Shown: in pieces, positions 1-64,000 of the stretch | How positions within the stretch are numbered: the stretch's first letter is position 1 | How the letters are laid out: every line of letters starts with the position of its first letter | Source of the DNA: a virus | Lineage: Duplodnaviria; Caudoviricetes | IMG/VR virus record: IMGVR_UViG_3300021431_000124 | Location: 3,107-67,106 of that record | DNA: 64,000 bases | Reading direction: 5' to 3' (one strand) | Notes under the pieces: generated by a model | Databases searched by the model: none | What the model was told of the DNA's origin: nothing | What the model saw: the letters and a program-made list of their open reading frames with translations, nothing else | Position numbers and translations under genes: made by a program

Positions 1-647
1 ATCTTTTCTGTTTCTTGAACATTATCTTTGCTATCAAGAATTGTATTAGTTAGCTCATTTACGACATTGGTCAAGTCTGGTTTTCTAACACCTGCTTTTG
101 CAAAATCAAAATTATTTATAGATTCCAAAACGTCTATCGTTGAGGCGTTCATTTCTTTAATGCCATTATATTCTTTGCGTGATTCTGCAAGATAATCAAT
201 AATGTTTTGCGCATTGTCTGCAATTGGTTTTTGATCCATTGATGCAAATGGTTCTTCTTTTAGCGTGCCTTCCAGCGCACCTTCTTCATACGCCGTAAAC
301 TGGTCACTTATCTTTTGCATGTATTCTTTAAACAGATCAAGTTCAACAACCATAGAGCTTAAATCACCTTGTTCGCTCAATGATTTGATTGTTTCCGTAA
401 CTTCGTCTGCATGTTCTTTGAATCCATCAGGCGCATTCTTAAACATGTCTTCCATCTTTTTATTAACAGCTTGTGCAAACTGTTTTGCTTCCGCAGGCAT
501 TTTATTTAAGATTTCTGTTGCTGCATCTGTTTCTACTGTCTCAACATCCTGTGTATCTTGCGACTGCTGTTCTTGATCTTCTGGCTGTTCGGCTGGCTGT
601 TGTCGTTGTTGTTCACCATCTGCTTCAATATATCGTTTTGGTATCAT
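1..647 (-). CDS. Acidic hypothetical protein, partial (runs off window edge)
   Basis: ATG at 647 with upstream AGGA; manually read open frame MIPKRYIEADGEQQRQQ... with no stop before base 1. Confidence 0.7.
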   Translation of the reverse strand, partial: MIPKRYIEADGEQQRQQPAEQPEDQEQQSQDTQDVETVETDAATEILNKMPAEAKQFAQAVNKKMEDMFKNAPDGFKEHADEVTETIKSLSEQGDLSSMVVELDLFKEYMQKISDQFTAYEEGALEGTLKEEPFASMDQKPIADNAQNIIDYLAESRKEYNGIKEMNASTIDVLESINNFDFAKAGVRKPDLTNVVNELTNTILDSKDNVQETEK

Positions 648-734
648 AATATTATTTCCTAAAAAAATAGCCACAACATGTGTGGCTATATGATTGATAA
701 AATAAACAAAGCTAATATAACATAGATATGTTTA

Positions 735-1583
735 TTATTTTTGCGCTGCGGCGAGTGCGTCAATCAATTTCTGCTTGCTTGGTTTTTTCTTGAATGTAAT
801 ATTGCTTGCTTTTGCTAAATCCAAAAGGTCACTATATGACATTTTCTCAAGTTCTAACTTAGCATTTTCTTCAACGACATCGATCTGCTTTGGAAGCAAT
901 GACTCATCAACGGTATCACCGTCAACGCGTTTACCTTCTGATTCATCATCCTCATCATCTTCTGTCTGCATTTCAGTTTCACGCTTTGCTTCTACTGGCT
1001 GCTCCATTTTTTCCGACGCGAGTTCTTTTCCATTATCTTCTGCGACTTCAACCATATCGCCGCCACTCATTTCTTGTTTCGCCGATTCTTCTTTTTCAAC
1101 GACTGGCTGCACAACTGGTTCTTCTGCTTTTTTTTCAACAACAGATTCTTGCTTCTGGTCATCTACAATAACAGATTCCATTTGTTTAAGTTGAGCCTGC
1201 TTTATTCTTTCCTGAATCTTAGGGTTTGAAAATAATTTTGAATGTTTATGATCCGAAACACTGAATGATGTCGAACCAATAGAACCAGCTTCATGCTCAA
1301 CCCTACGAGGTTTGTCATTAAGGATTGATTCCTTCATGTTTTCTGTCGCATTGATTGATTTATTTAAAATCTGCTGTGCTTTGTCTTGTGTCATGATTCT
1401 AAGGCTAACATTGAGCGCCGAATATCTGTGATATTTTACAATCTGCTCATCTGTCAGATTCCCAAGATAAATGCACTTGCCAGAACCAAGTGTAAAATTC
1501 TCAGACCGCAGGTGCGTTGAAATAGACACATTGCGTGTGCTAAGATTGATAAGATAATACTTCTGTGATGTCTGATTACTCAT
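735..1583 (-). CDS. Hypothetical protein with acidic linker and C-terminal Rho-N/HeH-like helical domain
   Basis: 282-aa ORF, AGGAG RBS; C-terminus LEKMSYSDLLDLAKASNITFKKKPSKQKLIDAL resembles Rho_N/SAP-like modules. Confidence 0.65.
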   Translation of the reverse strand: MSNQTSQKYYLINLSTRNVSISTHLRSENFTLGSGKCIYLGNLTDEQIVKYHRYSALNVSLRIMTQDKAQQILNKSINATENMKESILNDKPRRVEHEAGSIGSTSFSVSDHKHSKLFSNPKIQERIKQAQLKQMESVIVDDQKQESVVEKKAEEPVVQPVVEKEESAKQEMSGGDMVEVAEDNGKELASEKMEQPVEAKRETEMQTEDDEDDESEGKRVDGDTVDESLLPKQIDVVEENAKLELEKMSYSDLLDLAKASNITFKKKPSKQKLIDALAAAQK

Positions 1584-1863
1584 TGTAAACTCCTATTATT
1601 TGTAAATGATGTTTAGTCATCGAAACTTTTGAAAATTAAATGAGACGCATCAATTTTAGAATTTCCGCACAAAGCGTCTGCATTCTCGATATTATCACAA
1701 TTTGAGCAATTAGTGCAATAAAAAATATTATGACATGATGAGCAATTTTCTGATTCCATACACGCCACGCAAGCACTGCATTCGGCACAATTGGAACAGT
1801 CGGTGCAAACATCACAATCAACACATCCAATGCAATTATTGCAATTTGTACAATTCATGCAAT

Positions 1864-1995
1864 GTGAACTACCACGCACCTAAAGGTTGCGTGGCTTCTC
1901 GTGCAAGAACATCACTTAACGAAACAAGTCCGTCAGTATGACACTCAGTAAGCGAGCTATCCCCGTCGTCCCGACGGTTCAATATCCTTAGACCT
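1864..1995 (-). ncRNA. Cognate omegaRNA/reRNA scaffold of the TnpB element (guide would be flank ATTGCATGAATTG...)
   Basis: ACCGTCGGGACGACGGG hairpin through the right-end hairpin overlaps the tnpB 3' end, as established for IS200/IS605; 5' limit approximate. Confidence 0.75.
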
Positions 1996-3092
1996 TCACG
2001 GTCTATATTACTTGAGGCATTCAAATCTCTGTCATGGATTTCGCCGCATTCATAGCACGTCCACTCCCTGACTTTCAATGCTTTGATGCCTCTCAATTTT
2101 TTGTTTTGGAATCCACATCCTGAACATAGCTGTGTAGATGGAAAGTAGCGATCTATCTTAACAATAGTTCTACCATACCATTCAGCCTTATATTCAAGCA
2201 TATTCACGAATTTGCTAAACGAAGCGTCAGCGACGGATTTAGCAATGCTGTGGTTTGCTTCCATACCTTTAACAGATAAGTCTTCTAAGCTAATCACTTG
2301 GTTTTCGCGAATCAGCTTAGTTGACAATTTTTGCAAAAAATCTTTTCTCTGATTCTTTATCTTCTGGTGGCACTTAGCCACCTTTATCCTCAGTTTTTCG
2401 TGATTCTTAGAATCTTTAACAGTCTTGGCAAAAGCACGCTGTCGCTTTGCTAACTTTTCTTCTGATTTTCTAAAGAATTTAGGTGTTTGAACGCGTTGTC
2501 CATCAGAGCAGACAATGAAGTCGTGCAGACCTAAATCAATGCCTATATGTTTGTCTGTCTCTGGTAATTTTTGTGTTTCTTTAACCTCGCATAGCACTGA
2601 TGCATAATATTCTCCAGAACGTTCATGCGAAACAACGACGGATTTAATTTCACCTTCGTGCTGTCTATGCTCAATAATTTTAACATAACCAACTTTAGGC
2701 AGTTTTAGCCTGTTGCCATCAAAAAATATCGTACATTTTAAGTCTTTTGATTTCGTTTTTTGGTTGTTCGTTTTATAGCTTAATCTTGAGTGTTTTTTAG
2801 ATTTGAACTGAGGGAAACCAAAGTGTTCAGGATTTTTGAAGAAATTTCGATATGCCTGTTCTAAATTTAGTTGTGCATTGGCAAGAGCTAGGCTGTCAAT
2901 ACTTTTCAGGAATGCTTTGTCGGCTTTGAAACATGCTGGTGTGACATGAAGTGTCTGCTTTGTTGCTTCATAATGCTTCGTTTTGGCATCAAGCATGAGA
3001 TTATAGACCAGTCTTGCACAACCAATATTCTGGTTGATTTTTTCAGCTTGTGCTTTAGTTGGATATAATCTGAATTTGAAAGCCTTTAGCAT
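1869..3092 (-). CDS. tnpB: TnpB RNA-guided endonuclease, catalytic residues intact
   Basis: N-terminal KAFKFRLYPT; RuvC motifs IGIDLG, SLEDL, HDRDLNAS; zinc ribbon CSGC...CYEC. Confidence 0.97.
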   Translation of the reverse strand: MLKAFKFRLYPTKAQAEKINQNIGCARLVYNLMLDAKTKHYEATKQTLHVTPACFKADKAFLKSIDSLALANAQLNLEQAYRNFFKNPEHFGFPQFKSKKHSRLSYKTNNQKTKSKDLKCTIFFDGNRLKLPKVGYVKIIEHRQHEGEIKSVVVSHERSGEYYASVLCEVKETQKLPETDKHIGIDLGLHDFIVCSDGQRVQTPKFFRKSEEKLAKRQRAFAKTVKDSKNHEKLRIKVAKCHQKIKNQRKDFLQKLSTKLIRENQVISLEDLSVKGMEANHSIAKSVADASFSKFVNMLEYKAEWYGRTIVKIDRYFPSTQLCSGCGFQNKKLRGIKALKVREWTCYECGEIHDRDLNASSNIDREGLRILNRRDDGDSSLTECHTDGLVSLSDVLAREATQPLGAW

Positions 3093-3125
3093 GGTGACTA
3101 GACCGAGATACTAGACCAAGAGGAT

Positions 3126-3178
3126 GTGAGGCAGATGAGTGGTCTATGCTCACTTTTCGGACGCGACCCTAGCCTCAC
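3126..3178 (-). promoter_or_regulatory. Structured 5' leader motif upstream of tnpB
   Basis: GTGAGGC-TAGGGTCGCGTCCGAAAAG-hairpin-TGCCTCAC closing stem; similar motif at 44130-44177. Confidence 0.5.
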
Positions 3179-3318
3179 GTTATTATAGATAGCAAAGTTA
3201 TTTTGCTTTTTCAAGCCTTTTATGTTACATTCTAACCCACGGGCTAAAGCCGCGTGGGATTTCTTTTATAAGTGTTAAACAATTATTACAATTTATGCAA
3301 CCAACACAATCTTGGTTA

Positions 3319-3498
3319 TTATTTTGGTCTATCATGGATTATCAATGCCTCTGTTGTTCTATTATTTTTAGAAAGTTTATTGTTTTTATTTTTCATCTCT
3401 AAATTCTTTTTGTGTTCAATTTCTCTTATTTCATCTTCTGTATAGATACGAGTTTGTTTAAATGCAGAAACGACAGTGCCAGAAGTAACATTAGACAT
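3319..3498 (-). CDS. Small hypothetical protein (59 aa)
   Basis: Manually read ORF MSNVTSGTVVSAFKQ...HDRPK with GGAG RBS; overlaps start of the Cys-rich gene. Confidence 0.5.
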   Translation of the reverse strand: MSNVTSGTVVSAFKQTRIYTEDEIREIEHKKNLEMKNKNNKLSKNNRTTEALIIHDRPK

Positions 3499-3531
3499 GT
3501 GAATTTCTCCGTTGTTGTTTGTTATTATTCA

Positions 3532-4155
3532 CTAAGCATATTTCAGCTTGATATTGACTTTTTCTAAAAATGGAATTCTTTGTGACTTATCATTCCATAT
3601 TGTCATCATTATCTTTTGTTTTTTATCATATTCATCTTTGTCCAAAACTTCTGATTTACGCATTGGCACAAAACTCTTTGCAACTGAATCTGCATGTTCC
3701 GTTAATGTAACATAAATAGCGACATCCTGTTTGCCTGTATTTGTTATGCCAGTGACAAACAAATATCCCTCTTTTGTGTCGTAATCAATTTTCATTATTT
3801 TTAAAAATTCATTTGCAATATTCAAAGCAAACGATGGCTCATAAAATACTTCTTCACGATTCATGCAAATACATGAAGTGTCGCCGAGCTTTTCCCTCAA
3901 ATCATCCAAGTAATCATCATTGTCCATTTCCTGTAATAAGAAATATGTCGTTAGCTCACTGGATAACTTCTTATATGCTTTTTCTTCTTTTACGTTGTTT
4001 ATTTGGCAATATAATTCAATCCACTGTCTTTCAGAAGTTACATGTTCTCTCTTTAAAAAAGATTCCAATATGAAGTCATAATCTTCTTTTTGATCAATGC
4101 GCTGATATATTCTTACCATATCATGTTTCCCGAAATTGGTTGAAAAGAATGCCAA
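3532..4155 (-). CDS. Hypothetical protein
   Basis: 207-aa ORF, no recognised motif; true start may be downstream. Confidence 0.6.
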   Translation of the reverse strand: MAFFSTNFGKHDMVRIYQRIDQKEDYDFILESFLKREHVTSERQWIELYCQINNVKEEKAYKKLSSELTTYFLLQEMDNDDYLDDLREKLGDTSCICMNREEVFYEPSFALNIANEFLKIMKIDYDTKEGYLFVTGITNTGKQDVAIYVTLTEHADSVAKSFVPMRKSEVLDKDEYDKKQKIMMTIWNDKSQRIPFLEKVNIKLKYA

Positions 4156-4244
4156 AAGGCAATATTATTGTAGATAGAAAAGATAGTGTTTGTCTATCTA
4201 ATACACAAATAGATTATGCTTTTCTTTTTTTATAGGTATCCATT

Positions 4245-4898
4245 ATGGCAGTAGTTACTAGCAGTTATAGATCATTAAATGCACGTTGGCTATGGAATTT
4301 AGCCAATGAGAAAAAGTCTTTATTCGTTGGCGTATCAAAGCTATCAACAGAACAAACAATTACTGTCGATGGCAAGCCAACAATTATAAGCGATATTGAT
4401 ATAAATGACAATGATGGAAATGATGCAATAAACAAATCTGATTTTTTTGTCCGTGCTTATGCTGATTTCGTTAGAGAATCAGACAATACAGATTGGGATG
4501 TTCAATTATTAACACGACAAATGTATGGCACTGATCCTTATCGTGTCGTTGACGAACATACCTTTTTAGACAGACATCAATACTGGAAAATATTGACACC
4601 AGAAGAAGCATTAAACCAGAATTGCTATAACATCTTTTTTAACTTCACAATAAAAGATGAAGACCATGCGCATGACACATTGTTTAAAGGTCTAAGACAC
4701 TTCTATGTTTTTGACAACCTGCTATACAAAAATGTTGAGATAGCAGAAAATATAGATTTCATAAAAAAAGACGACACAGACCCAGACTATTCTGCATCAA
4801 ACTTTACTGCTGGCAATATAATAATTATTGATGATTTCGTTTCACTGGATGTGCCCGATTACTTCAATACACAAATAAAATATCTCATTTCTTTTTAG
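4245..4898 (+). CDS. Hypothetical protein, possibly virion-associated
   Basis: 217-aa ORF, AGGT RBS, preceded by CTATCTAATA motif. Confidence 0.65.
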   Translation: MAVVTSSYRSLNARWLWNLANEKKSLFVGVSKLSTEQTITVDGKPTIISDIDINDNDGNDAINKSDFFVRAYADFVRESDNTDWDVQLLTRQMYGTDPYRVVDEHTFLDRHQYWKILTPEEALNQNCYNIFFNFTIKDEDHAHDTLFKGLRHFYVFDNLLYKNVEIAENIDFIKKDDTDPDYSASNFTAGNIIIIDDFVSLDVPDYFNTQIKYLISF

Positions 4899-4983
4899 TT
4901 GTAGCAGATGTAGGTGTGTGTAGTTTTGTTTGTTATCTAATATAATATCGGGGGATTGATAAGAACAATAAGGAGACTAAATC

Positions 4984-5385
4984 ATGTCAATAATAATAGA
5001 ATTTCTAAAAAAACATATAGTTCCAATCGTTATATTCGTCGTCGCTGGCATCGTTCTGTGCGTATTAAACATAAGGCTTTCAATACTCAAAAAAGAAAAT
5101 GATGATCTGCGTGCAAAAATTGAACAAAAAGATCAAAGCATAGAAAGTTTGAAAGTAAACATATCTAAACTTGAAAGCATTATCAGGGAAAAAGACAAGC
5201 AAAGAGAAATTGAAGACGCCCTGATTGAGCAGAAGCAAGAAAACGAAAAAGAATTAGTCTGTGAAAAGAACGACAAAATCGAACAGCTAGAAACATTAAA
5301 GGAGACTAACGATGAGGTTAAAAACTGGTGTGATGAGCCGATACCAAGCGATGTCTCAACGCTCTTTATTCTTGGGTTGCAATAA
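4984..5385 (+). CDS. Rz: i-spanin (Rz-like)
   Basis: N-terminal TM helix, long coiled coil, C-terminal WCDEPIPSDV motif, overlaps lipoprotein gene. Confidence 0.8.
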   Translation: MSIIIEFLKKHIVPIVIFVVAGIVLCVLNIRLSILKKENDDLRAKIEQKDQSIESLKVNISKLESIIREKDKQREIEDALIEQKQENEKELVCEKNDKIEQLETLKETNDEVKNWCDEPIPSDVSTLFILGLQ

Positions 5386-5710
5386 TATTTTCCTTTTTGT
5401 TTTCATTATTGTTTGCGGTCTGTTCATTGTCTGCGGATGCAAAACAACCGAAACAATATATAAAACTGAAATCGAATATGTTGTAATAAAGCCTAGCAAT
5501 GCACTTTTAGAAGAATGTGCGCCATTGCAGACAAAAGAAATAAAAACAAATGGCGACCTCGCTGCCGCTTATACTTCTTTAATGTTTGATTACATGATTT
5601 GTTCAAACAAGTTAAAAACAATCAAACAATTCTATTCTGAGTATAACAACAATAGCGACGGCAGCGGTAGTCAGTTCGTAATTTCTGGGACAACTAGCAG
5701 CGAAGAATAA
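5312..5710 (+). CDS. Rz1: o-spanin (Rz1-like lipoprotein); true start probably near 5350
   Basis: Hydrophobic signal ending in lipobox-like IVCG-C, then PSNALLEEC...DLAAAY pattern typical of o-spanins. Confidence 0.78.
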   Translation: MRLKTGVMSRYQAMSQRSLFLGCNNIFLFVFIIVCGLFIVCGCKTTETIYKTEIEYVVIKPSNALLEECAPLQTKEIKTNGDLAAAYTSLMFDYMICSNKLKTIKQFYSEYNNNSDGSGSQFVISGTTSSEE

Positions 5711-5714
5711 CAGA

Positions 5715-5745
5715 AAAGCCAACCTTAATTTGGTTGGCTTTCTTT
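5715..5745. terminator. Intrinsic terminator hairpin
   Basis: AAAGCCAACC / GGTTGGCTTT inverted repeat after spanin genes. Confidence 0.7.
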
Positions 5746-5759
5746 GTTTATGGGGGTTA

Positions 5760-5861
5760 ATGATGTCAAACAAAATTTGGAATATTGTTCAAATTGTTTT
5801 AGTTGTTTTTGGATTGTTATATTTCGCAATAGTTTTTGCTCACTTCATAATCACAAAATAA
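5760..5861 (+). CDS. Small single-TM membrane protein (33 aa)
   Basis: Manually read MMSNKIWNIVQIVLVVFGLLYFAIVFAHFIITK with GGGGG RBS. Confidence 0.5.
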   Translation: MMSNKIWNIVQIVLVVFGLLYFAIVFAHFIITK

Positions 5862-5862
5862 T

Positions 5863-7026
5863 CTACATTATATTATCTGTTGCGGTTGGATCCCACTGAA
5901 GTAGCATATTTCCACCGACAGCAACAAATTGACCATTGTTATAATAATTTCCTTTTGTCGATTTAGCTGCACGGAATATATCAGTATCTAAGTAGCCTTT
6001 AAATGTATCACCTTTAACTATATAATAAGCTGAACTTGATGGGGATACATACGATGTATTAGATGCTGCACCGAATGGACACCATCTTGTTACATCAGCA
6101 GAAGTACTATTTGTTATATTTGTTGATAAAAGTTCACTTTGTAACACTCCAAATGCTGTGCTGTAATAACATATCCAATCTCCATTAGCATTACAGAAAC
6201 AGCCACAGTTATTATAAAGACTAGAATTATCATCATAATAACCAATATTTCTACCAATCACATTATTATATGTAAAGAAGTTTCTAGTTGTTTGGTTTTC
6301 GGAAGAATTACTAAATTTAAAAACTCCATATTTTGATTGAGGTGTAGTATCTTCTGTGTGAGCTAAAGTTCCAAATATTTTACCTAAAGCATAATAAGGA
6401 ATTAATTCTGCTCTTTGCTGCGAGTTAGAATAAGAAGAAAAATATATAATTGTTTCTTCGTTTATCAACAATCCTAAAGAATAAGTAAATCCATTACCGT
6501 ACATGTCTAAATTCGATCTTATATATGAAGATGTCGTTGTTGACGATGATGATGAATAATTCATTCCATCTGCTACAACCCTTGTAGCATCACTAGGAAA
6601 CCTATCCGTATTTGATGTTATTTCAGACAAAAATTCAGAACTAGAATTCTTAGGTATAATAGACATTGCTATACCATTACACCAAACCTTATATGTATCA
6701 TTTTTAAACAAACAACAGTCAGCACAATTATATTGTGGAAATATATTATAATTAACGCTACTAGAATTTAAACTAATTGCAAAGCACGACACATAAAGCT
6801 TGCATCCAGAATTTGTATTTCTGAAAAGAAGAAATGGATACTTACCTGAACTACCGCAATCAATATCCAAATAACTTTCTGTTGTTTGGCATCTCGAATC
6901 AAGTTCCCAACCAGTTCCACTTGTTGTTATCATTTCAGCAAGCGTCGTAACAATCTTTTTGCATCTTGGCAAGTACGAACTTGACAAATCGGTGTACATA
7001 ACCAAATCCCTGCGAACGAATTTCAT
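5863..7026 (-). CDS. Tandem paralog 4 of ~400-aa beta-rich family (putative tail/receptor-binding)
   Basis: Shares GCKL(Y/F), PSDATR, GD(T/G)FKGYLDT and C-terminal GW/QW-D motifs with neighbours. Confidence 0.7.
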   Translation of the reverse strand: MKFVRRDLVMYTDLSSSYLPRCKKIVTTLAEMITTSGTGWELDSRCQTTESYLDIDCGSSGKYPFLLFRNTNSGCKLYVSCFAISLNSSSVNYNIFPQYNCADCCLFKNDTYKVWCNGIAMSIIPKNSSSEFLSEITSNTDRFPSDATRVVADGMNYSSSSSTTTSSYIRSNLDMYGNGFTYSLGLLINEETIIYFSSYSNSQQRAELIPYYALGKIFGTLAHTEDTTPQSKYGVFKFSNSSENQTTRNFFTYNNVIGRNIGYYDDNSSLYNNCGCFCNANGDWICYYSTAFGVLQSELLSTNITNSTSADVTRWCPFGAASNTSYVSPSSSAYYIVKGDTFKGYLDTDIFRAAKSTKGNYYNNGQFVAVGGNMLLQWDPTATDNIM

Positions 7027-7067
7027 GATATTTCTCCTATATTCTATATGATTTATTTATAATATTT

Positions 7068-8378
7068 TTAAGAAAGTGCCAATTCCAGCCAAGAATCAAC
7101 GTTGTTTATGTCTGGATTCGATGGATCCCAACCGACGTATGCGCAAGGGAACATCTCATTCTGGCCTGCTGAAGCGGGGGTTGATCCTGCGCTGGATATA
7201 CTAACTGGACGACCAGTTCCATAAATTTGATACCCGACATACCCCCCTTTGCTATATAATCCTGCCGTGTTTGAATACATAGTTGTCGGGCATATCGCGA
7301 TCATATCCCCCCCCATAATCGGTGTACCTGCATCTGGCAGTGTAAGACGATAGGGATATGTTACAGAGTTACAGCAGAGCAATTCGTTCTTTACAACTCC
7401 TTTAACTAATAGGTTTAACCCACTAATTTTATTAACATTCCTGTTTAAAGTGGACAAATAACAGCTTTCATAAGGGATTTTTGTGGTAGTTGATGAAAGA
7501 AATGCCACACCAGACGGAACAAGTGCGAGACACGAATACGTACTATTTGTCGATATATTAGTGCTAAACGCTCTGCCGCCAGAAGAATCTAGGCATTCAT
7601 TATTTCTAAGATCAATCGCGTAAACATAATCCCTTGAAAAATTTGACGTTTCCGTGGCATTGTAACCAACGATTAATTTTGCGATACCGAACGAATCATC
7701 TGGGTCACAAATAGACGAAAACGCATCCCCAGACTCAATGCAGCAATCGTTACGGTTCGGCCCGTGAAATGTGATAACATCCCTCCCCTTCGTGGCGACA
7801 CCGACATAAAGCGTGCTAGAAGTGGAATATATTCCCTCGCTCTCAGAAGTGGTTAAACCTGAACCTGACTCCGATCCCTCTGCACCACGTTGGGTTGAAC
7901 AGGCAAGCGCTCCTACAGGCCAACTAGTGAACGGTCCGTCATCATTAAAGTCATCAATGCTTAATGCGCTCGCAAACCCCCATCTTTTGAACTTGCGGCT
8001 AGTTGATGTATTGTTACCATCTGTACAGTATTTTGCATTTGAAACGACACTTGTAACAATTCCTGAAGCTGAATTTGCATCACCCAACGTAGCAATCATG
8101 TAATACAGATCTTCCGTTCCATATTTAAAGAAGCTCAGATAATCGTGATAGTCGCCGTTCGCATTTGCAACTCTGTAAATAACATTACCGTAGCTTTCAA
8201 AGCTCAATGCACCATTTGTCTTGCTGAAATGCCACTGCGCACCACTAAGCGCACACGACTCCATAAACGCTTTAATCCTTGCCTGATGAACCAGCAAGCA
8301 CCAGTTAGCATATGTATTGTCAGCTAAATTCGCACGAACAACCTTATATCCTTTAAATTTATATCCACCAAAAGACAT
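7068..8378 (-). CDS. Tandem paralog 3 (divergent, higher GC)
   Basis: 436-aa ORF; LVKGVVKNELLC and VGWDPSNPDI match the family C-terminal motifs loosely. Confidence 0.65.
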   Translation of the reverse strand: MSFGGYKFKGYKVVRANLADNTYANWCLLVHQARIKAFMESCALSGAQWHFSKTNGALSFESYGNVIYRVANANGDYHDYLSFFKYGTEDLYYMIATLGDANSASGIVTSVVSNAKYCTDGNNTSTSRKFKRWGFASALSIDDFNDDGPFTSWPVGALACSTQRGAEGSESGSGLTTSESEGIYSTSSTLYVGVATKGRDVITFHGPNRNDCCIESGDAFSSICDPDDSFGIAKLIVGYNATETSNFSRDYVYAIDLRNNECLDSSGGRAFSTNISTNSTYSCLALVPSGVAFLSSTTTKIPYESCYLSTLNRNVNKISGLNLLVKGVVKNELLCCNSVTYPYRLTLPDAGTPIMGGDMIAICPTTMYSNTAGLYSKGGYVGYQIYGTGRPVSISSAGSTPASAGQNEMFPCAYVGWDPSNPDINNVDSWLELALS

Positions 8379-8421
8379 AGCTAAAATCTCCTATTTATAG
8401 CACTAGAGCAATAAGTATTTC

Positions 8422-9630
8422 CTAAAGTGTATCCGTGTTTGCTGAATCCCATCCAATCATCAACATATTATTCCATCCACAAAAATTACCATTGTCATAT
8501 AATTGATTTAACGTAACTAATCCACATCTAAACAAAGAAGTATCTAAATAACCTTTAAAGCCATCACCTTGAACAATTCCATAAGTACTTAAATCATTAG
8601 TAACGACTGCAATTTCATAAGGAACCCAACGAACGGAATTACTTTGAACAGATGATGTAACCTTAGAATCTAAAATATCAACAACATTAGACATGAAACG
8701 AATATTGTTTGCGCCGCCTATTAAACGTGTACCATCAGCTTTTGTGATAGAACCATAATTATCATACCAAGAATTCGTTGAATGATTTATTGATGCTGAA
8801 AATTTATAACCATAACGATCAAATACATTGTTTGACTCATCAATTATTGGTTTTGCTCTAAATTCATAATCATAAGTCTGATATATTGAATAAGAAAAAC
8901 TAATAGAACCATAACGCGCTTGAACAAGTTGTTCATCATGTGCAAGTGTTCCAATAATTCTTCCGATAAAGTAGCTTGGTATCAGAGTACCTGCCGATCC
9001 ATCTCTGGTATATGAACCAGAAATACCCAAACAACAACAATCAACAAACAATCCATAACTATATCCACATCCTGTTGTTGCATAGCAAGCTGGTGTAAAC
9101 CACCAAGCGGCTGGACTTGATATACTACCACCTTTTTGTACATTCACTGTTCCACGAAGCAAAGTTGCATCAGATGGCAAAAAAGTAGAATCGAATGTAG
9201 TACCAAAATTACTTGAGCTTCCTGACGGAATTATAGCCATGATAGTACCACTAAGCATTTGAATATCGCTCTCAACAAAATCAAGAGCAAAATTTTCTTT
9301 TTCCAATGCAATTCCAAAATTAGAAGTACCTTGTGTAACACATAAAAATAACTTACATCCATTAGTATTTGTGAAAAACAAGCCTGGCGCAGAAAAAGAT
9401 TGAACCTCTTTCAATGTATTCCAAATAGGCACATCCTCAAAATCACTTGTTGTTGCGTTTCTGCTTGTATCTAATTGCCAACCTTTTCCACAAGAAACAA
9501 TAAAATCAGCAAAATCTTTGCATTGTGCTTTTGCTCGTTCAGTAGCATCTGATATGTTATCTCTAAAAGGCTGTCCACTCATCGGAGAAACACCGCCGAC
9601 ATAATCAAATCTTTTAAATCTGAATCCCAT
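8422..9630 (-). CDS. Tandem paralog 2 of ~400-aa family
   Basis: GCKLF, PSDAT, VRWVPY, GDGFKGYLDTSLFR motifs. Confidence 0.7.
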   Translation of the reverse strand: MGFRFKRFDYVGGVSPMSGQPFRDNISDATERAKAQCKDFADFIVSCGKGWQLDTSRNATTSDFEDVPIWNTLKEVQSFSAPGLFFTNTNGCKLFLCVTQGTSNFGIALEKENFALDFVESDIQMLSGTIMAIIPSGSSSNFGTTFDSTFLPSDATLLRGTVNVQKGGSISSPAAWWFTPACYATTGCGYSYGLFVDCCCLGISGSYTRDGSAGTLIPSYFIGRIIGTLAHDEQLVQARYGSISFSYSIYQTYDYEFRAKPIIDESNNVFDRYGYKFSASINHSTNSWYDNYGSITKADGTRLIGGANNIRFMSNVVDILDSKVTSSVQSNSVRWVPYEIAVVTNDLSTYGIVQGDGFKGYLDTSLFRCGLVTLNQLYDNGNFCGWNNMLMIGWDSANTDTL

Positions 9631-9656
9631 ACTAAGAACTCCTATTTATGATATTA

Positions 9657-10871
9657 TCAATCACCAATGTCTTCGTTTTGTTGATTCCAACCAAAAAGAT
9701 AATTATAAGAACTTTCTAAACATATATAGTTACCATTATCAAATGTTTGCTTCCTAGAAGCGACACCTGCAATCACTAAATCTGTATCTAAATAACCTTT
9801 AAAGCCATCACCTGCGACAACACCATATGTATTTAAATCATTTGCAAAAGATCCGACACCAAGAATACAATATCTTGTTTTGTTATTTGAATCAAAAATT
9901 TTGCTATTTAATTTTTCTGCACCTTCTGTAAAAAACAAAACATTTCTATTACTGCCATCACCACCATTTATCCATGTGCCGTCTGCTTTAGAAATACAGC
10001 AACATGAATCTAAGCTATAAAAATAACTACTATTAATTCCTAAACCAGGCACATTTATAGAAGATTGACCATAATTTGAAGAAAATGTTGAATACAAGAC
10101 CAATGCCCAACCTTCAGCAGTATCCGTATATCTACGAAAACAAATAGTGCCATACTTAGCTTGTAATGTATTGTCTTCTTGATGAGCTAAACTACCAAAG
10201 ATCCGACCTGTCATATAAATAGGTGTATAGAAGCCAGGTACGACAGAATATCTATTTGAATATAAACATATAGTATAAGGTGTAGCCATTATCCAATATC
10301 TATAATAATAATCATTGATTGGATTGTATGCTGATGGATATTCTAAAGCAGAAACTGCTGAACTTCTATAAAAAGTACCACAAATTCTTGTCGCGTCTGA
10401 TGGTATAAATGTTGTTGTCGTTGGATCGCCGAATGTACTTGAAGAACCTGCTGGAATCATTGATGTACAAAAGCCACCATAATAATCACTACCTTTATAA
10501 AGAACCAAATCGTTTCCACTAAAATTTTTTATGCCAAAATCGAAAATTTGATCTCCAAAAAATGACATAAATAATTTACAACCACTTATATTGTTTATAA
10601 AAAACAATGCTGGATAAGTTTTATTTCCAGTTCGACATGGTATATCTGTAAAAGATGTTATTGTATTATTTTTTGTAGTATCTAAAACCCAACCACAATT
10701 ACAATCTATAAGACACTGTGCATATTTTGATAATAAGGTTTCACTACGAGATCTTCGTAATGAATCAGAATTACCAGTTGGGAATTCCTCATCACCTGCT
10801 TGTACATAAAAAGATCTAACAACGAATCCCATGTTTTTACCTTTTTTATTTATAAGTACAAAGAAAAACAA
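9657..10871 (-). CDS. Tandem paralog 1 of ~400-aa family; likely start MGFVVRS at 10832
   Basis: GCKLF, PSDATR, GDGFKGYLDTDL motifs. Confidence 0.7.
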   Translation of the reverse strand: MFFFVLINKKGKNMGFVVRSFYVQAGDEEFPTGNSDSLRRSRSETLLSKYAQCLIDCNCGWVLDTTKNNTITSFTDIPCRTGNKTYPALFFINNISGCKLFMSFFGDQIFDFGIKNFSGNDLVLYKGSDYYGGFCTSMIPAGSSSTFGDPTTTTFIPSDATRICGTFYRSSAVSALEYPSAYNPINDYYYRYWIMATPYTICLYSNRYSVVPGFYTPIYMTGRIFGSLAHQEDNTLQAKYGTICFRRYTDTAEGWALVLYSTFSSNYGQSSINVPGLGINSSYFYSLDSCCCISKADGTWINGGDGSNRNVLFFTEGAEKLNSKIFDSNNKTRYCILGVGSFANDLNTYGVVAGDGFKGYLDTDLVIAGVASRKQTFDNGNYICLESSYNYLFGWNQQNEDIGD

Positions 10872-10895
10872 ACAAACTTTAACCTATTTGTTTGT

Positions 10896-13034
10896 TCAAT
10901 CTTTCAAAAGAACTTCGCTAGAAGGCTCAGAAACTATAAATTTATCATTTTGGTTGTTCGTTAATACGCCACCTATAATATATGAGTTTTCATAGATAAC
11001 ACCACCAAATGAATATTCAGCACCGATTAAATTCATATCACTATATGCATATCTTCCTTTTTCAGCCAAGCCTGAAATTTGATGACTTATTATTAATTGA
11101 TCTTCATTTTCAGATATGACACCGCCGATAATATACCCTGACGCTTCAAAGACGAGTTTAGCAACAACATCCATTGTTATAGTATAACTATCGCCAAACG
11201 ATCCAATGTTCCACGAAACAGGTTTATAAATTACACCATTACTATTATATTCGCCAGTAACTGTCGGAAGTGTCACGACAGTACCACTATATCCAAATTC
11301 AGTAGGCGGTATTGCTATTGTTATATTTGGTAATGCTGTATTTGCAAAAGATAATATAAATTTGCGTTCAACAGATACACACCATGCACTAAAACCTGAT
11401 ACATCATCAAATTGTAATTTTAATGCTCCATTATCATTTGTTAAATACTCATTAGATGGCACTGCTTCCATGTTACCATTATGCAACATATAAGCTACTG
11501 GTTGTGTTCCATCATACATGGATATTGTTAATTCATCTATAACTGGACTCCCATTTTCATCATATAATTGTATTAACTCATTTGCATTTAATTCTGTATT
11601 TAAAACCTCATTTCTTCCATTCGATGTAAAATAAAAGTTCTTTGTCGCAACTGACAAATCATAACCAATTACAATATCGGGTGTTTCCAAAATTATAGAT
11701 TTTATTTCTTCTGTATTTATTACTGGTGATTCTAAAATAACAGATTTTAATTCGCTTGTTTCATAATCAATCCAACCACCATGAACAATTCTACCACTGT
11801 CTGCATTAACAACAAAGTAAGTTAATTCTGGTGGATTACCTTTAACTACAGTACCAGACCATATTATTGGTTCGCTCACAAGATCAAAACTAACGTCATA
11901 ATCTGGCTGTTTGTCTAATATAAGTTCATCACTATCTGTAAGATAGAAACTGTCATCTGTGATTAAGTCAATCGACTGACTATAATCAGGCTGTTTCACT
12001 AATTCTAATTCGTCATCATCTGTTATATATAATGTATCATCAATATTAAGATTAAAGCTAACATTATAATAAGGTTGTTTATCCAGAATTATATATTCTG
12101 GATAATCTTCGACAATATCTCGTCCAACTTTTGATCCTATGCCTACCGTACCGCCAATAACGAATTTAGCACCTTGCGGGCTTGTAATTTCACCATCTGC
12201 AATAAAGAATTCGCCGTAAGTGGATGTTATGCAGCCGTATGCCGTCTCATCTACGTCATAACTGACTGGCAGCGGAACTGTGTGTTCGATTTCAAATCCG
12301 AAGAAATAATAGCCTTTTTGATGATATTGTGATAACTGGTTTATTGTGTACTGAGAGCGATAGACCTGACCAAAAGTGTAATATTGGTCAAACTGCCTAC
12401 GACGATAAAAGGTTATATCACCATCAAAATCTTTATGCAGATCTATAACATCACCCGCATCGACGTGAATGCTTAAATCAGTGTCTTTTCTGCCTAAATA
12501 AATTGCGTCACTGCACTTAAAAACAAGTGGGTCTGGTGTGCGCAACATACCAATGCGATAGCCAGCAGGTATTTGTTGCTTAATGAAATAATCGCTGTCT
12601 ATTGTGATGTTTTTGTCTGTTATCAGATAAATGAGTCCGTCTTTGGCATTCGGCGCGTATTCGTCTGGGACATCCATATAGTGATAGAGTTCAAAGTCGT
12701 TATTTCTCGAATCCTTGAGACTACCACCGAAGCGCATCAGCTTGTCTATGTCTGACAGCTCGCCACGGACGTGCATCAATGAGAACCATTCAGACAAAAC
12801 GAGTTTTCCTAGCTTGTTTATGTTATATATTGGCAGACCGTCAAGAAAGAAATCCTGATAAGTCATAAAGAAGTCATCATCCATATTCTCAAATGACATC
12901 GTTGAGAGTATGTCTTGCGCTTCCATATTGCAGCAAAATATTATCTCATCTATCAATTCAAGATAAGCCTTGAGGAAAACATTTTCCTCAAGGTATTTCG
13001 GTGCAAGGTATTTTGTGAGTGAATAATCAAACAT
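10896..13034 (-). CDS. Baseplate wedge/tail protein (P2 gpI-like N-terminus) with internal repeats
   Basis: N-terminal YLAPKYL..FLKAYLELIDE...HVRGELSDI resembles wedge proteins; repeated LDKQPDY units. Confidence 0.55.
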   Translation of the reverse strand: MFDYSLTKYLAPKYLEENVFLKAYLELIDEIIFCCNMEAQDILSTMSFENMDDDFFMTYQDFFLDGLPIYNINKLGKLVLSEWFSLMHVRGELSDIDKLMRFGGSLKDSRNNDFELYHYMDVPDEYAPNAKDGLIYLITDKNITIDSDYFIKQQIPAGYRIGMLRTPDPLVFKCSDAIYLGRKDTDLSIHVDAGDVIDLHKDFDGDITFYRRRQFDQYYTFGQVYRSQYTINQLSQYHQKGYYFFGFEIEHTVPLPVSYDVDETAYGCITSTYGEFFIADGEITSPQGAKFVIGGTVGIGSKVGRDIVEDYPEYIILDKQPYYNVSFNLNIDDTLYITDDDELELVKQPDYSQSIDLITDDSFYLTDSDELILDKQPDYDVSFDLVSEPIIWSGTVVKGNPPELTYFVVNADSGRIVHGGWIDYETSELKSVILESPVINTEEIKSIILETPDIVIGYDLSVATKNFYFTSNGRNEVLNTELNANELIQLYDENGSPVIDELTISMYDGTQPVAYMLHNGNMEAVPSNEYLTNDNGALKLQFDDVSGFSAWCVSVERKFILSFANTALPNITIAIPPTEFGYSGTVVTLPTVTGEYNSNGVIYKPVSWNIGSFGDSYTITMDVVAKLVFEASGYIIGGVISENEDQLIISHQISGLAEKGRYAYSDMNLIGAEYSFGGVIYENSYIIGGVLTNNQNDKFIVSEPSSEVLLKD

Positions 13035-13146
13035 ATAGCATTAGCATAACATAAACAGACAAAACCATTGCATTATTAGATAGTTTTGCCGTTTATGCAA
13101 GCTAAAACATCACAAAATTTCAAAACCAAAACTCATTATATAGTAT

Positions 13147-15078
13147 TTATTTATATGGATATTTATATGGATAATAAAACATTCTTGAAACAAAATAACA
13201 ATTTCCAATCTTTACACCATCATAAGTATAATCATAATTCTCATATGGTTGCATTAAAGGGGCAATCGTTATAGCACCCCAATTAAAATCACCTTGATAC
13301 CCAAAGAATGAAACACACTTATATTCATAGCACAAACAACTTTCTGAGATTGCGTTACTTATATCCGTCTTTCCTAAAGATGTAGCATAACTCCTTACTA
13401 TGAAATCCGTTCCATCTCTATATTTTACAATAACAAATTTTAAATTATCTCTTAATGAGATTTGAGTAGCAATTGAAACAGATTGTCTATTAAACTCTGA
13501 ATTTAAATTACTATAATACACATGATTTTTATTACAATATGGAATGTTTATTTCTGTTGGACTACAAAAGCAAATACTCTTTTTGTAACTCATGTTTTGA
13601 GGATACCCATCTGCACTACCTGAATTAATAACAACATTATAATTTTCTATTATTTTCTTTCTACCTTCTGTACTAATATAATCATTATACGGATTATTTT
13701 TATCAAAAGGCATATATGCATTATAAAATACTGGTAATAAATTTCTTAAATGATCAATACAAAAATTACCACTATCTGTGTATGTGTTATTCTCAATTAA
13801 TTCATCACTTCTTATGAAACCGTTACCATAAACATTTGTTTGGTCATAAAAGAATGGAATTAATTTTATAACATACGGATTAGAACTGTTGCTTACGATC
13901 CTTCTATTCGCTCTAAAAGCATCTTCTCCTGAATCAAGATGTTGAAGTTCCATCAATTCACTAACAAGGAAGAACACACAACCTTGTTGTTTTTGAGGTA
14001 AAAATTTTGGTTGTGCTACGAGAGATACTAAATCTATATATGATGAAGCAGAAGTGCCATTATTAACATATCCATTTATATTGTATATACAATCTTCAAA
14101 GAAAATATTTTCAAAAAATGTATTATCATTCTTACCATTCGTAAGTTTTAAATACCATGGATATTTTTGAATTTCTTCTTGAGTTAATACATCACTTAAA
14201 TCAGATGAATTACCACCATTTAAATTATAGAGATGAGTTAGCATTGAGTCATCATAACCATCAAAATTTTCAAAGCCACCAGCACCAACAATAAAAACAG
14301 ATTTTTTTTGAGGACTTATATCAGAAAAAGGTTTGAAGTTAGCTGTTTTTATAAAATAAATATAATACAAATAACAATAAAGAATAACATCATTAATTAA
14401 ATTGTTCATCATGAACACAGCCCATAATCCATCCCACCCCCCATCAATAGGCATATCCTCTGGTGAAATATAATGATCGCCTTCATGTTGACGCCAATCT
14501 GATTCAAGAAAAATACAATCTACATAACCAGTATCTTTTTTATGAGATTCAACTGGATAAAAATCATCAAAACAAATTGGCGATATCAAATAATAATCGA
14601 ACATAACACCATCAATAGTCTTAGTTTTTTCTTTATTTTTAAAGAAAATAGGTAGCTTCACAAATTTTCCATTATAATTGTATTGTAATTCATTTGTACA
14701 TGCAGTAGAGACTTCTTCCATTGATTTAAATGGTTCTAAATCATCAAACAAACCATTATAAAATACATAATTTTCTGCTTTAAAATCCAAACCAGATTCA
14801 TCACCAATTTTTTCTATATCAATAACTCTACCATCTTCATAAATACGACGTTCAATAAGCACTCTTTCTATATTATCTTTATCATTAACGACACTAACTC
14901 TAAGTCCATATATTATAACAATAACATATTTGTTTTCATTAAAGAAATCCACTGTTGAGAGATCACCACTATAATTTCTAAAGTACAATTTATCTTCAAA
15001 TATAGCTATTTCGCCATAATCTAAATCTGAAACATCAGAAATAGTCTTTATTGTTAATAACGTTTTTATAGTTTTCAT
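13147..15078 (-). CDS. Hypothetical tail-associated protein
   Basis: 643-aa ORF, very AT-rich, within tail/baseplate cluster. Confidence 0.6.
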   Translation of the reverse strand: MKTIKTLLTIKTISDVSDLDYGEIAIFEDKLYFRNYSGDLSTVDFFNENKYVIVIIYGLRVSVVNDKDNIERVLIERRIYEDGRVIDIEKIGDESGLDFKAENYVFYNGLFDDLEPFKSMEEVSTACTNELQYNYNGKFVKLPIFFKNKEKTKTIDGVMFDYYLISPICFDDFYPVESHKKDTGYVDCIFLESDWRQHEGDHYISPEDMPIDGGWDGLWAVFMMNNLINDVILYCYLYYIYFIKTANFKPFSDISPQKKSVFIVGAGGFENFDGYDDSMLTHLYNLNGGNSSDLSDVLTQEEIQKYPWYLKLTNGKNDNTFFENIFFEDCIYNINGYVNNGTSASSYIDLVSLVAQPKFLPQKQQGCVFFLVSELMELQHLDSGEDAFRANRRIVSNSSNPYVIKLIPFFYDQTNVYGNGFIRSDELIENNTYTDSGNFCIDHLRNLLPVFYNAYMPFDKNNPYNDYISTEGRKKIIENYNVVINSGSADGYPQNMSYKKSICFCSPTEINIPYCNKNHVYYSNLNSEFNRQSVSIATQISLRDNLKFVIVKYRDGTDFIVRSYATSLGKTDISNAISESCLCYEYKCVSFFGYQGDFNWGAITIAPLMQPYENYDYTYDGVKIGNCYFVSRMFYYPYKYPYK

Positions 15079-15118
15079 AATTATATCCTTTATTATTATG
15101 ATTATTAGCTATATTGTT

Positions 15119-17881
15119 TTAGTTCCCGCTAACATACAAAAGTACATTTTGTTGTGATATTGATGAATCACTTTCTTTCAATGTAAAACTAATACCATTT
15201 AAATTAAACGAAACTTTATCGTTAATTTGATCTATTCCTATCGAATTAAGACTAATTTCCCCTTTAAAATATTGTAAATACCCTGATGATATCCAAAAAT
15301 GATCTTCTTTAATATCGCCTGCATTAGCATTTTTTAAAACACACATTGGTTTCTGGATGTCATAACCTTTAATAGAAGAATTAAGCGTTTTTAACCTTGT
15401 TGGAAGGTTTATATAATAATTTTCTTTAGAATAAACAAATACAGAAGATAACACTCCATCAGTATAATCAACAGGTAACAAACTAGTACTTATTTCATCA
15501 CAATAAAGTTTGCCTTGTGAATGATCTCCAACAACACATATTGGTGAGTGGGTGTCATTAAAACTTATCCAATTAGGTTCTAAAACACGACCATCTTCAT
15601 ATATAAATTTTATATATTCCTCTCCAGCATTTCCTTCGTCAACATGACCACCTATAACATATTTTTTTCTTTGTTCTGCAACAACATCATTCAAAAGAAC
15701 ACCCTGTTGTGTTTCTATTTCATCAAAATGAACAATCTCTTCATCACCAAGATAAGGCATTTCATAACGAGTCGTATATTTAGGATAATAAGAAGTATTT
15801 TTTATTTGTTCAGAATCCCTATAAGAAAAAGGAAGCATAAAGTTGCTAAAATATAACAAAGAAAATCTGCACCCTAAAGATTCGTTCTTTTTAAAAAGAT
15901 CTACAAAAAAACGTTTATCACAATTATAGTAATTTCCTGATATTTCATGCATTGGATGACGATATAAAGAAATTTTATATGATTGACTTTTCCAATTATC
16001 AAAATATTTTTTTATTTTTAAAGCATCATATTCACGATTAAATTTAACAGGTTCTTCTGGGTCATTAAAACCAAAGTCATAATTCAAAAAATTTAAATTA
16101 TATGAATATAAATTATCAGTAGTTGATATATCTCCTACGTCAGGATCATAAAACTGAACATCAAAATAAGCAACTTCATCTTCTTTTGATAAACCATAAT
16201 TTGAAACAGAAGTTCTACATCCTAGAATTACATTCTTACCTAACAATGTATCTCTAACAATCTTTTTTTTATCCCCATTGAATCTTTCTTTAAAAACAAC
16301 AAATTGTACAGAAACCGAACTTGAATCAAACGTACCTTGAGGCAGGTTTTCAAAATTAAATTCTAAATCAAATTTATTAGTAGCTGTATTAAATACATAT
16401 GATGCTGTATTATATTTTATTTCTTCTAATTCAGGTGGTTCTATATCGTATCCAAATTCATCTCTATTTAAATATCTATAACAAGTAAAACCATAACTAT
16501 TCGGTATTTGACGATTAATTATCATATAAAGATCGCAATACACAGGTGTATTGTCATTGTCAGAAACAGATGATGTTTCTGCTGCGTTCCAAAAAACAAT
16601 ATTTGTTATTAAATATTTACCTTCATCTGGTAATTCGATAGAAAATTTTAAGCGGTTCTGATATATCAACGTCGATTCAGAAGTAAATTGACCTAACTTT
16701 ACAAAATCTTTCATATCAGCACACGGTGTTTGTGCATTAGAAATAATAATTTTTTGGGGAGGATCTGATTGGTCTTCTTCACTAATAAAGACATCTGTTG
16801 TTACATCTAAACAGATACGGTTTCCTTCTGTTTCAGAATATTCAAAGAACCCATCACCTGAAACACCATTATGAAAAATGGAAAATATAGAATTAACACC
16901 ATCCCATTGTTTTTTATACAAAGATGGGTAGTCATAAAAATATCGAGCTAACAATGCTCTTGGATTCATATATCCAATATAAATTTTAAACAATATATGA
17001 ACTATACCAAACCATACATCAGATGTCATTATTTTAAATTTATTAAGTTTAGACATTATTATATGATTTGTTTCATTAAAATATCCAGTCTCAGATCCGA
17101 AAGGACTAGAAACAAGACCAAAAGACTCTGGCACATGTGATATATATAAATATTTATCATCACCAAAAGCTTTTGGTACAAAAAATCCAAATTTTAATTT
17201 ATCAGGTAATGAATTATAAACAAAAGGTGATATTATCTCATATCTTCTATAATACTTATTATCTTTCTTATTCAAAAAGAAATAAATTCTTATATAAAAT
17301 CTAGGTATTCTAACAAAAGTTTTATTAAAACCGAAAGATGTGTCTTCTAAATCTTCAATAAATTCATCATCATGACTATTCAATATAAGTTCTTTTGGTA
17401 CATAAGTAGAAACATCATCTTGTGAAGCTCCACGTAAAAAAGAATAATTAGTGACATAATACCCTCTATTTGGATGAAGGCTATCAATCCATGTGGAATT
17501 TTCCACCCCATTAGATCCAATGTTTTTTGTTACAAGACAAATTTCATTAAAAGGAAATATTCCATCAATATTTCTTTCTTCATAATCATTTATATATTCT
17601 ATACTGTCAACAGATTCTATTTTACCATCTTTACAAAAAGATACATTTAGTTTATAATTACCTGATATATCATCCTCATTCTCGTCACGATAAGAGCTTA
17701 GATCTTTTAATCCATTTATACTATCCACTTCTGCTTCTGCTCTTACATAATCAAAACTGTTGTCAAAAGACGATAATAAAAATTCATAGACATCATTACC
17801 TATTTTAATTCCTTTTTCGTTCATTTCGCCGTTGAGGAGTTTATCGCTATCAATATTGCTTATTTTTATGTTCTTGCTCAT
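15119..17881 (-). CDS. Large hypothetical tail-associated protein
   Basis: 920-aa ORF; FVRIPRFY segment like those in phage tail accessory proteins. Confidence 0.6.
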   Translation of the reverse strand: MSKNIKISNIDSDKLLNGEMNEKGIKIGNDVYEFLLSSFDNSFDYVRAEAEVDSINGLKDLSSYRDENEDDISGNYKLNVSFCKDGKIESVDSIEYINDYEERNIDGIFPFNEICLVTKNIGSNGVENSTWIDSLHPNRGYYVTNYSFLRGASQDDVSTYVPKELILNSHDDEFIEDLEDTSFGFNKTFVRIPRFYIRIYFFLNKKDNKYYRRYEIISPFVYNSLPDKLKFGFFVPKAFGDDKYLYISHVPESFGLVSSPFGSETGYFNETNHIIMSKLNKFKIMTSDVWFGIVHILFKIYIGYMNPRALLARYFYDYPSLYKKQWDGVNSIFSIFHNGVSGDGFFEYSETEGNRICLDVTTDVFISEEDQSDPPQKIIISNAQTPCADMKDFVKLGQFTSESTLIYQNRLKFSIELPDEGKYLITNIVFWNAAETSSVSDNDNTPVYCDLYMIINRQIPNSYGFTCYRYLNRDEFGYDIEPPELEEIKYNTASYVFNTATNKFDLEFNFENLPQGTFDSSSVSVQFVVFKERFNGDKKKIVRDTLLGKNVILGCRTSVSNYGLSKEDEVAYFDVQFYDPDVGDISTTDNLYSYNLNFLNYDFGFNDPEEPVKFNREYDALKIKKYFDNWKSQSYKISLYRHPMHEISGNYYNCDKRFFVDLFKKNESLGCRFSLLYFSNFMLPFSYRDSEQIKNTSYYPKYTTRYEMPYLGDEEIVHFDEIETQQGVLLNDVVAEQRKKYVIGGHVDEGNAGEEYIKFIYEDGRVLEPNWISFNDTHSPICVVGDHSQGKLYCDEISTSLLPVDYTDGVLSSVFVYSKENYYINLPTRLKTLNSSIKGYDIQKPMCVLKNANAGDIKEDHFWISSGYLQYFKGEISLNSIGIDQINDKVSFNLNGISFTLKESDSSISQQNVLLYVSGN

Positions 17882-17959
17882 CGCTTTGCCCCAATCAATG
17901 ATAAAAAAAAATACATCACATACTTTAGATAGTGTTTGATAGTAGATACATATTTAACT

Positions 17960-20464
17960 CTAATATATAGTTCTAACACAAAGAATTAAATAGCTTTTAG
18001 TTGTATCACTGGGTCTGCCCATTCCACAAGATAATATCCATTTTGTGTTTTTATAATCGTCTATATTACCAATACCAGCGGAAATAGCATTAATAGTACC
18101 ATCTTGAAGAGTTATCAGAGGTATCTGAGCTGATCCAATGGTATCACTAACAACGCTTCCATCGTAATTACTGAAATAAAAAGAACTCCCTGTTGGAATT
18201 TCAACGTTTGCATATTTTGCAGTAAGAAAAAACAATTTAACACATGGTGTATTGCACATAATAGTATCGCAAAAAACATCTCGCCATGCGTTTAGTCTAC
18301 TGCCAATATCCATATCTTTACCTGAAAAAGACCAGTGCCTTAATTCTGTTCTATTAGAAGCTGGTGAGTACCTTCCAAATCCAATACCTCCTAATTCATT
18401 TTCAGAATTACCACTAACATTCCAAAACATAGAATTTACGTTCAATGATTCAGTCATATAATCTGTATTATTCTCATTAGAAGCTTTAAAACTTACAATC
18501 TTAGGTTCAGTATGTAACTCTGTTTTATATTTATCTGTTTTATTACTAGAGTTTATATATATTTGACCATCACCCATAAATGTTATTGATTCTTCACATG
18601 TTTTATTTGTATTAGAATCAGAATATGTATTTTTTAATATTATATTAAATTCATTCATTGAAAAAGATGATGATGAATCACCAGTAGTTTGAACATTAAT
18701 GTTTTTGTTTACACCATTTACAACAAAAGTATGATCAGTAATGTTATTATCTCCACCAATAGCTTTCAATGTGTCAAACAGAGTAATCATATCGACGGCA
18801 CGACCCGTCTCAGGCATTGTCATACCATCGTAACTAAGATCACCTGTCTCGCTATAGTGATACATTAAATCAAGAACACCATTGTCATCGCCATCGCTGT
18901 CCTTGACTTTGACAATCTTCACTTCACCATATTCTGTTTCTGTCGCAATTTTCTGAGTCTCTGCGACTGGATATAAACCTTCTGTAAAATCATCAACAAC
19001 AACGCCACCCAGAACAACAGTATCGTCATCCTCTGCGTTCTCGTTTGTTGCTGGCACTAAATTACTCAAGCACTTCGTTAAATGCGTGTTTACGATAGCC
19101 TCTTCGATGTTCTGGCGCATACGTTTAACGACTGGCACACGATACATTACTTCACCGATTTCAATTCCTTCGTGTGCTTTTGTCGCATAATACTCGTTGC
19201 TATAACTATCGGATTCTGCATTATAGAAAGCGAGCGGCATACAACATTCAAACTGATAACCACTTTCAGTTTTTTGTACTGGTGACGACCAGAATGTGTA
19301 GTCGCGACCACCCATGCCGTTTATATTGCTTTCAAGCGTCATGGGATGAGCAACATTCTCTGCATCAAAATAAACAGGGCACTCCTCGCTATTGTCCCAA
19401 TAAGATTTATAAAGTATATATGTTCCTCTATTCTTGCTATATTGCAATGAATATTGAATATTAAATCTTTGTTCTGTCGTTGGAATAAGAGTTCCATCAT
19501 GTGAAACAAATGGCGCAATTGTTGGCTTTTCTGTTATATCAAATTTAAAGAATAACAAAAGATGAGATTTTTCGTTAGCATTTCTTCGATAATGCAGAGG
19601 CTCAACATAAGAAAATTCTATTCCAAATGGCGTTAAATATCTGTCTTGAAATTCTTGTTTGTAACAATCAGATATATTTAATATAAATGTTGCTACACTT
19701 CCAGTACTTGTACAACAGTATGTATTACAACAAAAATCACGATAAAAATCATGTGATGATGTGTTGTAAGAGTTTGTCCCAGGTATCGGGTAATTACCTG
19801 ATATTGACTCTAATTTCTCTCGGCTTTCAAATCCAAAAATAAAATCAACTATACCAGAACTTAAATTATCAATAACAGATATAGCTGTGTCTAACTCATT
19901 GATTATTTGTTGTCTTGTTCTATAATTTCCATTATTTTTCTTAAATATAATATGAAGCTGATCATCCGAAATTAAAGTTTGGTCTTGTATAGCTGTTTTA
20001 AATCTATCCAACGCATCTTTTGTTGCTTCAACTCTTTCTGACTCAGACAATGTTGAATTACAATTATAAACATGTGATATTCCAACTTTATATGGTGACA
20101 AAAAATCTATAATTTCATTTGTTGTCGCATTTCTTAAAACTTCTTGAACAAGAAACGGATGATTAAAATCAACAATAGGTATATCAAATCCACAAACATT
20201 AGCTTTAATATCACCAAACTTTCGATAATTTATTACATAATCAAATTTATGATTATCATCGTAAACAGTACTTTTAGCTAAATTCAATAATTCTTTTATA
20301 TTAAGATTTCTGCTAAAGCCGAATTCAAGTGACTGTCTGGATGACATATATGATTTCAAAAAATCAGACAGACCCATTAAACCATCATTCCATCTACTCA
20401 AAGCACAATTCGCAGTTGTATCTGGTGTCGGCACAAAATAGCTAAAATCAAATGTGTTATTCAT
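17960..20464 (-). CDS. Tail fibre-like protein
   Basis: ATETEYGEVKI fibre repeat and IGSRLNAWRDVFC motif also seen in 25224-27377. Confidence 0.6.
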   Translation of the reverse strand: MNNTFDFSYFVPTPDTTANCALSRWNDGLMGLSDFLKSYMSSRQSLEFGFSRNLNIKELLNLAKSTVYDDNHKFDYVINYRKFGDIKANVCGFDIPIVDFNHPFLVQEVLRNATTNEIIDFLSPYKVGISHVYNCNSTLSESERVEATKDALDRFKTAIQDQTLISDDQLHIIFKKNNGNYRTRQQIINELDTAISVIDNLSSGIVDFIFGFESREKLESISGNYPIPGTNSYNTSSHDFYRDFCCNTYCCTSTGSVATFILNISDCYKQEFQDRYLTPFGIEFSYVEPLHYRRNANEKSHLLLFFKFDITEKPTIAPFVSHDGTLIPTTEQRFNIQYSLQYSKNRGTYILYKSYWDNSEECPVYFDAENVAHPMTLESNINGMGGRDYTFWSSPVQKTESGYQFECCMPLAFYNAESDSYSNEYYATKAHEGIEIGEVMYRVPVVKRMRQNIEEAIVNTHLTKCLSNLVPATNENAEDDDTVVLGGVVVDDFTEGLYPVAETQKIATETEYGEVKIVKVKDSDGDDNGVLDLMYHYSETGDLSYDGMTMPETGRAVDMITLFDTLKAIGGDNNITDHTFVVNGVNKNINVQTTGDSSSSFSMNEFNIILKNTYSDSNTNKTCEESITFMGDGQIYINSSNKTDKYKTELHTEPKIVSFKASNENNTDYMTESLNVNSMFWNVSGNSENELGGIGFGRYSPASNRTELRHWSFSGKDMDIGSRLNAWRDVFCDTIMCNTPCVKLFFLTAKYANVEIPTGSSFYFSNYDGSVVSDTIGSAQIPLITLQDGTINAISAGIGNIDDYKNTKWILSCGMGRPSDTTKSYLILCVRTIY

Positions 20465-20588
20465 TGTATTTCTCCAAAATCAAATCAATGCCAATCTGCA
20501 TTGATACTTTTGATTTAACTTTAAATTATTTATCGTTAAAAGTCCAAACAAAAATCAATAACCATTATCTTAGATAGAAATACGACCC

Positions 20589-21407
20589 TTGCAAATAATA
20601 TCTAATAATGTTATTATTCCCATGGCTAACATAGGAGATCCGACTATGTATGATGGATTAGTAACACGCGAAGATCTTTACAATTCAATAAAAAGAGATG
20701 ATCTTCTGACAAAGCAGGATGTCATTGACATTATTGAAGAATATCTTTACAGAAAAGAGACAGAAGAAGAATGGCAATCGCCTCAAGAACTTGCTGACAT
20801 AGCGAACGCGCCACCGACTTATCCTGTCATGGAAGCATGGATTGCAAGCATTGCAGACGATTTTAAGACAGCAGAAATTTCCATACCCTATCACCTAGGC
20901 GAGACTGCGGAAACGCTAACAGCAATCGTCTCAGCCGAAATAATGGCATGGTGCATGGCATGGGAAAAACCAGCAGAATATTACTCTACAATCAAAGAAT
21001 CACCATTCTGGGGAAAGCTGTCCGTCAATGGAAACGATTTTCAAACGACATCGCCAACGATTCCACTAAGCACTTGTGTTGTCGCGGGTGCTGGTGTTCT
21101 CATTCCACCAATAGCAGGCTGCACTGTCTCTGGCACGGCGACGCCCACGCCACCGACAACAATGGTAAATCCTGCCGTCTATAAATTCACTGGCAATTAT
21201 GACAAGATGGGGTCAACAATCCAGACAGACAAAGACAAATTCCTTCAACAGCCAATCGTATCTGGCTTGTGGCCATTCAATGCAATAAAACAAGATTGGC
21301 GAAAAGACGAACCATTCATAAAAGCTGGCGACCGTGTTGCTGTTATATTTTTAAATGGCGACGCAACAAAACCTTTTATCACACAGATAATTTCTTTTGC
21401 AGACTAA
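20589..21407 (+). CDS. Baseplate spike/hub protein with gp5/gpV-like OB-fold motif
   Basis: C-terminal GDRVAVIFLNGDATKPFI motif. Confidence 0.6.
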   Translation: MQIISNNVIIPMANIGDPTMYDGLVTREDLYNSIKRDDLLTKQDVIDIIEEYLYRKETEEEWQSPQELADIANAPPTYPVMEAWIASIADDFKTAEISIPYHLGETAETLTAIVSAEIMAWCMAWEKPAEYYSTIKESPFWGKLSVNGNDFQTTSPTIPLSTCVVAGAGVLIPPIAGCTVSGTATPTPPTTMVNPAVYKFTGNYDKMGSTIQTDKDKFLQQPIVSGLWPFNAIKQDWRKDEPFIKAGDRVAVIFLNGDATKPFITQIISFAD

Positions 21408-21413
21408 CAAACA

Positions 21414-22961
21414 ATGCTCAACTTTCAAAAATACATTAAGAATCCAGACATAAAATTAAAAGACATTCAACTCGAAGCATGTGACAGGATGTATAATACA
21501 GATAGCATCCTGTTAGCTTTTTCATGCGGGCTTGGCAAAACGCTCGTTGTGCTATCGACATGCGAGGCCATAAGAGAATCAGAACCAGACGCAAAATTCA
21601 TTGTCATCATTCCGAAATCTGCACGTTCCGTTTTTATTAAAGAATTTGAAACAAAGATCTCCGCACCGTTCGCAATCATTGGTACGGATGTAAACAAGAA
21701 ATATGCTTATACAGATCAGCCATATATTCTTATCGAACAACCGCAACTTGAAAAAACAGAACGCAAAGAAAAGCAATTCTTTTATGCAGACTTTATTGCA
21801 GCACTAAGGAAAGAAACTGACAATATAAACTTAGTAATTGATGAAGCGCACACAGTAATGACTTCACCGAAAACATTAAGATATAGAACAATTTATGACT
21901 GCAAAGAAGTTTACAGACGAAAATATCTGCTAACTGCATCGCCGCTATTAAACTCGATTGACTCTCTATTCTTTGTCTATAATTTCATAAACAATGAAAA
22001 ACCATTCGATGACTGGTTTCGATTCCAATATCACTACTGTGTGCTTGAAGAAAAAGAAATCACTGTCATGAAGCGTTCAAAATATCCTAATAAGCCGCCA
22101 TTCAAAGTTCAAAGAAAAATAACACAGTGCGTCGGATATAAGAATCTTGACGAACTGCGTGAGCCAATAATGAAGAACACAATTCTTGGAAGCATTGTTT
22201 ATGACTTGACTTATGATTATATCAAATTTAATTTGGATAGCGAACTGCATGATGAATATATAGTCGCAACAAAAGGATTAAAGGAAGGTTCTGAACACTT
22301 CAAAGAAAGTGAAGTCAAAGATGAGGATAAAGTCCAACATTCCGCTCGCCTCGTAAAATTACAAAACATCGTTGACGGTCTTACAACAGACCCTTTCTCT
22401 TATACATGCAACAAAGAAAAAGAATTGATGAAACTGTTAAAAGCAATCACATGCAAAGACGAGGGTGCGATTATTTATGCTGACTACAAAGAAACTGTAA
22501 AACGCATATCAGAATTGATGGAACTTTACAAAGACGAACTAAATATAAACAACATATATGTCATCTCTGGTGAAATCAAAGTTCCCGAACGCATTAAGAT
22601 TGAAAAAGCATTAACACGACGGGATGTTTGCATCATCACTCGTGCTGGCTGCGTATCAATAAACCTGCAAGCAGTCAATCATATCATCCTATATAACGTG
22701 CCTTTTTCACAAGCAGACGCAGAACAATCAATTGGACGTATCTGTCGCTGCAATTCAACATACGACAAAAAATATGTGCATATTTTAGAGTGTGACGGAA
22801 CGATAGACACATACAAGCGCATTCTATTTCAGCAGCTTTCAAAACTTGTCAATCAAATATTCGACAATCAACATCCGACATTGCCAACTGATTTAATACG
22901 AGAAGACAACCGCTTACGGCGACAGCTTAAATGGTCGTTCTTGTGGAAGCCAAAAATCTAA
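21414..22961 (+). CDS. SNF2-like superfamily 2 helicase
   Basis: Walker A CGLGKT, VIDEAH, LLTASP, motif VI QSIGRICR. Confidence 0.9.
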   Translation: MLNFQKYIKNPDIKLKDIQLEACDRMYNTDSILLAFSCGLGKTLVVLSTCEAIRESEPDAKFIVIIPKSARSVFIKEFETKISAPFAIIGTDVNKKYAYTDQPYILIEQPQLEKTERKEKQFFYADFIAALRKETDNINLVIDEAHTVMTSPKTLRYRTIYDCKEVYRRKYLLTASPLLNSIDSLFFVYNFINNEKPFDDWFRFQYHYCVLEEKEITVMKRSKYPNKPPFKVQRKITQCVGYKNLDELREPIMKNTILGSIVYDLTYDYIKFNLDSELHDEYIVATKGLKEGSEHFKESEVKDEDKVQHSARLVKLQNIVDGLTTDPFSYTCNKEKELMKLLKAITCKDEGAIIYADYKETVKRISELMELYKDELNINNIYVISGEIKVPERIKIEKALTRRDVCIITRAGCVSINLQAVNHIILYNVPFSQADAEQSIGRICRCNSTYDKKYVHILECDGTIDTYKRILFQQLSKLVNQIFDNQHPTLPTDLIREDNRLRRQLKWSFLWKPKI

Positions 22962-22966
22962 AAAAA

Positions 22967-22989
22967 AAGCCTAGCTCTAGGCTAGGCTT
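22967..22989. terminator. Hairpin terminator between convergent genes
   Basis: AAGCCTAGC / GCTAGGCTT inverted repeat. Confidence 0.65.
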
Positions 22990-23010
22990 AAACAATAATA
23001 AAACTTATAA

Positions 23011-23901
23011 TTACCACATTCTCTGACCTAAAGATGTACGCTTTAATGCTTTCTTAACCTTGTTCATGTCATCTGCTTTATCAAGAATGTCAGCTAATGC
23101 CCGAAGAACTTCTGATTCATTATCAGATTCAAGACGTGGCAAATTTGATTTCATGCTATACAATGCACGTGACAAAGCCCATTGAATATCATCTTTAAAT
23201 GTACTCATAACATCTTTAAGTATAGGATACTCCCAGTCTGTAAAACTTTGTACACTTGCTTCTTTTAATGCTTTACGTGGTGATGTTTTTGCGGCTGTAC
23301 GGCGAATCTTTTTTGATTCTGTTTTGTTAAGCATGTGTTTAATTTCGGAAACTAAACCATCCATCATTCTATCACGCTCTCTCTCTAATGAATCTGCACC
23401 GTCACTTATGATGCTAAATACTTCATTCTCAGTCATCGGTAGTTTTCCATCGAAGCTATATGACGGGTCATAATTGTCATCATCCATAAGATATGAATCA
23501 ATAATATCATGAGCAGCTTCTTCTATTTCGTATTCTGTCGGATTAGAATCAAGTTCTTTATCAATAACATGTTCAGCATTATCTTCCCAACCATAAATTG
23601 GATTAGAAATAATGTCTTTTAACTGAGCAACACCGAAATAAATTTGACCGTCACGCTCATCTACATGAGCATCAAGCATGAAATCAATACTACCGTTATA
23701 TAAAGTAACACTCCAACTATCCAGCTCTCTTAGATCATCAACACTACCAACCATTTCATAATTCTCATCAATAAAATCAATAAGCTCATCCATTGTATTG
23801 ATCTCTTTGATGTCTTCCTGTTCTTTGAAAACGCGACGACGCTTAATCATTTCTGAAATTGTTTTACGATTGCTATTTTTTTTGTTTGTACGCTTAATCA
23901 T
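23011..23901 (-). CDS. Acidic hypothetical protein with basic leader
   Basis: 296-aa ORF, AGAGG RBS. Confidence 0.65.
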   Translation of the reverse strand: MIKRTNKKNSNRKTISEMIKRRRVFKEQEDIKEINTMDELIDFIDENYEMVGSVDDLRELDSWSVTLYNGSIDFMLDAHVDERDGQIYFGVAQLKDIISNPIYGWEDNAEHVIDKELDSNPTEYEIEEAAHDIIDSYLMDDDNYDPSYSFDGKLPMTENEVFSIISDGADSLERERDRMMDGLVSEIKHMLNKTESKKIRRTAAKTSPRKALKEASVQSFTDWEYPILKDVMSTFKDDIQWALSRALYSMKSNLPRLESDNESEVLRALADILDKADDMNKVKKALKRTSLGQRMW

Positions 23902-23962
23902 TACTCTACCTCTTTTGTCTATTTGTTATCCACAAGGACAACTCGATTATAAACTAGATATG

Positions 23963-24685
23963 TTATTCAATGATTTCAAAAATTTTACCATTGTGAAAAA
24001 CGAAATGCCCACTCATTTCAATATCACGTCCATACCCTTCATAATCAAAATAATATTCAGGGTTTGAAATACCGTCGAAACCTAATTCATCGACAATTGT
24101 TTCACCGATTTCTTCATCAGAAGCATTCTCGTCACCACACCAATATTCGCCTGCCGTCTCTGGATCTTCCTCGTCCGCCTGATAATATTCAAGACGAACA
24201 TCACGACCTAATGCAGCATAATCAATATACATTTCACGAGTTTTTTTATCGAGTTCTTCAACACCGCCAACGGCATCAACAAAGTAATATCCGATAGCTT
24301 CTTCCTCGTTTGACATATCATTATATATGTCATCAAACATAATGACATCTCCATTAGATACTTTCTCAATAGCATCTAATACGTCATAGCCTTCACTGAT
24401 TACAGCGTCAACAGCTTCTTTCATACCATCTTCTTCAATTGAATTAAGTGCTTCAGCAATCTCATTAAGATGGTCAATTGATTCATATTCACCTAATGAA
24501 TCAGTAACATCAAAATCACTTTCATAATCTGTAAAGAACCATTCTTCGTGATTTTCGTCAATACCGATTCTTTTCTTTACAGCTTCTAATTCCTCATCGG
24601 AGATCGGAAACTCAATCCATTCACCAACAAGATCACCTTCGTTATATAGACCTAAATTTGTTATAAAACCTTTTAGTGCGCTCAT
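23963..24685 (-). CDS. ardA: ArdA-family antirestriction protein (type I RM inhibitor, DNA mimic)
   Basis: TNLGLYNEGDLVGEW, EEWFFTDYE, YIDYAALGRD / YFDYEGYGRD motifs; very acidic. Confidence 0.9.
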   Translation of the reverse strand: MSALKGFITNLGLYNEGDLVGEWIEFPISDEELEAVKKRIGIDENHEEWFFTDYESDFDVTDSLGEYESIDHLNEIAEALNSIEEDGMKEAVDAVISEGYDVLDAIEKVSNGDVIMFDDIYNDMSNEEEAIGYYFVDAVGGVEELDKKTREMYIDYAALGRDVRLEYYQADEEDPETAGEYWCGDENASDEEIGETIVDELGFDGISNPEYYFDYEGYGRDIEMSGHFVFHNGKIFEIIE

Positions 24686-24781
24686 AGCTCTATCCTTTAA
24701 AAAAAGTGTTCATAAAAACACAAAACCAATATAACACACTTTTGATTAGATAGAATCCTATTTTTTTCGCACTAAAAAAAA

Positions 24782-24801
24782 TGGCGGCATCATCGCCGCC
24801 A
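24782..24801 (-). terminator. Terminator hairpin
   Basis: TGGCGGC / GCCGCCA inverted repeat with adjacent A-run (U-tract on minus strand). Confidence 0.65.
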
Positions 24802-24805
24802 CTCA

Positions 24806-24982
24806 CTATTTCTTTTCTTCTGTGTTTTTACGCTCAACTGGTTTGTTATATTCAATGGTGTCGAACTGAATAACTTCTGTATGGTTTGGCATTTTACCAG
24901 AAGAATCTGATTTCCATGTTTCCATTTGTTTGAGTTTTAAATAATCTTTACGCTCTTTGACGACAAATGATGGGTCTGACAT
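24806..24982 (-). CDS. Small hypothetical protein (58 aa)
   Basis: Manually read MSDPSFVVKERKDY...EEKK with AGGAG RBS. Confidence 0.55.
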   Translation of the reverse strand: MSDPSFVVKERKDYLKLKQMETWKSDSSGKMPNHTEVIQFDTIEYNKPVERKNTEEKK

Positions 24983-25013
24983 GGTTATTTCTCCTTATAT
25001 TATTATGACGAAT

Positions 25014-25205
25014 CTACATACCAGGCTCCGCCTGCGGTACACTTTCTTCCGACTGATAATTACAGTCAACTATATATATATCACCATTTTTGTTAAAGCA
25101 AAGTTTTTTCGTATCCGTGTTAATATATAACACAAGATCTGGCACTGAATGCTTATGCGCATTATCAGCAAAAGCAACAATTGTTCTTACATTTTTTTGT
25201 GACAT
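25014..25205 (-). CDS. Small hypothetical protein
   Basis: 63-aa ORF with AGGAG RBS, directly after tail fibre gene. Confidence 0.6.
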   Translation of the reverse strand: MSQKNVRTIVAFADNAHKHSVPDLVLYINTDTKKLCFNKNGDIYIVDCNYQSEESVPQAEPGM

Positions 25206-25223
25206 AATGTAGCTCCTACATGC

Positions 25224-27377
25224 TTAATACACCATAACTAAAGCCAAAAAATAATCTTCACCTGCCATGTAATCTGTACCTTCTAATCCACACAAAAATT
25301 TAAATCCTAATCTAAGATTAGTCAAATTTCTACCTTTTTTAAAACAAGACCCTACATCTGCTTCACCTGATTGGCAAGAAATTGCCTCATAAATATCAAC
25401 TAATCTGTTGCTATATAGTGTTGACGTTGTTAAATCTAAATAATAACCGCTATGAAAACTAACAGGGCTACCTTCCATGTCACGAACAAAAACTATAGCT
25501 AAAAAAATTGAACCTTTAGGAAAATACGACGCGGAAGAACTACTAGAATCTGTATTAGTTGGAATACGTCCTTTTATGTCATCAGCATAAATAGTAGTAA
25601 CTTTATTAGAATCATCACCTATATAGTTGCAATATAAACGATCCCATTTATATGAAGAACTTCCTAAATTTGTAGTTACATTATTTTCTGATAGCTTGAT
25701 TGCAGGAATTAAATTATAAATTACTGAACTAGTAGCCTGTACTCCAACAACCTCTTTTCTTACTGGTGTAGACAAGTAAGCATTGATCGTACTCAACATA
25801 AAAGATTCAGAAGATAAACTGGCTAAACCTGTAAAAAAATTTGCGTATATTGAATTAAATTTAGCACTATTACTACCTAAATCTATGTTACCAGAAGTAC
25901 CAATAGGCAATATACTCGTTGTTGATGCAGCATATATTAAATTCGTAGATGTTCCAGAAGATGGGAAATAAGTTAAATATTTCGCAGTTTCTGCTGTAGT
26001 TGCTGTATCAGCATTACCTTTTAATGAACCATAAATATTAGTAACAGGAACAGATAAACTTCCAATATTATTACAATATATTGTATCCCATTTTCTTACT
26101 GGTTCTCCAAGATTATACATGTCATTATCTTCTGGAATTATATTAGATGTAGATGCTATATTATTACTACTATTATTTTCTTTATAAAGAGCAACATCAT
26201 ATGTTTGCCCACTATATGTATATTTTCCAAATACAACATGTGTTGTATTTATTGTTGGTGTTGAAATTCTTTTACCAGCTAGAATAGTTAAACCTTCTGA
26301 ATCAAAATAAGCCACATCAACCATTGCAGAACTAATAATAAACCTGCTTTGTTCACTAATTGATAAACCAGACATATCAACTTTTAAATCTGGAACACTA
26401 ACAGGTTGACCCTCCTCTACACCTTGATGTATTGTTTCATATAAATTTAAATAATATCCACCATATTTTTCAAACGATAGTCTTTTACCTTCAGGAAAAA
26501 CAGTATTATCAGCATTTAAATATATCCGAGATTCTGTATTATCACTAACACCAGCTATGGACATTGTATCTATTGATGTAGAACCATTATATAATCGAAA
26601 AGTTATATTACCAAAAGATTGAACTATTTCACTAGAAACATTGCCATTAATACACATTGAATGTAAATAATGGCCATCACCTCCTACATAGGAATTCTGT
26701 CCACCAAAAAAAACATCAGATGTAAATGTCTTACTACCTGTTATTGTTTGTGTAGTAGCTATCGTAACATAGTCACCTAGTCTTGTATTTAAATTCTGTG
26801 AAGTGACAACACCCGTGCCTGTACCTGACATTACATCTTCACTACTGGCAACTTTTACAGAACCTCGACGTGTCTCTGTCGCTGGCGGGAAAGACAAGTT
26901 TATATTCTCAAAAGAAACACTATCTGCATTATCAAATCTAAGATCAAGTGCAAAAGATAATGGCGAGAAATGTTTTACAACCAACTCATCGGCAGAACTT
27001 TCAACAGTAGCTAAACAGAGAATACGCTCCTCAAGTTCTTTTCTGTATGTTATTGCGACTGTTTTGCCGCTGTAATAAGTTTCTGAATCATCAAAAAATT
27101 CAACATGCAAAATTCCAGTGTCAGGGATCGTACCCGCTGGCATATCCGCCCATTCTTCTTTTGTATAGATTACGTTATCTTTCTCAAAAAGAACTTCGCC
27201 ATGCACTACACCATTAAACACAACAGTGCCCGACAATCCTGACACATAAGGAATATCCTCGCCCGATTGCGCATTTGTAATATAAGCCTTTGTAACTTCA
27301 ATTGTCTCACCATCTAAAAGGCTTGCTAAATCTGTTTTCGCTATGCTAGTTAGTTTAAATTCAATTTCTGCACTCAT
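25224..27377 (-). CDS. Long tail fibre protein
   Basis: Baseplate-anchor-like N-terminus, ATETRRGSVKVAS repeat, three LG....(W/F)..(I/L)Y motifs. Confidence 0.75.
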   Translation of the reverse strand: MSAEIEFKLTSIAKTDLASLLDGETIEVTKAYITNAQSGEDIPYVSGLSGTVVFNGVVHGEVLFEKDNVIYTKEEWADMPAGTIPDTGILHVEFFDDSETYYSGKTVAITYRKELEERILCLATVESSADELVVKHFSPLSFALDLRFDNADSVSFENINLSFPPATETRRGSVKVASSEDVMSGTGTGVVTSQNLNTRLGDYVTIATTQTITGSKTFTSDVFFGGQNSYVGGDGHYLHSMCINGNVSSEIVQSFGNITFRLYNGSTSIDTMSIAGVSDNTESRIYLNADNTVFPEGKRLSFEKYGGYYLNLYETIHQGVEEGQPVSVPDLKVDMSGLSISEQSRFIISSAMVDVAYFDSEGLTILAGKRISTPTINTTHVVFGKYTYSGQTYDVALYKENNSSNNIASTSNIIPEDNDMYNLGEPVRKWDTIYCNNIGSLSVPVTNIYGSLKGNADTATTAETAKYLTYFPSSGTSTNLIYAASTTSILPIGTSGNIDLGSNSAKFNSIYANFFTGLASLSSESFMLSTINAYLSTPVRKEVVGVQATSSVIYNLIPAIKLSENNVTTNLGSSSYKWDRLYCNYIGDDSNKVTTIYADDIKGRIPTNTDSSSSSASYFPKGSIFLAIVFVRDMEGSPVSFHSGYYLDLTTSTLYSNRLVDIYEAISCQSGEADVGSCFKKGRNLTNLRLGFKFLCGLEGTDYMAGEDYFLALVMVY

Positions 27378-27547
27378 ATTTTGCGACCCTATTCAAAAGA
27401 AAAAATAATGCTAATTTTATTAGATAGACAAGCGCAACGCAAAACTACAAAAATCATATCACAGTATTTTGATTGCAAAAAGCAAAAAAAAAAAAAACTA
27501 TCTAAAAATAAATTACCAACTTCAACAACTATATAACAGAGGTTAAT

Positions 27548-27916
27548 ATGATTAGAAAAAAACTTTTTGAAGACGACAAGCGAGAACTAAGAAAAATCAA
27601 AAATGCTATATATAGAAATCCAGAAGTGAAAAGACTAACATCAAAAATTCTTAAAGATGATGGTGCGTGGGGTGCTTTCAAAGAATTAATCAATGCAATT
27701 CGAGAATCACATCCATCCATCACTGGTGTTTATTATGGAGATGATCCTCATTTTCTCGGTGGCTATCGTTGGGAAAACGGTAGAATGACTGGCAAGTATA
27801 GAGTCATTGAAATCGAAACGGAATTTGGAAATATGGATGGACATATTATTTGCTTCGGTGCAGGAACTGTTGAAGATCCATTGGATTCTTATGATATGGT
27901 TTTAGAAATTTATTAA
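27548..27916 (+). CDS. Hypothetical protein
   Basis: 122-aa ORF with AGAGG RBS. Confidence 0.65.
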   Translation: MIRKKLFEDDKRELRKIKNAIYRNPEVKRLTSKILKDDGAWGAFKELINAIRESHPSITGVYYGDDPHFLGGYRWENGRMTGKYRVIEIETEFGNMDGHIICFGAGTVEDPLDSYDMVLEIY

Positions 27917-28001
27917 CCTATCTTTCTATCTATAACAAATAGATCGTCCTATGGCTATCGTTTGATTGTTTTACAATATTTAAATAATTGGAGAATTTAT
28001 T

Positions 28002-28311
28002 ATGGCAATATATGAGCGAACACAAAGAGAATCAGCCCATGTTTTTTCTAGGGTGGTTGACAAATCAAAAGTCCCGTCTGCACTCAATTGGGCAGCACTT
28101 GGATGCGTCACTGCTTCTAAAGGTGAACTGAATAAAGTCTATCAAATCAATTCAACAGATTTGCTTGCTTCCACTTTCGGTGAGCCAACGACAGATCATA
28201 TTGCACTTATCTGTGCCGATAAAATTATCGCAGAAGATAACACCATGTTTATCATCCGTGTTGCTCACGAAAACTCACTTCGTGGCGCACAGGTTATCGT
28301 TTCAACTGATG
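28002..28311 (+). repeat. 310-bp inverted repeat, copy 1 (copy 2 at 50040-50349)
   Basis: About 90% nucleotide identity by eye, first 41 nt identical, mostly synonymous differences. Confidence 0.9.
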
Positions 28312-28982
28312 TTGTTTATGGTGGTAAAGGTAATGAAATTGCAATCGGCGTCGTAACTGGCAACGTAGAAGACGGAAACGGCGGCGGTGCAACGCATAAC
28401 CTTATGCTCCACATTGCAACAGAAGGCGCAACAACCCAGAAAGTCCCAGCAGACAATTTAAAGAACATCGCTGATGATCTGTCAATGGATATAGTTGACG
28501 ATCCTATCTTAATGGAAAACACTTCTGTGACTGCAAGATATGCAGACGTTTATCAAATCGATAGCAAAGGCAACAAATCTTACAGTGAAGAACTTTGCCT
28601 TATACTTTCAGATGTTGCTGACACAGAAGAAGATATTATCGTTAGCAAAAGTCCCGTGTCTGGACAAGAAGCTACTGAACTATTAAATGACACTCAGTTC
28701 GAGGCAAACTGGTTCTTCGGCGACGGCTATAACAAAAAGACAGCTATCGTTCTAAAGCCATCTGCAAACATTGTTGAGAACGCACCTTGCAACGTTACAT
28801 TCTCAATCGACCAAGTTGCCATGCGTGCTTATGGCACGGCATCGCCAAACAAGGTGACATTGCCTGTCGTTTTAAGAACAAATATCGAAGGCGGAGGCGA
28901 CGTTCCATCCGTCACGACATTCAGCACATACACATTCTATGTATGTCCAAGCCAATACATCATTGATAATGGCGGTGAATAA
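28002..28982 (+). CDS. Tail sheath N-terminal-domain protein, paralog of 49402-50349
   Basis: SAHVFSRVVD...KGELNKVYQI...TFGEP...FIIRV aligns by eye to sheath N-termini; no sheath C-terminal domain. Confidence 0.7.
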   Translation: MAIYERTQRESAHVFSRVVDKSKVPSALNWAALGCVTASKGELNKVYQINSTDLLASTFGEPTTDHIALICADKIIAEDNTMFIIRVAHENSLRGAQVIVSTDVVYGGKGNEIAIGVVTGNVEDGNGGGATHNLMLHIATEGATTQKVPADNLKNIADDLSMDIVDDPILMENTSVTARYADVYQIDSKGNKSYSEELCLILSDVADTEEDIIVSKSPVSGQEATELLNDTQFEANWFFGDGYNKKTAIVLKPSANIVENAPCNVTFSIDQVAMRAYGTASPNKVTLPVVLRTNIEGGGDVPSVTTFSTYTFYVCPSQYIIDNGGE

Positions 28983-28989
28983 AAAATTT

Positions 28990-29081
28990 AAGCCAGTTGC
29001 GAAAGCGACTGGCTTTTTTTGAATTCAAATAGCATAGAAAATAATAAACAAAAAAAAAGAGCCAGAAATTTCTGGCTCTTT
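28990..29081. terminator. Back-to-back terminators between convergent genes
   Basis: AAGCCAGT/ACTGGCTT plus T-run and AAAGAGCCAGA/TCTGGCTCTTT hairpins. Confidence 0.7.
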
Positions 29082-29104
29082 ATTTTTTAGCACAATGCAA
29101 ATAA

Positions 29105-31066
29105 TTAGCACTCAATGCTTTTTGCACCGCGAACGAGAGCATTCCATGCACCAATCTTATTGTGCTTGCGCATTTCAAGTTTTGCACGTTTAATGCACTC
29201 TTTCTTTACATCATAAAATGAGACATTGTAACGAACATTTTCAAGCTCGACATCGGCATCAATGATTTCATCATCATCATCAAGACCGTTCGGGAAATCT
29301 AATTCGTCAATATCATCATCGCTCTGGAGAATCAGATCGGCATAATCGTCGTCATCCTCATCCTGCTCATCCTCATCAGAATCTTCGTCGTCATCCTCAT
29401 CGTCATCCTCATCTTTTTCAGCATAGAGAGTGCCAGAATAACGAACGCCATTAATCTCTACTGAGAATGGAACGGAATCAGGCTGATCTTCGGCTAATTC
29501 TGCTTCTTCATCTTCGGCTTCCTCTGCCTCGTCCTCATCGGCATCATCATCTTTTTCGTCATCTGCCTCTGCATCATCGGCGTCGCCGTCTTTTTCATCC
29601 TCATCATTATCGACTTCGACTTCTTCTAATTCCTCGTCGTCCTCGATTTCTTCCTTTTCCTCAACTTCTTCGGCTTCATATTTTTTTGTTTTCATAGCAA
29701 CAATTTCCTTTTCGATAAGAGTAAATCCACGTTTTATTTCCTTTAACGATTCGTTGAAAGTTTCAACGTCGTTTAAAATAAACTTCAATTCATTTATAGA
29801 TATATTCCTTTTAGGCAACAATCTAAGATATGCAGTCTTATATTTGCCTTCTAATTTAACAAGAACATATTTACCATCTTTGATAGTAACAACTTTATTA
29901 AGATCAAAGTTGTCATCATCACTGAACACACCGCGAGGCGCTTGCGCTATATCGGCAACTTGAGTAGCTTCTTTTTTCTTTTTGCTCTCAAGCACATTAT
30001 TCTGATTTTTCTTTTTATAAGAATTTATAACAGAATTTGATGGTTTAGGTCTTGTCTCATTCATGCGTGATTCTTTTGTTGTCTTAGCCTGCTTTGCAAC
30101 AAGTACACAACGATTCTTTCCACGGACATCGCTGCGTATTGTTTCAACGACGCCTGCCTTTTGTGACAAACCTTTTTGAATTTCAGATATGAGATTTTTG
30201 TTTTCTTTTTTTACTCGGCGACGACGTTTTACAGACTCACCAAAGCCACCCAAATCAGGCATAGCATCGCCACCTTCTTCTGCTGGTTCTTCATCTTCTG
30301 ATTCATCTTCACCCTCTTCAAATTCTGTTTCATCCTCGTCGCCACCTTCTTCTGCATCCATTTCCTGCTTCTCTTTTTTCTTTTTCAAATCTTTTTCAAA
30401 AGCATCTGTAAAAGAATTAACATCCGAAAGCATATCATCTTTTATTTCAAATGGATGTAGATTATTAAAGTCATTTATTGAGATTTGAATTTTCTGTTTA
30501 TTGCTGTCAAGCAACAAAACATTTTTATCATCATTGTTCAAAATTGTGAATACACCCAAAGCTGTATCTACAACTTTCAACTGATTTTTATCAGAATCAT
30601 CACCGTTTGGATCAATGAAGTCAGAAGTTTTATCTGATTTATAATCTTTTAAAATGCCACTCGTATCAACGGGATCATCAATCTCGTTTCGTTCGGTTGG
30701 CAGAGCTTCAGGATCTAAAAGCTGCGGTGCAGACGACAAAACTACATCGGACAATTCATCTTTGACTTCATCTGTCTGTTCAGATGCAACGTCTTCAATG
30801 TCGGATTCTACATCCTGCAAATCATCCAATGCTTCTCGTTCTGCTTCGACGTTTTCTTCTGACATTACATCATCTGTATCATCAGATTGTTCATCATTTT
30901 CAGAAGCGGAATCCAGTTCATTCTCATCATCTAAGATTTCATCTGAATCTTTTTTATCATTATCATCTGCCTCATCTTTATTTCTGGCAGCTTTCTTTTC
31001 TGAATTTTCGAGTGAAGTTACTCGTAACTCTCTATTTATCTGTTTTAATAATTGATTTTCGGGCAT
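29105..31066 (-). CDS. Highly acidic low-complexity protein, possible prohead core/scaffold; start reassigned to MPENQLL
   Basis: AGGAG RBS before ATG at 31066; long D/E tracts; function inferred only. Confidence 0.6.
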   Translation of the reverse strand: MPENQLLKQINRELRVTSLENSEKKAARNKDEADDNDKKDSDEILDDENELDSASENDEQSDDTDDVMSEENVEAEREALDDLQDVESDIEDVASEQTDEVKDELSDVVLSSAPQLLDPEALPTERNEIDDPVDTSGILKDYKSDKTSDFIDPNGDDSDKNQLKVVDTALGVFTILNNDDKNVLLLDSNKQKIQISINDFNNLHPFEIKDDMLSDVNSFTDAFEKDLKKKKEKQEMDAEEGGDEDETEFEEGEDESEDEEPAEEGGDAMPDLGGFGESVKRRRRVKKENKNLISEIQKGLSQKAGVVETIRSDVRGKNRCVLVAKQAKTTKESRMNETRPKPSNSVINSYKKKNQNNVLESKKKKEATQVADIAQAPRGVFSDDDNFDLNKVVTIKDGKYVLVKLEGKYKTAYLRLLPKRNISINELKFILNDVETFNESLKEIKRGFTLIEKEIVAMKTKKYEAEEVEEKEEIEDDEELEEVEVDNDEDEKDGDADDAEADDEKDDDADEDEAEEAEDEEAELAEDQPDSVPFSVEINGVRYSGTLYAEKDEDDDEDDDEDSDEDEQDEDDDDYADLILQSDDDIDELDFPNGLDDDDEIIDADVELENVRYNVSFYDVKKECIKRAKLEMRKHNKIGAWNALVRGAKSIEC

Positions 31067-31077
31067 GATAATATCTC

Positions 31078-33687
31078 CTAAACAATCGGCGACAACGCTC
31101 CCCAAGATTTGCCAATGGAAACAGAGCATCCAAACTGCAAATCTTGAAGTTGGTCTATCGGCTTTGTTATTATAGATAGAATGTCATTTATAATAATCTT
31201 TTGCAACGATTTGCCAGCAGGAATGCTTATGTTTATCTCATCATGAATGGTGCTTAATAAAGCGAAACCATATTCTTTATATCGTGGTTTTATTTCTTTT
31301 TCAACCTTATTAAGAACGACACGCATAATATCACCGCAAGCACCCTGAATTACAGTATTTAGTGCAATCCTATTATTTCTTGTCAACAAATTTTCTTTGT
31401 CATAATCCGTAAATTCAATCTTTCTAAACCTACCACTTATCGTATAAATACCATTTATAGCATGTGCATATTTTAACGTTCGGCTTTGACCATCTTTTAA
31501 TTCTGGACAAATATCATAAAATGATTGTCTGAAATCATGATTTTCATCGACATCAATTCCAAGTGATTTTAACTGTCTAACAATACCATAATTAGACAAT
31601 CCATAAATCATACCAAGACAAATAACCTTAGATGCTTCTCGCTTCGTATGTTCTGACAATTCAGCACCATTAAACAAATTTAATTCTTTTCCAAATTCTG
31701 TATAAATATCTTCATTCAGCGGTATGCTATTTATTTTTTTTAATCCATACAAATAAGACGCAAGCCGCATTTCTTGTGCTTTGAAATCTATGCAGCACCA
31801 TTCACAATTATCATTCGGCAAAAAGCATTTACGCACATTGATATTGTCTATATAATTCTTTGGAACGCTTTGAATATTTAACTTTGTAAAATATTTATTG
31901 CTGTCAGATGTTCGCGATGATGCAAGACGACCTGTATTGTGATTCCTTATTCCATTTGCATTATATTCATGAACATCCTCAACCTCAATATCATAAACCG
32001 TCATTTCAGTATTTAATTTTGTAACTGAAATTACTGTCGTTTCCTCATATTGCAGATTGAAATATCCATTATCTTTTGGATGACAATGCTCATAATTGAA
32101 ATCACTGCTTGCTAAATTCTTCAAAAAATTTTCTATATAATTCTTATTTTTATTATTCAAATACGCAGCAAAATCAGAACAAAAATCTTTTAAGCTATTC
32201 TGATCATAGAAAACAATGTCATAATGCTCATTATTTTTTCCATAAGTGAAGCACCAAAATTTAAGACCGACAAACTCACAATATGATTTGAATGATTCAA
32301 ATGTCATCATGTGAGAAAATGTGATGTTATCAAATCGAAGATAATGAGTATCACCATATTTCTTATTGTTATATTCAGAATATGAATTCATTATCTTGCA
32401 AATAATTTCGCCTGCAAGATGATATTGTTCTTTTTCTTGTTTCAAAGATTTATAATCATAATTGCAAATAACGCTTTCACCAATAAATAAATTTTCAAGC
32501 GCGCACCATTGCTGCGATATCGAATGGTATTTACTTCTGATATTAGCAGAAGAATTAACTAAAATTGGGTGATGGCTCGCGCCAGTTATCGTCATACCAT
32601 TAGACAATTCAACCCTTGTTATATCATTTGTTTTATGAGCCTCATTCCATAAAACACGTTTAAAACCAAAGTCAGTCCAAATGAAATCATCTTTTTTTAC
32701 ACACGCAATGTCGATAATTCCACGGTCTTTTACAAAACAGAAATGACCCTGCGTAAGACACGGCACTGATGTTGTTTTATATTTGAAACGGCCAAAGCCA
32801 TTTTTTAAAGAATTTTCAAGCGGCTTTATATATTGCTCGCCATACATTACAAGTTTTCTGTATTTGTCTATGAGCTTAAAAATCATAAGCCCAGTTTGCT
32901 CATAATTTGTCTCAAGTGCATTTTTTGTCAGTGAGTTTGTCGATAAACCTTGCTCACTCAATATGAAATTTAACTCTCTCGGTGAATTTATATTGAAACG
33001 TTTTCCTGCAATAGAATAAATGTCGTTAAGCACTTCCTTTGTCTTTGTGTTTATTTCAGATCGCAAATATCTGATATATTGCTCATCCAACTTAATTTTA
33101 TTATCTTCTATTTTCATAAGTGATTGTGATAATACATCATCAATAGAATCTGCAAAAGTTCTGTTTGAACTGTTTTGATAAATAAGTTTCAATCCATACA
33201 TAATTCTTCTTGCGTTTATATATAAATCTGATTCAATGTTTTCTTCTATTTCAACAAAACCAGACTGTGAATGTCTATATGTATAAACAAGAAACAATTC
33301 TATTGCAGTGCGTTGTTCTGAATCTATTATTTTTAACTGTTCAAGTGCGTCAAGATAATTTTGATTCGTTCTCGTTGTATCTGCGTTCCAATATCTCGCA
33401 TTTAGATCAATTGGCGTCAACGACAGCTTTTGTGGTATTGCACCAAAATTTAATAAAATTCTATATTCTGTTTGACCACCAAAATAAACTATCTGCGTAT
33501 CATCACCAGCAAAATAATATTCTAATACCCTATGTTTGTTTTGATAATTATTAAATAGCAAAAAAAGTTTATTGCTATCATCACAACTAAACAAAATACA
33601 GTCAGTGCTTTGTGCGTCTGCATTTTTTAGATTTAAAGATGAAACAAACGTTGTCCGCATCACTGCCTCGAAATTTCTGACAGACAT
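31078..33687 (-). CDS. polA: Family A DNA polymerase with intein
   Basis: TGRLASS, motif A DFKAQEMRL, motif B REASKVICLGMIYG, motif C TIHDE. Confidence 0.92.
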   Translation of the reverse strand: MSVRNFEAVMRTTFVSSLNLKNADAQSTDCILFSCDDSNKLFLLFNNYQNKHRVLEYYFAGDDTQIVYFGGQTEYRILLNFGAIPQKLSLTPIDLNARYWNADTTRTNQNYLDALEQLKIIDSEQRTAIELFLVYTYRHSQSGFVEIEENIESDLYINARRIMYGLKLIYQNSSNRTFADSIDDVLSQSLMKIEDNKIKLDEQYIRYLRSEINTKTKEVLNDIYSIAGKRFNINSPRELNFILSEQGLSTNSLTKNALETNYEQTGLMIFKLIDKYRKLVMYGEQYIKPLENSLKNGFGRFKYKTTSVPCLTQGHFCFVKDRGIIDIACVKKDDFIWTDFGFKRVLWNEAHKTNDITRVELSNGMTITGASHHPILVNSSANIRSKYHSISQQWCALENLFIGESVICNYDYKSLKQEKEQYHLAGEIICKIMNSYSEYNNKKYGDTHYLRFDNITFSHMMTFESFKSYCEFVGLKFWCFTYGKNNEHYDIVFYDQNSLKDFCSDFAAYLNNKNKNYIENFLKNLASSDFNYEHCHPKDNGYFNLQYEETTVISVTKLNTEMTVYDIEVEDVHEYNANGIRNHNTGRLASSRTSDSNKYFTKLNIQSVPKNYIDNINVRKCFLPNDNCEWCCIDFKAQEMRLASYLYGLKKINSIPLNEDIYTEFGKELNLFNGAELSEHTKREASKVICLGMIYGLSNYGIVRQLKSLGIDVDENHDFRQSFYDICPELKDGQSRTLKYAHAINGIYTISGRFRKIEFTDYDKENLLTRNNRIALNTVIQGACGDIMRVVLNKVEKEIKPRYKEYGFALLSTIHDEINISIPAGKSLQKIIINDILSIITKPIDQLQDLQFGCSVSIGKSWGALSPIV
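31936..32760 (-). mobile_element. Intein (275 aa) in DNA polymerase
   Basis: Begins CLTQG, ends VYDIEVEDVHEYNANGIRNHN followed by Thr; removal restores SVP-TGRLASS. Confidence 0.93.
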
Positions 33688-34160
33688 GACAAAAGACGTT
33701 TACAATATGTACTATAATCAATTATACCACGTCTATAATCATTCAAAGGTGCTAATTCTTTTCGTATCATCCATTGAGCAGAATTATTTTCATTGTCGTT
33801 AAATGATTTTATCAATTCATCTTTTGCATCATTGCTCAAAAGACACCATATATTATTAAATGCGTTTTGGATTGTATCTGACACCAATCCATAATCAAAC
33901 AAACTGCTAACACGAAATGAACGGTTTTCTGAAAAGCAATAAAGGCTATCTTCGTAAACTTTTGCCGACGGCGTATTGCGATTATAATGGAATGGGCAAA
34001 AGCACACACCTGACTTAGCTGCACGCAAGTTTATTCCATATTGCTCACATGCAATTCTAAAATCCAAAGTTGAATTTAATATATGCCGTTGAAATTGCGT
34101 GTTTGTTTCCAGTAATTTGTCTGATTGCATTTGCATCTCCGAAAAACAAATCATTAACAT
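33660..34160 (-). CDS. Primase-type CHC2 zinc-finger protein
   Basis: CFCPFHYNRNTPSAKVY...YCF motif; no TOPRIM domain in this ORF. Confidence 0.8.
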   Translation of the reverse strand: MLMICFSEMQMQSDKLLETNTQFQRHILNSTLDFRIACEQYGINLRAAKSGVCFCPFHYNRNTPSAKVYEDSLYCFSENRSFRVSSLFDYGLVSDTIQNAFNNIWCLLSNDAKDELIKSFNDNENNSAQWMIRKELAPLNDYRRGIIDYSTYCKRLLSCLSEISRQ

Positions 34161-34255
34161 TATTCACAATTTAAACCGCATGTCAAACAAAAGTTTCCAC
34201 CGCAACGATATATCTAATAATAATCGTCATTTCTCTTATCATTTAGGAGTTCATT

Positions 34256-34552
34256 ATGTCAGAATTTACACCAGAGCATCGCGGCGAATGCAGTATGGGC
34301 ATGACAGTCGCAGGCACAATCTATAAGAAGATCTACAAGCTAGTTGAAATCACAGATCCAAACGAACTCGAACTTGCCGACAAAGTTGTTTTTGAAGACA
34401 AATTCGGTCAAGTCATAACATTCAACGGAAACTTTATTCAGATAGTCACAGGTGTCAGCATCGAAGCAGATGGCGAATCAACACAAATCGACACCGTGCC
34501 TTATCAGTTAAACCAAGTCTATTCAACAACTGGATTTCCACCGTTCCAATAA
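34256..34552 (+). CDS. Hypothetical protein
   Basis: 98-aa ORF, AGGAG RBS, TATCTAATA upstream. Confidence 0.65.
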   Translation: MSEFTPEHRGECSMGMTVAGTIYKKIYKLVEITDPNELELADKVVFEDKFGQVITFNGNFIQIVTGVSIEADGESTQIDTVPYQLNQVYSTTGFPPFQ

Positions 34553-34570
34553 TAATACCGAGGTGATGCC

Positions 34571-35101
34571 ATGCCATCTTTGCTACCATCACAACAAGAA
34601 TTAACATTCCTGTCAGACTCAATAAACGAAGCACTTGAGTTTTGGGGACAGAATGTAACACTTTTTCCACGGGCTATTTATTCAAAATATTTGGATAACA
34701 TAACTTTGGATAAAGGCACATCCCTGCGAGTTCTATTACAAACCAATCCGCAAAGAAAATTATTAAACAATCTTGGATGGTTTAGAGAGGATAAAGAGGA
34801 TCAACATCTACTGCTTTTCGCACCATATAAAGTAAACGGTCAGCTTCTTGTGTTAAAACAAGGTGATGTTTTATTGTTTGAAGATAAAATGTGCTTGCAA
34901 ATCACAAGAATAAATCGTAATTATTTATACGGTTTGTGGAATATATTGTCTGCTGTATCGTATGAAAAAGACAATCCGATACTCGCAGATGAATATGACA
35001 AACATGCAGAGACTTCAAAAGGTGAAACTATCGAAAAGACACATATCACATCACCTTGGCAAACAATGACAGATGATGAATTTTTGATCAATTCTCAATA
35101 G
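34571..35101 (+). CDS. Putative neck/head-closure protein
   Basis: INEALEFWGQNVTLFPR N-terminus resembles T4 gp14-like neck proteins. Confidence 0.5.
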   Translation: MPSLLPSQQELTFLSDSINEALEFWGQNVTLFPRAIYSKYLDNITLDKGTSLRVLLQTNPQRKLLNNLGWFREDKEDQHLLLFAPYKVNGQLLVLKQGDVLLFEDKMCLQITRINRNYLYGLWNILSAVSYEKDNPILADEYDKHAETSKGETIEKTHITSPWQTMTDDEFLINSQ

Positions 35102-35107
35102 GCTATC

Positions 35108-35479
35108 GTGGAAACACTCTTTATGTTTTTTGCTCTTTTTATTTTTATCATTCTTATCGTTTTGTTTTCAAAAGCAAATCATAAGAAACGAATAAAAGCA
35201 CTGGAATATAAAGAGTGGATGGATAACAAGGGATTCGTTAAAATTGAAATTGAACTATTTGATCAAAACGAATTTGATTATGAAATAACAGGTATCGTTA
35301 CAACGACACATCTAACTGGATATGTGCAGTCTGGCGTTTTCAATTTTATTCTTGGTAAAAACAACTTCTGTGATTTCGAGCTTTTCCCAGAATTGCCAGA
35401 CTACAACGACATAAAAAAAACCGCACCCATACTTTTAAATACAGGTGCGGTTAAATCTTTTGAAAAAATTAAAAATTAA
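35108..35479 (+). CDS. Hypothetical membrane-anchored protein
   Basis: N-terminal hydrophobic helix. Confidence 0.55.
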   Translation: METLFMFFALFIFIILIVLFSKANHKKRIKALEYKEWMDNKGFVKIEIELFDQNEFDYEITGIVTTTHLTGYVQSGVFNFILGKNNFCDFELFPELPDYNDIKKTAPILLNTGAVKSFEKIKN

Positions 35480-36165
35480 CTACGACGATCGCGGCGGTTC
35501 TCTAAGACTTTTCTCAAGCCATTACGTCTGCTAGCAATGCGGCTTTCTCGCATAATTCTGCTTTCAGATTTTTTCTTGCACCACTTTTCAACTTCATCGA
35601 CTGAAAGTGTATTGCTGTCAAGAATTTCTGCATCACCTGATTCAACATTGACTGCTATTGAACTTTCAATCTCATCTTTACCCTTGCTGAGTTCAATGCT
35701 GACAGACCATGTACAAGTATCATCCATCAAACGATGTTCTTCTTCATAATATTCATCCTCGTCAAGATCACCATTCTCTACATCATTCCACATCTTACTA
35801 AGAATATCATCTAGCATTTCATTGCGCTCATTGACTTCTTCATTAAAATCTTTCATATAATCTTTAATGAGTTTGTCATGATCGTCAATGAATTCGTCTG
35901 CATCAACATTAACGTCTCCGCTATAATAATTATAAGCACCTTTAACTAACACTGGTGCGCCTTGATCCCATGTCTGAATAACAACTGTTATATCAGAAAC
36001 ATCACTTCCAGATTCACGCGCTGCTTCGAGGCCATCTTTAACATCATTGAACATATCCATGATTTCATTTTTAACAGATGATAATGACTCTTTGAATATT
36101 TTTCTTGTTCTCTTTATCATAATTAAAACTCCTATATTAGCAAGAACGAACTCGAACAGGAACAA
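35476..36165 (-). CDS. Acidic hypothetical protein; likely start MIKRTRK at 36120
   Basis: AGGAG RBS before internal ATG. Confidence 0.6.
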   Translation of the reverse strand: MFLFEFVLANIGVLIMIKRTRKIFKESLSSVKNEIMDMFNDVKDGLEAARESGSDVSDITVVIQTWDQGAPVLVKGAYNYYSGDVNVDADEFIDDHDKLIKDYMKDFNEEVNERNEMLDDILSKMWNDVENGDLDEDEYYEEEHRLMDDTCTWSVSIELSKGKDEIESSIAVNVESGDAEILDSNTLSVDEVEKWCKKKSESRIMRESRIASRRNGLRKVLENRRDRRS

Positions 36166-36541
36166 CTAACAAAGCAAGCATATCTATGCAAGTATCAATG
36201 CAATCATCGAAATCATCTTCTGGACAATCATCATAAACGACGCCATCGGGATCACATATACCATCAAAGCAGCCTGCAATTTCTGGAACGTCTAAGCAAC
36301 CAGAAAACACATCCTGACACTGTGCAAGATAATCATTGCAATCCTCTGCATACGCATCGAACATTTCTTGATCCATCTTTGGATGTTTGCAAGCCCCACC
36401 CATACAACATTCGTGTCGCTCATTTAATGCTTTCTTCGTGTAATGCTCAAGTATATCTCTTTTTTGCTGTTTAACTTTTTTGAGTGCAATCAATGTTTCC
36501 ATCAATTTACGTTTAGATGTTTTCTTATTATTATTTAGCAT
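36137..36541 (-). CDS. Hypothetical Cys/Asp-rich protein
   Basis: 134-aa ORF, GGAG RBS. Confidence 0.6.
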   Translation of the reverse strand: MLNNNKKTSKRKLMETLIALKKVKQQKRDILEHYTKKALNERHECCMGGACKHPKMDQEMFDAYAEDCNDYLAQCQDVFSGCLDVPEIAGCFDGICDPDGVVYDDCPEDDFDDCIDTCIDMLALLVVPVRVRSC

Positions 36542-36600
36542 AGCAATATCTCCAAATGAAAAGAAACAAACCGATTATAATTATTAGATAGAAAGTTTTA

Positions 36601-38949
36601 TCACAAATCTCTATATTCATAACCAGACAATAATTCATCTTGAGAGAAAATATCATCATCATCGTATGTATCATAATTTCCTTTCAAGCCAGCGGAAAAT
36701 TGTTGTGGCGTTATAACTTCAAAATCCTTATCTTTAATAGCAGAATAAACACATCCAACGACGGCATCCATAACGTCTTTTGAGTTGTGAACTATAATGC
36801 CATTGCCCAAACAATAATTGTGCGTAACAGGCGATTCCATGTCATATACAGGTATCGGCGATAATGTAGTATAATTCATTATGCTTGCTACTGCATGTTT
36901 TCCAAATCCTGCAAGCGGCATCCCAGTTCTTAAACTCTTAGCGTCCACATAACTTCCATTCTTTAACAGAAACATGTGTTCGCGTGTGCAAATAATTTCG
37001 CTTATTTGACCATCATCAAGATTTAATATCCTGACTTTCGTTACTTGATCTTCTTCTTTTACTTTCCAAACTTTTCTGATTGGAACGACAATAATTTCGC
37101 CAGTATCATCTATGCCATAAGTCTGTATGTCAGTTCTGCCAACCAATTCTGCTATTGCTATATTACCTTCGCCGCATACTTTTATTTTTGTCTGGCCAGA
37201 AAAACACCCATTAGGCTGGTGGTCAACTTTATGACGTTCACGATAATGCACCAATTCAAATATTTCTGTCGCCATCAAATCAGCATCCATCTTGTTGAAA
37301 GTTATCCTGCTGTCGTAAAGCAAATCAATAAATCCTAGGTATGCGTCATCCGTTCTATCGACAGATTGCATTTCTGCATTAACACCATTCTCTTTTAAAG
37401 TCTGAATACTTTCTGCACTTGAAAAAGAGTCGTATGTAACTTTTGCAATATTGATTTTTAATGTCTTTATGCAATAGAAAATAAAAGATCGCACCCTTGC
37501 AATAGATATTTTCTTAGGTGGTGGTGGTGGGTTTATTCTCAGCGCACAATCAATAATTATTGTCGGCATTAAAGATCCATTGCGGACGACATTTTCACCA
37601 CGATGACAAATCGCAAATCCCGTAGAGTCGTGAGCATAAGATTGGTCGATATGGATATAATGCGACAAATGCGGATCAATAAATTTATCTTTTAAATAAT
37701 ATTCAAGTGTATTTCTTTCTGAATCATCCTCTGTCGTAATTGATAATTCATTCTTTGTAAATAGCTGCGGGATTTTATCAGATATACAGGCATTCCATAT
37801 CTTTTTAGATGAAAACAATCGACCTGATGGTGCAACAGATTTACCAGCAACATCCATAATTGATTGCAATAAGTTTTGATCAAACCTATCTCTAAACTCA
37901 ACAGGAATGCTGTCTATCTTTTCACGCATTCTAGGTGGCATCTTAGCTATGCCTTCTTTAAGATCATAGCCTTGATATGGCTGACACATTTCTGCTTCTA
38001 ATGCATTATTTAAATCTTCGACATCATTAATTATAAATGGATCTACTTTTTCATTGCCTAAAAAAACATAAAAATGTTCTTTAGAAAACTTATCTGGTTT
38101 GCAATCCCACAACCTGCATCTAAAAACTTTTGCATGAGGATTACCAATAGAAGCCTCAATACGCTGTTGTGTATATGAAGAAGAATACGTCGGAGAAGAA
38201 ATAAGAACTGATATAGATGAGTTCACGCCATTCGCCATAAAACGTGAAGCTCCTCGGTTTAGAACTGCTGTGTGCAATTCTTGAATGGCAGACAACGCAC
38301 CAGCATCTGCCGTCGCACTTCCATCATGGTTAAAAAAGTTCGCCTCATCCATGATGGACGCAATAAGGTTTGATCCGATCTGATCTGTCAGTCTCGCACC
38401 GTGTCTGAATATGACATTTTCTGGAAACTCAAGTATTGAACTATGTCGCATATTTCTGCAAAAATTTTCTTGAAAATATGGAATAGAATCAACTGTCTCT
38501 CTGAACTGTTTGAAACCTGTTAATTCTGCTTGCTGTTTTGTTAATGAGAAATACATAAAAACAACGCTTGCAGAAGACATTAAATCGAACAAACCTGCGA
38601 CATTCTTATAACAAGACAATTCATATAATTTTCGTATAAGAATGAATGTGCCGACAGTACTTTTACCAGTACCAAGTGCGCCTTCTATAATAACTTCATT
38701 ATATTGACCTTTATGTGTTCCGAATATATCAATCAGCGCATCTTTCCAGAAATTATATAATTTTAATCCGTCTTTTCCAACATAATACGGATTATTAACC
38801 CAGCGCTCAATCGGTTCTATCTCTCTAATAAGCTCTGGTTCTGTCTGTTTCTTGTTTTCTTCATGTGTTATATCAAGTGCTTTTATGATTTTTTCAATTT
38901 CTTCTTTTGAAAAATTATTTAGTATAGAAGCATCGATCATTACATCCAC
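36601..38949 (-). CDS. terL: Terminase large subunit with mini-intein
   Basis: Walker A GALGTGKS, Walker B IMDEANF, nuclease HIDQS, VDHQPNG..SKDVMDAVVG. Confidence 0.92.
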   Translation of the reverse strand: MDVMIDASILNNFSKEEIEKIIKALDITHEENKKQTEPELIREIEPIERWVNNPYYVGKDGLKLYNFWKDALIDIFGTHKGQYNEVIIEGALGTGKSTVGTFILIRKLYELSCYKNVAGLFDLMSSASVVFMYFSLTKQQAELTGFKQFRETVDSIPYFQENFCRNMRHSSILEFPENVIFRHGARLTDQIGSNLIASIMDEANFFNHDGSATADAGALSAIQELHTAVLNRGASRFMANGVNSSISVLISSPTYSSSYTQQRIEASIGNPHAKVFRCRLWDCKPDKFSKEHFYVFLGNEKVDPFIINDVEDLNNALEAEMCQPYQGYDLKEGIAKMPPRMREKIDSIPVEFRDRFDQNLLQSIMDVAGKSVAPSGRLFSSKKIWNACISDKIPQLFTKNELSITTEDDSERNTLEYYLKDKFIDPHLSHYIHIDQSYAHDSTGFAICHRGENVVRNGSLMPTIIIDCALRINPPPPPKKISIARVRSFIFYCIKTLKINIAKVTYDSFSSAESIQTLKENGVNAEMQSVDRTDDAYLGFIDLLYDSRITFNKMDADLMATEIFELVHYRERHKVDHQPNGCFSGQTKIKVCGEGNIAIAELVGRTDIQTYGIDDTGEIIVVPIRKVWKVKEEDQVTKVRILNLDDGQISEIICTREHMFLLKNGSYVDAKSLRTGMPLAGFGKHAVASIMNYTTLSPIPVYDMESPVTHNYCLGNGIIVHNSKDVMDAVVGCVYSAIKDKDFEVITPQQFSAGLKGNYDTYDDDDIFSQDELLSGYEYRDL
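36784..37206 (-). mobile_element. Mini-intein (141 aa, no endonuclease) in terminase
   Basis: Begins CFSGQT, ends VYDMESPVTHNYCLGNGIIVHN followed by Ser. Confidence 0.93.
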
Positions 38950-38981
38950 CTAAAAAAAATAAAGAAAACAAAATATAATAA

Positions 38982-39404
38982 CTACATATTTCTGAACACA
39001 ACTACCATAGAAGGGAACGGAGCGCTATTCTTTGAATTACTAAATTTTAATCTACCTTTAATAAAACGAATTTCAGCATTCAAATTATGATATATGAATT
39101 TATGAAACCAAGCCGTGTCAGTTCGAGCAGGAATAAGCATAACTGCCAATCCTTTATGCTTTGCACATTTCTCAACCCACTTATCAATGCCACGGCCATA
39201 AGGCGGGTTGCAATATACACGTTTATTGCCCCAATCTTGCCTCAACCCATCTGTCTCTTTTGTGAAATAGAGATCGCATTTATGGTTTTCATCGGTAGCA
39301 CAAGGATCTAATTCAAAGTTAAACTCAAGGTTTAGCTTATCATAGAAATCCTTCGGTGTAGACCACTCGGATGAATCAGAAGAAAACAGTGCGTCGTTAA
39401 TCAT
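38982..39404 (-). CDS. dam: Phage DNA N6-adenine methyltransferase (Dam-type)
   Basis: EWSTP, LDPCA, VYCNPPYGR, LIPARTDT motifs. Confidence 0.9.
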   Translation of the reverse strand: MINDALFSSDSSEWSTPKDFYDKLNLEFNFELDPCATDENHKCDLYFTKETDGLRQDWGNKRVYCNPPYGRGIDKWVEKCAKHKGLAVMLIPARTDTAWFHKFIYHNLNAEIRFIKGRLKFSNSKNSAPFPSMVVVFRNM

Positions 39405-39420
39405 AATAAAGAAATACCTC

Positions 39421-39948
39421 TTAACTTTGAGACAAGAATAATGCTTTTAATTGAGCAAGTTTTTCTGGCGGCAACGTTGATAGTAGTTGCGACACAGCAG
39501 ACGAACCAGAATTAGTGTCAAAATTGATTGCATCCTGATTCTGTGCAAGATAACGTCGGATAAACTCCATTGTCTGCATGATAACCGTAGATGCAGTTTT
39601 ATACGTCTCGGTGATTTCCTTTGTTGACATTGCTTTAAGCATATTTGGATCGAAAATAATTTCCTCTGCCTCGCTCATAAACTGTGTTAGCCTATATAAA
39701 CGAGACACAGACATCGCACAAAGAAATCCCATCGAAGTGTTTATTTTATATGCAAGGTTATTGACTAGCCCCTCAACAAAAGGTGGTATTGACTCACTCC
39801 GCCCACACAACCAGTTAAAAAACTCATCGCGCTGCCGCTCCGTTAATTCAGATACTTCTTTTTTTAGTGAAGTCTCTATCGTATCTGCAAGTATTTCGAC
39901 AGTTTCGTTTTTATCATCATCCTTTGGGATCTTCGTAAAACTAGCCAT
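39421..39948 (-). CDS. Hypothetical protein, candidate terminase small subunit by position
   Basis: 175-aa helical ORF two genes upstream of terL; no diagnostic motif. Confidence 0.5.
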   Translation of the reverse strand: MASFTKIPKDDDKNETVEILADTIETSLKKEVSELTERQRDEFFNWLCGRSESIPPFVEGLVNNLAYKINTSMGFLCAMSVSRLYRLTQFMSEAEEIIFDPNMLKAMSTKEITETYKTASTVIMQTMEFIRRYLAQNQDAINFDTNSGSSAVSQLLSTLPPEKLAQLKALFLSQS

Positions 39949-39958
39949 GACGATTCAC

Positions 39959-40675
39959 CTATTTAAAAAGTGAAAGCTGCTTTGCGCAATCTTTCTCATC
40001 ATCATCATCCACTTCTTTAATCGTAGATAGATCAATGTTTTCGTCAAAGTTGTAATTAAATTCAGTTTCCAAATATGTATATGCGTCTTCATCACTTGTT
40101 TCTTCTGGAAGCATAGCAGAATTAGGCAAGTCATATTCGGAATTATCATTATTTGTTTGTTCTTCTTTTTTCTTATTGCCACTACTGAATTTACTATATC
40201 TTTTATTTAATGACGAATCATCTTTTATTTTCGCGAGGGATTCTTTCGCAATTAAATACATTTTTTCGAGTGCATCCAAATCCTTGTTTGTCACTTCAAG
40301 TTCAATTTCGCTCGTCGGTTTGTTCTTTATGAAAATTTCATAATTATCAATGAAATTTGAATAAACACGATCCATATAAACACCAAAACGATATGACGTA
40401 CATATAAAAGGATTCGGCTTATCTGAATGCGCAACCGTATATAAGAAAAGTCTTATACTATTTTCTGCTTTGAGAAATTCATTTTTTGTCGGTATTTTTA
40501 ACAACTGTCCGCCAAACAATTCTATAAAAAGAGGTGTATCATTCTCCAATATATAATAAAGCATTTCAATGAAATCACACTGTTTCTTGTTTGCCAAAGC
40601 GAGCAATGCCAGTTTTGTTTCTATATCCTTAAATTCATGTTTTATTACAGTACAGAGTGATGTTATTGAAGACAT
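39959..40675 (-). CDS. Putative Mor-like transcription regulator
   Basis: IELFGGQLLKIP motif. Confidence 0.5.
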   Translation of the reverse strand: MSSITSLCTVIKHEFKDIETKLALLALANKKQCDFIEMLYYILENDTPLFIELFGGQLLKIPTKNEFLKAENSIRLFLYTVAHSDKPNPFICTSYRFGVYMDRVYSNFIDNYEIFIKNKPTSEIELEVTNKDLDALEKMYLIAKESLAKIKDDSSLNKRYSKFSSGNKKKEEQTNNDNSEYDLPNSAMLPEETSDEDAYTYLETEFNYNFDENIDLSTIKEVDDDDEKDCAKQLSLFK

Positions 40676-40691
40676 TATGCGAACTCAGCTC

Positions 40692-41447
40692 CTATGATCT
40701 CTGATCTACAAGTATTGCATTGACAATCAATGTTATTATTTGTTTCTCAACTGGCAGAATAAAATCGACAAAACTCTCTCTAAGCTCCTCATCCGTAAGT
40801 TCAAGGTTTTGCTCAGAGCTTCTTATTCTCACTTCATTAAACAGCAATTCGTCATCATATTCATCTTCTGAATCAGAAAGCACTGCAATGACAGATGTAA
40901 TAAATTCTTTATATTTATTATATTTCTTTGGAAGTCGATTAAACACCATGTCTATATATTTATTATCAATAGACGAATGCTTAAAACTTGTCTTGCAAAA
41001 CATCAAACCATCACTTGTCTCGCGTGTGCGCTTATGCGTATGATAAAGATAATTTGATATTTCATTTCTAATGCAAGTATAAATATAAGTTCTCAGCGAA
41101 CGATAAACACCATTTTCTGGATCTTCCATTATTACTTGCGCTGCTTTAATAACACCAATCTGAATAAGGTCTTTATATATTGATATAGACGGAAAATGTT
41201 TTCTTAAAATTGTGCGTGTAAGCGATTCAATGCGATCCCAACCAACATCAGTGACAGCACCATCATCAGTTCTCATTTCAGACATAACCCATGCCGAATT
41301 CGGTTTGGCTTTCTTTTTCGGTAGCTTGCGCCTTGGGTTTTTCAGCAACGTTTCATCGACCTTATCTTGCATCTCTTTCCGCATTAAAAAGAGTTCAAGC
41401 TGATAATCTGTTAAATGGGAATTGTCATCTGAATTAAACATAAGCAC
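40692..41447 (-). CDS. Putative phage sigma-like factor
   Basis: DLIQIGVI...LRTYIYTCIRNEISNYL resembles sigma70 region 2. Confidence 0.65.
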   Translation of the reverse strand: MLMFNSDDNSHLTDYQLELFLMRKEMQDKVDETLLKNPRRKLPKKKAKPNSAWVMSEMRTDDGAVTDVGWDRIESLTRTILRKHFPSISIYKDLIQIGVIKAAQVIMEDPENGVYRSLRTYIYTCIRNEISNYLYHTHKRTRETSDGLMFCKTSFKHSSIDNKYIDMVFNRLPKKYNKYKEFITSVIAVLSDSEDEYDDELLFNEVRIRSSEQNLELTDEELRESFVDFILPVEKQIITLIVNAILVDQRS

Positions 41448-41569
41448 GCATTTATATCTAATATCAAAAAGGGATTGATATGTCGTTCGTAATCGTTTAT
41501 AAATGGTAATAACAAACGACTAATATGTATTATTAGTCTATATCATAAAAATAAGCAAACTAAAAAAAT

Positions 41570-42631
41570 ATGATTAGGCAATATTTTTCAACAGATAAAA
41601 CAACTGGTTATATAAGATACTGGCAGATCGTAACCGATGATTGGATTCGCCTTATTCCAACTATTTGGGGCGTTTTTGGCTACGCACTGTCTCAAGGAAA
41701 TTTATCATCGCAGTTCAGAATTGATCTGCAATGGAATCCTTTAATACCAACAACTGAATTTGATAAATTAACAAATTTGCTTAATTATGTTTTTGAAAAC
41801 GAAAACAATAATGAAGATAATTACAGGATAATTGTAAATTCTTTAAGAATGATGTTCGATGATTGGTGGCTCACTTATGACCCAATATCGCAGCGACCGC
41901 CAGCACCACTATTCAAACTATTTTACATAGTAAAAAATAGTGATAATGAAATCGGTTATACCGAAAGCACAAGACTTAGAGATTCTTCACAGATTTATGT
42001 AAAATTAAAAGATGGCAGCGATAAATGGCATTACATAACCAACGATGGAAGTTGGAATTATGTGCTTGATTCTGAAGGAGAAAAGACAACTGGATCACCT
42101 GAATATGCCATTGACTTTGTTGCCAAGAATACCAAATATGTTCAAGACGAGGACGGTAACTATTATCCTGTTTATGAAAAAGAAGAAATTGACCAATACA
42201 TAAAAAGACATTATTACGTTATTGCCGCAAACGACAGAGACGACAAAAACGTTGCAAATCTTATAGATAAAAAAGTAAAGTTTAACTGCTTCTATGCTTT
42301 CATAAAAGGAATCATTCTCGCTCAATACACAGCAGAAATGAAAAATGAATATAATTATGAAGGCACTATAACTTTAAACCTAAAAGGTAAAATATTCACT
42401 ACACTACTAAACGATCTTCTGATCGAATATGGATTTATGACAAACTATACAGAAACAGAAAATAACATAAATCCAGAATTCGTCACACCAACAATAATAA
42501 CAATACGCGAAAAAGATGGGTTCTTGAGAAATTGCATAAATCTTACTTCTGGATTCTGCGATGAAGAAGAACCTGAAATATTTATTAGCTCACCAAGCAG
42601 AGATATCCGAGAACCCGTGAACGGAAAATAA
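41570..42631 (+). CDS. Hypothetical protein
   Basis: 353-aa ORF, TATCTAATA upstream. Confidence 0.6.
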   Translation: MIRQYFSTDKTTGYIRYWQIVTDDWIRLIPTIWGVFGYALSQGNLSSQFRIDLQWNPLIPTTEFDKLTNLLNYVFENENNNEDNYRIIVNSLRMMFDDWWLTYDPISQRPPAPLFKLFYIVKNSDNEIGYTESTRLRDSSQIYVKLKDGSDKWHYITNDGSWNYVLDSEGEKTTGSPEYAIDFVAKNTKYVQDEDGNYYPVYEKEEIDQYIKRHYYVIAANDRDDKNVANLIDKKVKFNCFYAFIKGIILAQYTAEMKNEYNYEGTITLNLKGKIFTTLLNDLLIEYGFMTNYTETENNINPEFVTPTIITIREKDGFLRNCINLTSGFCDEEEPEIFISSPSRDIREPVNGK

Positions 42632-42686
42632 CAAACAAACTAAATTGAAAAAACTGCAATTTTTCTCAAAACAAACATAAAAAAAA

Positions 42687-43325
42687 ATGACAACTCTAAA
42701 TGAAATCTATTCGTGTGCAAGGTGCATCGAAGAAAACGAAAGCAAAATCAGCAAGTATCATTACATTGGGTACTACTATAATAAAAACTTCAAAATATTT
42801 GATATAACCAACCTGTCTGGTTTGTTAGAAAACAACAAACTATCTGATTTACCACAAAACCTAGTTGAATTCGTAAATACAGAAAAACAGGTTATGTTTA
42901 TTCCAAATATCATTGATGGCTGCATAATTGAAATTATATGCCGCGCCACAAAGAATAAACGTTTTATCAATATTTCTAACGGCACACCATCAATGTTTTA
43001 TAACATCGGCTGCCTGCCTTCCGAAAGAAAGTTCACAGATCCTATTGTTATATGCGAAGGAACAGCAGATTGCGAATACATAAAAAATAACATAAATAAA
43101 AATGTACTCGCTTGTCTAACTGATTCAATATCCGTTTTGAAAATGGAAGTCTTGCGAACTTTAACCAATCATGTAATTCTATCTTTCGACAATGATGATT
43201 CAGGCAAAGATGCTGAAAAACGAGAAATGCTTAAACTAAAACGGCTGGGATTCTTCGTTGAAAGAATGCATCCGCAGCCGTGGTATAAAGATTATGGCGA
43301 TATGTTTACGAACCTTATGGTCTAA
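42687..43325 (+). CDS. DNA primase TOPRIM-domain protein
   Basis: IVICEGTADC and LSFDNDDSGKDA (E...DxD) TOPRIM motifs, KDYGD at C-terminus. Confidence 0.82.
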   Translation: MTTLNEIYSCARCIEENESKISKYHYIGYYYNKNFKIFDITNLSGLLENNKLSDLPQNLVEFVNTEKQVMFIPNIIDGCIIEIICRATKNKRFINISNGTPSMFYNIGCLPSERKFTDPIVICEGTADCEYIKNNINKNVLACLTDSISVLKMEVLRTLTNHVILSFDNDDSGKDAEKREMLKLKRLGFFVERMHPQPWYKDYGDMFTNLMV

Positions 43326-43938
43326 GAATACTACCACCATTCTCGTTAATAGCAGCAGCTTCTTCACGAATGCCTGCACGGGCGTCAAGATCTGGATACA
43401 TATTGTCAACTTTTAATGTCATGTCGATTGTACGCTTGTCTGACCCCTCATAAGAGAACGAACCTGCTGGGGCTGTCGTCGGCCAAACACCATAACAATC
43501 CCACGAACGCTCCATCGAACCATCTGGCGCGTACATGATGAGTTTCATATTGGTCTTGTAGTCAATAGCAAGACCCATCAAACCTGTTTGCGGATCATAA
43601 ACACGTCTCCACCAATTATAGAGTCTGTGTTCAAGATCAATACCAATATAATCATTAAGCGTAATCGTTGCATCACCTAGTTCTGGCTGGCCAGAAACTT
43701 TTACACTCTGATTGCCCATGTATAATGTGATGTCACCAACACTCCACTCTGGGAATGAAACTTCTGACACGGCGACGCGAAATTCCTGCGGAAATTGTGT
43801 GTCGTTGCCTGGGATGTATGTGAGTGAAACCTCGAAGTGGCATGTCCTTTGTACTTCGTATTGAGCATTCTTCTTAAATACATCAGCTCCTAAACCACCG
43901 TAATTACCTTTACTATTTGGGTAACAGCCTTGCGCCAT
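43315..43938 (-). CDS. Tail tube protein (T4 gp19-like)
   Basis: VSFPEWSVG...ITLNDY...NWWRRVYDPQTG...SWDCYGVWPT pattern. Confidence 0.88.
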   Translation of the reverse strand: MAQGCYPNSKGNYGGLGADVFKKNAQYEVQRTCHFEVSLTYIPGNDTQFPQEFRVAVSEVSFPEWSVGDITLYMGNQSVKVSGQPELGDATITLNDYIGIDLEHRLYNWWRRVYDPQTGLMGLAIDYKTNMKLIMYAPDGSMERSWDCYGVWPTTAPAGSFSYEGSDKRTIDMTLKVDNMYPDLDARAGIREEAAAINENGGSILRP

Positions 43939-44129
43939 AGCTTTGTCTCCTATTATAAAGATGAATAATGTATGAAAACTATTTGTGATTTAACCAATCT
44001 AAAGATTGATAAGATAAACCTCTCTTTTGTTATAGATAGAAAGATAAAATTTAGACTTCATTTACAACACATACTTAGTACGAACATAAAAAGATTAACA
44101 AACTATTTAATATATGCTATAAAGTATTT

Positions 44130-44177
44130 GGGCTAGGTCGGCCAACCGAAAAGGAAGATTTACCTGCTTCCCTGCCC
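44130..44177 (+). promoter_or_regulatory. Structured 5' leader motif upstream of endonuclease gene
   Basis: GGGC-TAGGTCGGCCAACCGAAAAG-hairpin-CTGCCC; parallels 3126-3178. Confidence 0.5.
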
Positions 44178-44212
44178 TCTAAAATTCAGGTATGTGTTAA
44201 AGGTAAAGCACC

Positions 44213-46060
44213 ATGAAAAACATCAAAAACAGAACTGCATTTCCTGACTGGTTTATTGATGAACTAGCTCACGAAGAAGATAAACAAAAAGCAAAGAATA
44301 ATGAGCTAAAAAGTTCGGATGTTGTAGATTTTTTCTGCAAAGAGCATGGATGTTATACACAGAGAATTTCAGATCATATAAAACTTAGCACAGGTGAAAA
44401 ACGTAAAGGTTGTCAGCTATGTAGTGAAATTAAAAGAAAAGCTAAATTTTCAGAAACAAAGAAATCAAAAAGACCTGAATATCCGAAATGGTTTATAGAT
44501 GAAATCTATTCAGAAGAAAACAAACAGAAAGCAATAAATAAGGATTTAAAATATAATGAAAGAATAGAATTCTTTTGTAAAGAACATGGCGTTTATAACC
44601 AAATAGTTGCAGACCATATCGATTTCAAAACATCATCTAAAAAGCAAGGTTGTCCTCTATGTGGTATAATAAAACAAAAACAATCTGTTAAAGAAAAAAA
44701 CAAGCAAAAAAGGAAATTTCCCCAATGGTTTATAAATGATATAGCAAATGATAATGACAAACAGAAAGCTATTTCTAAAGAACTTAATTGGTCTGATAAA
44801 ATAGAATTTAAATGTCACATTCATGGAAATTATAAACAAAGAGTCGATGCACATATTTACATTTCCACTGGGAAACCTAATCAGGGATGTCCTGTGTGTG
44901 GAAGAATAAATAAAAAAATATCAAGAAATAAAACAATAATAAAAAACCGTCCTTGCTATCCAGATTGGTTTATAAATGAATTAGCACATGAATATGATAA
45001 GGAAAGAGCTAAAAAATCAGAAATATCATCAACTGAATATTTAGATTTTTATTGTCAAAAACATGGAATATACAACCAGTATGTTGGAAATCATATCGTT
45101 ATTTCGACTGGGGAACCTGCCTGTAAATGTCCACACTGCAAGCAAAGTATATCTGCAAGTGAAGATGCCATTTATAATTATATAAAGTTATTTTATCCAA
45201 ATGCAGAAAAAAGGAATCGTACAACCATAAAAAGTGAAAAATCTAATCGGTTTCTCGAATTAGACATATTCTGTAAAGATAAAAATATTGCAATAGAATA
45301 TAATGGTAGTTTATGGCATGGCGAACGATTCACGCAAACAAAAGAACATAATTTAAATAAATACTTAATTTGTGAGCGACAGAACATAAGATTAATATCA
45401 ATATTCGACAAAGACTGGATAGAAAACAAAGAAAAAATTAAACAATTTCTTAAAGATTTATTTATTCAAAAAACAATAATATATGGAAGAAAAACGACAG
45501 TAAAAAAAATAGATTTGAAAGATGCGAACAAATTCTGTGATAAATATCATTTAAAAGGTAAATCTAGCGGAAATCTTATTGCTTATGGGCTGTTTTATAA
45601 TGATGACTTAATTTCTGTTATGACTTTTTCAAAACCTAAATTTGGTAAACAAAAAGAGGTTGAATGGGATTTATCAAGATATTGCGTAAAGTTTGGTTAC
45701 TCAGTTATTGGCGGAGCAGAAAAAATATTTTCTGCTTTTGAAAAGGAATTTACCCCTGAAAGCATAATAACTTACAGCGACTGTGATTACTTCACTGGTG
45801 AAGTCTACAAAAAACTAGGTTTCTTTTTTGAATCAATAACAGACTTGCCTTATTATTGGGCTAAAGACAATATGTTTTATACAAGACAACAATGTCAACC
45901 TAAACATTTAAAATATAAATACCCAGATTTATACAAAAAAGCTATTTGCGAAAACGCCTCATCAAAAGAAGACTTTATAATGCACTCTCTTGGATTTTAT
46001 AAAGTTTTTAGATGCGGAAACAAAAGATGGATTTGGAAAAATAAAAGCCTCAAAATTTAA
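44213..46060 (+). CDS. Free-standing homing-endonuclease-like protein (four Zn-binding repeats, PD-(D/E)XK/Vsr-like domain, Hef-like C-terminus)
   Basis: Four (F/Y)P.WFI....C..HG.Y.Q...H......C..C repeats; ELDIFCKDKNIAIEYNGSLWH; GGAEKIF...IITYSD. Confidence 0.8.
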   Translation: MKNIKNRTAFPDWFIDELAHEEDKQKAKNNELKSSDVVDFFCKEHGCYTQRISDHIKLSTGEKRKGCQLCSEIKRKAKFSETKKSKRPEYPKWFIDEIYSEENKQKAINKDLKYNERIEFFCKEHGVYNQIVADHIDFKTSSKKQGCPLCGIIKQKQSVKEKNKQKRKFPQWFINDIANDNDKQKAISKELNWSDKIEFKCHIHGNYKQRVDAHIYISTGKPNQGCPVCGRINKKISRNKTIIKNRPCYPDWFINELAHEYDKERAKKSEISSTEYLDFYCQKHGIYNQYVGNHIVISTGEPACKCPHCKQSISASEDAIYNYIKLFYPNAEKRNRTTIKSEKSNRFLELDIFCKDKNIAIEYNGSLWHGERFTQTKEHNLNKYLICERQNIRLISIFDKDWIENKEKIKQFLKDLFIQKTIIYGRKTTVKKIDLKDANKFCDKYHLKGKSSGNLIAYGLFYNDDLISVMTFSKPKFGKQKEVEWDLSRYCVKFGYSVIGGAEKIFSAFEKEFTPESIITYSDCDYFTGEVYKKLGFFFESITDLPYYWAKDNMFYTRQQCQPKHLKYKYPDLYKKAICENASSKEDFIMHSLGFYKVFRCGNKRWIWKNKSLKI

Positions 46061-46073
46061 TTTTGAGGCTTTT
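46043..46073. terminator. Bidirectional terminator
   Basis: AAAAGCCTCAAAA / TTTTGAGGCTTTT inverted repeat. Confidence 0.7.
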
Positions 46074-46119
46074 GGTTGTTTTGTTAAATAAAATTTATAG
46101 TTTGTTTTATTTAACAGAA

Positions 46120-48915
46120 TTAGAACGTGGAGTTGTCAGCCGCAGATGAATAAACCACATAATCAATCTTAAAGATTTCTGCATCTGGGACGAACTGAAG
46201 CTCTACAATACCACGAACTATACGATTTGCTAATTCTGCGGCAGTCGTTGTGTCATTACCCATGCTAACGCGATACCAAGCAAGTCCGCGACCTGACTTA
46301 ATTCTATCCAGAATATTATTCTTTACATAGTCAATCCACGTTCTCCAAAGAATAACATCATTGAGTTCAAATTTAAGTGTTTCGGTATAAGCATCGACCT
46401 TTGAACGAATATAAGTCAAAGTACGAGCTATGTGCGCTGCGGAAAGGTCTGTGTATTGAGCATTGAGTGTTTCGTTTCCATAGATCTGAATACCCTGATT
46501 ACCAGTGTCATAGATCGGATTGATGTTGTGAGTAATGAACTCATCGCGGTCTAATTTAGCAGGAACTTGGTTGATGACGGAGGCGGCATCAATTGTACCA
46601 CGTTCTTTGCCTGCGACTGGGAACCAAGTTCCGTTCAGCTTGTAAGATGCAAGCGAATTCTTAGTCACATAGTATGAAGGTGGTAATTCAACGATTGCGC
46701 CATTATACACATCATTGCACCAATTGTAGTAAAGTTCCGTCCACCACTGTGATGGGATTGGTTCTTCTTCACGATATTCGATAGCAGTTTTCTTTGAATA
46801 TCCCTTTGGAATATCCCAGACGCAAGTTGTGTCTTTACGATTCCAAGCAATATCCTGTGCTGCCATGTAGAACTCTTTGTCGGTATAGCCGAGTGATGGC
46901 CACATCTGTGCAGGATATTTAACGTCATCGAACAACCAAGCGCCAGCGGTACCTGATTCATCTTTGTAACCGATGTAATCTTTTGCAGTAATGCCATCGA
47001 CACCATCCGTACCGCCATCGAAATTATAAGTCATTTCGTGCAATGATTTGAGTGCATCGAAATCATAGCTTGTGAATGCGGCTGAGAATGTATCTTGATC
47101 GAGAGTGCCAATAAACGGTACGTCAACGTCAACGATATTGCCTTTTGCATCTGTGCCTTCGATGATTGAGCCATCGGGATTTGATGAGCAAACGATTGAG
47201 TCAAGTTCAGTGCCGTTGAGCATGAGTGAGACGTTATAAATAACATCGCCATTATTCTCTGTATGGTCTTTGAGAATCTTTAGCGAGTATTTATTGCCAT
47301 CAGTACCCTTGTTCTTAATATTGAACTTGAGATTGTCCATGCCTTCTGCATTGCAGTGTAGAGCAGGTGAAGAACCTGCAACAACTGGGACTGCATTATT
47401 AAGCTCAACAACACCAGTGTTATAGAACACTTTACCGACTGAGTATGCTTCTTTCTCAAAGCATTTAACTGTTTCGCCGTTAAGGTCAAAACTAACGCTG
47501 CGGAAACGGTTAAGAACGCCATTAGAAGTGACAGCAGTTTCATCGAGAACAAGATGTACGAAACCATCATCATCGACAACTTCTTTTACTGGGTGATCGG
47601 ATAGAATGATAACGCCCTCATCCTGATTGTTAAGACCTTTTTCTGCATCGTATGGATCTTCGGCGGAAGTGCTAAGAATTACAGAACCAGCAACGATATT
47701 TTCGAGGTTGTTGCCTTCCTCATCTTGTGGATGCAATTCTTTTAATTCGCTTTCGCTTGTTTCCCAATTGATAACATGATAATCTTTTTCAGTCTTATTT
47801 ACAGTCAGGCAGTGGACATTATTGATTCCCTCTGCACCGAGTGCTTGAATTTTCTTTAACAGTCTTGTGTTTTCGCTTTCGGCTTCACTTTCGTCGATAT
47901 AATCAGACAGTAAAATATCATTAACTTTGATAGTTCCATCAGATGGTTTTAATGTTCCAAGATTAACGAAAACAACTTCATCGACATTAAATTTGACAGC
48001 GATTTTAAGACCGTTGACGAATTTATTTGTTTTTGTAATAGTTGCTGGAGCGACTGTATGTGATTTGTTTTTACCATCCTGACCAAATGACATTGTAGCA
48101 ATCTTATCAGGTTTTGGAAGATCTTGTGTTTGTGTATCTTTACTAATCGTTGCACAAATAGCTGTTGCTGTTAAATATTGAATAGTTTCAGATGCTTCAA
48201 TTTTTAATTTATTGTCAACAACATTTAATGTGAAAGTTGGCCCTACGAGCAATGTGGTTAAATTCACTGAAGAAACAGGTGCGTCATTCTCTAACAATGA
48301 CCAAACATTTTCTTCTGACTTCTTTAAACAAAGTGATATTGACGTAGGATTGAGCGACGCTTCAAAGTTCTGATTAATCACGTCAACAACTGTACCATCA
48401 TCATCACCAACAACATGTATATTCTTTATTGCAACAGTATCAATATCAGCAAAATTAGTTGAAAGATCAATCATGCTTGCATAAGTGGCACTTCCTGTTG
48501 CTTCCTCAAAAGTTTTCTCACTGTCATTAAAGACATCGACTTCAACTTCTTCCTGCTTTATAATTTCGACGACACCATTGTTTTTAATGGTAACGCCATC
48601 TGTATCAAACTCGATAAGATCATTTGCATCATCCCAACTAAAAGAATCTGATTCAATATCAGCTTGAGTCTTATTTGTTAAAACAACTTTCCCTGCTGGA
48701 CTTGTATCAGATGTTTTAATATGTTCCAGAGAAGAACCATCATTCTCGACATAAACAACATACTTAGGCAACAATGCTTTAGCAGCACTTTCGCTTTCAG
48801 CCTGTCGATAAGAAAGGCTCTTGGTATTAACAACACTGTGTGAAAGTGAAACAGTCTTTACATTAGACATATCAATTCCAGCTTTAACATTTTTAATATC
48901 GTTTAATTCTAGCAT
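46120..48915 (-). CDS. Tail sheath protein (central and C-terminal domains)
   Basis: KNKGTDGNKYSLKI, GGTDG, INPI...GIQIYGNETL...ARTLTYI, NRIVRGIVELQFVPDAEIF. Confidence 0.9.
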   Translation of the reverse strand: MLELNDIKNVKAGIDMSNVKTVSLSHSVVNTKSLSYRQAESESAAKALLPKYVVYVENDGSSLEHIKTSDTSPAGKVVLTNKTQADIESDSFSWDDANDLIEFDTDGVTIKNNGVVEIIKQEEVEVDVFNDSEKTFEEATGSATYASMIDLSTNFADIDTVAIKNIHVVGDDDGTVVDVINQNFEASLNPTSISLCLKKSEENVWSLLENDAPVSSVNLTTLLVGPTFTLNVVDNKLKIEASETIQYLTATAICATISKDTQTQDLPKPDKIATMSFGQDGKNKSHTVAPATITKTNKFVNGLKIAVKFNVDEVVFVNLGTLKPSDGTIKVNDILLSDYIDESEAESENTRLLKKIQALGAEGINNVHCLTVNKTEKDYHVINWETSESELKELHPQDEEGNNLENIVAGSVILSTSAEDPYDAEKGLNNQDEGVIILSDHPVKEVVDDDGFVHLVLDETAVTSNGVLNRFRSVSFDLNGETVKCFEKEAYSVGKVFYNTGVVELNNAVPVVAGSSPALHCNAEGMDNLKFNIKNKGTDGNKYSLKILKDHTENNGDVIYNVSLMLNGTELDSIVCSSNPDGSIIEGTDAKGNIVDVDVPFIGTLDQDTFSAAFTSYDFDALKSLHEMTYNFDGGTDGVDGITAKDYIGYKDESGTAGAWLFDDVKYPAQMWPSLGYTDKEFYMAAQDIAWNRKDTTCVWDIPKGYSKKTAIEYREEEPIPSQWWTELYYNWCNDVYNGAIVELPPSYYVTKNSLASYKLNGTWFPVAGKERGTIDAASVINQVPAKLDRDEFITHNINPIYDTGNQGIQIYGNETLNAQYTDLSAAHIARTLTYIRSKVDAYTETLKFELNDVILWRTWIDYVKNNILDRIKSGRGLAWYRVSMGNDTTTAAELANRIVRGIVELQFVPDAEIFKIDYVVYSSAADNSTF

Positions 48916-48957
48916 AGTTTTTACCTCTTTATATAAAAAGTAGTCTAACGAGTTACT

Positions 48958-49383
48958 TTATATCTGAACGTCATTATGAACGATTTCGACATTACCGAAA
49001 TAGATTGGTACGCTTTCATAGAGAATATCAGCGGAATCTGGCATCTCATAAGGCGTATCATCTTCATTTAAAAATTCAACGCCTAAATGAGCGAAAATAG
49101 AATACGATTTATCTTCCAATTGTTTTACACAAGACAACTGAGTTATTTGATTTATTTGAGTAATAAACGCAAAAGAATTTGGATCGCCAGCACCAATCAT
49201 AAAAACTGATTCATCATTATTTAAAATATTATACTGAGTTGGCTTCATTATATATTTTACTAATGACAAACCACTTGTTTCTATGTTTGTCTTTATATCA
49301 TTTTTAGATATACCGAGCTGTGATGCTATCGTTTTGTCGAAATCGGTCATTGTAAGTTTTACTTTTATATTCTTACTAGCCAT
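48958..49383 (-). CDS. Hypothetical protein between the sheath-related genes
   Basis: 141-aa ORF with GGAGG RBS. Confidence 0.7.
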   Translation of the reverse strand: MASKNIKVKLTMTDFDKTIASQLGISKNDIKTNIETSGLSLVKYIMKPTQYNILNNDESVFMIGAGDPNSFAFITQINQITQLSCVKQLEDKSYSIFAHLGVEFLNEDDTPYEMPDSADILYESVPIYFGNVEIVHNDVQI

Positions 49384-49401
49384 ATTCCCTCCAAATTAGA
49401 T

Positions 49402-50349
49402 TCATTCGCCATCGTCGATTTCAAAGGGAAGACTCGTAATAGAACCAAAATCATCATCACCGCCGCCGCCGCCGCCTTCATCAGTCGTTTTTATTGCGAT
49501 TGGGAAAGTGACTTTGTTTGGTGATGCCGTGCCATAAGCACGCTGTAAAACTTGATCCATTTCAAAAATAATATCGCATGGGGTATTTTCGACAATATTT
49601 GATGATGGTTTCAAAACGATTACAGAACGTTTTGCATATCCATCTGAATAGAACCAATTTGCCTCATACTGTGATGATTCAAGTGGTTCTGAATCTGCTT
49701 CACCAGACTTGCGAATTTCAATGATAGCTGTCTCTTTTTGACTTACGACATCTGAAAGCAACAAACACAGTTCTTCACTATAAGATTTGTTGCCTTTATC
49801 ATCTAACTGATAGACTTCACGATAAGTCGCAGTCACAGATGAATTTTCCATCCTAATAGGATCGTCAACTATGTCCATTGATAAATCGCTAACAATATTT
49901 GTCAATGGAGATTTGTCATCATCATCATTAACGACATGAATGACTAAATCTTGTTTCGCATTGCTATCATCAGCAGGCGTTACATTGCCATCAACAATAC
50001 CAATAGCCATAAGTTCGCCTTTTTTGTCACCATAAATATCATCAGTTGAAACGATGACTTGTGCGCCACGAAGTGAATTTTCGTGGGCGACGCGGATGAT
50101 AAACATGGTGTTATCTTCTGCGATGATTTTATCGGCGCAAACAAGTGCAATATGATCTGTTGTAGGCTCACCGAAAGTGGAAGCAAGCAAGTCTGTTGTG
50201 TTAATTTGATAGACTTTATTCAGCTCACCCTTAGAGGCTGTGACGCATCCAAGCGCTGCCCAATTGAGTGCAGACGGGACTTTCGATTTATCAACCACCC
50301 TAGAAAAGACATGGGCTGATTCTCTTTGTGTTCGCTCATATATTGCCAT
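49402..50349 (-). CDS. Tail sheath N-terminal-domain protein
   Basis: Sheath N-terminal pattern KGELN...TFGEP...FIIRV; full-length paralog of 28002-28982. Confidence 0.72.
   Translation of the reverse strand: MAIYERTQRESAHVFSRVVDKSKVPSALNWAALGCVTASKGELNKVYQINTTDLLASTFGEPTTDHIALVCADKIIAEDNTMFIIRVAHENSLRGAQVIVSTDDIYGDKKGELMAIGIVDGNVTPADDSNAKQDLVIHVVNDDDDKSPLTNIVSDLSMDIVDDPIRMENSSVTATYREVYQLDDKGNKSYSEELCLLLSDVVSQKETAIIEIRKSGEADSEPLESSQYEANWFYSDGYAKRSVIVLKPSSNIVENTPCDIIFEMDQVLQRAYGTASPNKVTFPIAIKTTDEGGGGGGDDDFGSITSLPFEIDDGE
50040..50349 (-). repeat. 310-bp inverted repeat, copy 2
   Basis: Matches 28002-28311. Confidence 0.9.
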
Positions 50350-50414
50350 GATAATTACCCCTAAATATAATATATTTATTGATTAAGAATAACGAATCCT
50401 AGTCTTTAAGATAA

Positions 50415-50627
50415 TTATTTAATGTCAATATTCTCGCAACAGCTTTCATCTCTCGAAGAAGCTGGACGCATCTTAATGATTGAAACTTTTTTCATGTCTA
50501 AAATCTGTTTGCTTTTTGGATTGTTGATTACATATCTTTTGTTCGGTAAAAGTGTCATTGCTTTTGTTTCGCCGTTTTCAACAACCTGAACTTGTGTGGT
50601 CTGTCTGACAGAAATAACGTATGCCAT
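50415..50627 (-). CDS. Small hypothetical protein
   Basis: 70-aa ORF, AGGAG RBS. Confidence 0.65.
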   Translation of the reverse strand: MAYVISVRQTTQVQVVENGETKAMTLLPNKRYVINNPKSKQILDMKKVSIIKMRPASSRDESCCENIDIK

Positions 50628-50733
50628 GTTTAACTCCTAAATAATTATAAAAGACTAAAGATTCTAACGTTCGTTAGTTATAAACAGTCTTATTTGTTTA
50701 GATAGAAATGCGCGAAATAGATTTTTTTGTTTT

Positions 50734-51525
50734 TTAATAATCTTTTTCTGCACGACCATAAGCTGAATATGTTAATGGCTTGTCTGTATATTCAGATGAA
50801 ACTTCTTTATATGTTTTTGTTTCCTCATCATAAACAAGACTTGCATTTTCCATTTGTGGCAGATTACTTGGAACGGGTATATTGTTTTGAGTAGCTTGGT
50901 ATCCATCTACTATTGTACCATCACTGACACCAGTATCTTGTGTTGTGTCATCGAGTTCTATGACAAATTTTTTAACACTAAGATGTCTAAATTTACGAGA
51001 TATAATAGCATCTATTGTATATGTAAAAGATGCACGATAAATATTAACTGATTCCTCTCTGCTGTCTATATCACTATTGTCTTCGACACCTTCCTTATCT
51101 ATTGTAATATCCATCGCACCCCAAACAGGATCATTCGTTATGATACACATAAACTGAAATCTCGTGAGATTTTCTTGTATTTCGACAGCCATTTCGTCAA
51201 AGTTCTGTCTTGACGTTGCATATAAATCTACCTGATAACGCAATTTAAATTTAATGAATGGCACACGACATTCTTGTTTTCCGAAGCGAAGACCATCTAT
51301 TGCGGCTGGCAAATTCATATCCTCAAGCATCTCAGGTATTCCAATTCTGCGTATTGTCAGAACAGGAAATATAGACTGAGTTGTTTGATCAAATGATGGA
51401 TTTTCCTGAATAATTCGATTTCTTACTTCATTAAGCGCGTGTTCTTCTGAATTAACGAAGTAAGAATTTTTATAATAAGCCCTCCAGCGAGCTTCCATTG
51501 CATTGTCATAGTCGATTATTCGCAT
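50734..51525 (-). CDS. Putative tail terminator/completion protein
   Basis: FPVLTIRR...LRYQVDLYA...EIQENL pattern; lies between tape measure and sheath genes. Confidence 0.55.
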   Translation of the reverse strand: MRIIDYDNAMEARWRAYYKNSYFVNSEEHALNEVRNRIIQENPSFDQTTQSIFPVLTIRRIGIPEMLEDMNLPAAIDGLRFGKQECRVPFIKFKLRYQVDLYATSRQNFDEMAVEIQENLTRFQFMCIITNDPVWGAMDITIDKEGVEDNSDIDSREESVNIYRASFTYTIDAIISRKFRHLSVKKFVIELDDTTQDTGVSDGTIVDGYQATQNNIPVPSNLPQMENASLVYDEETKTYKEVSSEYTDKPLTYSAYGRAEKDY

Positions 51526-51546
51526 TGTATATTTCCCTTAATTAAG

Positions 51547-54500
51547 TTATCCGATGCTATAACACATACCAGAACTTGAACTCATTCCACTTGTACAGAA
51601 TGTCTTGTCAGGCGGAACACTAACACTCATTTGTCTTTGCATATCCATGTGTGTCATCTTTATTCCAAGATTATTTATAACCTCTCTTATTTGCTCAACT
51701 GCTGTTCTATTTTGCTTTTCTGCGTTGCGGCGTTCCTTTTCAATTTTAGCTTGATCTGCTCTGTTGACTTGATCGCTTACATAACTTGCATTTGGCGTTG
51801 ACTGCAATGCTGGATCGTATGATGACATATTTGCATTGTTAGCATATATAGGCGTACCATCAGCGTTTAAACCAATTATATTTCGCTCGCTAGACGAATC
51901 AGGTTTCAAAAGACCTTTTTCAACATACCAAGATTCAGGCATGTTGTCTAAAAGATTCATAAGCATATGTTTGCCTTTATATGGCTTGTGAACGCCGACG
52001 CCATCTTTACCGTTTATTTTCATTGAGGTTGAATCAATTTTGCTGTCTTTATCAATGAATAGATTAACATGGCCATGATTGTCTGGATTTAAACCGTTTG
52101 GCGTTTTTCCTGTATTCGATGAGAAAACCAAGTCACCAGGTTTCGCTAGGCTTGACAGCGATGAATACTCAACTGAACTTGCCAACAGCACCTTATCCGA
52201 AGACCCTTTTCTTATCTCTGGAATAAACCCAGAAATTGTGTGCATTTCATCATGTGCATATCCCAGCGTTCTTAACATCTCCGCATAGTTCTTTTTACCA
52301 AGAACCCCCGCATAAGCCGCATTGACCAACTGATTGCAAACCAGACCTGCGGGCGCTAAAGCATACGGTGTACCCGTATATTTCTTTGCCTCATTTATAA
52401 TTGCAGCACGAATAGAACCAAGATTTGCTGCGTCTTTTATTGGTTCGCCTAATTTCGGTAAGCCCTCACCAATTAATTCTTCTGGCTGATTCGCATCAGT
52501 GGCAGCATCAGGATTCGCAATGACACTTGCATTCTTTAACAGACCGAACGCAGACATGACACTTCGCATGGCTGTTATGTCACGCATTGGATCAAGTTGA
52601 ATCATTAGAATACGCAAATCAAATAGCAACTCAGACATTTGCTCTTTTAACTTTGCAGAAGCTTCGTCTGGGTTGTTTGCATACAGACCATATTTTTCTT
52701 GTGCTTGTTGCAACAAGTACTGTGCGCGTGCCTGCTTTGCTGGGTCTGTCGGCAAAATAATTTCATCGTGACCTGCCTCGCCAACCGTAACTTGCTTACC
52801 ACCCGCTGTCGCCGCAACAATACCACCATTTGCATATTCAACAGGCTTATTATTTATAAGAATATGAGAATTACTTTCTTTGTTATGATCAAACAGCTCA
52901 TAATTAAATAGATTATAATTATTTGGATATCTTCTTGCACCAATATCAAGATTCTTCTTTAATAAGAAATAACTTCCTAAAACTAACATGTCTTTAGGAT
53001 TCCAAACAAAAGATTTGTCAACACCAAATAAATCATAGAAATTACCAACTTGATTGCCAAAACCTTTTTTATACAAAGCTTCCATTAGTTTAAAAATTTC
53101 AGACTCATTGACATCAGGATCAAGACCTAAAAATTTAGAAGCTGTTCTTCCTGTTGAATCATCTGATTCATTTATTAACGTAACTAAATCATTCAAAGAA
53201 GCATTGCCAACTGTATCTGTATATTTACCTTTTGAATTTTGTACTAATGTTATATCGCTTTTCTTCAAAAGATTTTGTATTTGTCTTTGAGTATTATTAT
53301 CCATGTAATCTAGTTTTGTTATTTCATCAATTCCTACAACTTTTCCACCTGTATTCATCACTTCACTGTTAGTGGCCTTATGTATTTGTAATTTTGCTCT
53401 TTCTTTCTCTGATACACCTTTTAAATTACTAATGTCACTCAAAGACATTTTATCAATATTTTTAATTGCATTTTTATATTCATCTGAAAAGCCACTAGCG
53501 CCTGATGCAATCTTCTTTCTATCTGTTGAAATATCTCCAAAACCTTCTCTAACAAATCTATATTTATCCAATATTTTTTCTTCATCAGAATATTCTGATT
53601 TTGTCATGTTTCGCCAAATACCTTTGACGCCTACAAGAATATCACCTAATAACATTCCTATATTATTTTTTAATGAATCTATTATCGGATCTATCAATAA
53701 TTCTTTAAATACATTAACGGCAGGCTCTATTGATTTCTTTATATTATCCATAAAAGATGACAGCTTTTCTTGATATTCTGGCGAATATGCTGATTTTAAG
53801 CCTACATCTAACAATCCACTAAACAAACCAGACAGTCCACCGCCTGACAATGCTTTGTCTAATCCTAAATCTTGAGCATCTGATAACGTTTCCGAAATTT
53901 GAATCTGATCTTTAACTAATTTTTCTGATTTGTCTGAGGCAATCAATATTTTCTCAGCAAGTTCTTTATCACTATCAGATAAATTACTAAACTTTTCTAT
54001 TGCTTCTTGATTTCCATCAGAATAATCTTTTATCAAATTATATAGTTCTTTAGCATTTTGTTTTTGTTCTTTAGTTTCAAGGCTTTCTTCTCTTATTATT
54101 TTTTCTAAAGTATTAAATTCCTTTAAAGCCTCAAGTTGAATTTCACCTGCTTTTGTAAAAGATTTATCTTTATTTCTTATCCCTTCTGCGCTTAATATAG
54201 AAATCCTTGTTCTAATTTCTTCATTTATTTTAGATCCAGAACTAAGCAAGACATCGTTTATTTCTGAAAAATCTTTATTTTGTGCATCTGTTATCTTCTT
54301 TATAGAATCATCATCTATTTTTAATCCACCTTGTTTCGACAATACATTCAAAGATTGTGCATCAAATCCCAAATCTTCCATCATACGCTTTAACGCTGGG
54401 ATTTCGTTATATGCACCGCTCTGAACAACTCTATTCATAAAGTCCAAACGGTCTTTATCAGAACCACTGGACAAAATCTTTTTAACCTGATTTGCATCAA

Positions 54501-55911
54501 GACCAATAAGCTGACTAAGATTTACATTCTTATCATCCAAAATATTCGTCACAAAATCCTGCGACATCAATGTTTTTTGTAATGCTGTAAATGCTTTTAT
54601 TTCCTCAACACCCAATTCCTTATTTGAAGACAATACTTTAGCAACAAAAATCTGATTCTTTTCATTAGCCCTAATGGATTGCTCATAAGTCATCCCAAGT
54701 TTATGAGCTTCTTCTGCTGTCATTATCGCAGCATCCATTCCTTTTTGTATTCTTAGATCTTGTCTGCTTCTTATGCCCGCAAGCTGAGTTTCTGTTTTTA
54801 TCATCTCCTCCATCAGCTTTTCATTACCACCAGCAATTTCTTCTATTTCATCAATCTTATCAGCAGCACCTGCATTTATTAGCTGCGCATATGCTTTAAA
54901 ATGCTTTTCATATACGTCTTGCTCCATCCCTGCTAAGTCATCACCAAAACGCCTCAATAATTTTGACGTAATAGTATCAACGTTTTTAGATGTTCTCGAT
55001 ATATCAAGTTCACCAGTTTGTGCTAATCTTGAAACAGCTAAATTTGATTTTCCCAAAGCACCAGACGCTTCCAAATAGCTTCTATTAAATTCTTGAGCCA
55101 GACCTTCCGCACGTTTTTTCTGGTCTGCCATCATATCAAAAATGCTATTTTTTAAACCACTAAGGCCATCTGTTATTGATTTAAGACCAGCACTTAATGT
55201 CTCTTTTACGCCATCAATAGACTTATCCAACGCTTTTCCTAGCATATCGCCCATTGCTTCTGCCATCCAAGCACTTGGATTGTTTTTGAAATCATGAAAT
55301 TCAGATGATAATTTTTTGATATTGCCAGTTAGACTTTTCCAATAATTACTTTCAAGCCTAAATCTCTTTGTATCTTTCAACAGGCTTTGAAGTCTGGCTT
55401 GAGCATTTTCTTTTTGCATATCCTCTGTCAAGCTATATAACTTGTCAGATGTCTTTGCATTTTCGGCAGACGACGCAGCAAGTTCACTAAGACCTTTTAT
55501 AATATCCTGATTCATTGCCTTGTTTGAAGACAAAGCACTTTCTTGGATTTTTTGTAAAGTTTCTTGAGCGGACTTTGAATCCAAAGATTCTTCTAATATT
55601 TTCGTTAGCGTCTTTGACTGAACATTTGAATTTTCAGCCATTCGCTTCAAATAATTTTCATTTTTTACAGCATCAGCTTTTCTATTCTTTTCGCTTGCTT
55701 TTATTTCTTTTACTACTTCATTCTTTTTTTCTGCCTGCTGCTGTGTTTTTACATAATTATTATAATTGCTTGTAAACCTAGCAACCGCATCAGCTATTCT
55801 AGCAAGCTTGTCATCATCAATAGAACTAAGATGATCTGCTACAAAACTATTAAAAGATTCTTCATTACTTTTTGCCATGATATTTTCCTTGACTTGTTTA
55901 TTTTCAAGCAT
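51547..55911 (-). CDS. Tape measure protein with C-terminal NlpC/P60 peptidase domain
   Basis: 1454 aa, helical; VGEAGHDEIILP; AKKYTGTPY...LVCNQLV...PGDLVF...HGHV. Confidence 0.82.
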   Translation of the reverse strand: MLENKQVKENIMAKSNEESFNSFVADHLSSIDDDKLARIADAVARFTSNYNNYVKTQQQAEKKNEVVKEIKASEKNRKADAVKNENYLKRMAENSNVQSKTLTKILEESLDSKSAQETLQKIQESALSSNKAMNQDIIKGLSELAASSAENAKTSDKLYSLTEDMQKENAQARLQSLLKDTKRFRLESNYWKSLTGNIKKLSSEFHDFKNNPSAWMAEAMGDMLGKALDKSIDGVKETLSAGLKSITDGLSGLKNSIFDMMADQKKRAEGLAQEFNRSYLEASGALGKSNLAVSRLAQTGELDISRTSKNVDTITSKLLRRFGDDLAGMEQDVYEKHFKAYAQLINAGAADKIDEIEEIAGGNEKLMEEMIKTETQLAGIRSRQDLRIQKGMDAAIMTAEEAHKLGMTYEQSIRANEKNQIFVAKVLSSNKELGVEEIKAFTALQKTLMSQDFVTNILDDKNVNLSQLIGLDANQVKKILSSGSDKDRLDFMNRVVQSGAYNEIPALKRMMEDLGFDAQSLNVLSKQGGLKIDDDSIKKITDAQNKDFSEINDVLLSSGSKINEEIRTRISILSAEGIRNKDKSFTKAGEIQLEALKEFNTLEKIIREESLETKEQKQNAKELYNLIKDYSDGNQEAIEKFSNLSDSDKELAEKILIASDKSEKLVKDQIQISETLSDAQDLGLDKALSGGGLSGLFSGLLDVGLKSAYSPEYQEKLSSFMDNIKKSIEPAVNVFKELLIDPIIDSLKNNIGMLLGDILVGVKGIWRNMTKSEYSDEEKILDKYRFVREGFGDISTDRKKIASGASGFSDEYKNAIKNIDKMSLSDISNLKGVSEKERAKLQIHKATNSEVMNTGGKVVGIDEITKLDYMDNNTQRQIQNLLKKSDITLVQNSKGKYTDTVGNASLNDLVTLINESDDSTGRTASKFLGLDPDVNESEIFKLMEALYKKGFGNQVGNFYDLFGVDKSFVWNPKDMLVLGSYFLLKKNLDIGARRYPNNYNLFNYELFDHNKESNSHILINNKPVEYANGGIVAATAGGKQVTVGEAGHDEIILPTDPAKQARAQYLLQQAQEKYGLYANNPDEASAKLKEQMSELLFDLRILMIQLDPMRDITAMRSVMSAFGLLKNASVIANPDAATDANQPEELIGEGLPKLGEPIKDAANLGSIRAAIINEAKKYTGTPYALAPAGLVCNQLVNAAYAGVLGKKNYAEMLRTLGYAHDEMHTISGFIPEIRKGSSDKVLLASSVEYSSLSSLAKPGDLVFSSNTGKTPNGLNPDNHGHVNLFIDKDSKIDSTSMKINGKDGVGVHKPYKGKHMLMNLLDNMPESWYVEKGLLKPDSSSERNIIGLNADGTPIYANNANMSSYDPALQSTPNASYVSDQVNRADQAKIEKERRNAEKQNRTAVEQIREVINNLGIKMTHMDMQRQMSVSVPPDKTFCTSGMSSSSGMCYSIG

Positions 55912-55984
55912 ATAAAATGAATAAAATACTATCTAATAGTTAGATAGATTTTTCAACAAACAATATAATCTTGAGGTAATTGCA

Positions 55985-56797
55985 ATGCCAGAAAACAAAA
56001 CAGTGTTAAATGAAGAAGTATTCCTGCCATCCAGAGGTATCATATATCCACCAGAATATCATGTACCAGAATCATTGGTTGTTTGTCCATTTAAAACAAA
56101 AGACATGAAAGGTCTGTTCGGTAGTAATTCTGCATCTGCCATTAACACATTAATAAAGAATTGCATTGTCGGTGAATTTAACATGGACTGCAAAGATTTG
56201 CATGTCGAAGACCGCACTGCTTTGTTTACACGAATCAGAGCAATCACACTCGGTTCTCAATATGTAACAAAACGAGAATGTAGTTCTTGTCACAAACAAT
56301 TTGATGTCACATGGGATTTAAACAATATCGAATGCACTTACTTAGATTTGGATGAATACCCAATACCAATTATTCTACCAGACTCAGGAAAACGTGTCGC
56401 CGTCGGTGTCGTGCTTCCAAATGAATTAAGAGATGCACAAGATCTCGTTGAAAAGCGTAAAAAAAGATTTGCTGAAATAGATGAAAATTCAGAATTATTA
56501 TTCTATTACTTTGCTTGCATGATTAAACGCATTGATAATATCATCCCATCACTTGAATCTAAAATAGAATTTGTGTTGGGATGCTCACCAGATGACTATG
56601 GCTATCTACAATTAATTGACCAAAGCATTGAGTTTGGAATTGACAATAAACAAATTGTGAAATGCCCTCATTGCAGAACTGAACACACTTCTATTTTAAC
56701 GCCAACAGAACAATTTTTTCGGAAGCCACATGAACTCCCCGCAGGGATTAGAGTATCGAAGGGCGTACTTGGACGCAATCCAGCAGAAACAATTTGA
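55985..56797 (+). CDS. Baseplate hub/tail assembly chaperone (T4 gp26-like)
   Basis: LPSRG..YP, DRTALF..IRAITLGSQY, CSSC and CPHC motifs. Confidence 0.72.
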   Translation: MPENKTVLNEEVFLPSRGIIYPPEYHVPESLVVCPFKTKDMKGLFGSNSASAINTLIKNCIVGEFNMDCKDLHVEDRTALFTRIRAITLGSQYVTKRECSSCHKQFDVTWDLNNIECTYLDLDEYPIPIILPDSGKRVAVGVVLPNELRDAQDLVEKRKKRFAEIDENSELLFYYFACMIKRIDNIIPSLESKIEFVLGCSPDDYGYLQLIDQSIEFGIDNKQIVKCPHCRTEHTSILTPTEQFFRKPHELPAGIRVSKGVLGRNPAETI

Positions 56798-56987
56798 GTT
56801 GGCTTATTATGCACACACGTCTCTGGCTGACACAGACGAATTATTCCCATTTGAGTTAGATGCCTTTTATGATAAACTTGGTAAGCGCAAAAAAGATGAG
56901 GCAGATGCACGAGAAGCTGCGTTAAAAGAACGCAGCAAGCAAAGCAGCGCGAACCACAAACCTAAACCGCCTCGACGACGGCGATAA
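56730..56987 (+). CDS. Short tail assembly protein (gp51-like or frameshift extension)
   Basis: QFELAYYAHTSLADTDEL.PFELDAFY pattern; overlaps upstream gene by 68 nt. Confidence 0.55.
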   Translation: MNSPQGLEYRRAYLDAIQQKQFELAYYAHTSLADTDELFPFELDAFYDKLGKRKKDEADAREAALKERSKQSSANHKPKPPRRRR

Positions 56988-57007
56988 ATTTAAAGGATCT
57001 TATTTTT

Positions 57008-57178
57008 ATGTCAAAATTCAAAATCAAAGGTCACGATTGCTATCTGGATAATTATGATTTAGATGATATCAGGGAATCTACAAGATCTGATGCCAAACAA
57101 AAAAAACAAAAGAAAAATCGAAATCGTGAAAATGAATTTTTTTCTAATTATGATCAGAAATCAAAAAAATCTTATTAG
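57008..57178 (+). CDS. Small basic hypothetical protein (56 aa)
   Basis: Manually read MSKFKIKGHDCYLDNY...; AGGA upstream. Confidence 0.45.
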   Translation: MSKFKIKGHDCYLDNYDLDDIRESTRSDAKQKKQKKNRNRENEFFSNYDQKSKKSY

Positions 57179-57204
57179 CAAAGATACAGAAGCCAGCTAA
57201 ATAG

Positions 57205-59139
57205 TTGGCTTCTTTTTTTCAGAGAAAAGCAATGGCAGAAGAACCAAAAAAGAATCCATTAGAAGATGGAAAAGTAGGCACGGGCGGTAATACAAATGTA
57301 ACCAATTTCGCATATATAAATGTCAGTATTGGTGAAGTCCAAATAACAAATATTCCTTTAAATGATAAAGAATATAGTGAACAAGGTATAAAGCATCATG
57401 CTTTGCATGACAGTGGATTCAACAGCTATATAAAATCATTCACATGCAAGCGACAAGTACCTAAACAGGTAAACAGTCATAAGGGATTCTGGCAAGCGTC
57501 TGGTGGTGCTACTGAATGCAATCTGACTATATTTGATCCTACTTTTGTTCAATTTGAAAATCTCATAATGGAATCTGTAAAAAATCAGAAAGTTCACTGC
57601 CTCGTAACTTATGGTATTTCAAAAGGCGGCGGCGGAAAACAACCACCACCATTCAAAATGCACTGCTTTATAAATGAAGCAACAGAAAACATAACAAACG
57701 CTGGCGTCGAATGGTCTTTAAAGATGAGTCCAGTCCCACCACAATGGTTTGATGATTTCCCAGAAGCAAGGGATAAAGATGGAAACGACGTTAAAGAAAC
57801 TGTATATATTTTAGGAAAAGACAACGACAACAAAAACAAATTCAATACTGTGTCAGGTCTTGTTAAAAATTTATTGGAAAAAGAACACTGGCAAGGAATA
57901 GTTGTTACAACAGAAGAACTAACAAAAACACAAAAATTCCCAACAAAAGACTATTCAAATGTTGTTGATTTTATAAATAGAAAACTTTGTTCTATCGCAA
58001 AATGCAAAAATGAAGAATTTGCGGCATCACCTTATCAACTTGTTTATCAATTAGATGGTTCTGTTTTCTTTATGCCTGTTCCTATGACAAGAAAAGATGC
58101 AATCCATCTACTTGAAGATGGAAAAGCCGAAGCATTCGGGAACTACAAAGCGCAGCAAGACACAGCAGAAGATATGGGAAACAAAGAAACCATTGAATCA
58201 TTAAACATGCAGGAATACATGTCCGAAGACAATGGAGCGCTCGTTCTCAAATACGGATTCAAAAATAGCATTGTGCAATCAATGTCTATCAACTTTGATT
58301 CTCGATCTTTTATTTCACAGTTTTACTTCACATTTATATGGTATGACGAGAACAAAAAAGAGCATACACTTGAATTTCCTAAAGTTCCAAAAGATAAAGA
58401 TAAACAAGACCAGAACGCGAAAGTAATAAAACGTAAAATTCCACTTTATGCACATACTGAGGATGATGCAAAACAAGAAGCTCAAATGATAACGAGAAAG
58501 TTACATATCACAAACTATCAGGGGTCGGCAACGTTGATAAATTGGCCATATATAGGGTTGTGCCAGATTGTTAAATTTGAATATCTGATACCTGGTGGCG
58601 CAAAGCAATCTAAAACCGAATCAAACATCAACAAATCCGAAACCGATCTTCAAATCTGGGACGTGAATACCCCAAACGAGAAAGTCAACGTAAACGTCGA
58701 AGCCTACAATGCTTGGTGGAACAAACACGGTGATAAAAGCACACCAAATTCAGAACGCGCTGCAAAAGCTAAAGGCACAAACACAAATCCAGACCAAATC
58801 TCAGATATTTCAGCAACTGAAAAACAAAAATGGCAGGCTATTGTTGCGTCTAAAGAATATCAGGATGAACTTGACAGGGTTAAACTCAAATACAATAGCA
58901 ACGTTTCACTTGCTGGTAATTGGGAAAATTCAAGCACAAGTGACGGAAATCATTTCAACTCAAACATTGGTGTTCCTGCATCACTATCTAGCTGGACTGA
59001 TTCACACAAATCATCCGTCGGATATTATGTACAATCCATCACAGATACAATAAAAGGTGGCCTGCTTACGAGCGAACTTGAACTTATTGGATGGATTAAA
59101 TATGATAATCCGCAACTCGAAGCGGCACTCAAGAAATAA
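57205..59139 (+). CDS. Putative baseplate hub/tail protein (gp27/gpD-like)
   Basis: 644-aa ORF; LTIFDP, GYYVQSITDTIKGGLLTSELEL C-terminal pattern; likely start near 57230. Confidence 0.55.
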   Translation: MASFFQRKAMAEEPKKNPLEDGKVGTGGNTNVTNFAYINVSIGEVQITNIPLNDKEYSEQGIKHHALHDSGFNSYIKSFTCKRQVPKQVNSHKGFWQASGGATECNLTIFDPTFVQFENLIMESVKNQKVHCLVTYGISKGGGGKQPPPFKMHCFINEATENITNAGVEWSLKMSPVPPQWFDDFPEARDKDGNDVKETVYILGKDNDNKNKFNTVSGLVKNLLEKEHWQGIVVTTEELTKTQKFPTKDYSNVVDFINRKLCSIAKCKNEEFAASPYQLVYQLDGSVFFMPVPMTRKDAIHLLEDGKAEAFGNYKAQQDTAEDMGNKETIESLNMQEYMSEDNGALVLKYGFKNSIVQSMSINFDSRSFISQFYFTFIWYDENKKEHTLEFPKVPKDKDKQDQNAKVIKRKIPLYAHTEDDAKQEAQMITRKLHITNYQGSATLINWPYIGLCQIVKFEYLIPGGAKQSKTESNINKSETDLQIWDVNTPNEKVNVNVEAYNAWWNKHGDKSTPNSERAAKAKGTNTNPDQISDISATEKQKWQAIVASKEYQDELDRVKLKYNSNVSLAGNWENSSTSDGNHFNSNIGVPASLSSWTDSHKSSVGYYVQSITDTIKGGLLTSELELIGWIKYDNPQLEAALKK

Positions 59140-59140
59140 C

Positions 59141-59175
59141 AAAAAGCCTAGCACGAGCGCTAGGCTTTTCTTTTC
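59141..59175. terminator. Bidirectional terminator closing the RNA cluster
   Basis: AAAAGCCTAGC / GCTAGGCTTTT. Confidence 0.72.
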
Positions 59176-59271
59176 GTCTCAAAAGACAAAATTGTTCAAA
59201 AGCAAATGGCAAAGCCGCACATGTGTTTTATGCTCAAAAGCAAATCACCCGCACATGCAGTTTCGCCATTA

Positions 59272-59349
59272 TCGTGCTGGCAGGAATCGAACCTGCTATC
59301 AATGTTAATTGCAAATCACATTGACACTAAGTACTTAGCTAAAGCACCA
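59272..59349 (-). ncRNA. tRNA-like RNA with elongated anticodon arm
   Basis: T arm GCAGG-TTCGATT-CCTGC, acceptor TGGTGCT/AGCACGA (one mismatch), arm TCAATGT...ACATTGA. Confidence 0.65.
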
Positions 59350-59369
59350 AACTTTATCAGCACACGAAA

Positions 59370-59448
59370 TGGAGAGACAGAGCTGGGGTCGGCAAGCCGA
59401 TCATACTCTGTTTGTAACAAGCAGAGTTTAATTCTGTTTGTTCTCTCC
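59370..59448 (-). ncRNA. tRNA-sized RNA closed by Ser-like acceptor stem, no T-loop
   Basis: GGAGAGA/TCTCTCC-A with internal CTCTG/CAGAG and TCGGC/GCCGA hairpins. Confidence 0.4.
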
Positions 59449-59450
59449 AA

Positions 59451-59765
59451 TACCAGTGATGAGACTCGAACTCATACTCTCATTAAAGAGAAGCGGATTT
59501 TCTTACTACTCTAAGTTTCCATAGCCCCTTATTATAAGGGTTGTAGTCTGGAACATGTCTTAACCATGCACTATTAAGTGTTTAGGTTGTGGGTGTATGT
59601 TCTCTACACGTTTACAGAATATTAAATTCTGATTTAGCTCGGCGTTATCTTCAACTTTACTTGCTAAGACTTTCACCGAATTAGCCCACATCCCATACAA
59701 AGTTTCCTATTGTATGGCTCAAATAACCAAAAGTCCGCTGTGACTACCAATTCCACCACACTGGC
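59451..59765 (-). tRNA. trnL: tRNA-Leu(UAA) interrupted by group I intron; exons 59765-59731 and 59501-59451
   Basis: Spliced anticodon arm GCGGA-CTT|AAAA-TCCGC, acceptor GCCAGTG/CACTGGT, long variable arm, TTCGAGT loop. Confidence 0.9.
59502..59730 (-). mobile_element. Group I intron (229 nt, no ORF)
   Basis: Follows U34, ends in G; P3 GTGGG/CCCAC, P7 GAACAT/ATGTTC, P/Q elements AATTCGGTGAAA / AACGCCGAGC. Confidence 0.88.
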
Positions 59766-59836
59766 AAAAGTAACTAAGTTGTCTGGTCTTAGTTACTTAT
59801 TACAATCCGCAATTACTTATAGGAGATCTCAGTACT

Positions 59837-59985
59837 TTGAACTACCAACGGACTAAAGACCGTTGGATTCTTCGGAGTCCTCACGAATCTTCCTTTCTGA
59901 TTCAACGAATACTCAGCTATGCCTCTTTTCGGCATAGCGTCCATACCCTCCACAGACCTAAGTTCCCGTAGTTCCTACGGTACTT
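59837..59985 (-). ncRNA. Stand-alone omegaRNA-like scaffold, copy 1 (putative guide AGTACTGAGATCTCC...)
   Basis: ACCGTAGGAACTACGGG 5' hairpin to CCAACGGTCTTTAGTCCGTTGG-TAGTTCAA right-end signature; no tnpB ORF or left end. Confidence 0.75.
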
Positions 59986-60110
59986 TTTTAACCTAAACTA
60001 TGTTAAGTTAAATTTAAATAAGAATTAAACTTGGTTATCGTTTAATTCTGAATCTTATTTACACTAAATAAGATATTGAATCAACCAAAAAGATTTTTAT
60101 TTTTATCTTT

Positions 60111-60226
60111 TTCATCCCACGGACTAAAGCCCATGGGTTTTCTATCAACTATAAATAATTCGATTGCTTGAAGGGAGTGTTCACGATGCTCCCCTTCCAC
60201 GCAACGTTTCCCTACCAGACATAGGG
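60111..60226 (-). ncRNA. Possible third, divergent omegaRNA-like/IS-end element
   Basis: GCGTGGAAGGG...CCCTTCAAGC followed by CCCATGGGCTTTAGTCCGTGGG hairpin. Confidence 0.45.
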
Positions 60227-60229
60227 AAA

Positions 60230-60315
60230 TGTCATACTCAGGACTCGAACCTGAATCTCCCAACAGAGGTGATCAATCCTTACTGCGGGCGTTTACCCTA
60301 CTAAACTTGTATGAC
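60230..60315 (-). ncRNA. tRNA-like RNA with extended bulged anticodon arm (GAT in apical loop)
   Basis: Perfect acceptor GTCATAC/GTATGAC-A, D arm GTTT/AAAC, T arm TCAGG-TTCGAGT-CCTGA. Confidence 0.7.
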
Positions 60316-60319
60316 TTAA

Positions 60320-60406
60320 TGGACGTGACAGGACTCGAACCTATTTCTCCGAATATATTTCTATATTCCTCGCGAGAGTTGTTTTACCATATTAAACTAC
60401 ACGCCC
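60320..60406 (-). ncRNA. tRNA-like RNA with GAAA-capped hairpin in place of anticodon loop
   Basis: Acceptor GGGCGTG/CACGTCC-A, T arm ATAGG-TTCGAGT-CCTGT, hairpin GAATATA-GAAA-TATATTC. Confidence 0.7.
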
Positions 60407-60408
60407 TA

Positions 60409-60528
60409 TGCCGTGTTTGGGAATCGAACCCAAAGTCTGCATCACATCTCCGTATCTTTAGGTATAACTTCACTAAATTGTTTAACCGAAGAATCTTGAC
60501 CCGTTACGACCAACTGAACTTTCACGGC
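60409..60528 (-). ncRNA. tRNA-like RNA with ~68-nt central region
   Basis: Acceptor GCCGTG/CACGGC-A, D-loop AGTTGGT, T arm TTGGG-TTCGATT-CCCAA. Confidence 0.65.
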
Positions 60529-60606
60529 TTAATGCCTGTTTAACGACACAGGCTATCGGGGTTATTTAGTCCTCGAAAACTCGAACATGTCGTATCCCAA
60601 CGGCAA

Positions 60607-60682
60607 TAGCGGTGGTGGGGGTCGAACCCACATAATGACATGGCTTATAAGGCCACCGCATGAACCTTTCTGCTACACCGCT
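60607..60682 (-). tRNA. trnI: tRNA-Ile(UAU)
   Basis: Acceptor AGCGGTG/CACCGCT, anticodon arm GTGGC-CTTATAA-GCCAT, T arm GTGGG-TTCGACC-CCCAC. Confidence 0.8.
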
Positions 60683-60795
60683 AAACAGTAGGTCACTGCA
60701 TTCCTACTTCCCCTCTTTTTGCACCTTATAGAATGATTAACTAGTATCTCATCCGTATGCTTTACAGACCTAAATTAATAGGTGAAGATGGGTAG

Positions 60796-60868
60796 TACAC
60801 CAAGCAAGACTCGAACTTGCGACCCACGGCTTAGAAGACCGTTGCACTTCCAACTGTGCTATTGGTGC
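60796..60868 (-). tRNA. trnR: tRNA-Arg(UCU)
   Basis: Canonical cloverleaf, anticodon loop CTTCTAA. Confidence 0.93.
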
Positions 60869-60895
60869 AAAAGCCAAATTCCTAGGTACATGATA

Positions 60896-61044
60896 TTGAA
60901 CTACCAACGTACTTTAGTCCGTTGGATTCTATGGAATCCTCACGGATATTCCTTTCTGCTTCAACGAATACTCAGCATTGCCGCTTTGCGGCGTAGCGTC
61001 CATACCCTCCACAGACATTAGTTCCCGTAGTTCCTACGGTACTT
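60896..61044 (-). ncRNA. Stand-alone omegaRNA-like scaffold, copy 2 (putative guide TATCATGTACCTAGG...)
   Basis: Same 149-nt scaffold as 59837-59985; 27 nt separate it from the tRNA-Arg 5' end. Confidence 0.75.
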
Positions 61045-61339
61045 AACTTATCAGTATTGCTCCTTCACGAAATTTGACTAAGCAATAAATCATTCCCAAT
61101 ACCATACGTTAGGGCTTTTCCAGGCTCTACGTTTGCTACCCTAATCCTTTTGTTACTTAATTATGCGCACTTACTAAGTAACTCCATTCTTTACTCTCAC
61201 AACTTGCTCTTCGTAGCAATGATTTATTGAATAATAATATGATTAGATACTACGAATCAAGATAGCATCATAGCCGAGGCTACTAGCCCGACACAGAGTT
61301 CATAACCATATTACTAATACTTTATTCAATTTTCAAAGA

Positions 61340-61780
61340 ACTTTGAAAATTTCTAAAGACTCAGGTGTTTTTAGATAGCTGCTCTTTTTCAGCAACAGGA
61401 CATGCACCTAAAACCTCTGTGTTGGTTAGCCTCGCCAACATTGCCCGATTTTAACGGGACTTTAAAATCTCATTGTGTGCTGTTACGCCAAAGTGGAGTG
61501 TAATCCTTACCATTTACGGGGTGATTACCTGCTATCCTCGGAGTGACCGACTCACCTATATACCATTACACTTCACTCTATCAATTTGATATATAGCCTG
61601 ATCCGCCTATTCACTCTTTCGCTAAATTTTACTTTAGCTGATTTGCCATAATGCTAGCTAAACATTAGAGGGCGGTGTAGCTTTAATGCGTTCTACATCT
61701 TGGAAGATATAGAATCAGGATATGCTATTGGCGATTGCCACACTCATTAAGGATGTTTGCTTCTAACCCAACCACAATAA
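61340..61780 (-). ncRNA. GOLLD-like large structured RNA (boundaries approximate)
   Basis: ORF-free, multi-hairpin; segments GTGAGTCGGTCACTC..ATAGCAGG, CCCG..TCGGGCAA, GTTGGCGA..CCAAC resemble GOLLD as recalled; tRNA-cluster context; not confirmed by covariance model. Confidence 0.55.
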
Positions 61781-61786
61781 GATTAA

Positions 61787-61863
61787 CTGGAAATGAAAGA
61801 TTCAAACTTTCATCTAACGACCCCAACAAAGGTCGGTTGTTTTATCAGTTAAACTAATTTCCA
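61787..61863 (-). tRNA. Atypical tRNA-Gln-like gene with enlarged anticodon loop
   Basis: Acceptor TGGAAAT/ATTTCCA with G73 (Gln-like), arm CGACC-TTTGTTGG-GGTCG, T-loop TTTGAAT. Confidence 0.5.
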
Positions 61864-61867
61864 ACAA

Positions 61868-61950
61868 TGGGTAGGGATGGATTTGAACCACCGAACCCGT
61901 AGGGGAGCGGGTTTACAGCCCGCCGCGTTTAGCCACTTCGCTACCTACCC
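61868..61950 (-). tRNA. trnY: tRNA-Tyr(GUA)
   Basis: Canonical class II cloverleaf, loop CTGTAAA. Confidence 0.93.
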
Positions 61951-62059
61951 AAACGGTATGATCATAATCATCACGATTATTCACACAAAATTGACAAAGT
62001 TCTAAAAAGGAGGTTTATTCTATTGTCAAAGATTGTCTGAATCAACCAGACGAATACAT

Positions 62060-62088
62060 TAGATATACAAAATACAAAAACAAGTCAA
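62060..62088 (-). promoter_or_regulatory. Candidate promoter for the RNA cluster
   Basis: TTGACT-17 nt-TATCTA. Confidence 0.55.
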
Positions 62089-62096
62089 CAAAAAAA

Positions 62097-62468
62097 TTAA
62101 TCATCACAAATAATCATTTGCTGGTTGCTAATGTCATCGCACAAGCGGCAATGATAGATAGAAATGCAACTTACACACAAAGTACTTGCCAATGCGTGTT
62201 TACAAAATTTGCAATGATAACAATACACACAATTTGTGCAAAGTTCACAGAAATAACAATTTCTACATGATACTAATACTTTTGAATCATGGCAGTTTGT
62301 GCATTTTTTGGAATCTTTCAAATTTGATGATTTTGAACAAGATACGCAGCAAGTACTATTTTTGCATTTATAACAGCCTACACAACCTTTGCAATTTTTG
62401 CATTGAACACAAGCAATATTATTTGATCTTCTAACAACAAATTTAGAATTATGTTTAAATCGAAACAT
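62097..62468 (-). CDS. Cys-rich CxxC-repeat protein
   Basis: Repeated C-x-x-C units as in the IS-interrupted gene. Confidence 0.7.
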   Translation of the reverse strand: MFRFKHNSKFVVRRSNNIACVQCKNCKGCVGCYKCKNSTCCVSCSKSSNLKDSKKCTNCHDSKVLVSCRNCYFCELCTNCVYCYHCKFCKHALASTLCVSCISIYHCRLCDDISNQQMIICDD

Positions 62469-62499
62469 CAGACACTACAAACAAACACAAAAAGAATAG

Positions 62500-62694
62500 C
62501 TATTTAGACGGCGGATTATATTTAGTAAGCGGTGTATTTGTCTTTCCACAAACAACGCAGGTATGACCTTTGAACTGCTGATTTGAACATCCACTTACAC
62601 GACAGCCGATAAATCCGCAATATTTACACTTATACAGTATAGATGATTTGCATTTTTTACCGTTCTTTTTAATTCCTTGACACTGAAATAGCAT
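62500..62694 (-). CDS. Small Cys-rich zinc-binding protein
   Basis: 64 aa, CKYC and CVVC motifs, GGAG RBS. Confidence 0.6.
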   Translation of the reverse strand: MLFQCQGIKKNGKKCKSSILYKCKYCGFIGCRVSGCSNQQFKGHTCVVCGKTNTPLTKYNPPSK

Positions 62695-62765
62695 AACAAT
62701 CTCCGAGTGAAAAAAAATCCCACTACCGTTTATAGATAGTGGGACAGTTTCAGAATAATCAAAGA

Positions 62766-63980
62766 TTATTCGGCTCGATTATCGACAACATCTGCATGAA
62801 CTTTCTTGACAATAACGCGACCTGATACAGTAAGAATACTGACATTGATCAAGCAACCATTGCCATCGCTTGCAGTGTCAGCACCTTCTGGGACGGAAAC
62901 GACATCGCAAGTCTCAGGTGAAAGTGGATGTTTGCTATCGACAACACCGACAACAACAGCCTTAACTGTTTCTGTTTCACCCCACTGATTTGTGATTGTT
63001 TCGAGTTCGTCAAGTGTCACTGGGCAGCAACCCTCTGGCGCAACGACAGCGGAATTTGGATCAGATGAATCTTCTGGCACACCTGCGACAGCTTTAACGA
63101 CGACAGCAGAAAGTTTCTTGCCTTCTTCTGCAAGAACGATTTCGAGTGATGGCGCATCCCAATCAAGCGTCCATTTCTCTGCACCATCAGACAAACGTTT
63201 GTCTGTGATTGCGACAGGAACTTTGATTGTGCATTCAACATAATCATCAGATGTCGGTGTACATTTAACAAGAACATGGCCAGTAGGCTCAAGTTCTCCG
63301 CTAACGACAAACAAAGGATTAAGAGCTACTGGTGTTGGGTCGCCACCGTCATCAGCAGCACCAAGTTCATCAACCAGTGTAATTGTTAATGCAACATCAT
63401 CATCGCCATCTTTACCAGTGATCCCAGCAGACACGACAGACGCAAGATCATCAGCCTTTAATTTGTCGTCCTCATTGTGACGTGTAGTGGCAACAAGTTC
63501 GCCAGCTTCGGCAGGTGCATTGGCAACGACAGCGGCGAGTTCAAGTGCGTCAACGCCTTCAATTGCAAAGTGTTTGCCGCGCTGGTCTTCACAATTGATA
63601 CAGACACCGAGTTCGATTTCCTGAGTCTCATAACCCTCTGCACTGACAATTGCTTTCACAGTGAACAGACCATTCTCGACGAGGTTCTGAAGCTGTGAAT
63701 CTGCTTTTTCGGCGGGAACAGATGGAAGTTTGACTGCATCGAGTTCACCAGTGGTATTAAAGCCAACGGCATCGGGGACAACCGTAACGGTAACACTTAC
63801 AGTAGAACCATCCTCTGCATCAACAGCTTTCACACAATCTGTTAAACCAGCAACTTTTAGACATCCACCCTCGCCTTTAGCACCTGTCATGTTAGCTTTT
63901 GTCAGATCAGTACCAACGATAATCCAAGGACGAAGGAACATAGCTTCGGCGGGTTCGGCTGTCGAATTGCTAATTTTCAT
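62766..63980 (-). CDS. Acidic beta-rich putative structural/decoration protein
   Basis: 404-aa ORF, V/A/D/E-rich, higher GC with strong codon bias. Confidence 0.6.
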   Translation of the reverse strand: MKISNSTAEPAEAMFLRPWIIVGTDLTKANMTGAKGEGGCLKVAGLTDCVKAVDAEDGSTVSVTVTVVPDAVGFNTTGELDAVKLPSVPAEKADSQLQNLVENGLFTVKAIVSAEGYETQEIELGVCINCEDQRGKHFAIEGVDALELAAVVANAPAEAGELVATTRHNEDDKLKADDLASVVSAGITGKDGDDDVALTITLVDELGAADDGGDPTPVALNPLFVVSGELEPTGHVLVKCTPTSDDYVECTIKVPVAITDKRLSDGAEKWTLDWDAPSLEIVLAEEGKKLSAVVVKAVAGVPEDSSDPNSAVVAPEGCCPVTLDELETITNQWGETETVKAVVVGVVDSKHPLSPETCDVVSVPEGADTASDGNGCLINVSILTVSGRVIVKKVHADVVDNRAE

Positions 63981-64000
63981 CTGTTTCTGTGCTGGACGCT

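What the first reader, a model, noticed from the sequence alone, without database searches (positions are those of the whole stretch)
59766..61044. Stand-alone TnpB omegaRNA-like guide cassettes embedded in a phage tRNA array
Seen: two 149-nt copies (59837-59985, 60896-61044) of an IS200/IS605 right-end/omegaRNA-like scaffold share identical start and end points. They have no tnpB ORF or left end, and differ mainly in loops and one re-paired hairpin. Each is followed by a different sequence (AGTACTGAGATCTCCT; TATCATGTACCTAGGA) and then a tRNA, 27 nt away for tRNA-Arg and 71 nt away (with a hairpin) for tRNA-Leu. Established: TnpB uses the right-end RNA plus the flank as guide, and RNase P cuts tRNA 5' leaders. 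Inference: this is a natural tRNA-processed multiplex guide array that loads a TnpB in trans, against host, competitor phage or self for regulation. The scaffold is clearly diverged from the window's own IS end, so the cognate protein may be encoded elsewhere.
Basis: partly seen in the sequence, partly recalled or inferred. Interest (0 to 1): 0.9.

Follow-up and report, generated by a model that had tools for sequence, protein, structure and literature searches.

The report
Gene-less mini transposons carrying TnpB guide RNAs
The two repeats are real copies of the guide-RNA scaffold of a TnpB transposon that has lost its protein gene, but they are recent mobile insertions into a phage tRNA cluster, a kind of element already described in bacteria, and not a purpose-built tRNA-processed guide array.

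Summary
Two 149-nt copies (59837-59985, 60896-61044, minus strand) are 89% identical and have exact shared ends. They are complete omegaRNA scaffolds plus right ends of an IS200/IS605 TnpB lineage ('lineage 2'). That lineage's gene is intact in one related rumen phage (G002) and broken in another (G001). It is only 33% identical to the window's own TnpB.

- **Copy A has a left end.** It is a 314-nt tnpB-less mini-IS (60150->59837) with TAM TTTAT, a left-end hairpin, a region that aligns with the tnpB upstream (promoter-like) region, a leader palindrome and the scaffold.
- **Both elements are insertions.** A 90-99% identical tRNA array in phage G001 lacks both, giving clean empty sites.
- **tRNAs are not the rule.** Four further copies lie before an HU gene, a SWIM-motif ORF and terminators.
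- **The 'guides' are just flanking DNA.** No targets beyond chance were found.

One positive point: across complete minis the scaffold is 86-92% identical while the rest is 44-68%. The fold is kept, with compensatory changes, so the omegaRNA looks selected for use by a TnpB in trans.

PATE-like elements encoding omegaRNAs are already noted by Meers et al. 2023 (PMC10055086). Verdict: a new member of a known kind, of moderate interest.

The parts
59837..59985 (-). Copy A: complete omegaRNA scaffold and right end (ends GGTAGTTCAA at 59837)
   Evidence: Repeat family D1. Covariance model R1 161 bits. Keeps 40 of 43 consensus pairs. Fold z-score -4.2.
59821..59836 (-). Flank read as 'guide' A (AGTACTGAGATCTCCT); this is native array spacer
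   Evidence: The same spacer continues in G001 at the empty site (TTTAT|AGATTGAGATCTCC). No other match in the window. Matches in G000-G002 are at control level.
59986..60021 (-). AT-rich spacer between the leader palindrome and the scaffold; variable among copies
   Evidence: Alignment of the four complete minis.
60022..60048 (-). 27-nt palindrome GAATTAAACGATAACCAAGTTTAATTC. Its 32-nt block has a single A/G difference across the four complete minis. Probably a leader stem-loop.
   Evidence: Occurs only inside minis in G000 and G001. Aligns with the hairpin-containing 5' UTR of lineage-2 tnpB.
60049..60115 (-). Region that aligns with the tnpB upstream (promoter-like) region (TTGATT ... TATCT-type box)
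   Evidence: Alignment of mini 5' parts with the left-end-to-ATG regions of four TnpB ISs. The promoter role is inferred; the generic scan was not above chance.
60116..60137 (-). Left-end subterminal hairpin CCCATGGGCTTTAGTCCGTGGG
   Evidence: Repeat family D3. Like the resident IS left-end hairpin at about 3238-3260. Also present in minis G1b and L043.
60138..60150 (-). Left terminus of mini-IS A (AGTTGATAGAAAA)
   Evidence: Boundary set by the G001 empty site. An AG shared by both junctions leaves a 2-nt ambiguity.
60151..60155 (-). Target-adjacent motif TTTAT 5' of mini-IS A
   Evidence: TTTAT, TTTAT, TTTAT and TCTAT precede the four complete minis.
60896..61044 (-). Copy B: scaffold and right end only; no left end, no aligned upstream region, no palindrome
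   Evidence: R1 172 bits. G001 is contiguous across the site. Keeps 42 of 43 pairs.
60880..60895 (-). Flank read as 'guide' B (TATCATGTACCTAGGA); this is native array spacer
   Evidence: G001:194292-194307 reads TGTTATGTACCTAGGA at the empty site (2 mismatches).
60795..60868 (-). tRNA-Arg(TCT), 27 nt downstream of copy B
   Evidence: ARAGORN. Rfam 66.9 bits.
   Evidence: 5' end read. Rfam Intron_gpI at 59525-59740, 37.5 bits, below the cut-off. Same arrangement in G001.
1864..3274 (-). Resident TnpB-only IS (lineage 1): TAM TTTAA at 3275-3279, tnpB at 1869-3092, right end finishing GGTAGTTCAC at 1864
   Evidence: Pfam OrfB_IS605, Cas12f1-like_TNB and HTH_OrfB_IS605. Ends read. Left-end comparison with G001. 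R1 23 bits on 1864-1980.

Best explanation
The two repeats belong to a small family of non-autonomous IS200/IS605 elements (PATE-like mini-ISs). They arose from a TnpB-only insertion sequence ('lineage 2') by deletion of almost the whole tnpB gene.

What remains in a complete mini (copy A, 314 nt, 60150->59837) is:
- the left-end hairpin, sitting 3' of a TTTAT target motif;
- a region that aligns with the tnpB upstream (promoter-like) region;
- a conserved leader palindrome;
- the full 147-149-nt omegaRNA scaffold, which ends at the transposon right end.

Copy B keeps only the scaffold and right end.

Both landed in ORF-free spacers of a tRNA array, in the direction of transcription. Nearness to tRNAs is incidental. 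As in every IS605-type element, the 'guide' is whatever DNA follows the right end. Its natural target is therefore the element's own empty site (TAM plus flank), not a host or competitor gene.

Shown here: homology, boundaries, empty sites, copies at unrelated sites, and scaffold-specific conservation with a conserved fold.

Inferred: the RNA is made, from the element's own promoter or by read-through of the array. It is loaded by a lineage-2-type TnpB supplied in trans, which cuts empty sites so that recombination restores or spreads the mini. A Y1 TnpA supplied in trans moves complete minis. Copy B can no longer move.
For: (1) Homology.
- Model R1 scores the six minis at 161-175 bits and the 3' ends of lineage-2 tnpB at 135-142 bits (G002 intact, G001 internally deleted). 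Lineage-1 right ends score 23-31 bits (alignments).
- The G002 protein is a TnpB by Pfam and is 33% identical to the resident one.

(2) Fold.
- RNAalifold gives 43 pairs, 16 with compensatory changes, including a long-range GAACU/AGUUC helix closing the scaffold.
- Every sequence keeps 40-43 of 43 pairs.
- Invariant G-U pairs put the structure on the minus strand of the window.

(3) Mobility.
- G001:194056-195619 is a 90-99% identical tRNA array without either element.
- Six copies have six unrelated flanks: two tRNAs, an HU gene, a SWIM-motif ORF and two terminators.
- Three of four complete minis follow TTTAT and the fourth follows TCTAT.

(4) Selection.
- In the four complete minis the scaffold is 86-92% identical, while the left-end/spacer part is 44-68%.

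(5) Transposase.
- G001 encodes a Y1 TnpA (115 bits). The hairpin beside it, CCCACGGGCTAAAGCCCGTGGG, is of the same type as these ends.

(6) Orientation and RNA.
- All six copies are co-oriented with their neighbours.
- Contigs from two RNA libraries of two studies run from upstream DNA 41 nt into scaffold B.

(7) Precedent.
- Meers et al. 2023 state that PATEs often encode omegaRNAs that must be used in trans by TnpB (PMC10055086).
Against: - No lineage-2 TnpB and no TnpA are seen in the about 71.6 kb known for this phage. That is the 67,106-nt record plus 4,474 nt from an identical metagenome contig. All three TnpB genes or fragments seen are lineage 1, whose own scaffold is only remotely similar.
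- Copy B has no left end and follows GTTAA (TTAAT in G001), not TTTAT. Its origin as a scaffold-only insertion is unexplained.
- Copy A has three broken pairs.
- Expression, processing and TnpB binding are untested.
- Scaffold conservation could partly reflect gene conversion between copies rather than selection on the RNA.
Confidence: 0.75

Rival explanations
1. First reader's model. The phage maintains a natural multiplex guide array in which RNase P/Z cutting of the neighbouring tRNAs releases two omegaRNAs. Their guides direct a trans TnpB against the host, a competitor phage or the phage itself.
For: - Both scaffolds are co-oriented with, and 27 and 71 nt upstream of, tRNA genes in one array.
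- The scaffolds look selected.
- RNA-library contigs enter scaffold B from upstream.
- RNase P cutting of tRNA leaders is established knowledge.
Against: - The 90-99% identical array in G001 has neither element.
- The four other copies are not next to tRNAs.
- Copy A is a whole mini-IS with a left end and TAM.
- The guide sequences are the native spacer. Their only notable relative is the G001 empty site; other matches equal the reversed-pattern control, and no exact 20-mer exists in IMG/VR.
- The donor joint of B lacks the TTTAT motif.
Confidence: 0.06
2. Inert relics. The copies are decaying right ends of dead transposons with no present RNA function, and survive only because the tRNA spacers tolerate junk.
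For: - No cognate TnpB or TnpA in the known part of this phage.
- Copy B is truncated.
- G001 also holds a further, degenerate right-end remnant (131484-131615, 21.5 bits) and a broken lineage-2 tnpB.
Against: - The scaffold is 86-92% identical across phages while the adjoining 150-170 nt of the same element is 44-68%.
- 40-43 of 43 pairs are kept in every copy.
- TnpA needs only the terminal hairpin region (established for IS608), not 147 nt.
Confidence: 0.13
3. Exapted expression leaders. The minis act as portable promoter and structured 5' leader cassettes that drive or stabilise the downstream gene (tRNAs, HU, a SWIM-motif ORF), independently of TnpB.
For: - All six copies are co-oriented with the downstream gene.
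- Two end 24 and 11 nt before a start codon.
- Complete minis keep a region that aligns with the tnpB upstream region and a strictly conserved palindrome.
Against: - Two copies are followed directly by terminators.
- G001 has the same tRNA genes without the elements.
- Copy B lacks the aligned upstream region and the palindrome.
- Conservation is centred on the omegaRNA fold shared with tnpB-linked copies.
Confidence: 0.06

Closest known systems
PATE-like non-autonomous IS200/IS605 elements that encode omegaRNAs (Geobacillus stearothermophilus, Meers et al. 2023, PMC10055086; the PATE concept is from haloarchaea, PMC3119063)
   Same: - Left and right ends like those of co-resident TnpB ISs, and no protein gene.
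- A retained omegaRNA that would need a TnpB in trans.
- Mobilisation by a TnpA in trans.
- Insertion 3' of a short TAM without a duplication.
   Different: - Found here in rumen phage genomes, inside a tRNA array.
- The cognate TnpB lineage is not seen in the same genome.
- One copy (B) is scaffold-only.
- A strictly conserved leader palindrome of unknown role.
Canonical TnpB omegaRNA/reRNA of IS605-type elements (ISDra2; Karvelis 2021 and Altae-Tran 2021, cited from my own knowledge)
   Same: - A scaffold of about 150 nt overlapping the 3' end of tnpB and ending at the right end.
- The guide is the flank.
- A multi-stem fold with a long-range closing helix.
   Different: - The tnpB reading frame is gone; the former C-terminal coding sequence now carries stops.
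- Transcription must come from the retained upstream region or from read-through of the array.
Engineered tRNA-gRNA arrays and T4 SegB homing of the tRNA region (Brok-Volchanskaya 2008, cited in PMC13565253)
   Same: - Guide-like RNAs flanked by tRNAs could be trimmed by RNase P/Z.
- In T4, a homing nuclease in a phage tRNA region biases inheritance of that region.
   Different: - There is no conserved scaffold-tRNA pairing here.
- No evidence of processing.
- No nuclease gene in the array.

Membership tests
IS200/IS605 non-autonomous mini-element (PATE-like) | Left and right ends with subterminal hairpins like those of a protein-coding IS of the family | tested here: met
   Copy A: the left-end hairpin (60116-60137) resembles the resident left end (about 3238-3260), and the right-end hairpin plus GGTAGTTCA is shared with five TnpB ISs. 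Copy B: right end only, so the feature is not met for B.
IS200/IS605 non-autonomous mini-element (PATE-like) | No protein-coding gene between the ends | tested here: met
   No ORF of 80 aa or more lies within 59837-60150 or 60896-61044. The former tnpB frame carries stops, read.
IS200/IS605 non-autonomous mini-element (PATE-like) | Insertion 3' of a conserved TAM with no target duplication, shown by an empty site | tested here: met
   Site A: G001 reads TTTAT|AGATTGAGATC, contiguous. TTTAT (three times) and TCTAT precede the four complete minis. Site B: the left flank is GTTAA (TTAAT in G001), so the result is inconclusive for B.
IS200/IS605 non-autonomous mini-element (PATE-like) | Several copies at unrelated sites | tested here: met
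   Six copies with six different flanks, in two phages and two metagenome contigs.
IS200/IS605 non-autonomous mini-element (PATE-like) | A Y1 TnpA available in trans | tested here: inconclusive
   Present in G001 (115 bits, with a matching hairpin beside it). Absent from the 67-kb G000 record, which is incomplete.
TnpB omegaRNA | Homologous to the 3' end of a tnpB gene and ending at the right end | tested here: met
   R1 scores 135-142 bits on the lineage-2 tnpB 3' ends. Alignment A2.
TnpB omegaRNA | Conserved secondary structure supported by covariation | tested here: met
   43 pairs, 16 with changes on both sides. 40-43 of 43 pairs kept. Only eight sequences, six of them close, so the power is modest.
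TnpB omegaRNA | Transcribed, 5'-processed and bound by a TnpB that then cuts TAM-adjacent targets | not testable with these tools
   The only evidence is RNA-library contigs reaching 41 nt into scaffold B. No strand, ends or binding data.
   The G001 array lacks both scaffolds. The other copies are not beside tRNAs.
   Hosts could not be searched because the host is unknown.

The most novel reading that the evidence does not exclude
The omegaRNA-only minis act as an RNA-guided homing drive for the phage tRNA module. In mixed infections, a TnpB supplied by any co-resident IS loads the array-transcribed scaffolds, which tRNA processing may trim. It cuts the empty TTTAT-adjacent site in a rival phage's array, and repair copies the mini together with the flanking tRNA genes. 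This would explain why the array is 90-99% identical between otherwise dissimilar phages. It would be an RNA-guided counterpart of T4 SegB.
Probability: 0.1. Interest if true: 0.7.

Novelty: new member of a known kind. Interest (0 to 1): 0.35.

Why it matters
This is a clean natural case of guide-RNA genes that have shed their nuclease yet stay under constraint, with defined boundaries, a TAM, empty sites and the candidate partner proteins (a lineage-2 TnpB in G002 and a Y1 TnpA in G001). That makes the idea of omegaRNA 'hitch-hikers' that use TnpB in trans directly testable in a phage setting. It also shows that rumen phages carry a full IS200/IS605 set: tnpA-only elements, tnpB-only elements, minis and relics. 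It does not reveal a new kind of system, and the attractive tRNA-array idea is not borne out.

Tried and rejected
- **Rfam.** No family matches the scaffolds, at gathering scores or at E up to 10. The weak RAGATH-18, Ref70 and HPnc0580 hits are far below their cut-offs.
- **Phage GenBank collection.** Only tRNA matches.
- **Reference prokaryote genomes.** No match to two scaffold patterns, so no host or autonomous source was found.
- **IMG/VR.** Only G001 and G002.
- **Guide targets.** Nothing beyond chance, apart from the syntenic empty site.
- **Promoter and terminator scan.** Fewer promoter-like sites than in shuffles, so uninformative.
- **RNA libraries.** Contigs of four metatranscriptome runs cover only 61004/61062-61306, plus tRNA look-alikes. 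The rest of scaffold B and all of scaffold A are without cover, which proves nothing either way.
- **A third partial repeat.** 60752-60776 (76% over 25 nt) is not supported by the covariance model.
- **The 37-kb metagenome record behind L041.** Trying to reach it failed because the record is not held.
- **Origin of copy B.** I considered an RNA-mediated (reverse-transcribed omegaRNA) origin because the insert is exactly the scaffold. I have no evidence for it. I think a deletion of the left half of a complete mini that had inserted after TTAAT is more likely, but this is unproven.

Full report
**1. The observation**

The window is bases 3107-67106 of a 67,106-nt IMG/VR virus record, estimated 86% complete. 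It comes from ruminant-type gut samples.

The repeat finder reports a 149-nt direct repeat at 59837-59985 and 60896-61044, 89% identical. A search of the whole record finds only these two full copies. All six ARAGORN tRNAs of the array lie on the minus strand, and the repeats read sensibly on that strand.

Both copies begin at (A)AGTACCGTAGG and end at GGTAGTTCAA, after which the sequences diverge. The stated distances are correct: 27 nt to tRNA-Arg(TCT), and 71 nt to a tRNA-Leu-like gene that carries a sub-threshold group I intron hit. Each copy folds much better than shuffled controls (z -3.8 and -4.2).

**2. What the units are**

The resident TnpB (1869-3092, minus strand; Pfam OrfB_IS605, TNB and HTH domains) ends in a hairpin followed by GGTAGTTCAC. 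The same terminal motif closes both repeats and every TnpB IS found in two related phages.

Exact-pattern scans brought in these further sequences:
- G001, a 252-kb phage with two further copies of the unit.
- G002, a 228-kb phage.
- Two metagenome contigs with one copy each, L040 and L043.

The closest relatives of the 149-nt unit are the 3' ends of a second TnpB lineage. That lineage is intact in G002 (450-aa ORF, TnpB by Pfam, 33% identical to the resident protein). It is internally deleted in G001.

A covariance model built from the alignment scores as follows:

| Sequence class | R1 score (bits) |
|---|---|
| Six minis | 161-175 |
| Lineage-2 tnpB 3' ends | 135-142 |
| Lineage-1 right ends, including the window's | 23-31 |

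The consensus fold has 43 pairs, 16 of them with compensatory changes. It includes a long-range GAACU/AGUUC helix that ties the 5' region to the right end. All eight sequences keep 40-43 of the 43 pairs.

The unit is therefore a complete omegaRNA scaffold plus right end, descended from the last ~45 codons of a tnpB gene. That frame now contains stops (read).

**3. Copy A is a whole mini-IS**

Aligning the DNA upstream of the copies shows that A, G1a, G1b and L043 share a further 130-170 nt:
- a short terminus;
- a left-end hairpin, in the window at 60116-60137, like the resident left-end hairpin at about 3238-3260;
- an A-rich stretch that aligns with the upstream (promoter-like) region of the TnpB ISs;
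- a 32-nt block with the palindrome GAATTAAACGATAACCAAGTTTAATTC, which shows a single A/G difference across the four;
- a variable AT-rich spacer.

Three of the four complete minis follow TTTAT and the fourth follows TCTAT. The palindrome occurs nowhere else in G000 or G001, and not at all in G002.

**4. Both copies are insertions**

G001 carries the same tRNA array (G001:194056-195619, 90-99% identical in the shared blocks), but neither element. The junctions read as follows:

| Site | G001 (empty) | Window (filled) |
|---|---|---|
| A | ...GAATTATTTAT\|AGATTGAGATCTCC... | ...TTTAT[314 nt]AGTACTGAGATCTCC... |
| B | ...ACTGACAATTAAT\|TGTTATGTACCTAGG... | ...ACTGATAAGTTAA[149 nt]TATCATGTACCTAGG... 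|

Outside the array the two phages are barely alike at DNA level, so the array is a shared module.

The other four copies sit elsewhere:
- 24 nt before an HU gene (G1a);
- 11 nt before a SWIM-motif ORF (G1b);
- before terminators (L040, L043).

All six are co-oriented with local genes. There is no conserved link to tRNAs.

**5. Is the RNA still wanted?**

Among the four complete minis the scaffold is 86-92% identical, whereas the rest of the same element is 44-68% identical apart from the palindrome block. TnpA needs only the terminal hairpin region (established for IS608). Constraint over all 147 nt, with the fold kept, therefore points to selection on the omegaRNA.

This fits the remark of Meers et al. 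2023 that PATEs often encode omegaRNAs that must be used in trans by TnpB proteins of other ISs (PMC10055086).

A transposase for the family exists in G001: a Y1 TnpA (115 bits) with a hairpin of the same type beside it.

In this phage, however, no lineage-2 TnpB and no TnpA were found. The record holds the resident lineage-1 TnpB and the first 30 codons of another at its left edge. An identical metagenome contig extends 4,474 nt past the window's end and holds a third gene, 62% identical to the resident. The genome is incomplete, so the partner may lie elsewhere, in the host or in a co-infecting phage.

**6. Guides and targets**

Neither 16-mer recurs in the window. In G000-G002, matches with up to 3 mismatches equal the reversed-pattern control, except for the syntenic empty site of B (2 mismatches). 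No exact 20-mer occurs in IMG/VR.

This is what the ordinary IS605 logic predicts: the guide specifies the element's own empty site. The donor joint of B lacks TTTAT, so even that role is doubtful for B.

**7. Expression**

Contigs from four metatranscriptome runs (three studies) match 61004/61062-61306 at 100%. In two runs they cross from the upstream spacer 41 nt into scaffold B. Strand, ends and level cannot be read from contigs, so this is only a weak hint that transcription enters B.

**8. Open points**

Copy B is scaffold-only. In two complete minis (G1a, L043) the scaffold is preceded by ATTAT, which resembles the TAM. G001 has TTAAT at the B site. A complete mini inserted after TTAAT and then losing its left half between the two similar motifs would give the present sequence. 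This is inference only.

Hairpin loops are flipped between copies: the right-end hairpin of B, the left-end hairpin of L043, and AAA versus TTT in the second stem. This is a DNA-level palindrome inversion and leaves the stems intact.

**9. Verdict**

The repeats are real and correctly recognised as TnpB right-end/omegaRNA scaffolds without a nuclease gene. They are PATE-like mobile elements, one complete and one truncated, recently inserted into a tRNA array. They are probably kept functional as trans-used omegaRNA genes.

The tRNA-processed multiplex guide array is not supported. This is a new member of a known kind and of moderate interest.

Noticed in passing
window 61004-61306 (core 61084-61225): An ORF-free stretch just upstream of copy B is the only part of the 2.8-kb region matched at 100% identity by RNA-library contigs, in four runs of three studies. 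A 142-nt core is 81% conserved in G002, where it sits between tRNA-Tyr and another tRNA, and is absent from G001. No Rfam match, and fold z-scores are unremarkable. Probably a stable phage RNA of unknown kind.
   Followed up: partly
window 1864-3279: The resident TnpB IS interrupts a small Cys-rich gene made of CxxC repeats. Removing 3274->1864 after the TAM TTTAA joins TTA A|AT TGC in frame and restores the CxxC spacing, so the insertion looks recent and precise.
   Followed up: partly
window 59000-62000 against G001:194056-195619: The tRNA array, including the intron-bearing tRNA-Leu, is 90-99% identical between two phages that otherwise share almost no DNA similarity. G001 has an extra tRNA-Val. 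The array looks like an exchanged module.
   Followed up: partly
L050 (G001:185873-186235): An IS200-type Y1 TnpA gene in the 252-kb phage. Just downstream is a CCCACGGGCTAAAGCCCGTGGG hairpin of the same type as the TnpB-IS and mini-IS ends.
   Followed up: partly
L041:1-4474 (beyond the window's right end): A metagenome contig 100% identical to window 60201-64000 continues 4.5 kb further. It holds a third TnpB (395 aa, 62% identical to the resident). Its right-end tip plus flank (GGGTAGTTCA[C/T]ATGATTAAGAAAAC...) is tandemly duplicated about 90 nt downstream.
   Followed up: no
window 60896-60925; L043 left-end hairpin; alignment A2 columns 58-64: The loops of three different palindromic hairpins are inverted between copies (ACTAAAGT/TCTTTAGT, AAA/TTT) while the stems are unchanged. 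This suggests frequent hairpin flipping in these elements.
   Followed up: no
window 60229-60317: A tRNA-like gene with good acceptor and T arms that ARAGORN and Rfam do not call. It sits next to the odd 87-nt tRNA-Arg(GCG).
   Followed up: no
L022 (G002:21043-22185 region): The only intact lineage-2 TnpB has a truncated left end: only the 3' arm of the hairpin remains, next to the stop codon of the upstream gene. Its ORF reads through the right end into the flank. The element looks immobilised but the gene is kept.
   Followed up: no
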